A DNA stretch of 64,000 nucleotides from Alphaproteobacteria bacterium. Lineage in GTDB: Bacteria; Pseudomonadota; Alphaproteobacteria; Rs-D84. Below the pieces are notes generated by a model. It saw nothing but the letters and a program-made list of their open reading frames with translations, did not search any database and was not told where the DNA came from. Location: NCBI GenBank assembly GCA_017935245.1, contig JAGBHZ010000011.1:17919-81918 (forward strand), given 5' to 3'. Shown here piece after piece: positions 1 through 64,000 of the stretch (position 1 is its first letter; the number at the start of each line of letters is the position of its first letter). The position numbers were made by a program, and so were the translations under genes.

Positions 1-2459
1 TTATCCAGACCCGACTGAATTTTATTTTGCACCGGACCCATGGTTGATTTACCAATATTGATGTCAATTTCGGTTAAACGATTTTTAGATTTACGACGAA
101 TATCGGGGGTGGCGGCGGTACTTTCCACGCGTCCCAATTCAGATAATGGAACCATACCCTTTTGCGAATTTACATATACATTTTCAAATAATGCAGATGT
201 TTTAAACGCTTCGTCAAATTCCAAAACAATTGGGTATTCTTCGCCACCTTCTTTGTATTTGTAATCGTCATTTCCAAACAGTGCCGTACGCAATGTCGTA
301 CCCGCATATGAATTTTGCACACCCCAGAAATTCATTTTATCTTCGTCTGGGATAAAGCGATATTCATTTGCCGGCGTTTGCTGGGCACGGACGGCCGATT
401 GAACCTCTGGTATCTGGTTAACCATGTCAATAATTTGCGCCGCATACGATTCACGCAATGCGTCATCGGGACCAAATACGTTCAAAACCAAGTCTGATGA
501 TACACCGGCCGATGTTGATTGACCGGCACGAATCTGAATTTCTGCATCGGGGATATCAGAAATTTCTGGCAACATTGCCTGGGCTAATTCTTTGTCCGAC
601 AATGCGCGTTCAGATGCATCGACCAATTCAACCTTGACCGAAATGTTTTGCAGACCGCGTTCACCAATTTTTACAGATAACGATTTTACTTCGTCAAATT
701 TTTGCAAGCGCTGTTCAATCTGGGCGGCAATCGATTCAGATTTTTCATATGTCGCCCCCATTGGTGCACGCGCAGTAATTGTAATTTCGTCTGCGTCGGT
801 TGATGGCGAAAATTCGTTTCCAACAAATTTCATCAGCATCAATGAACCAATCAACAACGCAATTGCCAACAATAATACGCGACCTGGATTTTTATACTGA
901 AAATCATACCATTTGCGCAAGCCTGGTTGTTCGTCTGATTTTGCAATTTTCTTGGGTTCTGATTTCTTGGCAATCTTTTTATTTCCCGTCAAACGCAGGA
1001 ATTTCGCAATCATCATTGGTGTTAACGTGAACGAGAACATCAATGACAAAACTGTTAAATATACAACTGTCATACCAAACTGGTTCATGAACAGGCCGGC
1101 AATACCACTCATAAACGCCAGGGGCAAGAACACAACAACGTTTGTACCAACACCCGCCAGAACGGAAACCGCAACCTTTTTCGTACCGTCAATGGCCGCA
1201 TCTTCGGGGGATTTGCCGTTGTACATTTCGGTCAGGGCCGCTTCAATCAAAATAATCGCGTTTGACACCAATGTCCCCAGGGCCGTTGAATACGCCAGCA
1301 ATGTCATCGCATTTACAGTAAAGCCAGATCCATCCATAAAGAAAAATCCTGCCAACAATGACGCCGGAATAACAACACCCGCAATAACCGTTGAACGCCA
1401 ATTACGTGTGAACGCCAACAATACCAATACCGTCAAAATAACACCCAATACAATTGAATTAATTGTGTCATTGGTATCTTCGGAAACGGCCGTTGATGAA
1501 TCAAACACTATCTGCATTTCGGCATTTGGAAAATGTGATTTCAGGTCGGCCTGGTATTCGGGCATACGTTCACGCAATTGTTGCGATATTTTAATCGCGT
1601 TACCGTCGGATGCCTTGACCACAGATGCAATAACGACGTTTTGTCCGTTGTAACGCGCACCTGTTTCAATTTCACGCGCGGCATCTGTTACCGTTGCAAT
1701 ATCAGATAATTTGAAATTGTATCCTTCGACCGTGGTCAGACGCAGGTTTTCAATTTCTGAAACCGATGCAAATTCACCAACAAAACGAACGTTTGATGAA
1801 TTTGTACCGGCTTCGATTTTTCCGCCCGGCACGTTCAGGTTCCGGTTACCCAATGCCGCCACAACGTCCATAACCGTTACACCACGTGCCGCCATTAAAT
1901 CTGGATTCATTGCAATACGCACCGCACGTTCGGTACCACCAAAAATAGATACCGATGCAACACCCGGCAAACCCGTTATTTTATTTGATAAAATATTATC
2001 AACATATTCTTCAAGATCACGGGAATCTGCACCACGCAAAACAATATCAACAACGGCTTCTTGTAATGGGTTTAATTTTTCAACAACAGGCTGTTCCATA
2101 TCAGATGGAAATTCCGACAACAATGCATCCAGTTTTGTTTTAATTTCTGACGCCTTGTCATTAACATTTACCCCCAGATGGAATTCGGCCAAGACCATAC
2201 CACTGTTTTCATATCCATATGATGTTAATGATTTTAATTCGGAAACTTCGGATATTGCATCTTCGGCACGTTTTAAAATCTGGGATTCCATTTCGGCCGG
2301 TGCCGCCCCAGGATAAATAAAGGTCGATGTTACAATCGGGAAATCAATGGCCGGTGTGCGTTCAATATTCATCTTGGGGAACGATACCAGACCCAATACC
2401 ACCCAAAACAAAACAAACATTAATGTTGTAACAGGACGACGTACGAAAAATTTTAACAT
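1..2459 (-). CDS. RND (AcrB/HAE1-type) efflux permease; C-terminal part runs off the window
   Basis: Absent from the ORF track because it has no stop in the window. My minus-strand translation from the ATG at 2459 reads MLKFFVRRPVTTLMFVLFWVVLGLVSFPKMNIERTPAIDFPIVTSTFIYPGAAPAEMESQILKRAEDAISE..., a canonical RND pump N-terminus. The plus-strand ORFs at 592-2316 are antisense artefacts. Confidence 0.85.
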   Translation of the reverse strand, partial: MLKFFVRRPVTTLMFVLFWVVLGLVSFPKMNIERTPAIDFPIVTSTFIYPGAAPAEMESQILKRAEDAISEVSELKSLTSYGYENSGMVLAEFHLGVNVNDKASEIKTKLDALLSEFPSDMEQPVVEKLNPLQEAVVDIVLRGADSRDLEEYVDNILSNKITGLPGVASVSIFGGTERAVRIAMNPDLMAARGVTVMDVVAALGNRNLNVPGGKIEAGTNSSNVRFVGEFASVSEIENLRLTTVEGYNFKLSDIATVTDAAREIETGARYNGQNVVIASVVKASDGNAIKISQQLRERMPEYQADLKSHFPNAEMQIVFDSSTAVSEDTNDTINSIVLGVILTVLVLLAFTRNWRSTVIAGVVIPASLLAGFFFMDGSGFTVNAMTLLAYSTALGTLVSNAIILIEAALTEMYNGKSPEDAAIDGTKKVAVSVLAGVGTNVVVFLPLAFMSGIAGLFMNQFGMTVVYLTVLSLMFSFTLTPMMIAKFLRLTGNKKIAKKSEPKKIAKSDEQPGLRKWYDFQYKNPGRVLLLAIALLIGSLMLMKFVGNEFSPSTDADEITITARAPMGATYEKSESIAAQIEQRLQKFDEVKSLSVKIGERGLQNISVKVELVDASERALSDKELAQAMLPEISDIPDAEIQIRAGQSTSAGVSSDLVLNVFGPDDALRESYAAQIIDMVNQIPEVQSAVRAQQTPANEYRFIPDEDKMNFWGVQNSYAGTTLRTALFGNDDYKYKEGGEEYPIVLEFDEAFKTSALFENVYVNSQKGMVPLSELGRVESTAATPDIRRKSKNRLTEIDINIGKSTMGPVQNKIQSGLD

Positions 2460-2477
2460 ATCAACACCCCTTAAATT

Positions 2478-3080
2478 TTATTTCTTGATAACTTTTACCT
2501 TGGTTCCGGCGGGGACACTGGACAATATAACGCGATCACCATCATTCAGGCCAGAATCAATGTATGCATGTGTGGCATCTTGGGCGGCAATATTAACATT
2601 TCTGATTGATGCAACACCATCTTCGACAACCATAACAGAATTATTTTCAATCGCATGAACAGGCACATAAAAACCAACACCTGAAATTTCTGCAAACTGT
2701 AACCCATCCGATACACCCGATGTTTTTACAACATGCATTCCCGTGTCATAGTCAATCTTTTTCGATACAGATACAATTTTTCCATTTCCAATTTTTTGGC
2801 CAGAACGCAATTTATCAACACGCGCACCCGACACCAACGCACGATTATTTTTAACCGCAATTGGTTCACGAAGGATACCATTTGTACGTGTAACCGTTAC
2901 AATTTCAACTGGTGCACCTTGGTCGGCGGCAACACGCGCGGCATTAAATACATGGCGCGAATTTTCAGACGCAACCGCCGCAAAGCGAAATACAACCCAT
3001 CCCGCTAAAACAGCAATTAAAAGAATCGCCAATAAACGTTTTGTTTTTGTCGTTTTTAAATTTTCTGCTATTTTTTCCAT
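2478..3080 (-). CDS. Efflux periplasmic adaptor (membrane fusion protein), unusually short at 200 aa
   Basis: N-terminal TM anchor LLAILLIAVLAGWVVF followed by a beta-rich domain. Lies between the TolC-like and RND genes with 2-nt and 18-nt gaps. Confidence 0.6.
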   Translation of the reverse strand: MEKIAENLKTTKTKRLLAILLIAVLAGWVVFRFAAVASENSRHVFNAARVAADQGAPVEIVTVTRTNGILREPIAVKNNRALVSGARVDKLRSGQKIGNGKIVSVSKKIDYDTGMHVVKTSGVSDGLQFAEISGVGFYVPVHAIENNSVMVVEDGVASIRNVNIAAQDATHAYIDSGLNDGDRVILSSVPAGTKVKVIKK

Positions 3081-3082
3081 TT

Positions 3083-4408
3083 TTATTCACCCAATTTTTT
3101 TACAGATTGTTCAGACATCAAAATATTATATTTCATATTCAGCAACGCCATATCCAATTGATACAGGCCCGCCGCAGCATCTGCCAATTCAATGGCCGAT
3201 GTTTGTCCCGCACCAAAACGGTCTTGGGAAAACTGGTACGCTTTGGCAGCCAAATCACGCGCTTCTTTTAATTTTGCCAAATTACCACGCAAATGATTAT
3301 ATTGCTTAATCGCGTTGTCATATTGTTCAGATGTTAATTTTTTCGCCTGGGCCAGGTCTTGGCGGGCCACTTCGGCGTTCATCGCTTCGATTGTGGCATT
3401 GGCACGGTTCAGACCACCAGAAAAAATTGGCACCTGAAGTGCAAGGCCAACCGTCGCAGATTGCGAACCCGACGCGTCAAACATGGAATCCATTTCTGTT
3501 GACATGCCATAGTAACTGTACCCGGCGGTTGCAGCCAATGTTGGATATGCGCCGGCACGCTGGGAACGCGCATTGCGTTCATACATTTCAATCTGTTCTG
3601 ATAAAATATCCCATTGGGGGGTGCTTGTCAGTTTTTTTGGCGCGGATAATTCACCAAATGATGTTGGAAACGAATCCGTCAACACCAATTCTTCATCCAG
3701 ATTAATGCCGGCCATAATTTTTAACATACGATGCGCTGTATCGCGGTTAAACTTCGCATCCGACAGATTAATTTCTTTGGATGCAATATCGGATTCTATT
3801 TTGACCAAATTGCTGCGGTTGGCACGACCGGCCGCGGTTAAGCGACGACGGGCCGCACGCGCGTTATTCAAATCAGATTCCGACAAACGAACAATTTCAT
3901 CCGTCATTTTTGCCGTCCAGTACAGGTTGGCAGCGGCATAGGCAACCTCGCGCTTGGTTAATTCATACGATGCATCTGCCATTTTAATTGCAGATTTAAC
4001 CGATTTTACCGCGTTACCAATTTTGCCAAATGTATATATTGGTTGTGTGATATTAACACTGGCGGTGAACATATTGTCCGGTATTTCAAAGGCAATACCA
4101 TCTTTGAATTTATCACTTATTTCACCCAATATTTCGCCCGGAATTTCAATCATACGGGCCTGGGACGGATTTTCAACATTAATCATATTTGTATATGCGG
4201 CCGTACCTTCGATTTTAAACCAACGATTTGCGTTAACCGCATCCAGGGATGCTTCGGCCTTTTCCAGGTTGGCAACAGCCTTTTTCAAATCGTGCGATTC
4301 ATTTGTAACCCGTGTAACCGCATCGGACAATGATAAATCCATTGCATATGCCGGCGCAGACAACAAACCAAAAAACGCCAACAAAGATACCAGTCGTGTT
4401 TTATGCAT
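3083..4408 (-). CDS. TolC-family outer membrane efflux protein
   Basis: 441 aa with signal peptide MHKTRLVSLLAFFGLLSAPAYA and long helical repeats typical of outer membrane factor proteins. First structural gene after marR. Confidence 0.8.
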   Translation of the reverse strand: MHKTRLVSLLAFFGLLSAPAYAMDLSLSDAVTRVTNESHDLKKAVANLEKAEASLDAVNANRWFKIEGTAAYTNMINVENPSQARMIEIPGEILGEISDKFKDGIAFEIPDNMFTASVNITQPIYTFGKIGNAVKSVKSAIKMADASYELTKREVAYAAANLYWTAKMTDEIVRLSESDLNNARAARRRLTAAGRANRSNLVKIESDIASKEINLSDAKFNRDTAHRMLKIMAGINLDEELVLTDSFPTSFGELSAPKKLTSTPQWDILSEQIEMYERNARSQRAGAYPTLAATAGYSYYGMSTEMDSMFDASGSQSATVGLALQVPIFSGGLNRANATIEAMNAEVARQDLAQAKKLTSEQYDNAIKQYNHLRGNLAKLKEARDLAAKAYQFSQDRFGAGQTSAIELADAAAGLYQLDMALLNMKYNILMSEQSVKKLGE

Positions 4409-4412
4409 GATA

Positions 4413-4853
4413 TTATTGCTCCATCTTTGATAAAATTTTATTCATTGTTTTAAGGGCCGCGGTTAACTCTGCCTCGTCCTGGGCGGAAATATTGGCAAAC
4501 ATTTGTTCCACACCGTTACGAAATGTTTCCAATGCATCACGCGCCAATTGCGCACCACGATCGGTTACCGAATACCATGTATTACGACGATCGTGTTCAT
4601 CAACCACACGCAAGACCAGACCATCGGCCTCTAACTTTCTAAAAACAGCACACAAATTTGGCGCAGACACAAATTCACGACGCGCAATGTCTTTTAACAT
4701 CGCACGACCACCCTGGTGCAGGCGAACCAAAATCGACATCTGTTGACGCGGAAAACCAGATAATTGGGCCTGGTCTATGCGTAATTTATCCGCATATTTA
4801 TCAAGCATCCAGATATTAGATTCCATAAGACGAACAAATTCCTTGCGTGCCAT
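4413..4853 (-). CDS. MarR-family transcriptional regulator
   Basis: 146 aa with a winged-helix core, MSILVRLHQGGRAMLKDIARREFVSAPNLCAVFRKLEADGLVLRVVDEHDRRNTWYSVTDRG. Heads the efflux operon. Confidence 0.85.
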   Translation of the reverse strand: MARKEFVRLMESNIWMLDKYADKLRIDQAQLSGFPRQQMSILVRLHQGGRAMLKDIARREFVSAPNLCAVFRKLEADGLVLRVVDEHDRRNTWYSVTDRGAQLARDALETFRNGVEQMFANISAQDEAELTAALKTMNKILSKMEQ

Positions 4854-4972
4854 TTTATTTTCCTTTATAATGTTTTGGACTTACGATTTGTTAAAAATCT
4901 TAATTATTATATGTTTTAACGATTTTATTTCAAGTACTTTTTTCAAAAAAGTTTTTATTTTTGTGTATCTTG

Positions 4973-5000
4973 TTGACAAATTATTGTTTTGTGATATATT
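4973..5000 (+). promoter_or_regulatory. Sigma70-type promoter: TTGACA, 16-nt spacer, TGaTATATT (extended -10)
   Basis: TTGACA at 4973-4978 and TATATT at 4995-5000 preceded by TG. The ATG at 5011 is only 10 nt past the -10 box, so the mRNA would be leaderless or nearly so. Confidence 0.5.
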
Positions 5001-5010
5001 TTACCCTGTT

Positions 5011-6345
5011 ATGACAGACTTTGTATTAAAAGACGAAATTTTCTTTCATGGTACACGGGCGCGTTTTGAACGGTTTCGCCCGTTGTCGCACTTTGGCTCG
5101 TGGGAAGCCGCCACAGACATCCTGGCCAGTTCAAGCACAATAAAAAAAGAAAAACTGGATGGATTAACCGAAATAAAAAACCCAAACAAAACACCCAAAA
5201 CAATCATCCCCGACAGTATTATTATTTCGGCAAAACTAAATATTCATAACACGTATGAAATCCAAGATTTTGCATCATGTCATGACCTGAAATCATACAA
5301 TGGGTTTGTATTACGTCATATCGCGCACGATCTAAAAATTAATGGAACGCCAAAATTTTTTGACTATATTTTTTCAGAACCGTTTAAAATGCCTTACCAA
5401 GACGTTCAAAACAATTTGCGCAATGAAAATCTCTATACGCCAGAATTCGAAGAAATAGACCGATATCATTTATCGTTCCAGCGTGTAATTCAATACTTTG
5501 AATCATTGGGATATGACGGATTTCACTACGTCAATCAATACGAAGATCGTGGACATATTTCATACATTGTATTTCGACCAGAAAATATTATTCGCACAGA
5601 TATTAAGACAGAACACTTCACACAAAAACCACAATCGACATTTGTCCCGGAATTAATACCAATTAGAAAACAAACAAGTGAAGAAATCGTCCGACTGCAT
5701 TGTGAAAACATAAACCATGACGATTTGTTTGAACAAAAGGTTAATCGGATAAAAAGCCAAATCCCACCCGAACATGCAGACAAGATTAAGGCACACTATG
5801 CCAAAATATTCTATAATGACATATGGCCAAAATTAAAACGCGTTTCCAGACAATCTATTGACGCCCACGGTTTGACACACACCGAACAAACCGTATTACA
5901 CGGCATTGATATTGCAATTGTGTGCGCACATGATCCGTTACCGGTAATATTGGCGTGCGTGTTACATGACACCTTTTGGACCGACAACAAAAAAAACGCC
6001 ATACCATTTGCAAAAAAATTTATTAGTGAAAACTATCCACGATTACACCGCAACACGGTCGAAGAAATCATTGGTGCAATCAGACATATTGACGACAATG
6101 AAATTGCAAGACATGATTTAACCGCGGCATGCATGTGGGACGCAAAACGAGTTCACATGGCATGGAACGGACAATACAAAATGGTTAAATTATATTGTTC
6201 GACATCGGTTGGACGCCAAATGGCAGAACTGGGGGCAGATGCCCAGGCGCAATATATTCAAATCCAAGATGAATTTTTGGTCCGCCACGGATTAAAGTTT
6301 CCAAAACAAATCACCACACACACAATGAACCAGAAATATCGATAG
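5011..6345 (+). CDS. Hypothetical two-domain protein: N-terminal ART-like (ADP-ribosyltransferase-fold?) region plus C-terminal HD-domain phosphohydrolase-like region
   Basis: I chose the start at MTDFVLKDE (5011) because the upstream part of the 522-aa track ORF overlaps marR and the promoter. N-terminal motifs: FFHGTRARF, SHFGSWEAA, GYDGFHYVNQYEDRGHISYIVFRPENI. C-terminal motifs: GLTHTEQTVLHGIDIAIV ... PVILACVLHDTFW (H...HD). Confidence 0.6.
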   Translation: MTDFVLKDEIFFHGTRARFERFRPLSHFGSWEAATDILASSSTIKKEKLDGLTEIKNPNKTPKTIIPDSIIISAKLNIHNTYEIQDFASCHDLKSYNGFVLRHIAHDLKINGTPKFFDYIFSEPFKMPYQDVQNNLRNENLYTPEFEEIDRYHLSFQRVIQYFESLGYDGFHYVNQYEDRGHISYIVFRPENIIRTDIKTEHFTQKPQSTFVPELIPIRKQTSEEIVRLHCENINHDDLFEQKVNRIKSQIPPEHADKIKAHYAKIFYNDIWPKLKRVSRQSIDAHGLTHTEQTVLHGIDIAIVCAHDPLPVILACVLHDTFWTDNKKNAIPFAKKFISENYPRLHRNTVEEIIGAIRHIDDNEIARHDLTAACMWDAKRVHMAWNGQYKMVKLYCSTSVGRQMAELGADAQAQYIQIQDEFLVRHGLKFPKQITTHTMNQKYR

Positions 6346-6400
6346 AATTAATTTTATTCCTTGCAAAAAGTATAAAGATAGATATAATTCATGTCGCAAT

Positions 6401-6474
6401 TGGGGTGTCGTCTAATGGTAGGACAAGAGATTTTGGTTCTCTTTATCATGGTTCGAATCCGTGCGCCCCAACCA
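6401..6474 (+). tRNA. tRNA-Gln (anticodon UUG)
   Basis: Cloverleaf folded by hand. Acceptor TGGGGTG/CGCCCCA with U1:A72, anticodon arm AGAGA-TTTTGGT-TCTCT, T arm ATGGTTCGAATCCGT, encoded CCA. Confidence 0.85.
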
Positions 6475-6486
6475 ATATTCAAACGC
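6461..6486 (+). repeat. Direct repeat copy 1 (tRNA-Gln 3' end plus 12 nt): GTGCGCCCCAACCAATATTCAAACGC
   Basis: Identical 26-mer recurs at 6634-6659. Confidence 0.9.
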
Positions 6487-6633
6487 ACCCTTGTGGTGCG
6501 TTTTAATATTGTGTGGAGCCACAGTTCGTAATCTGCAACGCCAGTTGCCGGTTCGACAATGAGTAGATTTGATAAGCAAAGCGCAATCAAATCGTCAGGA
6601 ATGCCCCGCAGGCATTTATGCCGAGGGAATTGA

Positions 6634-6659
6634 GTGCGCCCCAACCAATATTCAAACGC
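6634..6659 (+). repeat. Direct repeat copy 2 (att-like duplicate of the tRNA-Gln 3' end)
   Basis: Identical 26-mer to 6461-6486. Each copy is followed by its own terminator-like hairpin. Confidence 0.9.
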
Positions 6660-6681
6660 CCGATTGGGCGTTTTTTACGAT

Positions 6682-7017
6682 TTAACGACTAAGTTCTTCG
6701 AGTGTATTTAGCATCGCATCAATTGCATCGGTGGCATGTTTAATGCCTTCTTGGACCGTCTGGTTCATGGTGCCGGTTACCAACATTAAATTGCGCTGCT
6801 GTTCCAGGGCGGTTGTGGGCGTTTCAAATACCGCAGAATCTAATAATTTTGATTGCCCTTCTATCATTTGGGTTACCAGTGTTACACCCTGGGTAAATGC
6901 GGCCGTTTTCTGGGCACCCTTGGCACGAGAAACAATGCGATTCAATCTGGTGGCACGTTTTTTTAGTTCAGCCTGGGCAATGTTAACACGTTCGTTCACA
7001 ATATCTGCCATTTTCAA
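6682..7017 (-). CDS. Hypothetical all-helical protein, 111 aa
   Basis: Clean ORF. The antisense ORF 6731-7033 looks like an artefact. No family recognised. Confidence 0.5.
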   Translation of the reverse strand: MKMADIVNERVNIAQAELKKRATRLNRIVSRAKGAQKTAAFTQGVTLVTQMIEGQSKLLDSAVFETPTTALEQQRNLMLVTGTMNQTVQEGIKHATDAIDAMLNTLEELSR

Positions 7018-7048
7018 ACTCCTTTACCCATGATTATACCAAAAAACA

Positions 7049-7783
7049 TCACTTTTTTCCAGAATAAAACAGATGGGAATATTCACGCATCACATCAACA
7101 ATCATTCCGCGAAATCCCATTTTATCCCAATGATGATCGGCAATATAAAGCCCCAGGTCAAATGTGGTGAATTTTGCCACTTCCCAATCTATAAAACCAA
7201 CAATGTCAAACGTTTCTGGATTAATGATAAAATTCGCGCCAATATCATTATGAAACCATCCGTGCATAAAGCCGGGTGCTTCATCGGGATTTGGTTTCAT
7301 GTCGCGAATCTCAATTGGGTCCGCGATTCCAATTTCGTATATAAATTTTGCAATTTGGCGTGCAATATGACGACGATGCGTTGCAACAATATGCGCCGGC
7401 AATTCATCCAATGTAACACCTGGGAAAAATTCATATTTGCGAATATAAAGACCGCGCCAATGAATTATTTCCATTTCCGGAATTCGAGTGGTTGTATATT
7501 TACGCAGGGCCGACGTTATTCTGAATTCACGCATTGCACGTTCATAGCCATTATTGCGTAACGGAAATTTAAACGCATATCGTGAATCAACCAACACAAT
7601 CAGGTTTCGACATCCACCACCAACACATGTTTTTATTTTGATATTCTGGCCGGCAAAATAATTGCGAACAAACTTTATAAACGGACGCGTGTCATATCGT
7701 ATGCGCGTACGAACCAAATCACGACGCGATTTACCCGGAATAAAACCACAGACAATATTAGATAACAAATGTCGAACGTTCAT
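7049..7783 (-). CDS. APH/choline-kinase-like phosphotransferase family protein (paralog A)
   Basis: Brenner-type motif FHNDIGANFII followed by GFIDWE. GGAG Shine-Dalgarno 6 nt upstream of the ATG at 7783. Shares IGIADPIEIRDMKPNPD with the paralog at 8037-8765. Confidence 0.65.
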   Translation of the reverse strand: MNVRHLLSNIVCGFIPGKSRRDLVRTRIRYDTRPFIKFVRNYFAGQNIKIKTCVGGGCRNLIVLVDSRYAFKFPLRNNGYERAMREFRITSALRKYTTTRIPEMEIIHWRGLYIRKYEFFPGVTLDELPAHIVATHRRHIARQIAKFIYEIGIADPIEIRDMKPNPDEAPGFMHGWFHNDIGANFIINPETFDIVGFIDWEVAKFTTFDLGLYIADHHWDKMGFRGMIVDVMREYSHLFYSGKK

Positions 7784-7884
7784 GATATCTCCAAACAAAA
7801 ACCTTAAGACTCGAACGACGCAAATGCTTGTTCTCGTCAACTGACGCCCCGAACCCTACGGCTTCAATTCCCGGGTCCTTGCAC

Positions 7885-7917
7885 AAATTTCATAAACACA
7901 CCGTGTTTATGAAATTT
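7885..7917. repeat. Perfect 15-bp-stem palindrome AAATTTCATAAACAC-acc-GTGTTTATGAAATTT abutting the tRNA-Glu 3' end
   Basis: Read directly. Its core ACACACCGTGT is shared with the hairpin at 8016-8032. Confidence 0.8.
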
Positions 7918-7991
7918 GGCAGCCCCAACGGGAATCGAACCCGTGTCGTCAGAATGAGAATCTGATGTCCTGACCGCTAGACGATGGGGCC
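7917..7991 (-). tRNA. tRNA-Glu (anticodon CUC)
   Basis: The reverse complement reads GGCCCCATCGTCTAGCGGTCAGGACATCAGATTCTCATTCTGACGACACGGGTTCGATTCCCGTTGGGGCTGCCA. Anticodon loop is TTCTCAT. Glu-type D arm. Confidence 0.85.
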
Positions 7992-8015
7992 ATGCATTTC
8001 GGTTAATTTGGATTT

Positions 8016-8032
8016 TATACACACCGTGTATA
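8016..8032. repeat. Hairpin TATACAC-acc-GTGTATA just downstream of the paralog B stop codon
   Basis: Same ACACACCGTGT core and ACC loop as 7885-7917. Confidence 0.7.
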
Positions 8033-8036
8033 GATT

Positions 8037-8765
8037 TCAATCTTTTTTATAAAACAATTTATCATATTCAATAACAACACGATCCATAAATTTACGTATG
8101 GTCGGTTCTTTGTCGCCCTTTAACTGGTGCGTAAAATCGCCAAACATACAATCTTCCCAATCGATTATCGCAACAACGCGGGCCGTGTCGGTATCTATTA
8201 AAAAATTATCGCATAAATCACCCTGGGTCCAACCGTAACAATATCCCGTCTTGGCATCGGGCGACGGTTTTAAATCGCGAATCTCAATCGGGTCGGCGAT
8301 GCCCATTTCGTACATAAAGCGCGCACATTGTGGCGCCAATTCATCTGTGTGCGCGGCAACCCATTCTGGGGTGCATTTGCGTAACTGGACCCCATGAATA
8401 TATTCATATTTACGCACCAAATGACCGTTATGCTTTAATATCGTTACCGGCGGCACATATATCGGTGATATTTTCCCCAGACAATTCACAACCCGATATT
8501 CACGCATTGTCAATTCATCAGAATTATCACGACGCAATGCAAATTTATAAATGTATTTGTCGTTTACACTGATTAACAAATTACTGGCCCGGTATCCAAC
8601 ATATGTACGAATGCGCCGCAGTGGCACACCCAAATCACGACGAATAAAGCGCAAATTTGACAGCATATCGGAATTTAGCACAACACGAATACGACGACGC
8701 GTTTCTTTGTCGCGAATTGTACTGCAAATAATATTATTAAAAAAACGTCTTACCGATCCAGCCAT
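8037..8765 (-). CDS. APH/choline-kinase-like phosphotransferase family protein (paralog B)
   Basis: GWTQGDLCDNFLID ... IIDWED and MGIADPIEIRDLKPSPD. I chose the start at MAGSVRRFF (8765) to avoid overlapping the upstream gene. Confidence 0.65.
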   Translation of the reverse strand: MAGSVRRFFNNIICSTIRDKETRRRIRVVLNSDMLSNLRFIRRDLGVPLRRIRTYVGYRASNLLISVNDKYIYKFALRRDNSDELTMREYRVVNCLGKISPIYVPPVTILKHNGHLVRKYEYIHGVQLRKCTPEWVAAHTDELAPQCARFMYEMGIADPIEIRDLKPSPDAKTGYCYGWTQGDLCDNFLIDTDTARVVAIIDWEDCMFGDFTHQLKGDKEPTIRKFMDRVVIEYDKLFYKKD

Positions 8766-8772
8766 AGTGTAA

Positions 8773-8801
8773 AATATAGACGCCCCAAACGGGGCGCGCA
8801 A
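8773..8801 (-). promoter_or_regulatory. Candidate promoter TTGCGC-17-TATATT, 7 nt upstream of the ATG at 8765 (leaderless-type)
   Basis: The -35 box and spacer overlap the terminator hairpin GCGCCCCgtttGGGGCG of the upstream gene. Confidence 0.35.
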
Positions 8802-8808
8802 TCTTTTT

Positions 8809-9516
8809 TTATAATTCAACCCGACCGTTGGTCGCAACCAAGTCGGCCATCATTTCAATTTTTCCGCCCGCTTCGCGGACCAATAAATCACCCGCCGCAA
8901 TTTCCGCAAAATCCAGCGCATCAGATACATATGCATCCAATTTACCCGCCGCAACCCATGCCAAATCCAATGCCGGGCATCCCGTACGCAACGTGTTCTC
9001 ACCAATAATTGGACGCGCATCAGATGTATTATACGCAATCGTTAGTTCATCGGTATCTTTCTGGTTCGAAACACGAATACGCGCCGAATGATATGCCGAA
9101 AATACGTATGCGCCATTACCACTTTCTGCATAATACAGACGTTCATCAATCGGCGAATACACCAATGCGATTTTTGTTTCATCATTTGAACGCAATGCCA
9201 ATGATATTGCAAAGTGCGGATTTCCACGGACAAAATTTGATGCCCCCGACAGCGCCAATACAAATTCATCGCGCCCGTCGCCCGCACGGGAAACTTCTGG
9301 GGTCAATAAGCCCGCCGATGGACGAACCAGTGTCAGGTCGGATAATATGCTTTCTTCGATGCGGGCAGACGCCTTGGCCACGAAATCACGCGCACCACGT
9401 AATGATTGTTGAAGGTTTTCAACCTCGCCAAAGTCGCGACGCAGGGACGCAGCCGTGCGTTGCAATGCCATAAACATCTTGTTTAATTCGGTTGAACCCT
9501 TAATCAACAATTCCAT
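8809..9516 (-). CDS. Inositol monophosphatase (SuhB/IMPase) family protein with degenerate catalytic motifs
   Basis: The C-terminal motif LDFAEIAAGDLLVREAGG matches the WDxAAGxxxxxEAGG signature. The DPxDGTxNF metal site reads ALSGASNF. Confidence 0.7.
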   Translation of the reverse strand: MELLIKGSTELNKMFMALQRTAASLRRDFGEVENLQQSLRGARDFVAKASARIEESILSDLTLVRPSAGLLTPEVSRAGDGRDEFVLALSGASNFVRGNPHFAISLALRSNDETKIALVYSPIDERLYYAESGNGAYVFSAYHSARIRVSNQKDTDELTIAYNTSDARPIIGENTLRTGCPALDLAWVAAGKLDAYVSDALDFAEIAAGDLLVREAGGKIEMMADLVATNGRVEL

Positions 9517-9546
9517 ATCCCGCCCCCATCAGAGAAATGAATTAGT

Positions 9547-9759
9547 TTAGAAGTTAAAGCCAGCAAATTTGCTTTTGAATTCGGCCGCACGCTGACCCTT
9601 GTCGCCGGCGTTTGAACGCTGACCCGTCCAGGCCGAGTGATTCAAATTGTCCGTGGACAATACCAAATCCTTCTTAACAGAAGAGTACATTTTTACCGTT
9701 TTACCATCCGTCATCGTAACGTTGATTTCATGGTATTCTGGATGAATTCCTTGTTTCAT
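9547..9759 (-). CDS. rpmE: 50S ribosomal protein L31 (non-zinc type)
   Basis: MKQGIHPEYHEINVTMTDGKTV ... HSAWTGQ. No CxxC motif. Confidence 0.9.
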   Translation of the reverse strand: MKQGIHPEYHEINVTMTDGKTVKMYSSVKKDLVLSTDNLNHSAWTGQRSNAGDKGQRAAEFKSKFAGFNF

Positions 9760-9833
9760 TGTATAACCCTTTTATAAAATTAAGCCCCGTAATTATATAA
9801 GTATTTTTCAGGAAATCAAGCAATATTAGCATT

Positions 9834-10346
9834 TTAATATCGGCCAATACACCCCAGGTATGAATTTCCCGTGGATTCCAGGATGTTTATAAACTGTCCC
9901 TGGTTCCGACCCGAAAACAGTGCCAATATCGTTCCCGCATCGGTCGCCAACATATCGGCAACCGTCGCAATCCCAGAATTCATTTTCTTAAAAAAACCAC
10001 TGGTCGGGTAAATTTCAGCCGCCAGAAGTTGATTTTTCCCACCCGTTTTGGCGTTTTTCTCGGATTCAATTACCATTAACTGGCATTCAGGGGATATTAT
10101 CAATTTGTCAGTTACAACCGCATCAGATCCCAATAATTCACCCCACCAACCGGTTGATTCACAAAATACAGGATAATAAATTCGTGCGTCTGGATTTTCA
10201 GCCAATATCGCCGCTAAATCTAAATCACCCGTTATAACCGTTGGCATCGTGCCGGTGGCGGTATTTATAACCTTGCGCGACAACTGGTATTCAGAATCAG
10301 TTGTTGTTTTACGTGGCCAATAAAGAATCGGAAACGTCGTTGTCAT
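9834..10346 (-). CDS. Hypothetical protein, 170 aa
   Basis: Clean ORF with no recognisable motif. Lies immediately downstream of VirB6-like paralog 1 on the same strand. Confidence 0.5.
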   Translation of the reverse strand: MTTTFPILYWPRKTTTDSEYQLSRKVINTATGTMPTVITGDLDLAAILAENPDARIYYPVFCESTGWWGELLGSDAVVTDKLIISPECQLMVIESEKNAKTGGKNQLLAAEIYPTSGFFKKMNSGIATVADMLATDAGTILALFSGRNQGQFINILESTGNSYLGCIGRY

Positions 10347-10414
10347 TGATATGAATTATATCAGATTCGGATTATACAAAAAAGGGGGGCATGTTAAATA
10401 AAGCACTTGATTTT

Positions 10415-11731
10415 TTATTTTTTCATTTCCGACCAGATTTTTTTCAAATTTGCCCATGTCGTAGTCAGGTCTTTTTTCAAATTATCATAATATTTGGTCG
10501 ATATAGAAACATTAAACAAAGTCTTGGTCAGCGCGGGAATCGATGTCATAAACATCGCAATAAACACACCCATTAAAATTATTGTAACAAGCGAATCGTT
10601 CCGCATCATCAGGCCATCCATTAGTAATTTCGAATCGCCACTTTCGATTGCCAATGCCAATCTTTGCGCACCATTCCAATGCCCAAATACCGCATTTATG
10701 AACATAATCGCAAACGATACAAATATCCCAGTTACCGCAATGCCCGCCGTACCATTAATTACATCATTAACAATTGCACGAATATTCTTGTTGTGCGAAC
10801 CCTGGGGGAAGATATTCCACCCCTTGAACAGCCAGCCCAGGAACGTTAATGGTAACAGCACTAAATCCATTGATAATTTAATGAATATCTCTAAAAAATA
10901 CAGCGGTATCGGCAATAGCGATGCAAAAAACAGCACCATCACAAGAAGTCCCGCAAAAAATATCGGAACGTTTGGAAAAAACGGAATTCCCCACAGGATT
11001 TTATGCTGATATTCGTCATTAAACGCCATATTCATCATGGTCCAACCAACCGTCATGCCAACACCCGTCATTTGATGAACATTTGCAACCTGGCACGCCA
11101 GGTTATGACGCAGTTTTGGCGAAAACGCACCCGTGGACGCCGATTCGACCGTGGCAGATACCGGATCCGCAATTGCCGTTGCAACCAAACATGAATTAAA
11201 TGCTTCGTCCCCGGTTACGGCGCGATTCATATATAGCCCAACATTAAATATCGGTTCAATTACAATATCCGTCATCAGACGCGGTAATGGCGCCAACAAT
11301 ACCGCCGCAACAACCGCCAATTTTACAAAATGTGTGGTAAATGTATTGGCCAGTGACCAACCGTCAACACCATTTGATGCATTATCAGAAAATGTTTTTA
11401 TTATTTGCCATGCAGCCCATATCGCGGTTACACCAATCGAAAATGGAATTATCGCCGTGCCGATACCATGATATGCACGGGGTAAAATCTGGGACATGGT
11501 GGCCATAATGTCTGAAAACATTTGGCATGTCCAACAACTGGAAAAAAAACGCAGTGCATCGGCCATATTAACCGGCGCCATTGAACGATATATTGAAAAT
11601 CCCGCAATTGCGCCAACGCCGGCAACCGCCCCAACAACCCATGGCGACACCGCCGCCGCACCAAACGGCAGAAATGATAAAAATGTAATCCAAAATTTTT
11701 TTAGCACCTGCATCATTTTTAAGTATATCAT
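10415..11731 (-). CDS. Polytopic membrane protein, TrbL/VirB6-like (paralog 1 of 5)
   Basis: Multiple TM segments, an N-terminal CWTC motif, an acidic...Pro TM block (FLEIFIKLSMDLVLLPLTFLGW) and a Lys-rich tail. The track start at 11743 is a TTG, so I prefer the ATG at 11731 (MIYLKMMQ), which has GGGG upstream. Confidence 0.5.
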   Translation of the reverse strand: MIYLKMMQVLKKFWITFLSFLPFGAAAVSPWVVGAVAGVGAIAGFSIYRSMAPVNMADALRFFSSCWTCQMFSDIMATMSQILPRAYHGIGTAIIPFSIGVTAIWAAWQIIKTFSDNASNGVDGWSLANTFTTHFVKLAVVAAVLLAPLPRLMTDIVIEPIFNVGLYMNRAVTGDEAFNSCLVATAIADPVSATVESASTGAFSPKLRHNLACQVANVHQMTGVGMTVGWTMMNMAFNDEYQHKILWGIPFFPNVPIFFAGLLVMVLFFASLLPIPLYFLEIFIKLSMDLVLLPLTFLGWLFKGWNIFPQGSHNKNIRAIVNDVINGTAGIAVTGIFVSFAIMFINAVFGHWNGAQRLALAIESGDSKLLMDGLMMRNDSLVTIILMGVFIAMFMTSIPALTKTLFNVSISTKYYDNLKKDLTTTWANLKKIWSEMKK

Positions 11732-11746
11732 ATTTTGCCCCAAATG

Positions 11747-11755
11747 TGATATAAT
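11747..11755 (+). promoter_or_regulatory. Extended -10 element TGATATAAT for paralog 2
   Basis: Read directly, 27 nt upstream of the ATG at 11782. A minus-strand TATAAT at 11770-11775 faces the other way towards paralog 1. Confidence 0.35.
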
Positions 11756-11781
11756 TGAAAAGATAAATAATTATAGAGAGA

Positions 11782-13053
11782 ATGCATTTATTAAAAAAGT
11801 TAGTTTTCTGCATCTTTCTGGGCATATGTGTTTTTATGCCCGATGTTGCGCATGCGGGAAAAAATCTGGTTGATGCACTGGATTTATCTCCATTTGTGCC
11901 ATTGATTTTAGACGCATTGATGATGGTTGCGACGGGAACGTATGAATTCTTTGTCGGAAATGGCGATGGGGTTATCTATATTTTTATTTGGCTGTGTCTG
12001 GGGGTCAGTATGGCAATGTACCTGATTAAAATGTACATGCCAAAAAAGGTTTTAGGTTTTGTCGGTATGTCGGGCGGTGGTGAAATGTGGGATGGCAAGG
12101 CCGAACCAATGACAATCGCACACAATATGTTAAAACCTGTTATTCGGGCGATGATTGCGGCACTGTTTTTATTACAGATAAAGCCGGTATTTGTTACCCA
12201 GTGGTTGGTAAATCCGTTTCTGCAATTTGGTTCAATCTATACACGCGCGGTTATTTCAACAATTAATGAAAGTGGTATTGTAAATTCAACACGCGTTAAA
12301 TGCCCGCCAGATATCGTTGAAAAAGCATGGATAAGTGAATCTTCGTGTGAATTCTTGACCCAGCCTGTGGCCGATTTATCGCATGCAAACAACCAGATTA
12401 TCAAGCGTGGTTTTGATTTTATAACAAATGGTTTGCGGGGGTTGATGACACTGGTACCGCATGGGGGCGAAAATATATTAAACGTAATATCTGGCTTGAT
12501 GATTGTTATCACGTTTGTTGGGTGTAATTTATTTATGGCACTGCTGATTATCCAGGCAATATTTAATTTCGGTGCGTCTTTGATGTTGTACCCGTTTAAT
12601 GTGTTGGTTTGGACACTGAAACCAAGCGACAAATGGTTTGACCCATTGCCACCATTTTCAGGAATTATTAAGGCATTACAACAACTGGTGATAACAATGA
12701 TTGCGTGCGCGTTTATATTGGGGCTGAACGTGGCGTTGATTAAGGCACTATTTCAATGGAATACATCGGTGTTTGTTGTGGCGGCACATGGTACCGCGAC
12801 CAGCAATATCCCAACCGTCGCAAACAGTGCAATGGGATTTGGACAGCATTCTATATTCTGGCTATCTGCGATACTAACGTTCTATGTCATGCAGCGTATA
12901 TTTGACGTAACACGTGAACAATTAAAATCATATACATCGGGTCTGGATGGATTATACAACCAGGTCAAAAACGACACAAAAACAACCGTTGGTAACATTA
13001 AAAAAACAGGCAAAGCCATTGGCACCGCAATTGGATGGATAAAAGGTAAATAA
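11782..13053 (+). CDS. Polytopic membrane protein, TrbL/VirB6-like (paralog 2 of 5)
   Basis: Signal-like N-terminus MHLLKKLVFCIFLGICVFMPDVAHA, several TM segments, Lys-rich tail. Confidence 0.5.
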   Translation: MHLLKKLVFCIFLGICVFMPDVAHAGKNLVDALDLSPFVPLILDALMMVATGTYEFFVGNGDGVIYIFIWLCLGVSMAMYLIKMYMPKKVLGFVGMSGGGEMWDGKAEPMTIAHNMLKPVIRAMIAALFLLQIKPVFVTQWLVNPFLQFGSIYTRAVISTINESGIVNSTRVKCPPDIVEKAWISESSCEFLTQPVADLSHANNQIIKRGFDFITNGLRGLMTLVPHGGENILNVISGLMIVITFVGCNLFMALLIIQAIFNFGASLMLYPFNVLVWTLKPSDKWFDPLPPFSGIIKALQQLVITMIACAFILGLNVALIKALFQWNTSVFVVAAHGTATSNIPTVANSAMGFGQHSIFWLSAILTFYVMQRIFDVTREQLKSYTSGLDGLYNQVKNDTKTTVGNIKKTGKAIGTAIGWIKGK

Positions 13054-14234
13054 TGAATAATGTAATTAATTCTTTTATTGATAATACCGTCCAATGTTGG
13101 GGGTGCGGTTTGTTTGACCGACTGTTTGGAATTGTTTCGGTGGCGGCGGCAACAATTTATCAACAATTGGTATCGTTGTGCACAATATTATTCTTGGCCA
13201 TGTTCACGGTATTTGTTATCAACGCAATATGGCAAAATATCAAGGCCGGCGGCAAAGACCCGTTTTACACAAAATCTATACAAAAGGTTATTATAAATAC
13301 GCTGGTTGTGTTTAGTTTGCTGGGGATGGGTGTGGCGGTACCAAAATTAATTACACGTGTTACATTTGAACCCGTGGCAACGGCCGCCCTGGTTTATACC
13401 GAAGCGTTAACCAATCAAAATTCAGACACCGTTAATGAACGGGTTACATATCAACCATCAAAAATGGAAGACAATGGTTTTTATCGCCCCCAATTACGCG
13501 ACACAATCATTATGTTAATGAAGGTAACAATTACACAATTTCAATCATACATGAAATTGGGAATCGCCGTTATGGACAGTGCATTTACATGGAAAGCATT
13601 GCTGGGGATTGGGGCACTGATTAAGCATATTATGTTGTTTGTGGTGGGACTGTATTTATTCTATGGATTTTTTAAGTTATTTGTTCGGTTTTGTTTCTAT
13701 TTTGTCGATATCATTGTTGCAATGGCGTTCTTTGCATTTTTCTTTCCAATATCGTTGATGATGATGTCATTTGATGGCGCCGAACATTTACCCAAGGTTG
13801 TAGAAAATATTAGAAAAAGTTTTAGCAAAGACCAAACAAAAAAACTAATTAATGCAATTGTCGCATTGGTATCATGCGTAATAACATACACAATTATTAT
13901 CGTTATATTGGCAAAATTCTTGTCAGACCCAGATGAAATAAATGCGCAATTAATGCAAAAAATTATGTCGGGCGAAGTCTTTGAAGCAGATTTAAACACG
14001 GAAAACCTGGAAATGCTAACATTAACCAGTGCAATAGTACTGGTTTATGTGTTAAACTTTATATACGGACAAATACCACAGATTTCAAAAATGATTCTGG
14101 GGGTATTTGGCGTTGGCGAAGAAAAACAGTTAAGCGAAAAGGCCGCAGATGACGCATTAACGTTATCAAAAAATATTATTAACACCGCGGTAAAGGTTGG
14201 AAAAACAATTATCAGTGATGATGAAAAAAAATAG
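13053..14234 (+). CDS. Polytopic membrane protein, TrbL/VirB6-like (paralog 3 of 5)
   Basis: TM1 plus turn INAIWQNIKAGGKDPFYTKSIQKVIINTLVVFSLL, and FVDIIVAMAFFAFFFPISLMMMSFDG. This paralog most resembles VirB6 as I remember it. Its start overlaps the paralog 2 stop (TAATG). Confidence 0.55.
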   Translation: MNNVINSFIDNTVQCWGCGLFDRLFGIVSVAAATIYQQLVSLCTILFLAMFTVFVINAIWQNIKAGGKDPFYTKSIQKVIINTLVVFSLLGMGVAVPKLITRVTFEPVATAALVYTEALTNQNSDTVNERVTYQPSKMEDNGFYRPQLRDTIIMLMKVTITQFQSYMKLGIAVMDSAFTWKALLGIGALIKHIMLFVVGLYLFYGFFKLFVRFCFYFVDIIVAMAFFAFFFPISLMMMSFDGAEHLPKVVENIRKSFSKDQTKKLINAIVALVSCVITYTIIIVILAKFLSDPDEINAQLMQKIMSGEVFEADLNTENLEMLTLTSAIVLVYVLNFIYGQIPQISKMILGVFGVGEEKQLSEKAADDALTLSKNIINTAVKVGKTIISDDEKK

Positions 14235-14238
14235 TTAG

Positions 14239-15678
14239 ATGACAAAGGGAAAACTGATTATCTTGGCGGTTAAAGTTATTATGGGTGCAATTGCGCTGGG
14301 GCTGGGGATTTGGTATTTGTCCAGTTCACTGGGGGGGGCATCATTAACCTATTCCAGCATGGGTAATTTTATGAACGCAATTGGCGTTGAAAATGGGGAC
14401 ATTGCAACGGCAAACGGATGCTTTATGTGCCGATATGTTGCAGATTTATTTTCTGTTATTGGTGATGCAACCGAAATGTTCTGGCGGGTGATTTTAGATG
14501 GCCTGTTGGTATTGATTGCGATTGGATTTGGAATCTATATGGTTTATACCGGCGTTGCACATGTTTGGGATGCAACAAAAAAAACCGCCGGGGACAAGGT
14601 CGAAGAAAAGAAAATCGACGCAAAGGCGTGGCTGGATAAAATCTGGAAACAGGGTATTCGGGTCGCAATTGTGGTTGGACTGTTGTGGGGTGCGACAATG
14701 GGTGGAACGGACACACTGCGCGCGATATCCCAGATTATAATCACACCCATTATGTATGTAGGCGGCGCATTAAGTATGGCCGCAACCGGTGTCGGGGACG
14801 CGGCAACATGCGCGGCAACCAATGTTAATGCGGGCGAAATTTTATCCCCGGTATTGGGTTCTTTTATGTGTATTATCGGAAACATCAACAGTGTTATGTT
14901 GGCCGGTGCCGCGGGTGGTTTTGCAATGATGAATTATTCATGGCTGGGGATGGGTGGTGGCGCATTTACATGGATTGCGGGTTTGGCCATGGTGATAATG
15001 TTTTTAATAATTGGATTTGATTTATTTTTCCAGATTTTATCAGTTGTATTTAAATTAATATTCTTAATCATCTTTATGCCGATATTCGCCGCCAGTTACG
15101 CATTCGAAGGCGCATGGAAAATGGCGGGGGGATTGGTGGACAAGGGTATAAAAATGCTTATTAACGCGGCAATAAAAATTGTCGTAATCACATTAAAGAC
15201 AATTATTATTTATGCAACAATTGCATATGCGGCGGATTCTTATTTCCCCGGTCCGGTGGACGGGTTCAGTGTTATGATGCCGCCATTATTGGGACAGACA
15301 CCACAAAATCCAGATGCACAAACACTGTCTGTTATGAACGTATTTTCAGAATGCGAACGCGTGGCATTGGCCGATGGTGAAATGGATAAAGATAAATTTA
15401 CATCATGTTTTTCCGCGCAACGCGCAATGGTGGAACGCACGTATCCGGGGGCGTTTGATTTCTTGGATGATGGATGGGATTTCTTGGTATTAATGTGCGG
15501 TTTGTTTGCGTTATATTTTCTGGTCCTGCGCAGTCGAATCGAAGGGATGTTGCCATCGGTTGGCGGCGAAGACTTTGACTTTGGCGCACAAATTAAGCAG
15601 TTGGGGAAAAATATATGGTCAATACCAAAACAAATCGCCAATGCCGTGGGCAAGGCCGTAGATGAAAAGGCAATATAA
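14239..15678 (+). CDS. Polytopic membrane protein, TrbL/VirB6-like (paralog 4 of 5)
   Basis: 479 aa with a CFMC motif, many TM segments, and a C-terminal soluble segment containing Cys residues. Confidence 0.5.
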   Translation: MTKGKLIILAVKVIMGAIALGLGIWYLSSSLGGASLTYSSMGNFMNAIGVENGDIATANGCFMCRYVADLFSVIGDATEMFWRVILDGLLVLIAIGFGIYMVYTGVAHVWDATKKTAGDKVEEKKIDAKAWLDKIWKQGIRVAIVVGLLWGATMGGTDTLRAISQIIITPIMYVGGALSMAATGVGDAATCAATNVNAGEILSPVLGSFMCIIGNINSVMLAGAAGGFAMMNYSWLGMGGGAFTWIAGLAMVIMFLIIGFDLFFQILSVVFKLIFLIIFMPIFAASYAFEGAWKMAGGLVDKGIKMLINAAIKIVVITLKTIIIYATIAYAADSYFPGPVDGFSVMMPPLLGQTPQNPDAQTLSVMNVFSECERVALADGEMDKDKFTSCFSAQRAMVERTYPGAFDFLDDGWDFLVLMCGLFALYFLVLRSRIEGMLPSVGGEDFDFGAQIKQLGKNIWSIPKQIANAVGKAVDEKAI

Positions 15679-16965
15679 GTGTTAAAACGCATCTGTAAAT
15701 TTTTATCGATTATTGTTTTAGCCATTTCATGCGTTGGTGGGGCGGCGTATGCAGAATCTAATCTGCATGTGGCGGACATTGGTGAATACGGCACATGGGC
15801 AACAGATGCAAATCGTGAAAAGATTGTTTCTGACCTGAGTCATGATATTGATAAGTTTGCCCCAGACACCAATACCCAGACCATCGATAACTATGTCCCG
15901 ATTGAAGCAAAAGTCGGCCTGGCATTTATAAACGCAATGACGCATGTGGCAAATATTATCGATAATGCGCTGGTGCGATTTGCAATCATGTTTATGATTA
16001 TCATGTATATCTTCTGGGTAATGGGTGAAGCATACAATAATATGAAAACCGGGTGGGATATTCAGAAACTGGGCAAAGATATACTGATAAAAACATTAAA
16101 AATCATATTCTGGATTACGGTGCTGAATTTTGGTCCGGCACGATTATTCACAATGATAATCACACCAATTATTATGATTGGAACGTATGCGGCGGAACTG
16201 ATACTGAACGCGGTTACAATGACCGTTGGAATTGAATTACCCGATACATGTACGGCAATCCAGAACTATGTTGCGGCAAACATCGCACCGGGCGCAACAA
16301 TTGATGCCGATGCCGCAGCGGGTATAATGTGTTTGCCGACACGACTATCAACATATATGACATCTGGAATTGGATTGGGGTGGCACTATATCAAGGCGTC
16401 AATCGGCACCAGCGCATTTGTATTCTTGCTGGGGGTGGCGATGATATGGATATTTATTGTTAACGCATGGAAATTTACATTTATGGCGTTCGGTGTAATC
16501 GCCGATATATTTATCGCAATTATAATGTTGCCGTTCACGGCACTGGCCGAAACAATCAGCAACACTTCATACAAAGGAATCCCAGGAACCGTGTACAATA
16601 GTTTTGTGGGACTGTTCAAGGCAGAATCTTTAAACGCACAATTTGCGCGTATAATTAGCGCGACAATTTATTTTATTGTGTTGGCGGTTGTTATCGCGGT
16701 ATGCGTTGCATTGATGGGCGGTGTAATTGTTAGTGATGCGACAACTGGATTGCCATCGGTTAATAATACCGGATTTATGCCATTATTCTTGACCGGGTTT
16801 TTGGTGTGGTATCTGGCCAGTCGCGCCGACGAAATCGCCAAAGACTGGGGCGGCAGTATCAAGGATGAATTTGGCAAAAAATTGCGTACCGATGTTGAAA
16901 CATTGGCAAAAGATGTCATTAAAACTGGGAAACAGGTTTGGAATGCAATTAAAAGCGATGATTAA
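15679..16965 (+). CDS. Polytopic membrane protein, TrbL/VirB6-like (paralog 5 of 5)
   Basis: GTG start directly after the paralog 4 stop. Signal peptide MLKRICKFLSIIVLAISCVGGAAYA, and FGVIADIFIAIIMLPFTALAE. Confidence 0.5.
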   Translation: MLKRICKFLSIIVLAISCVGGAAYAESNLHVADIGEYGTWATDANREKIVSDLSHDIDKFAPDTNTQTIDNYVPIEAKVGLAFINAMTHVANIIDNALVRFAIMFMIIMYIFWVMGEAYNNMKTGWDIQKLGKDILIKTLKIIFWITVLNFGPARLFTMIITPIIMIGTYAAELILNAVTMTVGIELPDTCTAIQNYVAANIAPGATIDADAAAGIMCLPTRLSTYMTSGIGLGWHYIKASIGTSAFVFLLGVAMIWIFIVNAWKFTFMAFGVIADIFIAIIMLPFTALAETISNTSYKGIPGTVYNSFVGLFKAESLNAQFARIISATIYFIVLAVVIAVCVALMGGVIVSDATTGLPSVNNTGFMPLFLTGFLVWYLASRADEIAKDWGGSIKDEFGKKLRTDVETLAKDVIKTGKQVWNAIKSDD

Positions 16966-19031
16966 GATACCGTTACAAATTGACGTGCAACCTTTTTAAT
17001 GCCGCGGTTTTTAAACGCAACCGTCAATATATTTCCATCATCTTCGATGACAACCCCGGACCCCATTTCGGAATGCGTTACAAATTTACCCTTTAACGTA
17101 TTATTCTGGACCGGTGTGGGACGCGGTTTGGGTGGCGCGTCATACGTTGGCCGTTGCAGGGTGGCATAATATGTGCGGGCGCGTGGCGCGCCACCCTGGA
17201 AATCCAGATAACGATTGTCTATTTCTGTGATAAATCGACTGGGGCAATTATATTGACGCTGGCCAAAGATGACACGGGACATGGCGTTCGAAATAACACA
17301 CATGCGCCGGGCACGCGTTATCGCAACATATGCCAGGCGGCGTTCTTCTTCGATGGCGCCTTCGCTGACGGTTTTATCATTTGGGAAAATATTTTCTTCC
17401 CATGCGGGCAAAAAAACTGTATCAAATTCCAATCCCTTGGCCGCATGAATTGTCATAATTGATACAACATTACCAATTATTTCGGCATCATTGTCATCGG
17501 CCGTCATTAATGCCGCGTGTTCCAGGAAATCTGCAACCGTATCATATTTCGCAATTACGCCATTTATCAATTCATTTATATTAGACAACCGTTCTTGCGC
17601 ATTTGAATCCTTGGATTCATGCCAGTACTTTAAATACCCAACGCGGTCCAGTAACGATTTCGTCGCATCACGTGGCGACATGGACGCCCAGTCAAAATCA
17701 AATGCAGATAAAAATTCATCGGCGGCGGCGCGCTGTTTAGCGGTAAGCGTGGCACCCCGCAATCCCGCCATTAAATTCGGACCAGATTGTTTTATTTTCT
17801 CAATCGCTTTGGGACCGATTTGACGGCTGGGCTTTCCAATTATACGCAAAAACGACATATCATCAAACGGATATGCCAATAAACGCAAATATGCAATCAC
17901 ATCACGGATTTCGACGCGATCATAGAACTTGGTCGCACCAACCAATTTATATGGAATTTGACGGCGTCCAAATTCTTCTTCGAAAAGGCGCGACAAAGAA
18001 CCCGTACGAATAAGAACTGCAAACTTGCTAAAATCTGGGGTTTCATCGCGTTGAATAAAATCTGCGATTATGCGAACTTCGTCATAATCAGACGGCAGGG
18101 TCAAAACATACACCGGTTCGCCCGCCCCCATTTCAGAAACGTTGTGCAATTCTTTGCCCAAACGGTCGCGATTATGGCGTATCAAAGAATTTGCCGCCCC
18201 CAATATATTTGATGTAGAACGATAGTTTGTTTCCAATCTGATTATCTGTGCACCGGGGTATGTTTTTTGAAAATCAAGGATATGTTTAATCTCGGCCCCG
18301 CGCCATGAATATATTGATTGGTCATCATCACCAACACAACATATATTTGGTTTTTCAACACCAGATGTTAGCATACACAACAATTCCATTTGCGCACTGT
18401 TCGTATCTTGGAATTCATCGACCAAGATATATTTAAATTGATTCTGGTAGCGCGCCAGTATATCGGGATGTTCATTAAACATTTTTAAAACGCGCAATAT
18501 AATATCCCCAAAATCAACCGCGTTCAGGCGTGCCAATTCTGCGTTATATGCGTTAAACAATTTATCTTTGCTTTGATATGCGATTAAACCGTGATCTTTG
18601 ATGCGCGAAAATTCTTCGACATAGTCGGCGGGCTGTTTCGTTGATGATGTAATCAATGATTTTATAACTGATTTTTGATCTTCTTCGCCATAGATTAAAA
18701 AGTTTTGTTGCAATCCAGCCGCCATATGATTTGCGCGCAATATACGCAAACATATTGAATGAAATGTTCCACACCATACGTCGCCAGAAAACCATGCACC
18801 AGATGACATACCCGACAATCTGGTTTTCATTTCATTGGCGGCCTTGTTCGTAAAGGTTAACGCCAACACATTCCATGGCATACATAAACCCATGTTTAAA
18901 ATGTGCGCAATGCGGGTGGTTAGAACACGCGTCTTGCCGGTACCGGCACCCGCCAATACCAACAACGGTCCATCGGTGGTAATAACAGCAGCACGTTGTT
19001 TTTCATTAAGATTTTCTAGCAATGAATCCAT
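16962..19031 (-). CDS. uvrD: UvrD/PcrA/Rep-family ATP-dependent DNA helicase
   Basis: Walker A AGAGTGKTRVLT, plus DEFQDT, TIHAAKGLEFD and VAITRAR. I chose the start at MDSLLENLNEKQRAAV. Confidence 0.85.
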   Translation of the reverse strand: MDSLLENLNEKQRAAVITTDGPLLVLAGAGTGKTRVLTTRIAHILNMGLCMPWNVLALTFTNKAANEMKTRLSGMSSGAWFSGDVWCGTFHSICLRILRANHMAAGLQQNFLIYGEEDQKSVIKSLITSSTKQPADYVEEFSRIKDHGLIAYQSKDKLFNAYNAELARLNAVDFGDIILRVLKMFNEHPDILARYQNQFKYILVDEFQDTNSAQMELLCMLTSGVEKPNICCVGDDDQSIYSWRGAEIKHILDFQKTYPGAQIIRLETNYRSTSNILGAANSLIRHNRDRLGKELHNVSEMGAGEPVYVLTLPSDYDEVRIIADFIQRDETPDFSKFAVLIRTGSLSRLFEEEFGRRQIPYKLVGATKFYDRVEIRDVIAYLRLLAYPFDDMSFLRIIGKPSRQIGPKAIEKIKQSGPNLMAGLRGATLTAKQRAAADEFLSAFDFDWASMSPRDATKSLLDRVGYLKYWHESKDSNAQERLSNINELINGVIAKYDTVADFLEHAALMTADDNDAEIIGNVVSIMTIHAAKGLEFDTVFLPAWEENIFPNDKTVSEGAIEEERRLAYVAITRARRMCVISNAMSRVIFGQRQYNCPSRFITEIDNRYLDFQGGAPRARTYYATLQRPTYDAPPKPRPTPVQNNTLKGKFVTHSEMGSGVVIEDDGNILTVAFKNRGIKKVARQFVTVS

Positions 19032-19037
19032 GATTTC

Positions 19038-19066
19038 ATTATAATACCACAAACAATTATTATCAA
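19038..19066 (-). promoter_or_regulatory. Promoter TTGATA-17-TATAAT, 6 nt upstream of the uvrD ATG (leaderless-type)
   Basis: Minus strand reads TTGATAataattgtttgtggtatTATAATgaaatcATG. Confidence 0.45.
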
Positions 19067-19092
19067 AAATATTATTTTATATGGGATTGGGG

Positions 19093-19770
19093 ATGAAACG
19101 TATTATTTGCTTTGACATTGAAACGACTGGACTGGAATATGCACGCGGCGACCGAATCATCGAAATCGGCGCAGTAGAGGTTATTGACGGCAATGTTACC
19201 GATAATAATTTCCACGAATATATAAATCCAGACGGTAAGATCATCCCGCCTGATTCATATATGGTTCATAAAATATCAAATGCTTTTTTGGAAGATAAAC
19301 CAAAAATGGCTGAAATTGCACAAAAATTCTTGGACTTTATCGGGGACAGTCCAATCGTCGCACATAACGGTTTTGATTTTGACTTTCCATTTGTTAATCA
19401 TGAATTATCAATGCTGGGGTTTCCACAAATTCCACGAACACAACAAATGGATTCAATCGTAATCGCACGTAATCGCGTTTTTGGCCCAAAAAGTTATTCA
19501 TTGGACGCATTGGCAAAATGGTATGGAATATCACTAACGGCGCGTGCAGATGCACACGGGGCGTTAATAGACTCGGAAATTCTGGCCAAGGTGTTTGTTG
19601 AATTGGAAAACACAGCACCGGCACCAGATGTATCTGAGATTATCGCCAAACAGCATGCCGCAATGTTGGCGCATCCAAAAATTGGCGCCGAATTTCCGTA
19701 TCGAAAATTTGAACCACGCCCCGAAGAATTGGCGGCACATGATGAATTTATGGCAAAAATAAATAATTAA
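19093..19770 (+). CDS. dnaQ: DNA polymerase III epsilon subunit (3'-5' exonuclease)
   Basis: Exo motifs FDIETTG, HNGFDFDFPF and HGALIDSEILAKV. Confidence 0.85.
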   Translation: MKRIICFDIETTGLEYARGDRIIEIGAVEVIDGNVTDNNFHEYINPDGKIIPPDSYMVHKISNAFLEDKPKMAEIAQKFLDFIGDSPIVAHNGFDFDFPFVNHELSMLGFPQIPRTQQMDSIVIARNRVFGPKSYSLDALAKWYGISLTARADAHGALIDSEILAKVFVELENTAPAPDVSEIIAKQHAAMLAHPKIGAEFPYRKFEPRPEELAAHDEFMAKINN

Positions 19771-19796
19771 AAAATTCCCCGAACGGGGGATTTTTT
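19771..19796 (+). terminator. Intrinsic terminator after dnaQ
   Basis: AAAAATTCCCCgaacGGGGGATTTTTT. Confidence 0.75.
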
Positions 19797-19835
19797 AAAA
19801 GCACAAAGTGCAAATGCGGAAAAAATTATCCATTT

Positions 19836-19912
19836 GTCATTGCAAGCAAACGCCAGTGAAGCATGGCAATCCAGTCCGATGCATTATCGCCACGGCTGCA
19901 CATCGCGATGAC
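19836..19912. repeat. Imperfect 77-nt palindromic element (GTCATTGC...GGCAATCC / ATTATCGCC...GCGATGAC)
   Basis: The arms pair as GTCATTGC:GCGATGAC at the ends and GGCAAT:ATTATCGCC internally. Non-coding. Confidence 0.6.
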
Positions 19913-19938
19913 ATGGGCGTCTTGGTTCCATGATTATA

Positions 19939-19961
19939 AAACTTTTATTTACCTAAGTATT
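19939..19961 (+). promoter_or_regulatory. Conserved upstream box AAACTTTTATTTACCTAAGTATT (copy 1 of 3)
   Basis: Near-identical 23-mers at 25852-25874 and 60148-60170. Abuts the -35 box. Confidence 0.6.
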
Positions 19962-19988
19962 GAACAAAGAAAAAAACTTGGTTATAAT
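19960..19988 (+). promoter_or_regulatory. Promoter TTGAAC-17-TATAAT of cysteine-rich cassette copy 1
   Basis: Spacing counted by hand. Same layout as 60170-60198. Confidence 0.65.
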
Positions 19989-19995
19989 GTATGTG

Positions 19996-20242
19996 TTATG
20001 ACGATTTGTCATAATGGGGTGTGAGAACCCGAGTTAGTATCGGAATACATACCATTGGCGCACATGTTGCGTTGGGTGTAGTTTGATAAAAGAAAAACTC
20101 CTGAACCAAATACGTCAGGAGGGTCGTGGAATAACAAATACACGGCACAATTCTAACTATTGTTCTCAACCTCCTGACCACTCGAATTTATTCGGTGGTT
20201 TTTGTTTTTTCGCGAATAAAACAAAAGAAAGGAGTTGAACAG
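19996..20242 (+). promoter_or_regulatory. Conserved structured 5' leader RNA (candidate riboswitch or attenuator), copy 1
   Basis: Shares ordered blocks with 60206-60424: P1 hairpin, AUGGGGUGU..AACCC, ACUCCUGA / GUCAGGAGG / CCUCCUGAC, ACAAT-loop-ATTGT, terminator, then AAGGAG. Confidence 0.55.
20177..20210 (+). terminator. Intrinsic terminator inside leader copy 1
   Basis: ACCAC(T)CGAAtttaTTCGGTGGT followed by TTTTGTTTTTT, 33 nt upstream of the ATG. Confidence 0.65.
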
Positions 20243-20710
20243 ATGAAAAAACTTTTAATCTTAACCGCGGTTGGCGCAATGCTTGCCGTGCCCGCAATGG
20301 CGGTGCAAAAGTGTGTGGCGTTGGATGGCTATAACACCATGTGTGATGTAGATGAGTTAGAGTATGGAAATAGCGAATTTAAGGCATCGTGTGGTACATA
20401 TGGTACTGGGGTTACTATACCTGTTAGAGGGATTGGAATATGCTCAAATACTAGTGGCAGTGTACATGGCTCGACGTCCGACACACTGGTAACAGTTAGT
20501 AGTGTGTCTGATAGCCAAAATGTTAATTGTTGGTGTAAAATAATTAGCCCAATCATGTCGCCATGGGTGTCCAGTTACAGCTATTCGTCGGCCAGTGAAT
20601 GTGCATACAAATGTGCTTACGGTTGTGCATTTGGACTGGGTTATGTTGTAGATGATGAAGAAGATTTGGTCAGATTCTTTACTGCAATATTTTCCAATCT
20701 ATCTGACTAA
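20243..20710 (+). CDS. Secreted cysteine-rich protein A, copy 1 (155 aa)
   Basis: AAGGAG Shine-Dalgarno and signal peptide MKKLLILTAVGAMLAVPAMA. The mature protein has 9 Cys, including NCWC. Paralog at 60425-60862. Confidence 0.7.
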   Translation: MKKLLILTAVGAMLAVPAMAVQKCVALDGYNTMCDVDELEYGNSEFKASCGTYGTGVTIPVRGIGICSNTSGSVHGSTSDTLVTVSSVSDSQNVNCWCKIISPIMSPWVSSYSYSSASECAYKCAYGCAFGLGYVVDDEEDLVRFFTAIFSNLSD

Positions 20711-20721
20711 AGGGCGTCATC

Positions 20722-20994
20722 ATGAAACGAATAATATTTTTATTGGTATGTGTGCCGATTGTCGCGCATGCCGCTGCGCCGAGTGTCAGTTGCCCATCGG
20801 GATATATCGCAATTGATTCGCCATATATCACAATTGCGACATCATGTCCGTCGGGTACGGTATCCGTTGGTACGGCGGAATCATGCCTGGTGTCCAGCCC
20901 ATCGGGGGATTGTATAATGTATGCACCGGCGGGGGTATCTTACACCGATGACAGTGGCACATACGAATTTACCGACGCGTGTCCAATGAACTAA
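20722..20994 (+). CDS. Secreted cysteine-rich protein B, copy 1 (90 aa)
   Basis: Signal peptide MKRIIFLLVCVPIVAHA and repeated CPSG motifs. About 80 percent identical by hand alignment to 60877-61149. Confidence 0.7.
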   Translation: MKRIIFLLVCVPIVAHAAAPSVSCPSGYIAIDSPYITIATSCPSGTVSVGTAESCLVSSPSGDCIMYAPAGVSYTDDSGTYEFTDACPMN

Positions 20995-21022
20995 AAAAAA
21001 TCCCCCAAACGGGGGATTTTTT
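20995..21022. terminator. Bidirectional terminator shared by cassette copy 1 and ppdK
   Basis: AAAAAAATCCCCCaaacGGGGGATTTTTT. Overlaps the ppdK stop codon. Confidence 0.75.
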
Positions 21023-23681
21023 AGTTCTTGCGTGGGTATTTAACCGCCGCCTGGGCCGCGGCCAGACGTGCGATTGGCACGCGGAACGGCGAACAAGATA
21101 CCGAATTAAATCCACACTGGTGGAAGAATGCGATGGATTCTGGATCACCACCGTGTTCACCACATACGCCCAGGTGGATATGTTCACCCTTGGTATCGCG
21201 GGCCTTTTTAACCGCGTCTTTAATCAACAGACCAACACCCAATTGATCAACGGACGCAAATGGATCTGCAACATATACACCACGGGCACGATATTCATCC
21301 AAGATTTTGGCGGTGTCATCACGGCTCATCCCCAATGTTGTCTGGGTTAAATCATTTGTTCCAAATTCAAAGAATTCACAACTTTCCGCGATTTCATTTG
21401 CCAAGACCGCTGCGCGTGGCAATTCAATCATTGAACCGACCGTGTATTCAACAGATTCACCCGTTTCCGCAAACAATGATTGGGCCGTGGCGTCGATAAC
21501 CGCTTTGACAATATCGACTTCTTTTTTAGAACCAACCAATGGAACCTCGATTTCTGGGAATACGCGGATGCCGGCCTTTTTAACATCTAATGCCGCCGAC
21601 AGAATCGCGCGTGTCTGCATTTCGCAGATTTCTGGGTATGTAATCGCCAAGCGGCAACCACGATGACCCAACATTGGATTCTGTTCATGCAATGCTTCTG
21701 CACGCGCCTTGATAAATTCAACAGATTTGCCAATATGTGCCGCCAATTCTTCGATTTCGGCATCTGTGTGTGGCAAGAATTCATGTAGTGGCGGGTCAAT
21801 CAAACGAATTGTAACCGGCAGACCATCCATAATCTTGAACAATTCAACAAAGTCAGCCTTTTGATACGGCAACAGTTTTGCCAACGCTGCACGGCGACCG
21901 GCTTCGTCTTCGGCCAGAATCATTTCGCGCATATCCTGGATACGGGACGGATCAAAGAACATGTGTTCTGTACGTGCCAGACCAATACCTTCGGCACCAA
22001 AGTCGCGTGCCTGTTTGGCATCTTTTGGTGTTTCGGCGTTTGCCTTGACTGTTAATGTCTTAATCTGGTCAACCCATTCCATCAATGTACCAAAGTTACC
22101 CGTCAATTCCACAGATACAGTTGGGATTTTACCTTCGATAATCTGGCCCTTGGCACCATCAATTGAAATCCAATCACCTTCGTTAATTACAACACCAGAT
22201 GTTGTTTTCAATGTCTTGGATTCATAGTCGATTTTGATATCCGGTGAACCCGATACGCATGGTGTACCCATACCGCGTGCCACAACAGCCGCGTGTGATG
22301 TCATACCACCACGTGCCGTGATAACACCCTGGGCGGCGTTCATGCCGGCAATATCTTCGGGGGATGTTTCGATACGGATTAGCATAACTTTCTTGCCGGC
22401 GGCGGCCCACTTTTCCGCATCTTCGGCATTAAATACAGCCTGGCCAACGGCGGCACCTGGGGACGCCGGCAGACCGGTTGCAATAACCTTCTTTTCCGCC
22501 TTTGGGTCCAACATTGGGTGCAACAGGTGATCCAATTGGTCCGCACCAACGCGCAGGATGGCTTCTTCTTTGGTCAACAAACCTTCGGACACCATTTCAA
22601 CCGCCATACGAACCGCCGCGGCCGCCGTACGTTTTCCGTTACGGCACTGTAACATCCACAATTTTCCGTGTTCGATTGTGAATTCCATGTCCTGCATGTC
22701 TTTGTAGTGCTTTTCCAGTTTTTCACGAACCGCGCACAGTTCGGCATAAACGGATGGCATCGCTTCTTCCAAAGACAGACGACCAGAATCATCCTTGCTC
22801 ATTGGTTGTGGTGTGCGAATACCCGCAACAACGTCTTCGCCCTGGGCATTAATCAGGTATTCACCATAGTATTTGTTTTCACCGGTGGCTGGGTCACGGC
22901 TGAAACATACGCCGGTGGCAGAATCATCGCCGGAATTGCCGAATACCATTGCCTGGACATTAACGGCGGTACCCCAATCGGCTGGGATATTATTCAATTT
23001 ACGATATGTGATGGCCTTTTTGCTCATCCAAGAACCGAATACGGCGCCAATACCCATTTCCAACTGTTTCCAAGGATCTTGGGGGAATACTTTGCCGATT
23101 TTAACACCGATTTCTTTGAACTTTTCAACCAAGTCTTTCAAATCGTCGGCGGTTAATTCTGTGTCCAGTTTGTACCCCTTGTCTTCCTTCATACGTTCCA
23201 GGGTGTGTTCGAACAAATCAATGTCGGCACCCATAACAACCTCGCTAAACATCATGATAAAACGACGATATGAATCATATGCAAAGCGTTCATTACCAGA
23301 AATTTTTGCCAACGCCTTTACCGTGTCATCGTTCAGGCCTAAATTCAAAACTGTGTCCATCATACCCGGCATGGATACGCGTGCACCCGAACGCACAGAA
23401 ACCAACAATGGGTTTTCCAGGTCTGCAAACTTTTTACCCATAATCGATTCAACGTGTGCGATACCACTGCGCACCTGGTCCATTAAATCGACGGGATATG
23501 TTTGTCCATTTTCATAGTAATACTTACATACATCGGTTGTTACCGTAAAGCCCGCCGGCACCGGCAATCCAACCAAGTTCATTTCTGCTAAATTTGCACC
23601 CTTGCCACCCAGCAGATTTTTCATATCTGCCTGACCTTCGGCGGCGCCATTACCAAAGGTATATACCCATTTATTGCTCAT
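21021..23681 (-). CDS. ppdK: Pyruvate, phosphate dikinase
   Basis: 886 aa with phospho-His motif GGMTSHAAVVARGMG. The start at MSNKWVYTFGNG is preceded by AAGGAGAA. Confidence 0.9.
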   Translation of the reverse strand: MSNKWVYTFGNGAAEGQADMKNLLGGKGANLAEMNLVGLPVPAGFTVTTDVCKYYYENGQTYPVDLMDQVRSGIAHVESIMGKKFADLENPLLVSVRSGARVSMPGMMDTVLNLGLNDDTVKALAKISGNERFAYDSYRRFIMMFSEVVMGADIDLFEHTLERMKEDKGYKLDTELTADDLKDLVEKFKEIGVKIGKVFPQDPWKQLEMGIGAVFGSWMSKKAITYRKLNNIPADWGTAVNVQAMVFGNSGDDSATGVCFSRDPATGENKYYGEYLINAQGEDVVAGIRTPQPMSKDDSGRLSLEEAMPSVYAELCAVREKLEKHYKDMQDMEFTIEHGKLWMLQCRNGKRTAAAAVRMAVEMVSEGLLTKEEAILRVGADQLDHLLHPMLDPKAEKKVIATGLPASPGAAVGQAVFNAEDAEKWAAAGKKVMLIRIETSPEDIAGMNAAQGVITARGGMTSHAAVVARGMGTPCVSGSPDIKIDYESKTLKTTSGVVINEGDWISIDGAKGQIIEGKIPTVSVELTGNFGTLMEWVDQIKTLTVKANAETPKDAKQARDFGAEGIGLARTEHMFFDPSRIQDMREMILAEDEAGRRAALAKLLPYQKADFVELFKIMDGLPVTIRLIDPPLHEFLPHTDAEIEELAAHIGKSVEFIKARAEALHEQNPMLGHRGCRLAITYPEICEMQTRAILSAALDVKKAGIRVFPEIEVPLVGSKKEVDIVKAVIDATAQSLFAETGESVEYTVGSMIELPRAAVLANEIAESCEFFEFGTNDLTQTTLGMSRDDTAKILDEYRARGVYVADPFASVDQLGVGLLIKDAVKKARDTKGEHIHLGVCGEHGGDPESIAFFHQCGFNSVSCSPFRVPIARLAAAQAAVKYPRKN

Positions 23682-23781
23682 GGTTTCTCCTTGTACTGTT
23701 ATTAAAAAATGCCCAACGATTGTGGGGCAAGATAAGCCGAATTGCAAGAAAAAAATCGGCCTATAAACCGATTTTTTGTTT

Positions 23782-24219
23782 TTATTTCTGGCGCGCCTTT
23801 GATTCAGTCAACAAATGTGTCCAGCATGCGTCATTTATAACAAAGGGATTGGTAGTACAACACAAAAATCCAGTGCATTGATTACATGCAAAATTAGAAC
23901 CACCAAAATCAGAACGATACTGTTTAAACACCTTTTCGGATGCCACACCACTATCATGCGCATATTCCGATAAACGTCCAAAAAATTTATGTGGACATTG
24001 GGGTTTTTGCGATACCGATATCAAATCATCCTGGACATATGGGCCACGATTATCCAACATTTCCCAGCATGCCGCACGATTGCAATCAATATCACCACGA
24101 CACGGAACAGATGCACAATATTTTGTAAAAAAATCCGATTCCTTGAATTCTTGGTCCAGATAAAAGCACTGGCGCGGGCAATACATTTCTTTGAACGTAT
24201 CTGTAATTTTAATAGACAT
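23782..24219 (-). CDS. Cysteine-cluster protein, YkgJ/CxxCxxCC (UPF0153)-like
   Basis: CNQCTGFLCC motif plus further Cys pairs. The start at MSIKITD is preceded by AAGGA. Confidence 0.45.
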   Translation of the reverse strand: MSIKITDTFKEMYCPRQCFYLDQEFKESDFFTKYCASVPCRGDIDCNRAACWEMLDNRGPYVQDDLISVSQKPQCPHKFFGRLSEYAHDSGVASEKVFKQYRSDFGGSNFACNQCTGFLCCTTNPFVINDACWTHLLTESKARQK

Positions 24220-24278
24220 TTGTAAATCCTTTGAACAAGTGGGCATATATTAGTCCACCCACATAAATTGTCAAGGTT

Positions 24279-25172
24279 TTACATCGTGCATGCACAGCAT
24301 ATCGAATACAATTTCGATAAATCTGAATCCGAACGGGAATTTAGCACAATTGGTGCACGCGCCCCCAAAACAACGCCGCCAAATATCCAATCGCCAAATT
24401 GAACCATGGCTTTTATTGTATTATTGCCGGCTTCTATATTATGAAACAGCAATATGTCTGCATCACCCGCGACGGGGCCGGTTACACCCTTTTTTTCCGC
24501 CGCGCCACGCGACACCGCAATATCAAATGCAATCGGGCCCGACACAATACAATTTTCAATTTCACCACGCGCGTTCATTTGGCGCAGGGCCGCTGCATCA
24601 ACCGTTGCCTGCATTTTCGGATTTAATGTTTCAACCGCACACAGCGCGGCAACACGTGGCATATCCACACCCATATGACGCGCGAAATTTACCGCATTTT
24701 TTATCAAGTTAACCTTGGTCTCTAAATCAGGGTACATAACCATTGCAATATCGGTCATAAATAATGTGCGGTTATAGGTATGTGAATAAAGCACCGACAC
24801 ATGCGACAAAATACCATCCCCACGAATACCCGTTTCACGGTTAAGTACCGCACGCAAAATATCCGCGGTATGAATTAAACCCTTCATCAAAATATCAGCG
24901 CGACCGGCGCGCACCAGGCCAGTTGCACATGTCGCCGCATCCAGGTCTGATTCACAATGAACAATTTCAAACCCAGAAATATCTAAATTGTTTTTTAATG
25001 CCAAATCTTTGACCCGGTTTTCATCACCACATAAAATCGCATTTACAAATCCCATTTCATGTGCGCGACAAATCGCGCGCATGGCATCCACATCTTCGGC
25101 CGCGGCCAATGCAATTGTACGTGGATGCGCGGGGCGCATTGTGTTTAATTTTTCCAAAAACTGATTTTCCAT
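24279..25172 (-). CDS. Phosphate acetyl/butyryltransferase family protein
   Basis: 297 aa. Looks Pta/Ptb-like over the whole length (RTIALAAAEDVDAMRAI ... GLIHTADILRAVL ... GARAPIVLNSRSDS). Confidence 0.7.
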   Translation of the reverse strand: MENQFLEKLNTMRPAHPRTIALAAAEDVDAMRAICRAHEMGFVNAILCGDENRVKDLALKNNLDISGFEIVHCESDLDAATCATGLVRAGRADILMKGLIHTADILRAVLNRETGIRGDGILSHVSVLYSHTYNRTLFMTDIAMVMYPDLETKVNLIKNAVNFARHMGVDMPRVAALCAVETLNPKMQATVDAAALRQMNARGEIENCIVSGPIAFDIAVSRGAAEKKGVTGPVAGDADILLFHNIEAGNNTIKAMVQFGDWIFGGVVLGARAPIVLNSRSDSDLSKLYSICCACTM

Positions 25173-25273
25173 TTCTTTTTCCCTTTTGCGGGACAGGATA
25201 GGATATTTTATACGCCACGCGCAAGAAAAAATCCCCTGACGGGGGGATTAAGAAACAAACACATCCGCACCCC

Positions 25274-25816
25274 CTAGCGCGTAAAGACCCATGAATCATC
25301 GCGGATTGCATCGTCGATTGCGTATCCCTTTATCCGGCCAGATTCAACCAACGCAACAACAATATCTTTGACCAGGGTGGCGGCCCCCTTGTTCTTAACC
25401 AGGTCAACCGGCTGGTTATCAATCGACAACTTTAAAAAGTGGCCCCAACCCGCACGATTTCCACCACGGGCATAAAAAAGATCCTGTATGCTTTTTTCAA
25501 TAGTAATATTGCCATAGCGCACCGTAAAATTTGGCAATGCGCGCCATGTTGCAATTTTTTTATCGCCATAAGACATGCTGTAATCCGTTGCCGTTGGCGA
25601 TGAAAATTCGGTAACCGTCGCCATATCTAAATTACGGTACATTGCGCGCAGGGCAGATGCCCCATAAAAAACCGGTTCAATAACACGATTTGCACGCGAT
25701 TTTATTATCTGGCGATATTTGGCGCCACGAATTAATTTTGTAAATACATTTTTCTTGTTCATATTCAAAACATATCGTATTGCGTGTGGTTTAGCAAGAT
25801 ATTTTATTTTTTTCAT
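25274..25816 (-). CDS. Hypothetical protein, 180 aa (alternative start MNKKNV at 25762)
   Basis: Clean ORF with no family recognised. A GC hairpin abuts the first ATG. Confidence 0.5.
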   Translation of the reverse strand: MKKIKYLAKPHAIRYVLNMNKKNVFTKLIRGAKYRQIIKSRANRVIEPVFYGASALRAMYRNLDMATVTEFSSPTATDYSMSYGDKKIATWRALPNFTVRYGNITIEKSIQDLFYARGGNRAGWGHFLKLSIDNQPVDLVKNKGAATLVKDIVVALVESGRIKGYAIDDAIRDDSWVFTR

Positions 25817-25851
25817 CCCCGCGCAGGCGGGGATAAAAAAAATACTGTGAT

Positions 25852-25874
25852 AAACTTTTATTTATCTAAGTATT
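25852..25874 (+). repeat. Conserved box AAACTTTTATTTATCTAAGTATT (copy 2 of 3, no promoter follows)
   Basis: Matches 19939-19961 and 60148-60170. Confidence 0.6.
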
Positions 25875-25892
25875 AATTAATAGAATCCACAA

Positions 25893-25918
25893 TTGAACTT
25901 TGTACTCTGAACTTTGAA
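25893..25918. repeat. 26-nt motif TTGAACTTTGTACTCTGAACTTTGAA
   Basis: Matches 51416-51440 at 23 of 25 aligned positions, in the same orientation. Confidence 0.7.
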
Positions 25919-25949
25919 AAAAATCCCGCCAGTTGGCGGGATTTTTTTC
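25916..25949. terminator. Terminator after the 1029-aa gene
   Basis: AAAAAAATCCCGCCagttGGCGGGATTTTTTT. Confidence 0.75.
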
Positions 25950-25951
25950 AT

Positions 25952-28900
25952 TTATTCCATGCTGGTGGTGATGACGTCGCCGTATTGGCCGGCCTCTTCA
26001 CCGCCGATATAGCAATAGATATGATTACCAATTTCTTCCATAAACATATCATATGCTTCGCGTTCGGCTTTGTCCAATTCGGCATCTTGGATGGCCTTGG
26101 TCGCATAGTATGTTAATACCCCACCTGCAACCGCCGTTACCGCACCAGTTATACCGGCCGCAACTTTGGTTTTCTTGGCATCGGCTGTAACATTTTCCGC
26201 TGTTGTTACTTCACGACACTTTGTGCTTAAATCATTTAATGCAGTATTAAAATCTCTCCACTTGTCGTCGTTACCATCTTTGTCCACAGAACTTATTGTA
26301 TCATCAAAAGCAGAAAATGCATCGCGTACTTTGCTGATATCTGATGACGAAACTCCTGCATCAAGTGCTGCATTTAATGCATAACGAACACTGTTAGACA
26401 AATCATCGGATGTACGCCCTTTAATTCCGTTAATTGCTGAATCACATGCTTTGCGTAACTGCTCTGGTGTTTTTTTGCTGCGCATATTCGAATTCAGGCC
26501 GGACAATTTGCCAAACACTTCGCCGTTTGTAATTCCCGCACCCATGTATGCACCACCAATGCCCGTACCAATCGCCGCGATTGGGGCTAACCACCATTCC
26601 AGGTTCTTTGCCTGGGTCTTTTTCTGATCATCACGGGCATCACGACCAACAATTTCGGCAATCTTTTCCAGGTCTTTGCCGGTTATCCAACTGCCACAGG
26701 TAAATGCATCACCGGCCGCAAAGTATGCCGTTGCCCAATCTGCGCCCTTGTTGATTGCATCCTGGATATCTTTGTGGTCGGATTGTACATTTACGCGTAC
26801 CCGACAGAAGGAACCATACAAATCGTTGCTGGCTACAAACTGGCTTGGTTTCAGACCCGCCGTTGCATAGTTTGTTGGAACCTTGTTATTCTTTAATTTC
26901 GCCCACATAAATGTTGATGCCAAATCGTTTTTACCCATTACACCGCCGGCATTTGACGACATACACATGTTCTGCTGCTTGGTCAATTTAGCGTTGTATT
27001 TTGCCTGGGCTTCGTATTCAATGTCCGTCAACAGTTCACGGAACAATGTTGTTGCCGCCTGGGTTGTTAAATATGTCTGGTATGATTCCATGACCGGTTC
27101 GTCATAGATATCACCATCGGCATCCATTTCATAACAAATGCCTTCGTACCCCTTGGAATTGGCACAAATGTTATTTCCGTTGTTGTCGGTCTTTTGAATC
27201 ATTTGTGCATCCAATTCAACAGATTTTGCACCGCCGGCATCAACCCAACCCGAACGTACCGATGTAGAATCGCCCCAGTTGTTGGTTAAATTTGTACCCT
27301 GGGCAATGCGGGCCTGTTCTATTTTTAGGTGTTCATCACAGACGTCCGCACCCTTTACCGTGTTCATGCACAATCCCAAAACAATCGAATAATCCAAAAC
27401 CCCACCGGTTTTATTCATGGATTTATCAAAGTCTGAATCACCCGTCTTTGTCAAATCACCAATAATATCCGTGCGATTGCGATAGCAATTTACATAATCT
27501 TCGCCGCACATGGTTTTTACACAACTGGCCGCGATGGATTGACATTGTTTCTTCATCGTGGCGATTGCGGCCATGCTGTAATTATTTGACAAGGTGGCAT
27601 TCAATGATGCGATAACGCCGATTGGATCAGCCTTGGTCGTGGCATCATATTCTGGGAACAATGTGTCAAACACACCGTCATTTAAGTATGCATACGAATA
27701 CGCTTCATCTTTGATGGATGAGTATGCATACTGGCAATTTGTGTCGGTGTTAACAATTGATTCACAACTGCGCTTAATCTGGTTGCGGGTCAATTCTTTG
27801 TTAATCGATTCATCACCGCCATCAAATACAGATGTATAGCATACCGAACCAATACCTTCGCCACAGGCACGCATTGCACATGTGCGAATTGTTTCAGAAC
27901 ACTTGTCCTTGGCACGGGTGTCAAATTTCTGCATTACATCCTGAATCTTGGAATCTACGTATTTTTTACGCTGGTCAATTGCGGCATCAAATACTTCTTC
28001 TTGGACATCGATGTCGGACAATTCGCCCTTGGTCGGTGTTTTTTCACGGAATGTCATATGACAATATTTATTCGAACCAATCGTATCCAGACATGACGTT
28101 TTCAAGAAGCGATTAACATCACTTTTTGAAATTGCGCCGGTCGATGCGTCACCACCCGTAACCGCCGTTGTCTGTTCCGGGGTTTCCGACGCCAGATTGG
28201 CCGCCGTTATTGTTTCCAGGGTTGACCCTTCGATACAACGGAACGGGTTCGCAGTACATGCCCCCAGGAAGCATTGTTCAACAACCTTGTAACATGTGGA
28301 AACCGCGTTCATTGCCGCCAATTGGGCACCATCTTCAATCATCGCAGACACACGACCGCCAATTGTGGCACTGGACGGGGTCCATGGATAAACACCAAAC
28401 AATTCTTTGACACCGGCACTTTGGCAACGGGCCAATGTTGAATCACAGAATAATGCCTGTTTCTTAAACTCACGCGTGGTGGTGCATAATTCAAAATCCG
28501 CGCCACAAACACTGTCTTTGTTCAGGCATGATGTATAGCGTTTTACACATGTTGATGTGTCATATTGATTGTTAATGGCCGCGGCCGATACCCATTGGCC
28601 CATAACACTGCCATCGGTGGGATATGTGTAATCCAGAATTTCTTTTGTAACAGAATCCATAGATTTAATCGCACCAAGGGACGCAATTGTCGACACACCA
28701 TAAAGACGATTAATAGCCGCGGCAGAACACTGGGACAAAGCATTAATACAAACCGGCATTTTCCCGTGCAATAATTTTCGTGTTGTACATTCTTCGAATT
28801 CAGGACCACATGCATCATCAGCCTTCATACATTCGGTATATGCGTCAACGCATTCGTTATCGGCCAATGTGGTTGACACAGACGTCGCAGTATTAGACCC

Positions 28901-29041
28901 AACATACGCAGACAATGTCGGCAAACGACGTGCCGCCGCCGCTGTGGCATTCGTAACACTGGGGCGCGCAGTTACCGCAAGTGCCGCCGGAATTGCGGCA
29001 AAAACCGCCAATAAACTAACCGTTGTTTTGAATAAAGACAT
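25952..29041 (-). CDS. Large cysteine-rich modular envelope protein with C-terminal double TM anchor (1029 aa)
   Basis: Signal peptide SLFKTTVSLLAVFAAIPAALA. Repeated modules such as ECVDAYTECMKADDACGPEFEECTT and TCVKRYTSCLNKDSVCGADFELCTT. TM segments WWLAPIAAIGTGIGGAYMGAGI and VAAGITGAVTAVAGGVLTYYA. ATG at 29041 follows GGAG. Confidence 0.7.
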   Translation of the reverse strand: MSLFKTTVSLLAVFAAIPAALAVTARPSVTNATAAAARRLPTLSAYVGSNTATSVSTTLADNECVDAYTECMKADDACGPEFEECTTRKLLHGKMPVCINALSQCSAAAINRLYGVSTIASLGAIKSMDSVTKEILDYTYPTDGSVMGQWVSAAAINNQYDTSTCVKRYTSCLNKDSVCGADFELCTTTREFKKQALFCDSTLARCQSAGVKELFGVYPWTPSSATIGGRVSAMIEDGAQLAAMNAVSTCYKVVEQCFLGACTANPFRCIEGSTLETITAANLASETPEQTTAVTGGDASTGAISKSDVNRFLKTSCLDTIGSNKYCHMTFREKTPTKGELSDIDVQEEVFDAAIDQRKKYVDSKIQDVMQKFDTRAKDKCSETIRTCAMRACGEGIGSVCYTSVFDGGDESINKELTRNQIKRSCESIVNTDTNCQYAYSSIKDEAYSYAYLNDGVFDTLFPEYDATTKADPIGVIASLNATLSNNYSMAAIATMKKQCQSIAASCVKTMCGEDYVNCYRNRTDIIGDLTKTGDSDFDKSMNKTGGVLDYSIVLGLCMNTVKGADVCDEHLKIEQARIAQGTNLTNNWGDSTSVRSGWVDAGGAKSVELDAQMIQKTDNNGNNICANSKGYEGICYEMDADGDIYDEPVMESYQTYLTTQAATTLFRELLTDIEYEAQAKYNAKLTKQQNMCMSSNAGGVMGKNDLASTFMWAKLKNNKVPTNYATAGLKPSQFVASNDLYGSFCRVRVNVQSDHKDIQDAINKGADWATAYFAAGDAFTCGSWITGKDLEKIAEIVGRDARDDQKKTQAKNLEWWLAPIAAIGTGIGGAYMGAGITNGEVFGKLSGLNSNMRSKKTPEQLRKACDSAINGIKGRTSDDLSNSVRYALNAALDAGVSSSDISKVRDAFSAFDDTISSVDKDGNDDKWRDFNTALNDLSTKCREVTTAENVTADAKKTKVAAGITGAVTAVAGGVLTYYATKAIQDAELDKAEREAYDMFMEEIGNHIYCYIGGEEAGQYGDVITTSME

Positions 29042-29141
29042 TCCCAAACTCCATATACTTTTGTTTTATTTTAACATAAAACGTCCGCCTTGGAAAGGGA
29101 AAAATACTGGGTAGTGGTTAGTGTAAGTGGGTGAATACTAT

Positions 29142-29163
29142 AAAATCCCCCGTCGGGGATTTT
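29142..29163. terminator. Terminator after rluD
   Basis: AAAATCCCCcgtcGGGGATTTT. Overlaps the rluD stop codon. Confidence 0.65.
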
Positions 29164-30121
29164 ATCCAATTTCAGACAGCAAATATTTCAATTCATCCAT
29201 GTCATCGGGCAGACGTGTTTTAAAACGCATTTGTTCGCCCGTTATGGGATGTGCAAATTCTAATAATTCGGCATGCAGCATTTGACCCGTATGTTCACGT
29301 AAAAATTCTAGTAATTCTGGGTGTTTTACCGAACCTAAACGCGTTGCGCCACGTCCATAAATCGGATCACACAAAACCGGGAAACCATGCGCCGACATAT
29401 GAACACGTATCTGATGCGTGCGCCCCGTCAAAAGTGTGCAACGAAACTGGGTAATTCCTGCACGGGGAAACGCATTTATAACCGCAACATCGGTATGAGC
29501 GGGTTTGCCACCGGTTTTAACCATTGTCATTTTCTGGCGATTGCGGGATGAACGCGCAATATTGCCCGTAATGGTGGCCGATTCCCAATTTGGTACCCCC
29601 CATGCAAAGCATACATATTTGCGCACCAAATCATGTTCCGAAAATGTTTTAATCAATGACCGATATGCCGCATCAGATTTGGCAAATACCATAACACCAC
29701 TGGTATCTTTGTCCAGACGATGCACAACACCGGGACGTGTATCACCACCCAATGTGGATAAATGGGTATGCGCCAAGATATTTTGAACCAAAGTTCCGGT
29801 CTTGTTCCCGGCCGATGGATACATGACAACACCACGCGGTTTGTTTATGACAATAATATCATCGTCTTCGAATAAAATATCCAGGTCAAAATCAGAAGAA
29901 ATATTGTCGGTGGCAACATCGGTTTGTGGTGTGGGAACATCCACCGAAAAAACATCACCGGCGCGTGTTTTTTCTGAAAACTTTATCGGTGTGCCAGAAC
30001 GCAAAACATTAAATTTTTGAATTTCACTGCGTGAAAATTCGGGCATTTGTGCAGACAAAAACTTATCAATACGAACACCAATATTTTCATCATCTACGAT
30101 AAATTGACGAACATCTGACAT
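29162..30121 (-). CDS. rluD: RluD-family 23S rRNA pseudouridine synthase
   Basis: Catalytic motif HRLDKDTSGVMVFAK with an S4-like N-terminus. The ATG at 30121 follows AGGGGTG. Confidence 0.8.
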   Translation of the reverse strand: MSDVRQFIVDDENIGVRIDKFLSAQMPEFSRSEIQKFNVLRSGTPIKFSEKTRAGDVFSVDVPTPQTDVATDNISSDFDLDILFEDDDIIVINKPRGVVMYPSAGNKTGTLVQNILAHTHLSTLGGDTRPGVVHRLDKDTSGVMVFAKSDAAYRSLIKTFSEHDLVRKYVCFAWGVPNWESATITGNIARSSRNRQKMTMVKTGGKPAHTDVAVINAFPRAGITQFRCTLLTGRTHQIRVHMSAHGFPVLCDPIYGRGATRLGSVKHPELLEFLREHTGQMLHAELLEFAHPITGEQMRFKTRLPDDMDELKYLLSEIG

Positions 30122-30132
30122 AAAAAACACCC

Positions 30133-30606
30133 CTATTCGTAATCATCCCAATCGGGACCGCGGGTACAATTGGCCATATCAATCACAAAATCACGACCGC
30201 CATCACCATTTATTTCACACGTTAAAATCCCGGTTGTCGTTTCATCGTCGGCATCACGCGCGGCATGTACCCACGCAAAATTTATCGTTTTTGGTGCCGC
30301 AACACACGCCAGACGCAAATGATGCGACGCGTCGCCACGCGGATCAATCCAGGCCTGGACACTGCCCCCAAGGCCATAACACGGAAAACCATCCAGGTAA
30401 TACAACATCAACCCACGACCAATCAGTGGCGAACGCCCCATAAACTGGCCCCGATATTCATTTAGTTGACGACCGGTTACCGCTTCCCAATCAGTACTGG
30501 TGGAAAAAATTGAAACACGTGGTATCGGTGCGGGCGCATCATCGGCAGAAAACGCCGGACAGGCCGCAATCAATCCACACAAAACAGCAAATATTATTTT
30601 CTTCAT
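30133..30606 (-). CDS. Secreted hypothetical protein, 157 aa
   Basis: Signal peptide MKKIIFAVLCGLIAACPAFSA. Overlaps the upstream gene by 4 nt. Confidence 0.55.
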   Translation of the reverse strand: MKKIIFAVLCGLIAACPAFSADDAPAPIPRVSIFSTSTDWEAVTGRQLNEYRGQFMGRSPLIGRGLMLYYLDGFPCYGLGGSVQAWIDPRGDASHHLRLACVAAPKTINFAWVHAARDADDETTTGILTCEINGDGGRDFVIDMANCTRGPDWDDYE

Positions 30607-31124
30607 TTTTTTGCCCCACCGTTGGTTAATAAGCGAACATCAATACTTTTTATATCAGACGTAACAGGCGCAGATAAAACATGCCTGAATTCCGAGGACG
30701 CGCCGGCATCCAACAATGTTGCAGATGGCATAAATTTTTGGCGCGAAATTATGCGCCCCGTGGCGTCGCGCAATATTATTTCCAAATCTGGGACACCGTA
30801 AATATCATCTGTCTGATTCTGAATCGTGCCGGTTACAACCAATTGGCGCACACCATCGGCGGTGGTTACCACCTGGTGCCCGGTAACCGATGCATAAAGA
30901 GGTTCTTGCTTTCGCGGGTCGGGACGATTGGTTACAATAACCGCAACAACAAAAATTATCGCAGACAACAATGCACAAAGCGACGCAAAGAACATCAAAA
31001 ACGTGTTTCGACGCGCCGGGGCCGCGACCGTCCATGTATTGCCACAAATCGCACAGCGCACCGTTGATCCGGCCCGTGCCGACATGTTATATTCTGTTTT
31101 ACAAAAATCACATACTGTTTTCAT
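30603..31124 (-). CDS. MJ0042-type zinc-ribbon membrane protein (DUF3426-like)
   Basis: CDFCKTEY ... RCAICGN zinc ribbon, then one TM segment, then a beta-rich domain. Confidence 0.6.
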   Translation of the reverse strand: MKTVCDFCKTEYNMSARAGSTVRCAICGNTWTVAAPARRNTFLMFFASLCALLSAIIFVVAVIVTNRPDPRKQEPLYASVTGHQVVTTADGVRQLVVTGTIQNQTDDIYGVPDLEIILRDATGRIISRQKFMPSATLLDAGASSEFRHVLSAPVTSDIKSIDVRLLTNGGAKK

Positions 31125-31144
31125 ATCAATACTTATACCACAAA

Positions 31145-32467
31145 TTATTCTAAATTCAACAGGCGATATTTCGCACGAACACGTGTCTGGATTTCACGTA
31201 TCGCGTTCATATAATCTGCAACCGTTGCGTTCTTGTTTGCGGATACAGCACCAAAAATCTTAGACGTTTCGGTACCGGCAACGCGTTCAAAATGCGCGGC
31301 AAATGTTGCCAATCGCGACAATTCCGCCAAGGTAACATCTGAAAAATTCGCATTGGATGATTTTACATCCCAATAAAAGTTTGAATCACGCGAATCCGCT
31401 ATCATATCATACACGACCAGGCGCGGTGTTATAGAACCTGCAAAACCAACCGTTGTATATATCGATTCAATACGGCCCGCCATCATATCCAGTGATTCAT
31501 TAATCTTTAAAACCGCCGGTAATTCACGATAATTATCATCATATGCATCTATCGACAGCCCAGACAGTGTCATATTTGTTACCCATAAATCACCCGTTGA
31601 AAATGATGAAAATTTCGCTACATCCGCCAGGGAAAAGGTATTTGAAACCTCCATCGTGCGACCATCCGAAGACAGGCCGCCCGCAACCGTTGCCGTGTTT
31701 GATGTGAACGTGGTATCGATTGTTGTTCTGTTTTGAAAAATCAAATCGCGAACAGACGCAATGTTTAATGTCAAATCTTCGGACAACTGAATCGATTTCG
31801 CGTTAAAAAAAGCTGTGTTTCGTATGTCGTGCCCCCCAAGATTTAGCGGCGACATCATTGTCGCATCATCGATATCATCCGATGGAACACGCCACAAATA
31901 TAACGCATTATCGCGACGCACCGACGTTGTACCAACAATTCCATCAGATGTATTTAACCCCATATCAACCGCGTCATTGTGCCACGATGAAAACGCGCCA
32001 TACGCACGGGTCCCATCAACAAACCCCATACGACCACCACCCAGATTTACAATTTCACGTGTACGGATTGGTGTTATATCGGGCGAAGAATATACAACAA
32101 CCCCTTGCAGGGTGGCACTGCCCGTGGTGTCGGACGATTTCAAGATACGCAACTGATATTTTTCGGCATCATCAACAATCCCCGGCGCCAGTCCATAATC
32201 AGATAAATCTGCCAATTCCAGACGCGTTATATTTTTACCAACCGTCTTTAATAATTCCGCACGGTTTTCAACAATGTATCGTTCCAGAACATTTTGAACA
32301 CTTTCCATTTGACGCGCAACCGCAATATTCTTTGCACGCATGACCGCATTTTGATGATACTGAAAAATAAATGGTATTACCAATGCAGCCAATGCCACAC
32401 TAAGCAGCAATTCAACCAGCATATTGCCGTTTTCATGTACAGAAAAAATTCGTGTTAATCGTTTCAT
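31145..32467 (-). CDS. Large type IV pilin-like protein, PilV/shufflon-N-like (C)
   Basis: Prepilin motif HENG|NMLVELLLSVALAALV (Glu at +5), LGGGRMGFVDGTRAYGAFSSW, and LYLWRVPSDD..MMSPLNLGGHDIRN. Confidence 0.6.
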   Translation of the reverse strand: MKRLTRIFSVHENGNMLVELLLSVALAALVIPFIFQYHQNAVMRAKNIAVARQMESVQNVLERYIVENRAELLKTVGKNITRLELADLSDYGLAPGIVDDAEKYQLRILKSSDTTGSATLQGVVVYSSPDITPIRTREIVNLGGGRMGFVDGTRAYGAFSSWHNDAVDMGLNTSDGIVGTTSVRRDNALYLWRVPSDDIDDATMMSPLNLGGHDIRNTAFFNAKSIQLSEDLTLNIASVRDLIFQNRTTIDTTFTSNTATVAGGLSSDGRTMEVSNTFSLADVAKFSSFSTGDLWVTNMTLSGLSIDAYDDNYRELPAVLKINESLDMMAGRIESIYTTVGFAGSITPRLVVYDMIADSRDSNFYWDVKSSNANFSDVTLAELSRLATFAAHFERVAGTETSKIFGAVSANKNATVADYMNAIREIQTRVRAKYRLLNLE

Positions 32468-32468
32468 T

Positions 32469-33683
32469 TTATTCCATTGTTGGGGCTGGCATATTTGTCG
32501 TTTGCCAGCCAGATTTCATAATATTACTAAATTCATTTTTATCCGGCATTTGCGGCATTTTCGCACGCGATATGGTCAGCGAACGAAACGATGGTGGCTT
32601 TGTCGATGGAAATACCCAGTTGCCAAATTTAATCGGGGCCAGCGTGGACATTAACAATTCACCAGATACCGTTAAACCAAAATCTTCGTAAAAAATAATT
32701 TCTTCGGTTGATAAAAATGGCGCAACAACCGTGCCGGTTGACACGCCGGCAAAACCACTGATGGTGCGGGTAGAATCAGACTTTAACACCAAATCACGCG
32801 ATACATTAATTGAATTAGTTACCGTTGCACGATCGGCAATAATACGACCCGATGTAGTATATGTTTTTCCATTTAATTTATCGGCGTATATATTCTTGAA
32901 ACCGGTAATATCGCCCGACACACGCATACTATCAATAAACACATCACCACCATCCAGGTTCGCACCAGATGAAAAATATACGTTTTCAGCCGCAACATCT
33001 GTGGCGTTCATGAAAACAGTTGTCATATCGTTTGACGATACAGAATCCGCAGATATTGTCGCAACATTGTACACATTATATCCCGCCATGTTTAAATCGC
33101 GTTCCATAACGTTCAAATTATCTTCACCCGATGTGGCACGATGTAAATATCGTGATGTATCTTCGCCGGAAACATCGCGTGCAATGCGATAAATCAAATG
33201 CCCCGGCTTAAAATCAGGCGCCGCCACCGCCCAAGACGCACCATAGGCAACACCATCATCGGCAACAATCGCTGCATCAGATCCAATATGCGACGCAATT
33301 CGGGATGCTGCCATTAGATTTTCACCAATGTCATACGCCAGATATACATCCGTTATCGTTGCACCACGCACAGAATATTTATCAATAAATCCAGCCACCG
33401 GCATATCTGAAATCGCCTGCAATTCTTCGGAATCCAATTTTATTTGTGCAACATCAGGCCATGTGTCTTGGTTCAAACGTACATAATTCAAAACGTTGCC
33501 GCGCACAGACATAACGTCATGCGCATACGACATATCACGAACAGTTTGCGTACTGCGCGCAATTTGGTTATAAACAAACGGTGTGGCCAGCGCAATTATC
33601 CCCAGTGCCAGCAATACTTCAAGAACACTGGCACCGCGGGTTTGATCTGAAAAAAATGTCGTTTTACATACAGTCATTTCCAC
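32469..33683 (-). CDS. Large type IV pilin-like protein, PilV/shufflon-N-like (B)
   Basis: QTRG|ASVLEVLLALGIIALA and RYLHRATSGEDNLNVMERDLNMAGYNVYN. Confidence 0.6.
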   Translation of the reverse strand: MEMTVCKTTFFSDQTRGASVLEVLLALGIIALATPFVYNQIARSTQTVRDMSYAHDVMSVRGNVLNYVRLNQDTWPDVAQIKLDSEELQAISDMPVAGFIDKYSVRGATITDVYLAYDIGENLMAASRIASHIGSDAAIVADDGVAYGASWAVAAPDFKPGHLIYRIARDVSGEDTSRYLHRATSGEDNLNVMERDLNMAGYNVYNVATISADSVSSNDMTTVFMNATDVAAENVYFSSGANLDGGDVFIDSMRVSGDITGFKNIYADKLNGKTYTTSGRIIADRATVTNSINVSRDLVLKSDSTRTISGFAGVSTGTVVAPFLSTEEIIFYEDFGLTVSGELLMSTLAPIKFGNWVFPSTKPPSFRSLTISRAKMPQMPDKNEFSNIMKSGWQTTNMPAPTME

Positions 33684-35019
33684 CCGCCATTAAACATTGT
33701 TTTATATCTATTCGATGTTCCAAACGCTGCCAGAAAACATATTGACATATTATATTCTGGGCCAATGATTTTGAATTATAAACACCATCAAAATCAATAA
33801 TTATATCCTTGCACGTGATGGTATCAGATGTATCCGATTTAGCATCTTTGATAATTGTAAATTTATCATTACTGATTGTATCAACCAACGCATCGGGCAA
33901 CAATGATGTGCCCGCGGGACGAATATCTAAAATTGCCGCACCGGTACCACCCGCGGTCAACCCCTGGGACGTTTGGTCGCGTACTGTAATGTTAGACGCA
34001 TATACAGTGCCCGCTTCGATACCACTTTTGGTGCTGTATTCCAATGTATCGTAATCAATAAAAACGTCCTGGCCGCGGGCAACATTTAAATAGGCATCAA
34101 TATCCAATCTTTCCACGCTAAGATTGATACGATTTGTAACCACACTGCCATGAACGTTCCAGTTGGCCGGACCGGTAAATGACGTACGACCAGCCGTCAT
34201 CGAAAAATCAGATACCGCCGCCGTATTTGATGCAAAATTGCCCGTATCACCAAAATTCGCAACCGTACGCGCGTCAATCGCCCCAAGCATTAAAGACCCA
34301 CGCGTTAGCGCCAGGGCTGATTCACCAGAACGATTCTGGAATACAGTTTTATTCGCAGTTATATTTTGTATATCGTTTTGTAATTTTCGCCCAGATTCAA
34401 CACCAACAATACTTAGTGTTGAAAACTGGCCCGTTTCAAATTCGCCATGGGATGCAAAAACATTACCCGCACCATTAAACGAAAACGTCCCCATATCAAT
34501 GTCTGTTAAAAATCCACTGTTATCCAGATTCGGTTCATTGCGCCGGACAACATCTGAATAATCATCGGTTAAAACAATTCCAATACGCACACCATTTTCA
34601 TATCGCGACGCATAGAAACCAACACGACGCACCAATTCCGCCAATTCCAGTTCAGACAAATCACCGCCGGTTATTTCCAAGTACGCCGAAATATCCACCG
34701 GCGTTTTATTAATAACCAACGCAATATCTTGACCGATTGCCGTGCGTGGCACAAATCCCAGTGGCAGTCCATATGGTTCCAAGGTATCCGCAAAAGAATC
34801 ACCGGCAACAATTGTCTGACCATAGGGAATCAAACGTGAATTTTCACGAATAAATATGCGCGATGCAGTGGACGCATTATCAATCTGGCGCGTGGCGGCG
34901 TACATTTGTGCATCAAAATTACGCGACGCCAATTGCGTTGCCATAAACGGAATAAAGGCAAAAACCAACGATAATGCCAATAAAGCCTGGACTAAAAAAT
35001 TACCGGATTGATGTCGCAC
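33664..35019 (-). CDS. Large type IV pilin-like protein (A)
   Basis: GTG start. MRHQSG|NFLVQALLALSLVFAF (Gln at +5), and FLTDIDMGTFSFNGAGN. Confidence 0.55.
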   Translation of the reverse strand: MRHQSGNFLVQALLALSLVFAFIPFMATQLASRNFDAQMYAATRQIDNASTASRIFIRENSRLIPYGQTIVAGDSFADTLEPYGLPLGFVPRTAIGQDIALVINKTPVDISAYLEITGGDLSELELAELVRRVGFYASRYENGVRIGIVLTDDYSDVVRRNEPNLDNSGFLTDIDMGTFSFNGAGNVFASHGEFETGQFSTLSIVGVESGRKLQNDIQNITANKTVFQNRSGESALALTRGSLMLGAIDARTVANFGDTGNFASNTAAVSDFSMTAGRTSFTGPANWNVHGSVVTNRINLSVERLDIDAYLNVARGQDVFIDYDTLEYSTKSGIEAGTVYASNITVRDQTSQGLTAGGTGAAILDIRPAGTSLLPDALVDTISNDKFTIIKDAKSDTSDTITCKDIIIDFDGVYNSKSLAQNIICQYVFWQRLEHRIDIKQCLMAGGNDCM

Positions 35020-35050
35020 GAAATATTTATCCCCCCTGCTACTATTCCCC

Positions 35051-35079
35051 AGGATAGCAACTGAAAAAAATTATTGCAA
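35051..35079 (-). promoter_or_regulatory. Candidate promoter TTGCAA-17-TATCCT for the pilin-like operon
   Basis: Read on the minus strand. Spacing counted by hand. Confidence 0.3.
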
Positions 35080-35174
35080 TCAGTTTTCAGATAGATTAAT
35101 ATTCATCACGTTGAATTGGTAATGAAGTTAGGGTCATTACATAATAATTTCCAGGTTAATAAAAAAGATATAAT

Positions 35175-35492
35175 ATGCAAAATAAAAAAAATCAATCCGC
35201 AGTCGGCCAGATGATTCAACGTTGTCATAAATGGCGCCAAAAACGCAAACAACTGATTGACCAGGCGCGCCAGACAAACGATGAAATTGAACGCGAACGC
35301 CTGTTACAGGCGGCGGAACACTATTGCCGCATGGTTAACACAGAACAGGGAAAAATTGATTCCAGCCGCGACACAAAAGAAAAAGCCGCCGCAGAAAAAG
35401 CAATCGCCGAAGCCGATGCAAACGCCGCATCCGACAAAGAAGACGATGACGAAGATACTGTGTTACCAGAATTTATTACAAGCCTGAATTAA
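35175..35492 (+). CDS. Hypothetical charged protein, 105 aa
   Basis: Lys/Glu/Asp-rich ORF with no family recognised. Confidence 0.4.
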   Translation: MQNKKNQSAVGQMIQRCHKWRQKRKQLIDQARQTNDEIERERLLQAAEHYCRMVNTEQGKIDSSRDTKEKAAAEKAIAEADANAASDKEDDDEDTVLPEFITSLN

Positions 35493-35566
35493 AACCAATA
35501 TTTTCATACTTTATTTGTTGAAATTTAACGGTGTTTTGCTATTGTATTGCAAAAGGAAGTTTTAGC

Positions 35567-37132
35567 ATGGATAACAATTACACCGTTTTAGCCCGCAAAT
35601 ACCGCAGCCAAGATTTTCAAACCCTTATCGGTCAAGATGTTTTGGTCAAGACATTGACCACCGCAATTAACACCGGACGTATTGCACACGCATATATTTT
35701 TACAGGAATTCGTGGCACGGGTAAAACCAGTACGGCACGCATCTTGGCCAAGGCGTTAAATTGCCTGTCATCAGACCGCGCAACGGCAACACCATGCGGC
35801 AATTGCGAAAACTGTAAATCCATTGCGGCGGGACAACATATTGACGTTATGGAAATTGACGCCGCGTCGCATACAGGCGTTGATAATATGCGCGACATCT
35901 TGGACGCGGCACAATATCGCCCAACAAATGGCCGGTACAAGGTTTATATTATTGACGAAGTTCACATGTTATCAACCAGCGCATTTAACGCATTGCTTAA
36001 AACACTGGAAGAACCACCGGCACACGTTATATTCATTTTGGCAACAACCGAAATTAGAAAGGTTCCCGTTACCATCTTATCCCGTTGCCAGCGTTTTGAT
36101 TTAACACGCGTTCCGGTTGATACACTAAAAAAACATTTTGCATGGATTGCAGAACAAGAAAAAATAACACTGACCGATGGCGCAAATGAATTATTGGCGC
36201 GCGCGGCCGATGGTTCGGTGCGTGATGGGTTATCCTTGCTGGACCAGGCGATTGCACAAACCGGTGGAAACGTCGATGAAGCGGCCGTATTGGACATGCT
36301 AAAACGTGCCGACCGCGGGGTTGTGGTTGATTTTATGAAAACAATCCTGTCGGGGAATACGGCGGCGGCACTGGACAAGGTTGACCAGATTTATAATAAC
36401 GGCGCAGATTTATCGATGCTGTTGCTGGATATGATGGAATGGACACACTGGGCAACGCGTATGCACCCCAGTTTGCACGCAGGTGATGTTACAAATTCAC
36501 CATATACCGCCGATCAACGCAATCAAATACGCGAAATTAACAAGACTGCGTCATTAAATACACTGTCGCGTATATGGCAGGTTATGGTTGCCGCCGTCCC
36601 AGAAATGCAGGCCAGTGGTAATCAAAAACAATGCTTTGACATGCTTATTGTGCGTATGATGCACATCGCAGATATGCCAACCGTGCCGGAACTGTTAAAG
36701 CAGCAATCTGATACGGCACGACCAAATGTTGCCGCCGTTAAAGAAGCGCTGAATAATCGCGCAATGCAAATGGATGCACCACAACAAAAACCAGATGTCG
36801 TGACCATTACAACGACAAATGAATTGGCCGCGCAATTACAAAATTCAAAAGAGATTTTATTATATTCATACTATTCCAGTAATATAGAAGTGGCAGAAAT
36901 CGAAAACGGACGTATAAAATACTTTGACCGACGCGGGGACGCAGATTTCGCACCCAGATTGGCAAAATGGCTGGCCGATAAAACGGGTTTGCAATGGAAA
37001 CTGGAACGCGCAAAAGAAAGTGTTCACACACACACAATCACAGAACAAAAACAAGAAGAATTAGAAGCAGATCCAATGATTGCCAGTGCAATGAGTTTAT
37101 TTGAAAACGCAGAAATCGTAGGAGTAAAATAA
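35567..37132 (+). CDS. dnaX: DNA polymerase III gamma/tau subunit
   Basis: GIRGTGKTSTARILAKALNC, CGNCENC, IDEVHML and SRCQRF. The ATG at 35567 follows AAGGAAG. Confidence 0.9.
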   Translation: MDNNYTVLARKYRSQDFQTLIGQDVLVKTLTTAINTGRIAHAYIFTGIRGTGKTSTARILAKALNCLSSDRATATPCGNCENCKSIAAGQHIDVMEIDAASHTGVDNMRDILDAAQYRPTNGRYKVYIIDEVHMLSTSAFNALLKTLEEPPAHVIFILATTEIRKVPVTILSRCQRFDLTRVPVDTLKKHFAWIAEQEKITLTDGANELLARAADGSVRDGLSLLDQAIAQTGGNVDEAAVLDMLKRADRGVVVDFMKTILSGNTAAALDKVDQIYNNGADLSMLLLDMMEWTHWATRMHPSLHAGDVTNSPYTADQRNQIREINKTASLNTLSRIWQVMVAAVPEMQASGNQKQCFDMLIVRMMHIADMPTVPELLKQQSDTARPNVAAVKEALNNRAMQMDAPQQKPDVVTITTTNELAAQLQNSKEILLYSYYSSNIEVAEIENGRIKYFDRRGDADFAPRLAKWLADKTGLQWKLERAKESVHTHTITEQKQEELEADPMIASAMSLFENAEIVGVK

Positions 37133-37593
37133 TGAAACATGAATATGGTCGGTCTTTGATTGAAATTGTTGGTGTTATTGCAATTGGTACCGTTATGACG
37201 GCGGCTGCAATCGGTATGTATCGCATGATGCGCGAAAATCATATTCGCACGGTTACAGATGCACAATTGGAACAAATCGCGGGCGATGTAAAAATGCTGC
37301 TGGAAATGCGCGGTGATTACAGTGGGGTTTCGATTGACTATTTAATCAAGGCCGGCGCACTAAAATCTGATAAATCACCAATGGGTGGGGATGATTGGTC
37401 AATCGTGGCCAGTGCAGATGGACAATCATTCTCTATTAACCTGACACAATTAACCCAGGGACAATGTGCATACTTTACAACCGCAATGCCAAAATGGGTT
37501 TCGGCAATGGTCGCTAATGGTTTAGAGGTTCGCGAAAATTCAGATAACTGTTTTTCAACACCGACAAATCAAATATCGTTTATTGTGGAATAA
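37132..37593 (+). CDS. Type IV pilin-like protein (small, 153 aa)
   Basis: MKHEYG|RSLIEIVGVIAIGTVM with Glu at +5. The ATG overlaps the dnaX stop (TAATG). Confidence 0.65.
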   Translation: MKHEYGRSLIEIVGVIAIGTVMTAAAIGMYRMMRENHIRTVTDAQLEQIAGDVKMLLEMRGDYSGVSIDYLIKAGALKSDKSPMGGDDWSIVASADGQSFSINLTQLTQGQCAYFTTAMPKWVSAMVANGLEVRENSDNCFSTPTNQISFIVE

Positions 37594-38271
37594 ATGAATA
37601 AATACATTAAATATTTACCAATCGCACTGATATTAACCGCGTGCGCGGGATATGTTGCACCAGCGCGCAATACGTGGGGTACATACCTGAACGGGGCCAG
37701 TTTCACAGACATGACCGATATGGCACGCGTGGCAAAACGCCCTGTGTTCTTGGGCGCCGGCGGACAATTGGTGTTGGATGCAGATGTAACAGACGTACCC
37801 GCCGAATACGGGGACAAGGCCGCAATTGATAACGCACGAATAATCAAATATATGACCACCATAGAAAATGAATTATATGACACCCTGCGAAAACCGGGAA
37901 TTTCGGTTCAACGCGCGGGAACCGATGTCGTTGTTATATTGGTGCGGGATGCAATTATGGAAATAAATGCGGCGGCAATATCGGCAACGGGTGATGATAC
38001 ACTGAATAAAATCAGCAAGATTTTAAACAAATATAACGCAACATTTGTCGAAATCGCCGGATACACAGACGCAATGCGCGATACACGGGCGGCACAATCA
38101 CTGTCTGATGATATGGCAAAGCGGGTGGCGGTATATCTGGGTCAGCATGGCGTTAACACAACACGTATGTTTATTGTGGGTCGTGGTGCCGCACGCCCAA
38201 TCGCCGCCCAGGATAATGTTGGCCGGTTAATGAATCGGCGTGTCGAATTACGCATTGTTCCGGCACGATAA
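37594..38271 (+). CDS. OmpA/MotB-domain lipoprotein
   Basis: Lipobox LILTAC. C-terminus IAGYTDAMRDTRAAQSLSDDMAKRVAVYL ... NRRVEL. Confidence 0.7.
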   Translation: MNKYIKYLPIALILTACAGYVAPARNTWGTYLNGASFTDMTDMARVAKRPVFLGAGGQLVLDADVTDVPAEYGDKAAIDNARIIKYMTTIENELYDTLRKPGISVQRAGTDVVVILVRDAIMEINAAAISATGDDTLNKISKILNKYNATFVEIAGYTDAMRDTRAAQSLSDDMAKRVAVYLGQHGVNTTRMFIVGRGAARPIAAQDNVGRLMNRRVELRIVPAR

Positions 38272-38365
38272 GATATGACAACTTTCTCTTTCCATTTATA
38301 TTTTTTATTGTTATAGTTGAATTGCAAAAAAATAAAAAAAACAAACAAACTAAAAGGATGGAAAA

Positions 38366-39031
38366 ATGGCAACAAAAGCAAATGTAAATCCCGCCACAAA
38401 AAATTATGCAAAAATTGGCATTATCGCTGCAATCGTTATCGCGGTGGCCGCGGGTGGGGCATGGCTGGTTTCGGCAATGAATAATAATTCCGGCGCAACC
38501 GTCGAAGAATCAATGGAGGCCGTTTCCGCCGATGCGATGAACGGGGCAAATCTGCGTATTGCGGTTATTCGCATGGATGAAATTCAAAACGAAGCCGTGG
38601 CATTAAAAGATTTGCGCAAACAAAAAGAAAACTATGAATCTAAATTGCGTGATGAATTAACCAAACGCCAAAAAGAATTAGAAAAAGAAAAGGCAGAAAT
38701 TGAAAAATCACAAGATGTTTTGTCCCGCGAAGCATTACAACGTCGCGTTGTTGATTACCAAGGACGCGTTAACGATTTGCAACGTGATTTAACCGAACGC
38801 GCACAAAGCATCGAAATGTCTTTCCAAAAGGCGTTAAATGAAGTTCAGACAAAGCACCTGGACCCAATTATCGAAGGCACAATCGCAAAAAAGAAATTGT
38901 CCTTGGTTATTGATGGTCGTTTTGCACGCACAGGCGCAGATGCAGAAAACCTGGACATCACAGAAGAAATTGTAAAGGCGTTGGATAAAAAAGTATCCAA
39001 GGTTAAAATGGACACCCCAAAAGGGTTCTAG
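38366..39031 (+). CDS. OmpH/Skp-like periplasmic chaperone
   Basis: N-terminal anchor followed by a long coiled region, LKDLRKQKENYESKLRDELTKRQKELEKEKAE. Confidence 0.55.
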   Translation: MATKANVNPATKNYAKIGIIAAIVIAVAAGGAWLVSAMNNNSGATVEESMEAVSADAMNGANLRIAVIRMDEIQNEAVALKDLRKQKENYESKLRDELTKRQKELEKEKAEIEKSQDVLSREALQRRVVDYQGRVNDLQRDLTERAQSIEMSFQKALNEVQTKHLDPIIEGTIAKKKLSLVIDGRFARTGADAENLDITEEIVKALDKKVSKVKMDTPKGF

Positions 39032-39036
39032 TCAAA

Positions 39037-39066
39037 ATAAAAACCCGCAAAATGCGGGTTTTTTAT
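39037..39066. terminator. Bidirectional terminator
   Basis: AAAAACCCGCaaaaTGCGGGTTTTTT. Confidence 0.7.
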
Positions 39067-39365
39067 TTTTTTGTTTTGTTTTTTTTGGACGTATTTTTAT
39101 TCGCGTCATCATCCCCAAGAATTTGCATCTGCATCTTTAAAATTGTGTTTTCTTTGTCCTGGATTCGTTGCAGCAGGTTCATGTTTTCAAGTTTTATCTT
39201 TTCAAGAGCCTGGCGACTGATTACCACCTGGTTCGCCATTTTTCTGCGATTCTTGCGATTCAGGATGAAACCAACAAATACACCAATTGTCGCGCCAATT
39301 GACGCGCTTAATACATCAAAAAGTGTTTCCATAACAACCATGGAAACACCATAACATTTCATCAA
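39063..39365 (-). CDS. Small membrane/coiled-coil protein (start uncertain)
   Basis: TM segment LSASIGATIGVFVGFIL, then a coiled region and a Lys-rich tail. The overlapping plus-strand ORF looks less protein-like. Confidence 0.4.
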   Translation of the reverse strand: MMKCYGVSMVVMETLFDVLSASIGATIGVFVGFILNRKNRRKMANQVVISRQALEKIKLENMNLLQRIQDKENTILKMQMQILGDDDANKNTSKKNKTKK

Positions 39366-39375
39366 TTAAAATACA

Positions 39376-39978
39376 CTAGGCTTCTTTTCGCATGCCGGTT
39401 TTGGCATTAATCCAAACACGTTCGTCGGCAATTTCCATCATTGGCATATCAGATTTACTGTCCGAATAAGAACGAACAACATGCGGAATTATTTTATTCT
39501 GTTTCGCCCATTCGTCCAGGGCATAAACCTTGTTCGGACCCCAGCATAAATATTCATATTTCCATGGACGTTCTTTATCCATGCGCGAACACAGAACCGC
39601 ATCAAATTTCATATCACGTACCAATTGCGGGACAAGGTAATCGGTACTGGCCGAAACAAGAACAACCGTACGACCCGCATCACGTTCGGCGGCAACGCGT
39701 TCACGCGCCCATCCAAAACGTTCCCGTTTGTGCAACTTGATAAATTCAGGGGCAAATTTTTTTACCATATCACGTGTTAAAAAACGACGGATATTTTCAC
39801 GCCACCACACGCCGTTTGGCCGTACCCAGCGCGCAATACCACATACCATCATCAATGGCAAATACAACCATGGACGCAATGAATGACGAAAACAATATCG
39901 TGCAAATTCTATGTTCGAATCACGCGCCGACAATGTACCATCAAAATCAAATACAACAACGTCTGTTTTTTTTAACAT
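39376..39978 (-). CDS. HAD-superfamily (subfamily IB-like) hydrolase
   Basis: Motif I VVFDFDGTLS and motif II VLVSAST. Confidence 0.7.
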   Translation of the reverse strand: MLKKTDVVVFDFDGTLSARDSNIEFARYCFRHSLRPWLYLPLMMVCGIARWVRPNGVWWRENIRRFLTRDMVKKFAPEFIKLHKRERFGWARERVAAERDAGRTVVLVSASTDYLVPQLVRDMKFDAVLCSRMDKERPWKYEYLCWGPNKVYALDEWAKQNKIIPHVVRSYSDSKSDMPMMEIADERVWINAKTGMRKEA

Positions 39979-40036
39979 ATTTTTTCCTTATTTTTTGTTT
40001 GCGCACAGTATAACAATGATTTTATTCCCACGCAAA

Positions 40037-40062
40037 TAAAATCCCGCCATTGGCGGGTGATT
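40037..40062 (-). terminator. Terminator-like hairpin between the sORF and the HAD gene
   Basis: Minus strand reads CACCCGCCaatgGGCGGGATTTTATTT. Confidence 0.5.
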
Positions 40063-40072
40063 CTTTATTTAA

Positions 40073-40135
40073 TTACAATCGGTGTCCATGTGGCATAACC
40101 GCCATAAGCGATGTTAATATTATCTTCTTTATCAT
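40073..40135 (-). CDS. Candidate 20-codon small ORF (MIKKIILTSLMAVMPHGHRL)
   Basis: Below the ORF-track cutoff. AAGGAAAG Shine-Dalgarno 5 nt upstream of the ATG, promoter TTGTTG-17-TATACT upstream, hairpin downstream. Confidence 0.35.
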   Translation of the reverse strand: MIKKIILTSLMAVMPHGHRL

Positions 40136-40173
40136 TATTTCTTTCCTTGGGCTTTTATATATCGGACGATGTT

Positions 40174-40202
40174 AGTATAGATTGAAAAAATACACTCAAC
40201 AA
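40174..40202 (-). promoter_or_regulatory. Candidate promoter TTGTTG-17-TATACT for the sORF/HAD transcript
   Basis: Read on the minus strand. Spacing counted by hand. Confidence 0.35.
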
Positions 40203-40249
40203 GAATAAAATATTTGACAAATGTTTTTTTTGACAGCAAAATATACCCT

Positions 40250-40606
40250 ATGAAGCCAGAAGTACTAAAATTCTTACACGATGTAATTCGTACACACACG
40301 GTTAGCGTTAATCACGACGAGACCGGGGCCGAATATTCAATCGAAATGGAAAGCGGCGCAATAATTTCTTTTTCATGTGATTATGTGTTTGATGACAAAA
40401 ACAGACCTGGTCGCCACTATTGCATTACATTGGACTGGGACGAAGTGGCCGATGGTTTTTGCCTGGATGGAAAACAACCAACACAAACAACCAAACAGAT
40501 TATCGATTTAATTAGACAGTGTTCAAATAAAATCTTGGCCCAAGAAATGAAATCCAGACAAAATGGAATATTGAATCAAATTGGAAATATAAAAACATAC
40601 AATTAA
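40250..40606 (+). CDS. Hypothetical small protein (tandem paralog 1)
   Basis: The track start at 40214 is a TTG, so I prefer the ATG at 40250 (MKPEVLKFLHD). Shares VSV and IIDLIRQCSNKILAQE / IIQIMRACSAKIMMQE with the next gene. Confidence 0.5.
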   Translation: MKPEVLKFLHDVIRTHTVSVNHDETGAEYSIEMESGAIISFSCDYVFDDKNRPGRHYCITLDWDEVADGFCLDGKQPTQTTKQIIDLIRQCSNKILAQEMKSRQNGILNQIGNIKTYN

Positions 40607-40610
40607 TAAG

Positions 40611-40973
40611 ATGAACCCAGAAAATAAAAATTTTGTTTTGGCAATGATTGATAAATTCCCAGTTTCGGTTAGAACACTGGATGATGCAACACTGTATCAT
40701 ATGGATTTACCAGATGGGCGACCGTTGGCCATATGCGCAGACATAACAACATTTGATACATCTTTTGCAATCATATATTATACAATTTCTATTGGGGACG
40801 ACATCCTTGAAGAAGCGGTCGTTGATACATCAAAGAAAAAAATTGATCCAGTTGCAAATGACATTATTCAAATAATGCGCGCATGCAGCGCAAAAATTAT
40901 GATGCAAGAAGCACATTTGACACATTCAGGGTTCATGGTACATTTGATATCAAATAGTAAAACAATGTCTTAA
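40611..40973 (+). CDS. Hypothetical small protein (tandem paralog 2)
   Basis: See 40250-40606. Confidence 0.5.
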   Translation: MNPENKNFVLAMIDKFPVSVRTLDDATLYHMDLPDGRPLAICADITTFDTSFAIIYYTISIGDDILEEAVVDTSKKKIDPVANDIIQIMRACSAKIMMQEAHLTHSGFMVHLISNSKTMS

Positions 40974-41692
40974 TCGGTGTGTGCAACACGACAAAACGTT
41001 ACGCCATATACCGCCGTTGCACCGGCCGATTTTAATACACGACTCAATTCTGAAAATGTCGCACCCGATGTCATTACATCATCAACCAATAATATCCTTT
41101 TGCCACGAATACAATCTGGACAATTTACAGTGAACACATTATGGATGTTTTCCATACGCTGGCGTGCGTTCAAATGCCCCATATCCGGTCGATATTTACG
41201 ATACACAGAATCATAGTCAATTTTAATCCCAAGTACACGCGCAATCGGGCGCGCCAATAATGTGGCCTGGTTATAGGCACGATGAAACAGACGACGCCGT
41301 GCCAGTGGTACCGGCATAATAATATCTATATCCGACAAATCAATATCGCGCAGTGCCCATATCATTGCACGCGACATGAAATGTGCATAAGATATACGGC
41401 CGGCATGCTTGAACGGTAACACCGCCATACGCGACGCGTCATCATAGACACACGCCGAACGTATCCAATCCAGTTCATTTTTACCCGATGCACATACCGG
41501 ACACATTGCACCATTTGGCATATCCATTGCAAACGGGTATCCACACCGAACGCATTTTGAACCATCAATCCAATTAAACGACGTCCAACAATCTGCACAC
41601 AATTCACCATGTGTTGATACCGGCGTGCCACACAGTGGACACGCCGGCGGAAACAAAAATTCAACAATCCTGTTCCGTAAATTCATTACCAC
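40970..41692 (-). CDS. comF: ComF-family protein (phosphoribosyltransferase domain)
   Basis: N-terminal CPLCG..CADC zinc finger and C-terminal ILLVDDVMTSGAT. Confidence 0.75.
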   Translation of the reverse strand: MVMNLRNRIVEFLFPPACPLCGTPVSTHGELCADCWTSFNWIDGSKCVRCGYPFAMDMPNGAMCPVCASGKNELDWIRSACVYDDASRMAVLPFKHAGRISYAHFMSRAMIWALRDIDLSDIDIIMPVPLARRRLFHRAYNQATLLARPIARVLGIKIDYDSVYRKYRPDMGHLNARQRMENIHNVFTVNCPDCIRGKRILLVDDVMTSGATFSELSRVLKSAGATAVYGVTFCRVAHTD

Positions 41693-42984
41693 GTCATACT
41701 TTTATACTTCTTGGACGAAAGTGTATCACCGAAAATATCACGCTTTTGCTGGGACAATGTTTCATATTGTTCATTTGAAATTACCCGCAAAACAAATCCG
41801 TCTTCGTTACGCTGGGACAGGACGGGAACAATACGTTGCTGGGACACACCGGTATCGCGTAAAACCTGTTCAACAATGGCCAGACGACGCGCCGTTAATT
41901 TACGTGTATCGGTATCTGTGGTTGAACGCGCCGGTATTGCAATCTGAATCGCACGCGTTGGATTATGAACAACAATGGCGGCATATTCACTTAACAAATT
42001 ATAATTATCGCGCGACAGGGCCGAATCTTCGTTACGGAAATTGATTTTGATTTCCAATGGACGGATGCCGGCATCTTCGCTTAAATCACGCGACGATGTA
42101 AATGAACCGGTACTGGTGCCCATATCACTGACCGTGTCATACGCGTCATCTATCTGGAACGTAGAAAGGTGTTTGTTTTCTGATAAAAATGTTTTACGAA
42201 ATGCACGACGCAATTCAGATGGACTCAATTTCGTCATATCGTCGCGAACCGCCGCAATGCGGGGGGATTCATTTTTTTCAACACTGCGCACAACAACATC
42301 GCGCGTTTCCATTGGGACAACCATACGACGAACCGATACCGTTTCCGGCGCAGCACTTGCAATTTTATGATTTTCCGTATTTTCTACAACCGGCACGATT
42401 GGTTCTTCTGCAATTGGACGGGCAATCACACGTGGTGCAATATTTTGTGCACGAACACTTTCGTCGGCGCGACGCTGTAATTCAACCAAGCGATTGATTT
42501 GTTCATCCAAATCGGATTTACGATTATTTTTCGCGGCACACGCCGGCGCAACATCGGGTGTGGTATTATACGCATATGTTGCCGGCATGGTTGATGCGTC
42601 CAAACTTTCTTCGGGCAATGCATCATCGCTGCGAAATACGGCAAATTCAGATGGATTTGGCATGCGTAATGGCGCGTCAATACCGCGGGGGGCGCCACTG
42701 CGCGCCCAAAGGTCATCACTGGGGCGGCGTGGCGCCAAAACATCATTAGACGCAACAATTTTTTCACCCATATCAACCGTCGTATTTTTTGGTGTGGCGG
42801 CACGCTTTACAGATGGACGTGCAACAACATTTTTTTTCGGCAACATGGGCGCCGAAACAGTTTCCCCAAATGCAGCACGTGCAGACACCGCGCCCGACGC
42901 CACGTTAACCACCGGCAAACGCGCATCGCCAAACGCCGGCACAGTTAACAAAAATGCCAAAACAGAAACAGTTATATGACGCAT
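41686..42984 (-). CDS. Secreted protein with degenerate OmpA-like C-terminal domain
   Basis: The start MRHITVSVLAFLLTVPAFG follows GGAAGGAAAGGA. C-terminus RKLTARRLAIVEQVLRDTGVSQQRIVPV. Confidence 0.45.
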   Translation of the reverse strand: MRHITVSVLAFLLTVPAFGDARLPVVNVASGAVSARAAFGETVSAPMLPKKNVVARPSVKRAATPKNTTVDMGEKIVASNDVLAPRRPSDDLWARSGAPRGIDAPLRMPNPSEFAVFRSDDALPEESLDASTMPATYAYNTTPDVAPACAAKNNRKSDLDEQINRLVELQRRADESVRAQNIAPRVIARPIAEEPIVPVVENTENHKIASAAPETVSVRRMVVPMETRDVVVRSVEKNESPRIAAVRDDMTKLSPSELRRAFRKTFLSENKHLSTFQIDDAYDTVSDMGTSTGSFTSSRDLSEDAGIRPLEIKINFRNEDSALSRDNYNLLSEYAAIVVHNPTRAIQIAIPARSTTDTDTRKLTARRLAIVEQVLRDTGVSQQRIVPVLSQRNEDGFVLRVISNEQYETLSQQKRDIFGDTLSSKKYKSMTW

Positions 42985-43065
42985 AATTCCTTTCCTTCCT
43001 GATTCAATCATAGAACAAATCATGAATTCGGTGCAAGTGGAAAAACACACTAATATCATTAAATA

Positions 43066-43095
43066 AAAACACCCGCATAATGCGGGTATTTTTTA
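43066..43095. terminator. Terminator after murG
   Basis: AAAAACACCCGCataaTGCGGGTATTTTTT. Confidence 0.7.
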
Positions 43096-44139
43096 TTTCA
43101 TTATTGCGTCCGATATCAGCGTTACCGCATTGTTTTCAACACGGGCCTTTTGCGCCATCTTTTGCAACCGCGACGGATTATCAAACAAATCAACCAATGT
43201 TGATGTCAACCACTTTTGTGTAAAACGGGATTGTTCAATCGCAAATCCACCACCGGTATGCGCAAATGATGCGGCATTGGCGGCCTGGTCTGGATTAATG
43301 TTCAGTGGCACCAATATCGCCGGACGACCAATCGTTTGTAATTCAATAACGGTTGATGCACCGCTGCGCCCGATTACCAGGTCTGCCCCTGCAATCGCAC
43401 CCGCCATGTCATTTATAAACGATAATACATTTGCGCGAATTTTATTATCTGCGTAAAACTTTTGCAGGCGCGCAACATTTTCAGGACGCGTTTGGTGGGT
43501 TACAAAAATCTTTTTGTTTTTCATCGCAACAACCGCACCGGGTACAACATCGTCTAATATCGTCGCCCCAAGTGATCCACCCGTTACCAAAAGACGCGAT
43601 TCATTTGGTAATTCCGCGCCCGCCATAGCCAATATTTCACGACGAACCGGCAGACCTGTATAAATCACACGCGCAGATGTATTAGATGGAATACCAGATA
43701 CGGTTGGAAAACTGGTCATCAATGTTTTGACCCAGCGCATTGTGAACTTATTCGCACGACCAATCGCCGCATTTTGTTCGTGCAAGAACGTTGGAATACC
43801 CCAAACATGCGCCGCAAATACCGCCGGCACAGATGCATATCCGCCAAATGCAACAACACGATCGGGCCGAAAAATCATAAAGCGCAATGTTAACGCAACC
43901 CCGGAAACACCGATTTTAAACAGCGCCCATAACTGCTTTAACCTGCCCTTGGCACCGACACCCGACGCCCAGACATGCGCCATACGCGTGCCCGCCGGAC
44001 GGGATGTGCGCACCATATTTTTTACACGACCATCACACGATATTGTTACACGTGCGCCACGCGACACCAATTCGGTCGCCACCGCCATGGCCGGAAAAAC
44101 ATGTCCGCCTGTTCCGCCCGTTGCAATCCATACCTTCAT
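43093..44139 (-). CDS. murG: UDP-N-acetylglucosamine--lipid I transferase MurG
   Basis: GGTGGHVFPA and TGGSLGA. The ATG at 44139 follows AAGGGGTG. Confidence 0.85.
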   Translation of the reverse strand: MKVWIATGGTGGHVFPAMAVATELVSRGARVTISCDGRVKNMVRTSRPAGTRMAHVWASGVGAKGRLKQLWALFKIGVSGVALTLRFMIFRPDRVVAFGGYASVPAVFAAHVWGIPTFLHEQNAAIGRANKFTMRWVKTLMTSFPTVSGIPSNTSARVIYTGLPVRREILAMAGAELPNESRLLVTGGSLGATILDDVVPGAVVAMKNKKIFVTHQTRPENVARLQKFYADNKIRANVLSFINDMAGAIAGADLVIGRSGASTVIELQTIGRPAILVPLNINPDQAANAASFAHTGGGFAIEQSRFTQKWLTSTLVDLFDNPSRLQKMAQKARVENNAVTLISDAIMK

Positions 44140-44156
44140 TACACACCCCTTAAATT

Positions 44157-45302
44157 CTATTTCCATTTATCTTCGCGAACAATTGCCAGTACCATACCAA
44201 ACAACAGGCAATAGCCCAAAAACGAACTGCCCCCGGACGAGATAAACGGTAATGTCATCCCCTTGGGCGGCATCAGGCCCAATGTTGTTGCCAGATTAAT
44301 ACAAATCTGGGTCGCAAAAAGTGCCGTCGTACCACCAACCGCATAGAAAACAAATAAATCACGCGCCGACATCGCTGTTACCGTTAATCGGCGAATAATT
44401 ATCAGCAATAAAACCAACACGCCACATGCCAATATCGCCCCCCAATCTTCGCACAGGGCCGCAAAAATAAAGTCTGTATGTGCGTCAGGTAACGATTCTT
44501 TGGCGAACGCTTCGTCCCCCATGCCGAACAATCCACCCTGGCGGATGGCATTAACGGAATAGCCGACCTGGGTCGTGGGGTCAAGTGGCTTGAAAAATTC
44601 CAGTACACGACGATGAACGTGCGGATGAAATAAAAACGCCAAAAAACCCAATCCAACCACCGAACCAATCATTGGAACTAAAATCTTGTTGGGCAAACCT
44701 GCAATAAAAAACATTGCGCCCACAACCGCCAAATACAACAGTGTTGTTCCAACATCGGGCTGCTTAAACAATATTAATAACACAATGCAAAATGGTATCA
44801 GGTATGTGTACCAACTTAGCCAGTTCGGACGCCATGCATCCGGGGACAGAAAAATATTTTCACCAAATTTTTCCTTCATCTTGGATAAAAACCACGCCGT
44901 CATTATTACCAAACCTGGCTTCATAATATCAGATGGCATTAACTGAATCCCGCCAATAACCGCCCATCGTTCGGAACCATGACTGGCCACGGGGTGAATT
45001 ACCGTCCACATCAGCAGCAGCAGGCACACCGCAACATTTGCACCCGCAATGGTCAGCACCCATTTTTTGTTTAGCATACTGGCCACGAACAGTGTGCCAA
45101 TTCCAACCACATAAAATGGCAACATTTTTTGCAAGAAGAAATACCATTCCCATCCCTTGCGCAGGGCCTGGACAGAACCGGCCGAAACAACACACATCAT
45201 GCCGATAAATATCAACGCCAAGACATAGCCCAGTAATTTACGATCTGTGCCATAGTACCAACTGGTGAATTTGCTGTCTTCGGTGCGTGTAATATCAAAC
45301 AT
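44157..45302 (-). CDS. ftsW: SEDS-family peptidoglycan polymerase FtsW
   Basis: Ten-TM-like profile, GMTLPFISSGGSSFLG, dcw context. Confidence 0.8.
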   Translation of the reverse strand: MFDITRTEDSKFTSWYYGTDRKLLGYVLALIFIGMMCVVSAGSVQALRKGWEWYFFLQKMLPFYVVGIGTLFVASMLNKKWVLTIAGANVAVCLLLLMWTVIHPVASHGSERWAVIGGIQLMPSDIMKPGLVIMTAWFLSKMKEKFGENIFLSPDAWRPNWLSWYTYLIPFCIVLLILFKQPDVGTTLLYLAVVGAMFFIAGLPNKILVPMIGSVVGLGFLAFLFHPHVHRRVLEFFKPLDPTTQVGYSVNAIRQGGLFGMGDEAFAKESLPDAHTDFIFAALCEDWGAILACGVLVLLLIIIRRLTVTAMSARDLFVFYAVGGTTALFATQICINLATTLGLMPPKGMTLPFISSGGSSFLGYCLLFGMVLAIVREDKWK

Positions 45303-45323
45303 GACCCCGTGCCCCCACAGATA

Positions 45324-46415
45324 TTATGCAAACTTTAATAACGCCAACGCCAGGCCAGAAAACAAAACCGACATGATGAAAAATCTGTCTACGATTTTTG
45401 TTTCGCCCCAGCCTAATTCTTCGAAATGATGATGCAATGGCGCACGCAAAAATATGCGACGTCCCGTACCCGTCATGCGACGCGATAATTTAAAAAACAT
45501 TGTCTGGCTAAATGATGACAGCAATATTAAAACCATCATCCCCGCCGCAACGCCCATTATAATTTCAGACTTTAACAGCATGGATACCGTACCCATAAAT
45601 CCACCCAACGCCAGTGAACCAACATCACCCATGAATATAGATGCCGGTTTTGCATTATACCATAAAAATCCCAGTACCGCGCCAAATGCCGCACCCAATA
45701 CGGCGTACAGACCACTGGCCGATGGTAAAAACATAACGGTGTCCATAAATCCAATGCGCGTTGCACCATAAAGCGCAACCACCAACACAACCAATACCGG
45801 CATGTACAGTTTCGCCAACATTCCATCCAAACCATCGGTAATATTGGTCGCATTTGCACCACCACAGATTACAAAATACGCAAACACATAATACAAAATA
45901 CCCAATGGCAAAATTATCCCCGAACCAATCGCCAGTGAATATTCTGGGATATATGGCGGCATGGTCAGATTAATTAAATATGCCAGGATAACAACAAATA
46001 TCCCCTCAATAAAAAGACGCATGGCCGGTGTCAGACCATTTGATGCCTTTTTAGATTGTGATGTAACCTTTTTATAATCATCGGCAAACCCAAGTGTTCC
46101 AAACATTACCAATGATAATAACGCAATCCAGCCCGGCAAATTATTGCGCAGCGGCATAAATAATAGTGCACCCATTAAAATTGCAATAATAACCAATATC
46201 CCACCCATTGTTGGGGTACCGGCCTTTTTACGATGGGTATCAGGAACATTTTCACTGATTGGTTGGCCACGTTTTTGCCATGCATGCATTGCACGAATAA
46301 ATGGGCGCCCAAATAACAACATTACCAAAAACGCCACACCAAATGCCGCGCCAAACTGCATCCAGCCACTGGCAAAAAACGACAAACCGTGGGATAAAAA
46401 ATAATCGGTCAGCAT
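45324..46415 (-). CDS. mraY: Phospho-N-acetylmuramoyl-pentapeptide transferase MraY
   Basis: NATNITDGLDGM and PLHHHFE. Confidence 0.9.
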   Translation of the reverse strand: MLTDYFLSHGLSFFASGWMQFGAAFGVAFLVMLLFGRPFIRAMHAWQKRGQPISENVPDTHRKKAGTPTMGGILVIIAILMGALLFMPLRNNLPGWIALLSLVMFGTLGFADDYKKVTSQSKKASNGLTPAMRLFIEGIFVVILAYLINLTMPPYIPEYSLAIGSGIILPLGILYYVFAYFVICGGANATNITDGLDGMLAKLYMPVLVVLVVALYGATRIGFMDTVMFLPSASGLYAVLGAAFGAVLGFLWYNAKPASIFMGDVGSLALGGFMGTVSMLLKSEIIMGVAAGMMVLILLSSFSQTMFFKLSRRMTGTGRRIFLRAPLHHHFEELGWGETKIVDRFFIMSVLFSGLALALLKFA

Positions 46416-46478
46416 GATTACAACTCCTTTGCCTTGCTATGTGGATTATTTTATCACATAAAAATATGAAAATAAACG

Positions 46479-46781
46479 TTATTTAATTGAACATTCTATC
46501 ATTGTTTCATCCGGCCCCAGGAACATTGTCCACAAATTTCCTTTGCCCCACAAAATAATATTTGTAGAATTCCACATACCAACGTATTTGGCACCAGACG
46601 CACTGGGCGACAATACCAAATCAACCGCATCACCAGAAACAACCGCGTTCATTACATTACCGTCATCGGACATAGACATCTCTAAATCATAATTACCACA
46701 CAAATATTGTGTATTGGTTTTCGTGCCATCACACGCCGCACACATACCAATTACCGACGCCAACATCATTGCTTTTTTCAT
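46479..46781 (-). CDS. MliC-family lipoprotein (C-type lysozyme inhibitor-like)
   Basis: Lipobox VIGMCAAC, SPSASGAKY, WGKGN, terminal Cys. The ATG at 46781 follows GGAAAAGGA. Confidence 0.6.
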   Translation of the reverse strand: MKKAMMLASVIGMCAACDGTKTNTQYLCGNYDLEMSMSDDGNVMNAVVSGDAVDLVLSPSASGAKYVGMWNSTNIILWGKGNLWTMFLGPDETMIECSIK

Positions 46782-46797
46782 AACATCTATCCTTTTC

Positions 46798-48843
46798 CTA
46801 AAACACACCGCCGACAACCGCACTGGACACGGATTTCTTTACCGTTGGGGCCGGATTTGGTTTTTGACCGGGTTTAAATGCTTCGTTTATAATCGTACCA
46901 TTTGAATCCAATGATGCCGCAACACCGGTGGCACGATTAACGCGCATAAATGTTAGGCCATCAGGAACAGAAAATGGTTGATTTTTTTCGTCCGCCAGGG
47001 CCGTTTTCATAAAGTCTGCAAATACGCGTGCCGCCATATGGGAACCCGCACCCCGCCCCAATGATTTTGGATTATCAAACCCCAGATATACGCCCGCAAT
47101 TAAATTCTTGGAAAAGCCGACAAACCATACATCTTTGACATCGTTTGTTGTACCGGTTTTGCCCGCAATTGTATGTCCGGGGACCCGCGCCTGTTTCCCG
47201 GTACCACGTTCAACCGCGCCCTGTAAAATAGACACCATTTGGTATAAACTTTGTGGATCCGACAATGGCGCAGATTCATCTGTAACAGATGGTGGTAACA
47301 AATCAGGCGACCAATCAATTAATTCTAATTCTGTGCCCCCAACAACACGACCATATCGGTCGGCAATATAATCAACCATTTTTGGCGTTATCGCACGCCC
47401 ACCATTTACAAATGCAGAATATCCCAATACTAATTTTTCAAGTGTCGTCTCGCCCGAACCCAACGCCATGGACAAATTAATATTTTCCATATCAGCGGGA
47501 TAGACACCGAAACGCTGGGCGGCCGCGATTGCGTTTTGTTCACCAATACTTTGCACCAGACGCACCGTCGGCACATTGCGTGATGTTTCAAGCGACAATC
47601 GCAATGGTACATCGCCCAGGAACTTCTTATCATAATTTTCAGGCTTCCATTCACTTAAATCTGCGCGAATACCAACGATTGGCGCATCCAGCAATAATGT
47701 TTGCGGGGTATATCCACGTTCCAATGCCGCCAGATATACAAATGGTTTTATGGTGGAACCAACCTGGCGATATGCCTGGGTGGCGCGGTTGAACGAACTG
47801 TCCCGGAAAGAACGACCGCCAACCATGGCCAAAATGCGCCCTGTGTGTGGATTCATTGCAATTAATGCCCCCTGGAGGGGTTCTGAATCTGGATGATTTT
47901 TGTTGTACGCATCCAATTCCTTGGCCAGGGCGGCGGTTGCCGCACGCTGAAATTCGGGGTTAATTGTTGTTTTGATATAAAGACCCTGGTTATATAAAAC
48001 CTCGCGCCCAAGGGTGCGTAACAATTGACGACGGACATCTTCGGCAAAGTATTGGAATTCTTCGGCCATCTGGGCGGTAAAGCCACTGTTGATATTTAAT
48101 TCTTCGGCCGCGGCAATGTCGGCATCGGATTGGGTTATGTAGCCCTCTTCTACCATGCGGCGCAGGACATAGTTGCGACGTTCAATCGCGTTTTCACGAT
48201 TGTTTGGCGCCTTGGGCAGGGATGCCAAAAACGCACACTGGGCCAATGATAATTCAGACACCGGTTTATTAAAATACATCAGTGCGGCCGACCCAACCCC
48301 ATACGCACGCGCCCCCAGGAATATCTGGTTCAGGTACAGGGTTAAAATATGCTGTTTTGAAAATGTACGTTCCAGACGCAGGGCCAAAATTGCTTCTTTG
48401 ATTTTACGGGAAATGGTGCGTTCAGATGATAAAAAGAAATTCTTGGCAACCTGTTGCGTGATGGTTGATGCGCCAGAAAAGCGGGTGTTATACCCCATCA
48501 TACGCATTGCGTTGTTTGTGGCGGCACGAATTATCCCCTGGATATCAATGCCGGGATGCGTCCAGAAATTCTGGTCTTCAGCGGCGATAAATGCGTTAAC
48601 CAATTGTGGTGGCATGTCATCATAATCGATAAAGACACGACGTTCTTCGGCATATTCAATCAGTAATGATCCGTCCGCCGCATAAAGGCGCGTTGCCACC
48701 GGTGGCGCATATGTCGCCAGGTTTTTATAATCTGGCAAATCATTACCGTATATCAAAACCAATGCCGCCAACGCAGCCATACCCGCGGTAAAGCACCAGA
48801 ATACAATATTAAAAAATATGCGCAAAATCTTTTTAAGTTTCAT
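46798..48843 (-). CDS. mrcA: Class A penicillin-binding protein (PBP1A)
   Basis: GT51 motif AAEDQNFWTHPGID and transpeptidase motifs STIKP, SRN and KTGT. Confidence 0.9.
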   Translation of the reverse strand: MKLKKILRIFFNIVFWCFTAGMAALAALVLIYGNDLPDYKNLATYAPPVATRLYAADGSLLIEYAEERRVFIDYDDMPPQLVNAFIAAEDQNFWTHPGIDIQGIIRAATNNAMRMMGYNTRFSGASTITQQVAKNFFLSSERTISRKIKEAILALRLERTFSKQHILTLYLNQIFLGARAYGVGSAALMYFNKPVSELSLAQCAFLASLPKAPNNRENAIERRNYVLRRMVEEGYITQSDADIAAAEELNINSGFTAQMAEEFQYFAEDVRRQLLRTLGREVLYNQGLYIKTTINPEFQRAATAALAKELDAYNKNHPDSEPLQGALIAMNPHTGRILAMVGGRSFRDSSFNRATQAYRQVGSTIKPFVYLAALERGYTPQTLLLDAPIVGIRADLSEWKPENYDKKFLGDVPLRLSLETSRNVPTVRLVQSIGEQNAIAAAQRFGVYPADMENINLSMALGSGETTLEKLVLGYSAFVNGGRAITPKMVDYIADRYGRVVGGTELELIDWSPDLLPPSVTDESAPLSDPQSLYQMVSILQGAVERGTGKQARVPGHTIAGKTGTTNDVKDVWFVGFSKNLIAGVYLGFDNPKSLGRGAGSHMAARVFADFMKTALADEKNQPFSVPDGLTFMRVNRATGVAASLDSNGTIINEAFKPGQKPNPAPTVKKSVSSAVVGGVF

Positions 48844-48946
48844 AGGTTAAATTTTAGGACAAAGACGCACGTTTTGCAAGCAACAAAACAATCCCCAAAA
48901 AAGGGGATTGTTCTTGGGTTTTTACAAATAAAACCTTTATCAAATG

Positions 48947-51349
48947 TTATAGTGTTGCACGAACTTCTTCTACCTCGTAACATTCGACACGGTCGCCTTC
49001 TTTTAAGTCATTATATTTATCAAAAGACATACCAAATTCAACACCGCCGGATACTTCTTTGACCTCGTTCTTTTCGCGGCGCAGTTCGCCAATCTTGCCA
49101 TCGTATATAACGACATTGTTGCGCAACAGACGTACAAAAGCATCTTTTTTGATTGTACCTTCGCTCATCCGGCAACCGGCAACACGTGTGCCCTTGCCGA
49201 CCGTGAACAATGCAATAACATCGGCATATCCGATAAAGTTTTCCCGACGTTCTGGGGCCAATTTACCCGACAGGATTTCTTTGATTTCATCTGTAATGCG
49301 ATATACAACACTGTGGTATCTGATATCAACATTGTTGTTACGCGCCATGTCGCGAACCACAGAATCCGCACGAACGTTAAATGCAATAATAACCGCACCG
49401 GATGCCGTGGCCAGGCGTATATCGCCTTCGGTAATCTGTCCAACACCCGATGACAGGATATCTACACCAACCTTGTCCGTGTTAATGTCTTTTAACATGT
49501 CATTAATTGCTTCGACCGAACCCTGAACGTCCGCACGCAAAATAACCGGCAAAATTAATTTCTTAGACTCATCACGTTTTGCAAATAATTCTTCCAGACT
49601 GGAACGTTTAACGGCGTTTGCTTTGTCCTTGGCCTGTTGTGCACGATATGCGGCAACTTCGCGTGTTTGTGCATCTGTTTCCATTACGCGCAATTCATCA
49701 CCGGCACTGGGGACCGAATCCAGTCCCAAGACAACCGCGGGCTGCCCCGGTTTAACAGATTTAACACGCGTGCCATCGGAACCAATCAGGCCACGCACAC
49801 GACCAAATGTTTCACCAACAACGAACACGTCGCCAATTTTCAAGGTTCCTTGGCGCATCAGAATTGTTGCAACCGCGCCCAGGCCTTTTTCCATTTTTGC
49901 TTCGACAACGTATGCAACGGCGGGCATTTCTGCGTCTGCCTTTAATTCCATCATTTCTGCCTGTAACAAAATCGCTTCTTCTAATTTGTCCAGACCAATT
50001 TTTTTCGTCGCAGAAATTTCAACGCATTGAACATCGCCACCCATTTCTTCGACCTGAACTTCCTGTTGCAACAGGTCCATTTTTACACGTTGTGCATTTG
50101 CCTGGGGCAGGTCGATTTTATTAATCGCCACGATAAACGGTACACCTGCGGCGCGAATATGGTTAATTGCTTCGATTGTCTGGGGCATAATTGAATCGTT
50201 TGCCGCCACCACCAGAACAACAATGTCCGCCATCTGGGCACCACGTGCACGCATTGCAGTAAATGTTTCATGTCCCGGTGTGTCCAAGAACGTAATCATT
50301 TGCCCCGATTTTGTTTTTACTTCGTACGAAGAAATATGCTGGGTAATACCACCCGCTTCGCCGGCAACAACGTTTGCATTACGGAACGCGTCCAGTAATG
50401 ATGTCTTGCCATGATCAACATGTCCCACAACGGTAACAACCGGTGCGCGTGGGGTCATTTTTTCTGGATTCGGTTCACGTTCCAACTGGTCGGCATATGG
50501 TTTTACAACAACACGCTTTACCGTTGCGCCAAATTCAGACGCAATTAATTCGGCGGTATCGGCATCAATAGACTGATTCATTGACACCATCATACCCATT
50601 TCCATTAATTTTTTAATAACATTTCCGACCTTTTCCGCCATTGCATTTGCTAAATCTTTTACGGTAATCGTATCCCCAAGATTTACCACACGTTCAACCT
50701 TTTGTGGGGCAGAAAACACTGCGCGCGCTTTTTCGCGGAAACGTTTTAACGACGCTTCGGAACGGCGACGATTTGCCCCCCGTAACCCGATTTCATCGTC
50801 ATCATCATCACCGCCCATAACGATATCGTGAATCGAAATCTTGCCCGATTTTTTGAAATCCTTCTTAGAATGTTTATTTGGACGTGCGTCTTCGTCATCG
50901 ACATTAGCACGATTTTTGCGTGATGCACCAGCCACTGCATTATTTGTAAATGTTTTTTGTGGGGCGGGTGCTGGTTTATTGCGTGGCTTTGCGTCTTCTT
51001 CGGCATCTGACACGGCCGATACATTTTCACGTGCGGCCAATTGTTCGCGCACCTGTTCGTATTCGCGTTCTTCGCGTTCTATTTCTGCAGCGCGTTTTGC
51101 GGCGGCGGCGGCTTCGGCGGCTTCACGTGCCTTGCGTTCTTCTTCGCGTGCCTTGGCGGCGGCCAGAACCGCGCGTAATTTTTCATCGGCGGCATTTTTT
51201 GGTGTGGCCGATGGTGCCTTGGGCTCCTCGCGCAGTTCGTTGCTGCCGGGGGCAACAACACGACGACGGCGTTCAACGAACACCGCGTCGCCTTTTTTGC
51301 TGTGCACCGCGTCAATTGTTACAGATTTTCCAAGTGTCAGTGTTGCCAT
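48947..51349 (-). CDS. infB: Translation initiation factor IF-2
   Basis: [17 protein letters not shown] and NKID. Ala/Glu/Lys-rich N-terminus. Confidence 0.95.
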
Positions 51350-51378
51350 AAAAATTCACTCCGTTCGTAATTTGCATT

Positions 51379-51441
51379 GTTCAAAGTTCAAAGTTCAAAT
51401 AATGTTATCATCATCTGAACTTTGTACTATGCACTTTGAAC
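51379..51441 (-). other. Two-helix (9 + 9 bp) hairpin in the nusA-infB spacer
   Basis: GTTCAAAGT:ACTTTGAAC and CAAAGTTCA:TGAACTTTG pair, with an 18-nt loop and an 8-nt internal loop. No U-tract follows. Confidence 0.6.
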
Positions 51442-51442
51442 T

Positions 51443-52981
51443 TTATTCTTCGTCCTGTTTGATGTCATATGCAACCTCGCGCGCTTTCATAATAATGCGA
51501 CCCGCCAGGCGATTTGACATATTATCTTCGCCCAAGATTTCAACCAATTCATCCGATGCCAGGTCTGCTAAATCTTCCAGTGATTTAATACCCGCTTCGC
51601 CCAGTTTCATGATTGTTGGACGTTTAATAAATGTAAATGTCAACAGGTCATCTGACATCCCCAGTTTATGACCCGCATCCAGATATTCTTGTTCGGCGCG
51701 ATTTAAATAATCTTTTGCACGTTTTTGTAATTCTGCCGCTAATTCTGCGTTAAATCCTTCGATTGATTCCAATTCAGACGCTTCTACAAATGCGATTTCT
51801 TCGATTGTACGGAACCCTTCGGTAATTAACAGATGCGCAATCATTTCATCAACGTCCAGACCACCAATAAACAATTCTGTCTTTTCTTTAAATTCTTTGG
51901 CGCGACGTTCTTGTTCTTCGGTTTCGTTCATAACGTCGATGTTCCATCCAGTCAACTGGGACGCCAGGCGTACATTTTGACCACGACGACCGATTGCCAA
52001 CGATTGTTGATCTTCATTTACAACAACGGCGGCGGTACGTGTGTCTTCATCAACGATGATTTTTGCGACCTTGGCCGGTTGCATTGCATTTACAATGAAT
52101 ACAGCCGGATCTTCGGAATACAAAATAACGTCAATTTTTTCACCATGACATTCATTAATAACCGGCTGGATACGTGTTCCCTTGATACCGACGGTCATAC
52201 CAACGGCGTCAATTGATGGGTCGGCGGTTTCAACAGCAATTTTTGCATGTGAACCCGGCGCACGCGCCACAGATTTAATCTTAATAATACCTTCATAGAT
52301 TTCAGGTACTTCCTGAACAAACAGTTTTTCCATGAACATTGGATGTGTACGGGTCAAGAAAATTTGTGGTCCCGAATTAGAACGCGCAACGTCCATAATT
52401 AATGCACGTACACGATCACCCACGGCCAAACGTTCGCCTGGGATTAATTCTGTACCCTTGATATAACCTTCGGCTTTGCCGTTAATATCAACAAAGATAT
52501 TACCAAATTCAATACGTTTAACAACGCCATTAACAATGTCGCCAATATTATCTTTGAATTCTTCGAATTGACGGCCCTTTTCCGCATCGCGAACACGCGT
52601 TGTCATGATTTGTTTAGCGGTCTGAAATGCCATGCGTCCAAATTCTGGTTCTGGCAACGGATCTTCGACCACATCACCGACGACTGGATTTTTTGCATAT
52701 TTTTTTGCCTGGGCAACGGTTAACATTGTATTTGGGTCGTATTCATCACCCATGCTTTCTGGTGATTCAATAACTGTAAACAAGCGCTTTACATAAATCG
52801 CACCATTTTTGCGGTCAATATTTGCAACGATATTAAATTCTTCGCCATATTTGTGTTTTGCGATTTTTGCGATTGCGATTTCCAGTGATTCAATAACAAT
52901 ATCACGTTCAATCATCTTTTCCTGGGCCAAAGAATCAATGGCAAGCAATAAATCCTGGCGCGGCATAGAAACAAAAGACAT
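51443..52981 (-). CDS. nusA: Transcription termination/antitermination factor NusA
   Basis: S1 domain GDIVNGVVKRIEFGNIFVDI, KH domains (IGRRGQNVRLASQLTGWNIDV), C-terminal acidic repeats. Confidence 0.95.
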   Translation of the reverse strand: MSFVSMPRQDLLLAIDSLAQEKMIERDIVIESLEIAIAKIAKHKYGEEFNIVANIDRKNGAIYVKRLFTVIESPESMGDEYDPNTMLTVAQAKKYAKNPVVGDVVEDPLPEPEFGRMAFQTAKQIMTTRVRDAEKGRQFEEFKDNIGDIVNGVVKRIEFGNIFVDINGKAEGYIKGTELIPGERLAVGDRVRALIMDVARSNSGPQIFLTRTHPMFMEKLFVQEVPEIYEGIIKIKSVARAPGSHAKIAVETADPSIDAVGMTVGIKGTRIQPVINECHGEKIDVILYSEDPAVFIVNAMQPAKVAKIIVDEDTRTAAVVVNEDQQSLAIGRRGQNVRLASQLTGWNIDVMNETEEQERRAKEFKEKTELFIGGLDVDEMIAHLLITEGFRTIEEIAFVEASELESIEGFNAELAAELQKRAKDYLNRAEQEYLDAGHKLGMSDDLLTFTFIKRPTIMKLGEAGIKSLEDLADLASDELVEILGEDNMSNRLAGRIIMKAREVAYDIKQDEE

Positions 52982-53025
52982 TTGTTTTACTCCTTATGAT
53001 ATCTTGTTTACATGTCTTATTAAAA

Positions 53026-53048
53026 GGCGGGGTTCTTTCAACCCCGCC
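53026..53048 (-). terminator. Terminator-like hairpin inside the predicted nusA 5' leader
   Basis: Minus strand reads GGGCGGGGTTgaaagAACCCCGCCTTTTAA. Lies between the promoter at 53076-53103 and the nusA Shine-Dalgarno. Confidence 0.45.
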
Positions 53049-53075
53049 CTTAAAAACTCGTTTAAGAACAATCGT

Positions 53076-53103
53076 ATTGTAACACCGAATCGGACAAATG
53101 CAA
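53076..53103 (-). promoter_or_regulatory. Candidate nusA promoter TTGCAT-16-TACAAT
   Basis: Read on the minus strand. Spacing counted by hand. Confidence 0.4.
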
Positions 53104-53131
53104 GGGAAAAAACATAATATACTTTATTTAT

Positions 53132-53160
53132 TTGACGGTATGCGTTTTGGGTTTTATACT
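53132..53160 (+). promoter_or_regulatory. Promoter TTGACG-17-TATACT, 9 nt upstream of the ATG at 53170 (leaderless-type)
   Basis: Spacing counted by hand. No Shine-Dalgarno before the ATG. Confidence 0.45.
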
Positions 53161-53169
53161 TACACAGAT

Positions 53170-54228
53170 ATGAAAATTATAAACAAGTATTTTTCGCGAC
53201 AATTGGTTGCTATATTTTTTATGCTGCTGATGGTGTTAACGGGACTGGCATGGATGGTTCAGATTATGTCCATGATGAAGTTTTTGTTGAACTATGGCGT
53301 GGATCTGGGCAGTTTTATTGGCATGACCGCAATGATGATTCCATTTATTACGTCAATCGTTGTGCCGTTCGTAACATTTATTGCGGTTATGTTTATTTAC
53401 AATAAATTGATATCAGACAATGAAATAACCGTTATGGCGGCGTCTGGGATGTCGCCGCGCGGTTTGGCAATGCCGGCAATATGGTTTGCAGGCATTATTA
53501 CAGCACTGCATCTAATACTTAGTATATGGATTGTTCCGTCAACCCAGGCAAAGTTTTATGACACACAATGGAATCTGCGATATGGTATGGCGCATATGAA
53601 ATTGCAAGAGGGGGCGTTCACAGAACTAAACGACGGTTTGGTTGTATATGTGGATAAAGTGTCTGGCCATGATTTAGCCCAGGTAATGTTATCCGACCAG
53701 CGCGCCGATAATTCATGGCAAACAATTTTCGCAGAAAAAGGAAAATTAATTTCAACACCACGTGGATTATCTATTGTTATGACGAACGGTTCACTTCAGG
53801 CAACCGGTAATGCAATGGTAACTGGCACATTTGACACATTTGATATGGATTTAAATATTGTTGATAACGGCGGAAACAATTCATATCGTGTGCGTCGTGT
53901 TTCAACAGAAAACCTAATAAAATCTTTACTGGATTCGCCAAGTGAAAAACGACATAAAATTGTATTAACAGAATTATCAAATCGATTCTTGATGCCGATA
54001 ATGAATTTGGTCCTGACGATTTTATGTATGTGTGTTTTATTGCGTTCATCCCTGTTGCGCCGTCGGGCCAGTGTTGCACCCGCCATTGCGGTTGCGTTAA
54101 TGGCCACAGTTATGGCGTTGTTTATGTCGGGTTCGAATATGATTAGCAGCCTGACGGGATTTGCGATATTAACATTATTAGAATTTGTCTTGTTGGTTGG
54201 TTTGTTTGTTATATTGGCGCGCAAATGA
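53170..54228 (+). CDS. LptF/LptG-family LPS export permease
   Basis: N-terminus MKIINKYFSRQL, six-TM YjgP/YjgQ-like layout with a periplasmic insert. Overlaps lptD by 4 nt. Confidence 0.75.
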   Translation: MKIINKYFSRQLVAIFFMLLMVLTGLAWMVQIMSMMKFLLNYGVDLGSFIGMTAMMIPFITSIVVPFVTFIAVMFIYNKLISDNEITVMAASGMSPRGLAMPAIWFAGIITALHLILSIWIVPSTQAKFYDTQWNLRYGMAHMKLQEGAFTELNDGLVVYVDKVSGHDLAQVMLSDQRADNSWQTIFAEKGKLISTPRGLSIVMTNGSLQATGNAMVTGTFDTFDMDLNIVDNGGNNSYRVRRVSTENLIKSLLDSPSEKRHKIVLTELSNRFLMPIMNLVLTILCMCVLLRSSLLRRRASVAPAIAVALMATVMALFMSGSNMISSLTGFAILTLLEFVLLVGLFVILARK

Positions 54229-56249
54229 AAAAGAAGTATGGAATTTTTATGTGCTGTTTTATGGTAAATTCATTTGCCATGGCCAACATGTCGGTCAACG
54301 TTGACGAACCAAAAACAATTACCGCCGATAAAATTGAATACGACCTGAAAAACGCAGTTATTAAAACATCGGGCCAGACCGAAATTGTGAATAAATCTGG
54401 CCAGCGCATGACACTAACAGATTCTTATATTTCCCAAAATGGCGACAGTTTGACCGGCGATGATATAAAACTGTGGATTGGCGATCATGTCTATATTGAA
54501 TCTGCAAATATTGAACGTACGGGAAATACCACGGTTGCGCGCGATGCGTTATTTACGGCATGCGATAATTGCGATGGTTTTGGGGATGCGTGGAAAATTT
54601 CAACATATAAAATCGTATATAAGATGGATGCACGAATGCTGCGGTTTTATAGTCCGGTTCTGTGGGCATATGATATCCCGGTATTATGGTTGCCATATTT
54701 TGAAATGCCCGATCCCGGTGTAAAGTATAAAACAGGATTCTTGACCCCTGATTTTGAATCCACGAACAATATGGGAACACAAATAAACATCCCATTGTAT
54801 GTTAATTTTTCAGACACGCATGATATGACATTTAAATTGTCATATTTGACCCAGGAAAACCCGCTGTTTGAAATTGACCACCGCCTTAATGCGGAACATT
54901 CCGAATATCGTACCCAGGGGTCATACACATATAACAAGGCCGGCGAGAGTCGTTGGCACATCTTTAATGATGATGTTATTGAGTTGGGCGATAATGCGCG
55001 CGCGACAATATTCTTGGAACGCGCATCAGACAAAACATATCTGCAAAAATATGGATTTTATAGTGATCAGCCATATTTGGATTCGGGGGCAAAACTGGAA
55101 TTGTTTGGTCAATCGGCATACGCGGTTGCAGACATGCACATATTCCAAGAAATGCGCAGTGAATATCGTGGCACCAATACAATCCCCAGTGGTAACATTT
55201 TACCCAACATACGTGGTGTGTACCAGACGCGTCCATTATTCAATGAAACATACATGACATTTATAACCGATGTATTGGGTGTATCTGGTGATGGTTCTTC
55301 GTCCCAGCGTATAACCGGCGACGCACGTATAATATCGCCATGGACACTGTGGGGGGGGAATCGATTAACACTAAGTTTAGATGCACGTTATGATTTGTAT
55401 CACTTTGATAATTCGGACCTGATTGATGAATCTGATTTTTCTGGGTTTAAAAATCGTTTCTTGCCCAGTGGATATGTCGAATGGGGGTTGCCGATGTTTC
55501 GTCCCGGGGACACCTGGACCCAGGTTATTGAACCGCGGGCGCGTCTGACCGTTATGCGAAAAACAGATGAAGAACAATTCAGTTTGAACACAGATTCGGC
55601 CGGTACATTTTTGTCTGATTCAACATTGTTTTCAGATAATCGTTTTTCGGGTTATGATTTATGGGAAAATGGAACGTTTTCAGATTATGGGGTGCGCTGG
55701 TCTGCATTTAATAACAAAGATGGACAAAATGCCGAAATCTTTGTCGGCCAGGCATATGATTTTACCGACCGCGCCGCCACCGATGTCAACAGCGGTTATC
55801 ATCATGGCGCATCGGACTATGTGGGGCGCATCGGGTATAATAACAATAAATGGTTGGATATTGCGTCGCGTTTTCGCCTGGATCGAACAGATTTAGCGCT
55901 GCGCCATTTTGAAACATCGCTTCACATTGGAACAAACAAGAATTTTATAAACATCGGCCACATCTATTCGCAACAGTTCGAAGAAACACATGCCCGTATG
56001 GATGATATTAACGAAGCGGTAATCGGTGCCGGTATCCAATTAACAAATCGTTGGGCGTTGCGTTGGAACGGTATTTATAACATGACAATTGATGAATTTC
56101 AGCGTCATACAGGCGGCCTGTTCTATGAACACCCATGCTATTATTTGTCCGTGCAATATCGTCGTGATAACGCGGTCAAAGAAGACTATGTCGGAACAAC
56201 GACATTTCAATTCAGATTTGGGATGAGTATTGATGGCCAACGCTATTAA
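54225..56249 (+). CDS. lptD: LPS assembly outer membrane protein LptD
   Basis: Signal peptide, OstA-like N-terminus (ITADKIEYDLKNAVIKTSGQTEIV), large aromatic-rich beta-barrel region. Confidence 0.8.
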   Translation: MKKKYGIFMCCFMVNSFAMANMSVNVDEPKTITADKIEYDLKNAVIKTSGQTEIVNKSGQRMTLTDSYISQNGDSLTGDDIKLWIGDHVYIESANIERTGNTTVARDALFTACDNCDGFGDAWKISTYKIVYKMDARMLRFYSPVLWAYDIPVLWLPYFEMPDPGVKYKTGFLTPDFESTNNMGTQINIPLYVNFSDTHDMTFKLSYLTQENPLFEIDHRLNAEHSEYRTQGSYTYNKAGESRWHIFNDDVIELGDNARATIFLERASDKTYLQKYGFYSDQPYLDSGAKLELFGQSAYAVADMHIFQEMRSEYRGTNTIPSGNILPNIRGVYQTRPLFNETYMTFITDVLGVSGDGSSSQRITGDARIISPWTLWGGNRLTLSLDARYDLYHFDNSDLIDESDFSGFKNRFLPSGYVEWGLPMFRPGDTWTQVIEPRARLTVMRKTDEEQFSLNTDSAGTFLSDSTLFSDNRFSGYDLWENGTFSDYGVRWSAFNNKDGQNAEIFVGQAYDFTDRAATDVNSGYHHGASDYVGRIGYNNNKWLDIASRFRLDRTDLALRHFETSLHIGTNKNFINIGHIYSQQFEETHARMDDINEAVIGAGIQLTNRWALRWNGIYNMTIDEFQRHTGGLFYEHPCYYLSVQYRRDNAVKEDYVGTTTFQFRFGMSIDGQRY

Positions 56250-56260
56250 AAGGAAGTGAA

Positions 56261-57079
56261 ATGAAAAAAACGTTAATTTTATTGTCGTTATTATTTGCGT
56301 TACCCGCATATGGCGCATCGGTTGTTGCAACCGTTAATGGCAAACCGATAACCGATACCGATGTTACATCGCGCACAACATTAATGGCCAAACAGGGTAA
56401 AACATCATCTGACAATCGTCGTGTTGCATTAAATGCGATTATTGATGATGCGGTAAAGTTGGCGCATGCATCAAACTTTGGCGCGGTGCCCGATGACGCG
56501 GATGTTGATAAAGAATTGGCGAAAATGAAACTGGGGGATTTGACGGCCGCAGAAAAAGACATGGCGCGTTCGGCCCTGAAATCAGAAATCGCCTGGCAGG
56601 TTTTGGTTGCACGTACAATCATGCCAAATATTGATGTTAGTAACGATGAAATTAACGCCGAAAAAATATCCCTGGCATCTGAACATGGATTGCCGATTGA
56701 AATGACGATTGTGCGCCTGATTGATATCCCCGCCGATGTTGCAAAAAAATTAAGCAAACCAAAATCGTGTGATGATGCAATAAAAATGGCCGAAGATTTG
56801 GGTGGCGCGCCACAAAAGTTTTCTGCCCTTCAATATGAATTGGCGGCCGATATCCGTTCGCGTGTTGCAAATTTACCATTGCTAACATGGTCCCCGCGCG
56901 TCGATAACAGTGTTTTATTAGTTTGCAATACAAAAAAAACAAAGGAATATGGTGAACTGGATAATGTGATTAAGCAAAACGCGATATTTAAATCTGCGAT
57001 GTTCCAGGCCGACCAACAACTAAAACAATTACGTCGCAAGGCGGTAATTGTCATCAACGACAACAGATATAAATTATAA
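56261..57079 (+). CDS. SurA-like periplasmic chaperone with degenerate parvulin region
   Basis: Signal peptide followed by VVATVNGKPITDTDV. Conserved position after lptD. Confidence 0.6.
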   Translation: MKKTLILLSLLFALPAYGASVVATVNGKPITDTDVTSRTTLMAKQGKTSSDNRRVALNAIIDDAVKLAHASNFGAVPDDADVDKELAKMKLGDLTAAEKDMARSALKSEIAWQVLVARTIMPNIDVSNDEINAEKISLASEHGLPIEMTIVRLIDIPADVAKKLSKPKSCDDAIKMAEDLGGAPQKFSALQYELAADIRSRVANLPLLTWSPRVDNSVLLVCNTKKTKEYGELDNVIKQNAIFKSAMFQADQQLKQLRRKAVIVINDNRYKL

Positions 57080-57081
57080 TC

Positions 57082-58191
57082 ATGACCAAGCCAATATTAT
57101 TTAATTTTTCTGATTCAGAATTGACCGCATATGTTGAACAGATGGGATTGCCCCGTTTCCGGGCAAAACAAATACGCGAATGGTTAATGCGTGGTGCGCC
57201 GGACGCGGCATCAATGAAAAATCTGGCGGAAAATTTGCGACGTGATTTGGACGCATCTGCATATACTTTGCCGGTAAAAATTATAAAAAAATTAGAATCA
57301 TCGGATGGCGAAACAACCAAATTTTTATTAGAATTACATGACGGCGAACAAATCGAGTGCGTTTTAATGCGCACCACATATGGCAACAGTGTATGTGTCA
57401 GTTCCCAGGCCGGATGCGCGATGGGATGTAAATTCTGTGCCAGTACGCTGCTGGGCCTGAAACGGAATTTGACCGCTAATGAAATATTTGCACAAATTCT
57501 GGTTGCCCAGTGGGAATTACGTAATGATAAGTTTAGTGATAAACCAATTCGCCCAAACGGTGATGCAAATAACAATGATGTTTCGCATATCGTTATTATG
57601 GGTACGGGCGAACCATTACAGAACACAGAAAATGTAATCGACTTTATCGAACGCGCAAATCATGATATGGGTATTGGATGGCGCAGGATAACGGTTTCAA
57701 CGTGTGGAATTGTGCCGGGAATTGAACGCTTGATTCAATGGGGGCGTCCAATTAATTTGGCGATTTCTTTGCATGCACCAACGGATGAATTACGCGCGCA
57801 AATTATGCCGATTAATAATAAATATAAATTAAGCGAAGTGCTGGATGCGGCGTGGCGTTTTACCGACACACACAATCGTCAATTAATGATTGAATATATA
57901 TTACTGGGGCGGCGTGATGAAAACGGCGAAACGGTTCTGTATAATGCAACACCCGAATATGCAGAAAAGTTATCAGAATTATTGCGTGGTAAAAATTGTA
58001 TGGTGAATTTAATACCATGGAACGCGGTTGATGAACGTGATTTTGCGTCCCCATCGGGCAATGCGGTTCATCGGTTCCAAGATATATTAATTAAAAACGG
58101 TATTCACACACGAATTCGTCGCGAACGTGGCACAGACATCGGTTCTGCATGTGGCCAGTTACGATTAAACAATGCCAAGAATAAAAAATAA
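57082..58191 (+). CDS. rlmN: Radical-SAM 23S rRNA/tRNA A2503-C2 methyltransferase RlmN
   Basis: CAMGCKFCAS, GTGEPL and IPWN. Confidence 0.9.
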   Translation: MTKPILFNFSDSELTAYVEQMGLPRFRAKQIREWLMRGAPDAASMKNLAENLRRDLDASAYTLPVKIIKKLESSDGETTKFLLELHDGEQIECVLMRTTYGNSVCVSSQAGCAMGCKFCASTLLGLKRNLTANEIFAQILVAQWELRNDKFSDKPIRPNGDANNNDVSHIVIMGTGEPLQNTENVIDFIERANHDMGIGWRRITVSTCGIVPGIERLIQWGRPINLAISLHAPTDELRAQIMPINNKYKLSEVLDAAWRFTDTHNRQLMIEYILLGRRDENGETVLYNATPEYAEKLSELLRGKNCMVNLIPWNAVDERDFASPSGNAVHRFQDILIKNGIHTRIRRERGTDIGSACGQLRLNNAKNKK

Positions 58192-58214
58192 AACCGCCAA
58201 TTGGCGGTTTTTTA
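58191..58214. terminator. Bidirectional terminator between rlmN and infC
   Basis: AAAACCGCCaattGGCGGTTTTTT. Confidence 0.75.
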
Positions 58215-58760
58215 TTTCGTTGGTGCAACGATAATAGATTTTGTTCGTTCATCGGGTTTTGATTTTGATTCTAATGTTCCACGTTCACCAATAATTTCCA
58301 AGATACGCGCAAATAATTCTGGAACGGCATCTTTGCCACGTGCCAAAACCTTCTTTGACCCTTTGGTCATGACGGCAATTTTAACCTTGTTACCATCGCC
58401 CAGAAATTCCAAAACCTTTTTCATTTTGATGTTCAGGTCGTTTTCTTCGATAAACGGTTTTACCCAAACTTCCTTCATTTCGGTTGTTTTTTGGTGTTTT
58501 TTTGCCTCTGCGGCGCGCTTTTTCTGTTCATATTTGAATTTGCCATAGTCCATGATTTTTGTAATCGGTGTTGGGCCATTGGCGTTCATTTCAACCAAAT
58601 CCAATCCCATATCCATGGCCATGGCAATTGCGTTTGCCGTCGGCATAATACCCAGATTTTGACCATCTGCACTGATTACCTGGACCGATTTGGCGGTAAT
58701 ACGATTATTCATACGTGGGCCGACATCGCGGCGATTATCACGATTTAATGTTGGTTTAAT
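58212..58760 (-). CDS. infC: Translation initiation factor IF-3 with ATT start codon
   Basis: The frame stays open upstream of the track ATG (58712) as IKPTLNRDNRRDVGPR. The ATT at 58760 lies 6 nt after GGAG. Confidence 0.8.
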   Translation of the reverse strand: MKPTLNRDNRRDVGPRMNNRITAKSVQVISADGQNLGIMPTANAIAMAMDMGLDLVEMNANGPTPITKIMDYGKFKYEQKKRAAEAKKHQKTTEMKEVWVKPFIEENDLNIKMKKVLEFLGDGNKVKIAVMTKGSKKVLARGKDAVPELFARILEIIGERGTLESKSKPDERTKSIIVAPTK

Positions 58761-58803
58761 TGTATGCTCCTTTTGATATACATGCGCGAATTATTAACTA
58801 TTT

Positions 58804-59574
58804 TTAAGCACTTTTCAACAAATTTTGTACATTTTGCAGGGCGTTCCACACATCACGCTTGGCCGCAGGTTTTAATATCAGGTAATTTGGATGAAAGATT
58901 GGCATAATAATTTTTCCATCATCCATTGTAACCGGCACACCATGTCCCCGCCCCAGGTTGATGTTTGCAATTTCCATTGCCGGCAATGTCCCCAGCGTTA
59001 ATATCACACGTGGCGCCATTAATTCCAATGCGCGATTAACAAACGGACGTGATAAATCGATTTCTTCGCGTGTGGGGGTGCGCCCACCCGGTGTGCGCCA
59101 AAAAATCATCGGCATAATTGATACCATGTCGCGCGACATAGCAATTGCATTTAACATCTTGTCCATCATTTCGCCGGCCGCGCCACTTAAAATATCCCCC
59201 GATGAATCATCATCTGCGCCCGGGATGTCGGTCAGAATCAATAAACCATTTGGATTTGGGGCATTATGAATTGTAACTGTGTTCGTTGCAGTTGTACGTA
59301 ACGGATGCTTGAATTCACAAATCATACGGTTCAGTGCATCAATATCCGTTGGACGCGATGCAATTGATTTTGCCATATCGACCGATATTGGTGCCGATGG
59401 CGCAATTGGTGGCACAATTGCCGTTGCCACGCGTGCGCCGGGTGCCGAATCAGTTGTGGTGCCCGTCCCGGGATTTTGTTGTGGCGTATTAATGTTTGCG
59501 CGCACCAGTGGAACGTCCGTAATTTCCCATTTTATTCCCGCCAAACACAAATCTTGCAACGCATTATATGCCAT
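58804..59574 (-). CDS. Uracil-DNA glycosylase superfamily (family 4-like) protein with N-terminal extension
   Basis: LLILTDIPGADDDSSGDILSGAAGEMMDKML resembles the GExPGxxEDxxGxPFxGxAGxLL motif. Confidence 0.55.
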   Translation of the reverse strand: MAYNALQDLCLAGIKWEITDVPLVRANINTPQQNPGTGTTTDSAPGARVATAIVPPIAPSAPISVDMAKSIASRPTDIDALNRMICEFKHPLRTTATNTVTIHNAPNPNGLLILTDIPGADDDSSGDILSGAAGEMMDKMLNAIAMSRDMVSIMPMIFWRTPGGRTPTREEIDLSRPFVNRALELMAPRVILTLGTLPAMEIANINLGRGHGVPVTMDDGKIIMPIFHPNYLILKPAAKRDVWNALQNVQNLLKSA

Positions 59575-59651
59575 TCTTGTTTTTCCTTGATTTTTCACAA
59601 CTTTCATAGTAGAATATACCACGAGCAACAGAAACTCAAGGGAGTATTTTC

Positions 59652-60068
59652 ATGAAAATTAAAAACTTTGCTATGTTGGCTGGTGTTGCGGGTCTGTTGG
59701 CCGCCTGTGGTGGTTCCAGCATCGTTGAACCGGCTGATTTAAACGAACAACGCGTATTCTTTGCGTTCAATTCTTCTGAAATTTCCGAAGATGCAAAAAA
59801 CAACCTGTTGGGCCAGGCGTTGTATATGAAAAACCACGAAGATGTTAAAATCCAGATTGCTGGTAACTGCGACGAACGTGGTTCAACCGAATACAACTTG
59901 GCATTGGGTGCAAAACGTGCAAACGCCGCCAAAGAAGTTATCGTAAACGATGGTATTGATGCAAAACGTATCTCTACAATTTCTTATGGCAAAGAACGCC
60001 CATTGGTTCAGGGTTCTGGCGAAGAAGTCTGGAAATGGAATCGTAACGCAACAACAACAGTTAAATAA
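59652..60068 (+). CDS. pal: Peptidoglycan-associated lipoprotein Pal
   Basis: Lipobox LLAACGG and OmpA-like GNCDERGSTEYNLALGAKRANAAKE. Confidence 0.85.
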   Translation: MKIKNFAMLAGVAGLLAACGGSSIVEPADLNEQRVFFAFNSSEISEDAKNNLLGQALYMKNHEDVKIQIAGNCDERGSTEYNLALGAKRANAAKEVIVNDGIDAKRISTISYGKERPLVQGSGEEVWKWNRNATTTVK

Positions 60069-60087
60069 TTTAATTGTTATTGGAATT

Positions 60088-60114
60088 AAAATCCCCCAAA
60101 TGGGGGATTTTTTT
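60088..60114 (+). terminator. Terminator after pal
   Basis: AAAATCCCCCaaatGGGGGATTTTTTT. Confidence 0.75.
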
Positions 60115-60147
60115 ATGAGATATGAAACATGTGACATGATACCGCGA

Positions 60148-60170
60148 TAAACTTTTATTTATCTTAGCAT
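60148..60170 (+). promoter_or_regulatory. Conserved upstream box AAACTTTTATTTATCTTAGCATT (copy 3 of 3)
   Basis: Abuts the -35 box, as in copy 1. Confidence 0.6.
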
Positions 60171-60198
60171 TTGCACAAATATAAACAATCCGTTATAA
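60170..60198 (+). promoter_or_regulatory. Promoter TTGCAC-17-TATAAT of cysteine-rich cassette copy 2
   Basis: Spacing counted by hand. Confidence 0.65.
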
Positions 60199-60205
60199 TA
60201 TACGT

Positions 60206-60424
60206 GTTATGGTGATTTACCATAATGGGGTGTAGTAACCCGTACTAATAGCGTCCAAATTGTTTGGATGAACATAGACTCCTGAATATAAACGTCAGGA
60301 GGGTTGCGAATATATTGAATAAGCACACAATTCTATTAGATTGTTACTAACCTCCTGACCACTCGAAAGTTTTCGGTGGTTTTTGTTTTTTCGCGAATAA
60401 AACAAAAGAAAGGGAGTGATACAG
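60206..60424 (+). promoter_or_regulatory. Conserved structured 5' leader RNA, copy 2
   Basis: Same block order as 19996-20242. The P1 stem carries compensatory changes. Confidence 0.55.
60358..60391 (+). terminator. Intrinsic terminator inside leader copy 2
   Basis: ACCAC(T)CGAAagttTTCGGTGGT followed by TTTTGTTTTTT. Confidence 0.65.
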
Positions 60425-60862
60425 ATGAAAAAACTTTTAACTTTGGTTATGCTTTCTGCGATGCTTGCCATGCCCGCATTTGCAGTCCAAAAATGCGTGG
60501 CGTTGAATAGCAGTATGACAACATGTACCAAGTCTAGTAATGAAACATATAGTATTGAGTGGTCAGCCAACTGTACAACAAATGGTGCCAGTTTATCTGT
60601 CAAGGGTGTCGGCATATGTGCCAGTAATTCGGCAAGCAGTGTTGGTGCAGAAGGGCGTACCGCAACATTGGTAGACGATTCTACGCAACATGTTAATTGT
60701 TGGTGTCGACTGGTAAGTCCGGTGTTATCAACATGGCGTTTTAGTCATACTGCACCATACGCTGGACATTGTTCGGAAAATTGTGCAAATACTTGTGCCA
60801 GTATTCTCGCAACAAATTCAGATTTTAGAAGCAAAATATTATCTTATGGTTTGTCAGATTAA
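60425..60862 (+). CDS. Secreted cysteine-rich protein A, copy 2 (145 aa)
   Basis: Signal peptide MKKLLTLVMLSAMLAMPAFA. Nine Cys in the mature protein, NCWC motif, C-terminal LSD as in copy 1. Confidence 0.7.
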   Translation: MKKLLTLVMLSAMLAMPAFAVQKCVALNSSMTTCTKSSNETYSIEWSANCTTNGASLSVKGVGICASNSASSVGAEGRTATLVDDSTQHVNCWCRLVSPVLSTWRFSHTAPYAGHCSENCANTCASILATNSDFRSKILSYGLSD

Positions 60863-60876
60863 AAAAGGGTCGTGGC

Positions 60877-61149
60877 ATGAAACGAATAATAATTTTATTG
60901 GCGTGTGTGCCGTTACTTGCACATGCCGCCGCGCCATCAACAACATGCCCATCGGGTTATGTTACAATTAATAGCCCAAACATAACCATTGCGACAACGT
61001 GCCCCAGTGGTTATATATCCATTGGCACGGCGGAATCGTGTTTGGTGGAAAGTCCATCGGGGAATTGCATAATGTATGCGCCGGCAGGTGTTGATTATAC
61101 AGATGATACGGGGACATATGAATTTACCGATGCGTGTCCAATGTCGTAA
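60877..61149 (+). CDS. Secreted cysteine-rich protein B, copy 2 (90 aa)
   Basis: MKRIIILLACVPLLAHA, CPSGY repeats, and GTYEFTDACPM shared with copy 1. Confidence 0.7.
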   Translation: MKRIIILLACVPLLAHAAAPSTTCPSGYVTINSPNITIATTCPSGYISIGTAESCLVESPSGNCIMYAPAGVDYTDDTGTYEFTDACPMS

Positions 61150-61152
61150 GAT

Positions 61153-61182
61153 AAAAATCCCGCCAAACGGCGGGATTTTTTT
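61153..61182. terminator. Bidirectional terminator shared with the MacA-like gene
   Basis: AAAAATCCCGCCaaacGGCGGGATTTTTTT. Confidence 0.75.
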
Positions 61183-62413
61183 ATCGACGTGGGCCACCCA
61201 TTGGATTGCCCATGCGCATCTGGTTCCCAGACGACATTGTGGTTGCGCCAACGCGACCCGTTACAATACGATCACCCATTTGAATTTCATCTGATATGAT
61301 TTCTGTTTCGGTGGCGGTACTTAACCCCTTTTGATATGGTATCAAGACAACCTTGTCATCACGCATCAACATCAGGTGCGTTTGTGGGGTGGCGCCGTTT
61401 ATATCTGCTTCGTCAATAATGCCATTAAAAGAACGTACCAAGAACGCGGAATTTGTGGCCTTCCATACATTTTCTTTTTCAGAAATAATAATTGTAACAA
61501 ATGCAGTCATTCCCGGTTTCAGGCGTAAATCCGTGTTATCGACGTCAATCACAACCGTATAAACCACCACGTTCGATGTTACCGTCGGCGACAGGCGTAT
61601 TTGACGAACGACCCCTTCGAATGTTTCGGTTGGATATGCATCAACGGTAAATGTAACCGGTTGACCATCACTGATTACACCAATATCCGCCTCGGATACG
61701 GATGTTTCAATTTGCATTTTTGTTAAATCTTCGGCAATTTCGAACAGGTCTGGTGTCTGGAACGATGCCGCAACGGTTTGACCAACATCAACCTTGCGCG
61801 AGATAACCGTGCCATTAACCGGCGATGTAATTGTCGCATACCCCAGGTTTGTTACCGCGCGTTCGTATTGGGATTGCATACGATTTACGGATGCTTCGGC
61901 CTGTTTATAGGTGTTTTCGGCCTGTTCCATTTCTGAACGGGCGATTATGTCGGCCTCGTACAATTCTTTGCTGCGGTTATATTCGCTTTTGGCCAGGTCG
62001 CGTTGTGAAATCGCACTGTCCAGAGATGCACGACTTTCATCAACAGTTGCCTGTAAAACAGACGGTTCAATTGTTAACAAGATATCACCCTTTTTTACCG
62101 TCGAATTAAAATCTACGTATAAATTATCGATTGTTCCAGACACCTGGGACCCAACATTTACAGTATTAACAGGCTGAATTTCACCGGTTGCGGTTACAAC
62201 CTGGCGCAGGTCGCCGCGCGTAACACGCACGGTTGAATATTCGGCGCGCTTGTTCTCATCGCCACCAAATATAAAAAATCCGCCCAGTGTCGCCACAATT
62301 AAAATCATAATCCACCAACGCTTTGCCCAAAGCCATGACAATAAACGCCGATACCATGGTCGTTTTGGCGCGGTTGGTTTTTGTGATAATTTCTTAGTTG
62401 TTTTCCGTACCAT
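61181..62413 (-). CDS. HlyD/MacA-type periplasmic adaptor protein
   Basis: N-terminal TM segment, lipoyl/hairpin region (KKGDILLTIEPSVLQATVDESRASL ... NLGYATITSPVNGTVISRKVDVGQTV). Confidence 0.75.
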   Translation of the reverse strand: MVRKTTKKLSQKPTAPKRPWYRRLLSWLWAKRWWIMILIVATLGGFFIFGGDENKRAEYSTVRVTRGDLRQVVTATGEIQPVNTVNVGSQVSGTIDNLYVDFNSTVKKGDILLTIEPSVLQATVDESRASLDSAISQRDLAKSEYNRSKELYEADIIARSEMEQAENTYKQAEASVNRMQSQYERAVTNLGYATITSPVNGTVISRKVDVGQTVAASFQTPDLFEIAEDLTKMQIETSVSEADIGVISDGQPVTFTVDAYPTETFEGVVRQIRLSPTVTSNVVVYTVVIDVDNTDLRLKPGMTAFVTIIISEKENVWKATNSAFLVRSFNGIIDEADINGATPQTHLMLMRDDKVVLIPYQKGLSTATETEIISDEIQMGDRIVTGRVGATTMSSGNQMRMGNPMGGPRR

Positions 62414-63737
62414 TGTTTTCTTCCTTTGCTAATTCTGCACTTATTTCACCGACCGATAATGCAACCGCGGCCCGTTTTGTAAATAAATCATAGCGCGCGG
62501 CATTATGCTGTTTTTCGGCGGTTACCAATTCAGACTGGGCCGTTTGCCAATCCAACATTGTTGCACGTCCAACACGATACATGCCCGCCGTTACACGTTC
62601 AGATTCGGTTGCGGACTTTAATAACGTTTTGGTCTGGGTTAAAACCTTTTGCGCGGTTTTATAATTCTGGTATGCGGTAAAAACATCCAGCGACGCATTA
62701 TCAGACGTGGCGCGTTCTTGTTCAATTGCCCGTTCATAATTTGCCGATGCACTGCGCACACCATACATATTGGCAAAGCCCGCAAATATCGGCATAGATG
62801 CACGAATACCAATACTGCCACTGACTTCGTCTATGCCGGCGCCATATGTTTCTGATGGACGATTATTCCACGATAATGAACCAGATGCCGAAATTGACGG
62901 CAGGTTCTTTAAAAACGCACTGTTTCGGCGATGCCATGCCGCATCCTTGTTTGCCGATGCCCGTAACAGGTCTGGACGCTTTTTTTCAGCGATGGCAAAC
63001 AATTCATCCAATGATTTTGTATCACCCGGCGTGCCAATTTCAGATGGCAGGTCCGCAATTTCCAGTTCTTGGTCCGCAGAAAAAGATAATTGTGCCAATA
63101 ATTTCCCCTTGGCAATTTCGCGATTATTTTTTGCACGTTCCAGGTCTAATTCGCGACTGGCCAATGTGGTGTCGGCCTTTAATACGTCGGCCTTGGCTAC
63201 GGCACCGGCCTTGAATTTTTTTGATGCGGTTTCATGCGCAGTTTTTGCAACCGACAATAACATTTCCGCCGATTTAACATCTGCATCCGCGTTCAGCAAT
63301 GCATAGTACGAACCAATTAATCCATAAATATAATTCTGGACCGATTCATCATAATCAAATCCCGCCGCACGCCATGCCGCGATTAACTGGTTCTGGTCAG
63401 ATAGACGCTTGCCAAAATCAAAAAGTAAATATGATGCCGACAAAGATGCGCCATACGACCAATCACCCCAATCCTTGTTCCGGTATGGTAATGACGCATT
63501 CGCAGACGCATTAACATTTGGTAAATAATTTGCGTAACCCGAATTTTTTGAAAAGCGCGCCGATTCGTATGCCAGATATGACGCCGCGGTCTGGGGGTTA
63601 CGGCACAGCCCCAGTTCAATTACCCCAGGTAAATTCATGCGTTCGGCCGGCACATCGGTGCGTGTTGCACAATTTTCAACCGATGCAGTGGCCATATATG
63701 GCACCAAAAAAAATGCAAAAAATGACAGTTTTCTCAT
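62394..63737 (-). CDS. TolC-family outer membrane protein
   Basis: Signal peptide MRKLSFFAFFLVPYMATA and a duplicated helical/beta architecture. Confidence 0.8.
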   Translation of the reverse strand: MRKLSFFAFFLVPYMATASVENCATRTDVPAERMNLPGVIELGLCRNPQTAASYLAYESARFSKNSGYANYLPNVNASANASLPYRNKDWGDWSYGASLSASYLLFDFGKRLSDQNQLIAAWRAAGFDYDESVQNYIYGLIGSYYALLNADADVKSAEMLLSVAKTAHETASKKFKAGAVAKADVLKADTTLASRELDLERAKNNREIAKGKLLAQLSFSADQELEIADLPSEIGTPGDTKSLDELFAIAEKKRPDLLRASANKDAAWHRRNSAFLKNLPSISASGSLSWNNRPSETYGAGIDEVSGSIGIRASMPIFAGFANMYGVRSASANYERAIEQERATSDNASLDVFTAYQNYKTAQKVLTQTKTLLKSATESERVTAGMYRVGRATMLDWQTAQSELVTAEKQHNAARYDLFTKRAAVALSVGEISAELAKEENNGTENN

Positions 63738-63831
63738 ATAAAATCTCTCTCGTGCGGAATACTTTTTTTATTTTACAATTTTTCGGTTGAAATACAAATA
63801 GTTTTTGCGTAATATGCACGTACGCAGTTAA

Positions 63832-63905
63832 GGCTTGGTGGCAGAGTGGTTATGCAGAGGACTGCAAATCCTTGGATGCCGGTTCGATTCCGACCCAAGC
63901 CTCCA
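63832..63905 (+). tRNA. tRNA-Cys (anticodon GCA)
   Basis: GGCTTGG acceptor stem, anticodon loop CTGCAAA, T loop TTCGATT, encoded CCA. One C-A mismatch in the T stem. Confidence 0.8.
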
Positions 63906-63907
63906 AA

Positions 63908-63938
63908 TAAAAAATCCCGCAAAACGCGGGATTTTTTT
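63908..63938 (+). terminator. Terminator after tRNA-Cys
   Basis: AAAAAATCCCGCaaaaCGCGGGATTTTTTT. Confidence 0.75.
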
Positions 63939-64000
63939 CTTACATTGGTAATTTTGGGGTATATTTTGCACAGCATGCATGTTTGTTGTTGGACGCGGGA

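Follow-up and report, generated by a model that had tools for sequence, protein, structure and literature searches.

The locus studied here raises the question of what lies between the promoter and the start codon of a small operon in the window (the whole stretch of DNA analysed, 64,000 nucleotides), and whether this segment controls the genes behind it. Two loci with the same ordered elements had been described in the first-pass annotation, and these elements were found in the first locus (copy A) and, in the same order, in the second one (copy B) across positions 60149-60425. The features of both copies are the following:

Copy A
19939-19952, plus strand: AT-rich box (AAACTTTTATTTAC), upstream of the −35
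19960-19988, plus strand: promoter TTGAAC-17 nt-TATAAT (10/12 matches)
19995-20015, plus strand: P0, the 5′-terminal hairpin, GUUAUGAC / GUCAUAAU (DNA: GTTATGAC/GTCATAAT)
20016-20031, plus strand: G1-N16 (GGGGUGU GAGA AC CCG; GGGGTGT..AACCC at 20016-20030), 5′ strand of the long-range helix P1
20032-20037, plus strand: X strand AGUUAG, 5′ strand of the hypervariable helix P1b (partner at 20153-20158)
20038-20088, plus strand: P2 hairpin of variable length, here 51 nt
20097-20104, plus strand: box A ACUCCUGA (DNA: ACTCCTGA), forming P3 with box B
20114-20123, plus strand: box B GUCAGGAGGG (DNA: GTCAGGAGGG), whose partner is box A or box C
20124-20145, plus strand: P4 hairpin with a conserved A/U-rich loop
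20146-20163, plus strand: P5 stem CACAAU - U - CUAACU - AUUGU, whose loop (20153-20158) is the 3′ strand of P1b; the ACAAT..ATTGT blocks (20147-20163) lie within it
20164-20168, plus strand: UCUCA, 3′ strand of H1, the hypervariable part of P1 (partner U7-N11 at 20022-20026)
20169-20178, plus strand: box C ACCUCCUGAC
20170-20186, plus strand: conserved 17-mer CCTCCTGACCACTCGAA
20176-20210, plus strand: intrinsic terminator GACCACUCGAA-UUUA-UUCGGUGGUU, bulged (20176-20200), −10.3 kcal/mol, followed by a U tract
20228-20245, plus strand: ribosome-binding site AAAGGAG and the ATG of gene 1 (at 20243)
20243-20994, plus strand: two-gene operon, gene 1 at 20243-20710 (155 aa) and gene 2 at 20722-20994 (90 aa)

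Copy B
60149-60199, plus strand: AT box (60149-60162) and promoter TTGCAC-17 nt-TATAAT (60171-60199)
60206-60226, plus strand: P0 hairpin GUUAUGGU / ACCAUAAU
60227-60251, plus strand: G1-N16 (GGGGUGU AGUA AC CCG), a UA linker, and X strand CUAAUAG (60245-60251)
60252-60270, plus strand: P2 hairpin, 19 nt
60278-60303, plus strand: box A (60278-60285) and box B (60294-60303)
60304-60349, plus strand: P4 (60304-60325), P5 (60326-60344, loop CUAUUAG), and H1 3′ strand UACUA (60345-60349)
60350-60391, plus strand: box C (60350-60359), terminator hairpin (60357-60381), and U tract to 60391
60409-61149, plus strand: ribosome-binding site, gene 1 (60425-60862), and gene 2 (60877-61149)

A covariance model run on the window with its filters off recovered exactly two copies, with 160 and 162 bits against 11 bits for the next best match, and the 17-mer CCTCCTGACCACTCGAA showed two exact occurrences where 0.05 were expected. 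Both leaders folded better than shuffled controls (z = −4.9 and −3.7). The first hairpin had been reported to differ between copies by a compensatory double change, and two compensated pairs (AC/GT vs GT/AC) were indeed present. Other pairings had escaped the first-pass annotation: the loops of the ACAAT hairpins, which are different in the two copies, are complementary to the segment located right after AACCC; the four variable bases 3′ of GGGGTGT pair with the four bases 3′ of ATTGT; and GTCAGGAGG has two possible partners, ACTCCTGA or CCTCCTGAC. The blocks of the leader are near-identical between copies, whereas the first downstream protein is only 41% identical, and selection appears to act on the leader itself. 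This difference, together with the existence of the large covarying family described below, rules out chance or plain duplication as the origin of the resemblance.

The presence of a terminator between promoter and ORF, also claimed earlier, was confirmed in both copies and turned out to be a feature of the family, with a terminator hairpin and a T-rich tail in 93/99 members. The bulged terminator was missed by a simple terminator scanner and was located by a dedicated hairpin search. Terminators start inside box C, overlapping the alternative helix, and the GGUU(G) with which their 3′ strand ends recalls the start of box B. No promoter-like site was found between the terminator and the ATG in either window copy. 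Within the family, the −10 element is an exact TATAAT in 56/94 members and ends 6 nt before the first G of P0 in 70/94. As for the AT box of copy A, it may be an UP element or a protein-binding site; it was discarded as a family-wide feature, being conserved only in the Enterousia clade and in L018.

A covariance-model search, suggested at first pass as a way to find more copies, resulted in 107 matches (100 distinct) with a covariation score of 0.63, in comparison with 0.20 for shuffles and 0.05-0.10 for slid controls. The family, which numbers at least 100 distinct sequences, is found in Candidatus Enterousia (order Rs-D84) and in other gut Alphaproteobacteria related to it; these genomes are tiny and carry the element many times, one of them, of roughly 1 Mb, having at least 12 copies. 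Its members share a common layout consisting of an own promoter, a 5′ hairpin, a core of 130-200 nt, an intrinsic terminator, a ribosome-binding site, and a gene. A same-strand ORF with a ribosome-binding site usually lies about 50-75 nt after box C, and a downstream ORF was found within about 130 nt in 87/100 cases with downstream sequence present. Metagenome members were gathered with a pattern fixing AACCUCC, the P5 stem, and part of box B, so the invariance of these segments is partly built in; 16 protein-anchored loci and 6 extra matches are free of this bias. It has to be noted that the lineage Rs-D84 / Candidatus Enterousia is represented by uncultured bacteria whose genome is smaller than 1 Mb and which presumably depend on other cells.

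The core had not been recognised as any known riboswitch class, and the comparison with Rfam 15 (4227 covariance models) supports this view. Both leaders were blank in cmscan, with nothing above noise even at E ≤ 10 (the best score, 26 bits against a gathering score of 60, corresponded to a Drosophila snoRNA model); the leaders of 14 diverse relatives gave no match, and the whole window yielded three tRNAs only at the gathering score. Our literature search found no paper on an RNA element in Enterousia or Rs-D84, nor on the core sequence strings. Main-text keywords gave no match in a catalogue of structured RNAs from the human microbiome (PMC8040213), whose unnamed candidates extend beyond this search and may include the family. 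A mobile or viral origin was rejected, since no similarity to the element was detected in phage and plasmid collections and no sequence-pattern match in viral contigs. Judging from these comparisons, both window loci are copies of an uncatalogued family of leader RNAs of roughly 200 nt with a predicted fold.

Evidence for this fold was obtained from the 100 distinct sequences, in which 95.5% of cells pair, in comparison with 72.9% after shuffling, and 31/38 pairs show double changes, as would be expected of the structured leader under selection for RNA pairing that had been proposed. P0, P1, P1b, P2, P3, and P4 were also predicted independently by RNAalifold. In P0, 98.8% of cells pair and double changes occur in 7/8 pairs; the corresponding values for P3, formed by box A with box B, are 99.6% and 5/7, and all 5/5 counted pairs of P4 show double changes. 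The base of P2 covaries, and the middle pair of P5 is A-U in 83 sequences and U-A in 17, with no sequence unpaired. The strands of the two hypervariable long-range helices match no partner but their own: H1 formed 4/4 pairs in 65/68 cognate sets vs 2% of non-cognate sets, with 20 different tetramers, and P1b showed a complementary run of at least 6 in 63/68 cognate vs 8% of non-cognate sets, with 56 different loops.

Two alternative sets of helices are both supported, box B (GUCAGGAGG) pairing either with box A or with box C (CCUCCUGAC). For box B with box C, 97.5% of cells pair; GUCA is always accompanied by UGAC or UGGC, and GGUU by AACC or AGCC (68/68). Mutually exclusive terminator and antiterminator pairings were found in silico, and both A:B and B:C covary. 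The A:B and B:C covariation derives from few independent events, namely one main subtype split plus L038, L045, and wobble changes. An alternative local pairing of G2-G4 with C13-Y15 (hairpin Pa) also covaries: A2 is always found with U15, U2-A15 occurs in one sequence, and A-U replaces G3-C14 in two. In L045 (1042-1195), a member found without the sequence pattern, four substitutions coincide, with A at G4, U at C13, U in place of the first C of box C, and A in place of its partner G in box B; such a joint change is a prediction of the strand-exchange model.

We propose that each locus is a cis-acting, two-state leader RNA that would gate transcription from its own promoter into genes for surface or secreted proteins. 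In state I, the inferred default with the genes off, G1-C13 (with G6 bulged) would pair with GU-NNNN-AACCUC near the 3′ end to form P1, and P1b would arise from the pairing of the hypervariable X strand with the loop that ACAAU and AUUGU enclose, both helices closing a junction that holds P2, P3 (box A:box B), and P4. The 3′ part of box C, free in this state, would complete the terminator, so that RNA polymerase would stop at the U tract (about 20210 and 60391). In state II, with the genes on, box B would exchange box A for box C (9 bp), G2-G4 would fold onto C13-Y15 (Pa), and ACAAU would pair with AUUGU (P5); the foot of the terminator would lose 3-5 base pairs and box C would be kept off the ribosome-binding site, resulting in read-through and translation. 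The balance between both states would be set by an effector recognising the conserved, pseudoknot-prone core. Three parts of this model are inferred, namely conditional termination, the switch direction, and the type of effector, and we give a probability of roughly 0.6 to the reading of the element as a conditional, effector-driven transcription attenuator that probably also affects access to the ribosome-binding site.

Regarding this last effect, box C has as possible partners G1-G4, box B, the 3′ strand of the terminator (through its last 3 nt), and the ribosome-binding site. In the read-through RNA it was placed on the ribosome-binding site in 4/4 minimum-energy folds. Family-wide, this pairing is enriched over control sites but not universal, so a role for it is only suggested. 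Box B is itself similar to a ribosome-binding site.

From box A to the terminator, the energy of the B:C state minus that of the A:B state was +1.7 ± 2.2 kcal/mol (n = 66). When the whole leader was considered, state I was more stable than state II by 15 kcal/mol on average and by 6-9 kcal/mol in the window copies, so state II would need kinetic control or an effector. Only 3-5 nt of the terminator are shared with the B:C helix, and in the window copies this costs the terminator stem just three base pairs. The thermodynamic dominance of state I would also fit a constitutive structural 5′ UTR or a stand-alone small RNA, whose fold would stabilise the mRNA or act in trans, with a leaky terminator and a B:C pairing devoid of regulatory role; an own promoter followed by a strong terminator is the anatomy of a small-RNA gene, and a hairpin such as P0 at the 5′ end is a classic mRNA stabiliser. 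However, the element keeps a fixed position and orientation 5′ of the ORF, usually with the start codon about 50-75 nt beyond box C and no promoter in between, the local states are nearly isoenergetic across the 66 members, and the joint changes of boxes A, B, and C, including the four-position change of L045, are hard to explain with a single pairing. For these reasons we regard such a constitutive or stand-alone RNA as improbable. Despite its own promoter and terminator, the element does not show the independence from a downstream ORF expected of a trans-acting small RNA. The leader is not obligatory for every paralog, as gene homologs without it were found in L001, L010, and L011.

The attenuator reading is in line with the organisation of terminator-coupled riboswitches such as the purine, TPP, and lysine OFF switches. 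These share with the element the order of promoter, structured sensor, intrinsic terminator, ribosome-binding site, and ORF, a long-range P1 closing a multi-helix junction, alternative local states that are nearly isoenergetic, and a 3′ end of P1 (here box C) also used by an antiterminator helix that overlaps the terminator. In addition, a conserved structured domain with covariation support, as a riboswitch sensor would require, is present in the family. On the contrary, the element matches none of the 4227 Rfam 15 models and its ligand side is a candidate only, box B, the second strand of the antiterminator, is itself part of a sensor arm (P3), the antiterminator overlaps the terminator by 3-5 nt only, and the genes encode surface or secreted proteins instead of transport or biosynthesis functions. 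By analogy with these riboswitches, the effector would most likely stabilise state I, making the element an OFF switch. As far as sequence comparison can tell, the element is most likely a new riboswitch-like control element, for which we propose candidate status.

The three overlapping helices also recall the 1:2 / 2:3 / 3:4 arrangement of trp-type leader-peptide attenuators, with A:B as anti-antiterminator, B:C as antiterminator, and C:D as terminator; in the element, A is a copy of C, and D reproduces the start of box B. In contrast with those attenuators, the leader lacks a conserved ORF (different ORFs are listed for the two window copies), the length of P2 is free, and the toggle is preceded by a large conserved structured domain. 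A leader-peptide attenuator was discarded, since the two window leaders share no ORF and the variable length of P2 and the loop insertions break any frame.

The genes located downstream of family members usually encode signal-peptide, Cys-rich, or adhesin-type proteins; the contexts observed include secreted/Cys-rich proteins, Flg_new repeat proteins, a YadA-anchor adhesin, and small helix-turn-helix proteins. Both genes of copy A encode Cys-rich proteins with a signal peptide. The window proteins had no match in Pfam and NCBIfam, all 19 homolog clusters are annotated as 'hypothetical', and an AlphaFold model (pLDDT 80) used to approach the function of the regulated gene matched no PDB fold (best E = 1). 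This coherent gene context does not suggest any metabolite, and where one class of genes follows every copy, leaders specific to a protein or a regulon are more usual than metabolite riboswitches.

Riboswitches of the c-di-GMP-I class (GEMM-I, RF01051) occur in many copies per genome, often before adhesin, pilus, secreted, and surface protein genes. The element resembles them in the type of regulon and in the copy-number pattern (at least 12 copies in one genome of roughly 1 Mb), but not in sequence or fold: neither the c-di-GMP-I nor the c-di-GMP-II model (RF01051, RF01786) matched the two leaders or the 14 relatives in cmscan, and GEMM-I is a two-hairpin fold with a tetraloop-receptor contact, as opposed to P0-P5 plus two hypervariable long-range helices. 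A new riboswitch class, in which a sensor of a small molecule or second messenger with an unseen fold and a dozen or more copies would control nearly the whole adhesin and secreted-protein repertoire of gut Alphaproteobacteria with ultra-reduced genomes (0.75-1 Mb), is put forward tentatively, as a possibility short of even odds. Such a class would amount to a one-RNA master switch for contact with a host or partner in an organism with almost no protein regulators.

The same RNA switch could alternatively respond to a trans-acting protein or small RNA (an antiterminator or NusG-type factor) that would recognise the conserved core or box A and free box B for box C, turning on the whole surface-protein regulon. 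Having all copies before one functional gene class is what regulon-specific antitermination systems typically show, the invariant GGAGG and CUCC mimic the duplex between ribosome-binding site and 16S rRNA and might be a protein or ribosome target, and an A-rich single strand is found 5′ of box A. LoaP leader hairpins, BglG/SacY RAT sequences, ANTAR targets, and RfaH ops sites likewise involve terminator leaders gating surface, secreted, or specialised operons, with one element reused across the regulon. However, those systems recognise short targets (a 12-nt DNA element, or small hairpins numbering one or two), and neither such a consensus nor a cognate protein was found for the element, whose core exceeds 130 nt, with at least six helices and long-range or pseudoknot pairings, and is more aptamer-like. 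No candidate factor was identified either, and the genomes of the host lineage (0.75-1.0 Mb) contain few regulators (PMC12306168). Altogether, a trans-acting factor seems rather unlikely to us, and for the attenuator reading we somewhat favour a small molecule or ion over a protein as effector.

Nearly every loop base of hairpins Pa and P5 has its complement in a distant strand, and the linkers on one side have 1-2 nt whereas those on the other have none. Pa and P5 may coexist with H1 and P1b as a double pseudoknot instead of defining a separate state. In the model, this loop complementarity and the geometry of linkers crossing the deep groove resemble those of the SAM-II and preQ1-II pseudoknot aptamers and of the glmS, HDV-like, and twister double pseudoknots, with which there is no sequence similarity; the simultaneous presence of hairpins and long-range helices is only a possibility here. 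The linker lengths of Pa with H1 and P5 with P1b, and a core whose conserved nucleotides are few and invariant, would also permit a self-cleaving ribozyme processing the 5′ UTR. No Rfam 15 ribozyme family was matched, though, and the tight coupling to a terminator and the three mutually exclusive helices are not ribozyme-like, which makes catalysis a very improbable explanation.

If confirmed, the attenuator reading would provide a new, large, and unusually well-supported orphan riboswitch-like RNA with at least 100 distinct members, every helix covarying, and sequence support for both conformations. It would also define a regulon of surface and secreted proteins used by these bacteria toward their surroundings, along with a handle on the signal being monitored, through the ligand or the ratio of leader to ORF reads in metatranscriptomes. 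For RNA folding studies, it would represent a clear natural example of strand exchange, since each G-rich or C-rich block is partnered in both folds. More speculatively, the hypervariable long-range helices may serve as 'address codes' of each locus, preventing the swapping of domains in trans between nascent leaders.

The two leaders that precede two-gene operons in the window carry the same ordered elements, as the first-pass annotation had claimed, and their layout is as follows:

19939-19952: copy A, AT box
19960-19988: copy A, promoter TTGAAC-17-TATAAT
19995-20015: copy A, 5' hairpin
between 5' hairpin and terminator: copy A, conserved blocks in the order GGGGUGU..AACCC, ACUCCUGA, GUCAGGAGGG, ACAAU..AUUGU, CCUCCUGACCACUCGAA
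20176-20200: copy A, bulged terminator, with a U tract reaching 20210
20228-20234: copy A, ribosome-binding site, with the ATG at 20243
60149-60425: copy B, element order identical to copy A

Chance or plain duplication of the leaders was ruled out, since two occurrences of the 17-mer CCTCCTGACCACTCGAA stand against 0.05 expected for the window, each leader folds better than its shuffled controls do (z = -4.9 and -3.7), and the leader blocks are nearly identical between copies whereas the downstream proteins have diverged (41% identity for the first and 79% for the second).

The AT-rich box, AAACTTTTATTTA(C/T) (19939-19952 and 60149-60162), lies just 5' of the -35 element, and its conservation extends to the Enterousia clade and L018, one of the compared stretches, but not to the whole family; it could serve as an UP element or as a protein-binding site peculiar to the clade. 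Near-identical GC hairpins (TCCCC-N5-GGGGGA) with T runs, legible on either strand, flank the leader-operon units at 19776-19790, 21001-21015 and 60092-60106, and are probably bidirectional terminators of adjacent genes.

Homologs of the 90-aa second-gene product were found at 19 loci in gut metagenome-assembled genomes labelled Candidatus Enterousia or 'Alphaproteobacteria bacterium', and nhmmer placed the leader upstream of 16 of them. Scanning of metagenome contigs with a degenerate pattern from box B to box C added 88 stretches from human-gut and other JGI/ENA metagenomes. The covariance-model search proposed with the first-pass annotation was carried out with a model of 194 positions and 30 base pairs (R1), which recovered 107 copies, 100 of them distinct, at E <= 1e-3 in the sequences collected, and just the two known copies in the window with filters off. 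The contig-scan pattern prescribed AACCUCC, part of box B and the P5 stem, which by itself accounts for some of the invariance there; the 16 loci anchored on the protein and six extra model matches are free of this bias and agree with the rest. ORMR01, a human-gut assembly with a coverage of about 41, had at least 12 copies, and genome SIG48 at least six. Genomes of Enterousia and the order Rs-D84 span 0.75-1.0 Mb, with neither the TCA cycle nor respiration (PMC12306168). The consensus reads, 5' to 3':

Promoter -10: exact TATAAT in 56/94, ending 6 nt 5' of the first hairpin in 70/94
P0: 5'-terminal hairpin, 3' of the promoter
G1 R2 G3 G4 U5 G6 U7 N8-N11 A12 C13 C14 Y15 N16: 3' of P0
X strand: 6-8 hypervariable nt, 3' of N16
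P2: hairpin of very variable length, 3' of the X strand
A-rich linker: between P2 and box A
Box A: CUCCUGA or CUCCAAC, then a short loop
Box B: GUCAGGAGG or GGUUGGAGG, 3' of that loop
P4: 3' of box B, with a conserved A/U-rich loop
P5 segment: CACAAU, 1-2 nt, loop strand Lp and AUUGU, 3' of P4
NNNN and box C (AACCUCC followed by UGAC or AACC): 3' of AUUGU
Terminator, ribosome-binding site and ORF: 3' of box C

The proposal of selection on RNA pairing was borne out in the 100 distinct sequences. Standard pairs filled 95.5-96.1% of cells, in comparison with 73% in shuffled alignments and 33-51% with slid partners, double changes were observed in 28-31 pairs, and the covariation score was 0.63 (0.20 in shuffles, 0.05-0.10 in slid controls), these counts leaning towards the nested structure to which alignment A5 was fitted. 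A MAFFT alignment, which is free of this bias, gave the same picture, and RNAalifold independently predicted P0, P1, P1b, P2, P3 and P4. The strands of each sequence were also compared, alignment-free and equally without this bias, with those of other sequences. Helix H1 (N8-N11 with NNNN; 20 tetramers) paired fully with its own partner in 65/68 cases and with those of other sequences in 2%, and P1b (X with Lp; 56 loops) formed a run of at least 6 in 63/68 and 8%, respectively.

These helices fall into two sets. Set I comprises P1 (G1-C13, with G6 bulged, paired to GU-NNNN-AACCUC; 12 bp, 98.2% of cells paired), P1b and P3, in which box A pairs with box B (99.6%), together with the full terminator. 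Set II comprises Pa, P5 and a 9-bp helix between boxes B and C (97.5% paired). In Pa (G2-G4 with C13-Y15), R2:Y15 is G-C in 58 sequences, G-U in 21, A-U in 18, U-A in one and unpaired in none, and an A-U swap was seen twice each for G3:C14 and G4:C13; the middle pair of P5 (ACAAU with AUUGU) is A-U in 83, U-A in 17 and unpaired in none. The variable ends of the three boxes co-vary in 68/68 (GUCA with UGAC or UGGC; GGUU with AACC or AGCC), covariation for A:B and B:C representing few independent events. In one model-found rather than pattern-found member (L045, 1042-1195), G4->A, C13->U, the first C of box C->U and its box B partner G->A have changed jointly, so that 4:13 (Pa), 4:box C (base of P1) and B:C are all satisfied together. 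A double pseudoknot, with Pa and P5 formed alongside H1 and P1b instead of in a separate set, would also fit the linker lengths (2 nt, U5 G6, within Pa; 1-2 nt on the 5' side of Lp and 0 nt on its 3' side).

The annotated intrinsic terminator between promoter and ORF is present in both copies, and a terminator (hairpin <= -6 kcal/mol, then at least 5 T in 8) lies immediately 3' of box C in 93/99 members. Its stem begins 6-9 nt into AACCUCC..., so that GAC, AACC or CAACC is common to the terminator and the B:C helix, while GGUU(G), at the end of the terminator 3' strand, resembles the 5' end of box B. With pseudoknots ignored, forced B:C was only 1.7 ± 2.2 kcal/mol costlier than forced A:B from box A to the terminator (n=66), set I was favoured by 15 ± 9 kcal/mol in the whole leader (6-9 in the window copies), and the difference averaged 8.9 kcal/mol before synthesis of the terminator 3' strand (1-4 in the window copies). 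Forced B:C stripped the lowest three terminator pairs of the window copies.

In read-through RNA, the ribosome-binding site was paired with box C in 4/4 minimum-energy folds. Complementarity of at least 5 nt between them was found in 69% of subtype 1 (control sites, 26%) and 47% of subtype 2 (14%), which is suggestive only of such pairing across the family.

In both window copies (20199-20227 and 60380-60408), the terminator U tract leads into a complementary, A-rich run (UUUUGUUUU / AAAACAAAA) around the palindrome TTCGCGAA (20209-20216 and 60390-60397), and the two would, by prediction, fold as a second hairpin in read-through transcripts; U-tract and A-tract pairs of like kind occur in many members. 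In L013, another compared stretch, an extra hairpin and T run between leader terminator and ribosome-binding site (3402-3500) give tandem terminator-like elements.

This anatomy, with its own promoter and terminator, a large conserved sensor closed by P1, an antiterminator borrowing the P1 3' end and one sensor arm, and no internal promoter found in the window leaders, is the one known from terminator-coupled riboswitches and attenuators. We favour, with a probability of about 0.6, a leader that attenuates transcription conditionally and probably also controls, as a secondary effect, access to the ribosome-binding site. The default state would be the terminated one, and an effector would most likely stabilise state I. 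A constitutive structural UTR or a stand-alone small RNA is improbable, and a ribozyme very improbable.

The leaders are a real, strongly supported and hitherto uncatalogued cis-regulatory RNA family. In line with the earlier view that the core belongs to no known riboswitch class, Rfam 15 matched neither leader, whether the cut-off was the gathering score or E <= 10, nor the leaders of 14 diverse relatives. Nothing similar was found in phage and plasmid collections or viral contigs, and literature on the organism, the order and core sequence strings held no description, unnamed candidates of large microbiome catalogues lying outside this check. Terminator switching as a principle is already known; what is new here is the fold, together with the regulon.

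Where downstream sequence was available, a same-strand ORF usually followed the leader, and the majority of products carry signal peptides. These fall into two Cys-rich secreted families, with motifs CWC..P..W..C..C..C and CPSGY..CPSG..SCL..TDxxGTYEF..C (window 20243-20994 and 60425-61149; loci L041, L082, L054, L020, L068, L029 and L044), and each family also turns up as a C-terminal module in larger surface proteins that bear Listeria-Bacteroides (Flg_new) repeats. A YadA-anchor adhesin is encoded behind one leader. The restriction of the regulon to a single gene class speaks for the same RNA switch driven by a protein or a small RNA, which we consider rather unlikely, though less so than the UTR or ribozyme readings. 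At four loci (L018, 2470-2827 (-), L033, L030 and L072) the ORF behind the leader encodes not a secreted protein but a small, XRE-like helix-turn-helix protein (47-110 aa), which may be a transcription factor within the same regulon; those scanned (L018, L072) scored below Pfam thresholds.

The window proteins matched no Pfam or NCBIfam family, their homologs are all annotated 'hypothetical', and the confident AlphaFold model of gene 1 (pLDDT 80) had no fold match in the PDB. No leader was detectable at three paralogs of the two-gene operon (L001, L010 and L011); in L010, a gene 1 fragment is rearranged or duplicated, and an ORF is inserted. Three tRNA genes lie in the window (6401-6471 (+), 7920-7991 (-) and 63832-63902 (+)). 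A two-piece alphaproteobacterial tmRNA in L018 (6059-6439 (-)) is consistent with the taxonomic assignment.
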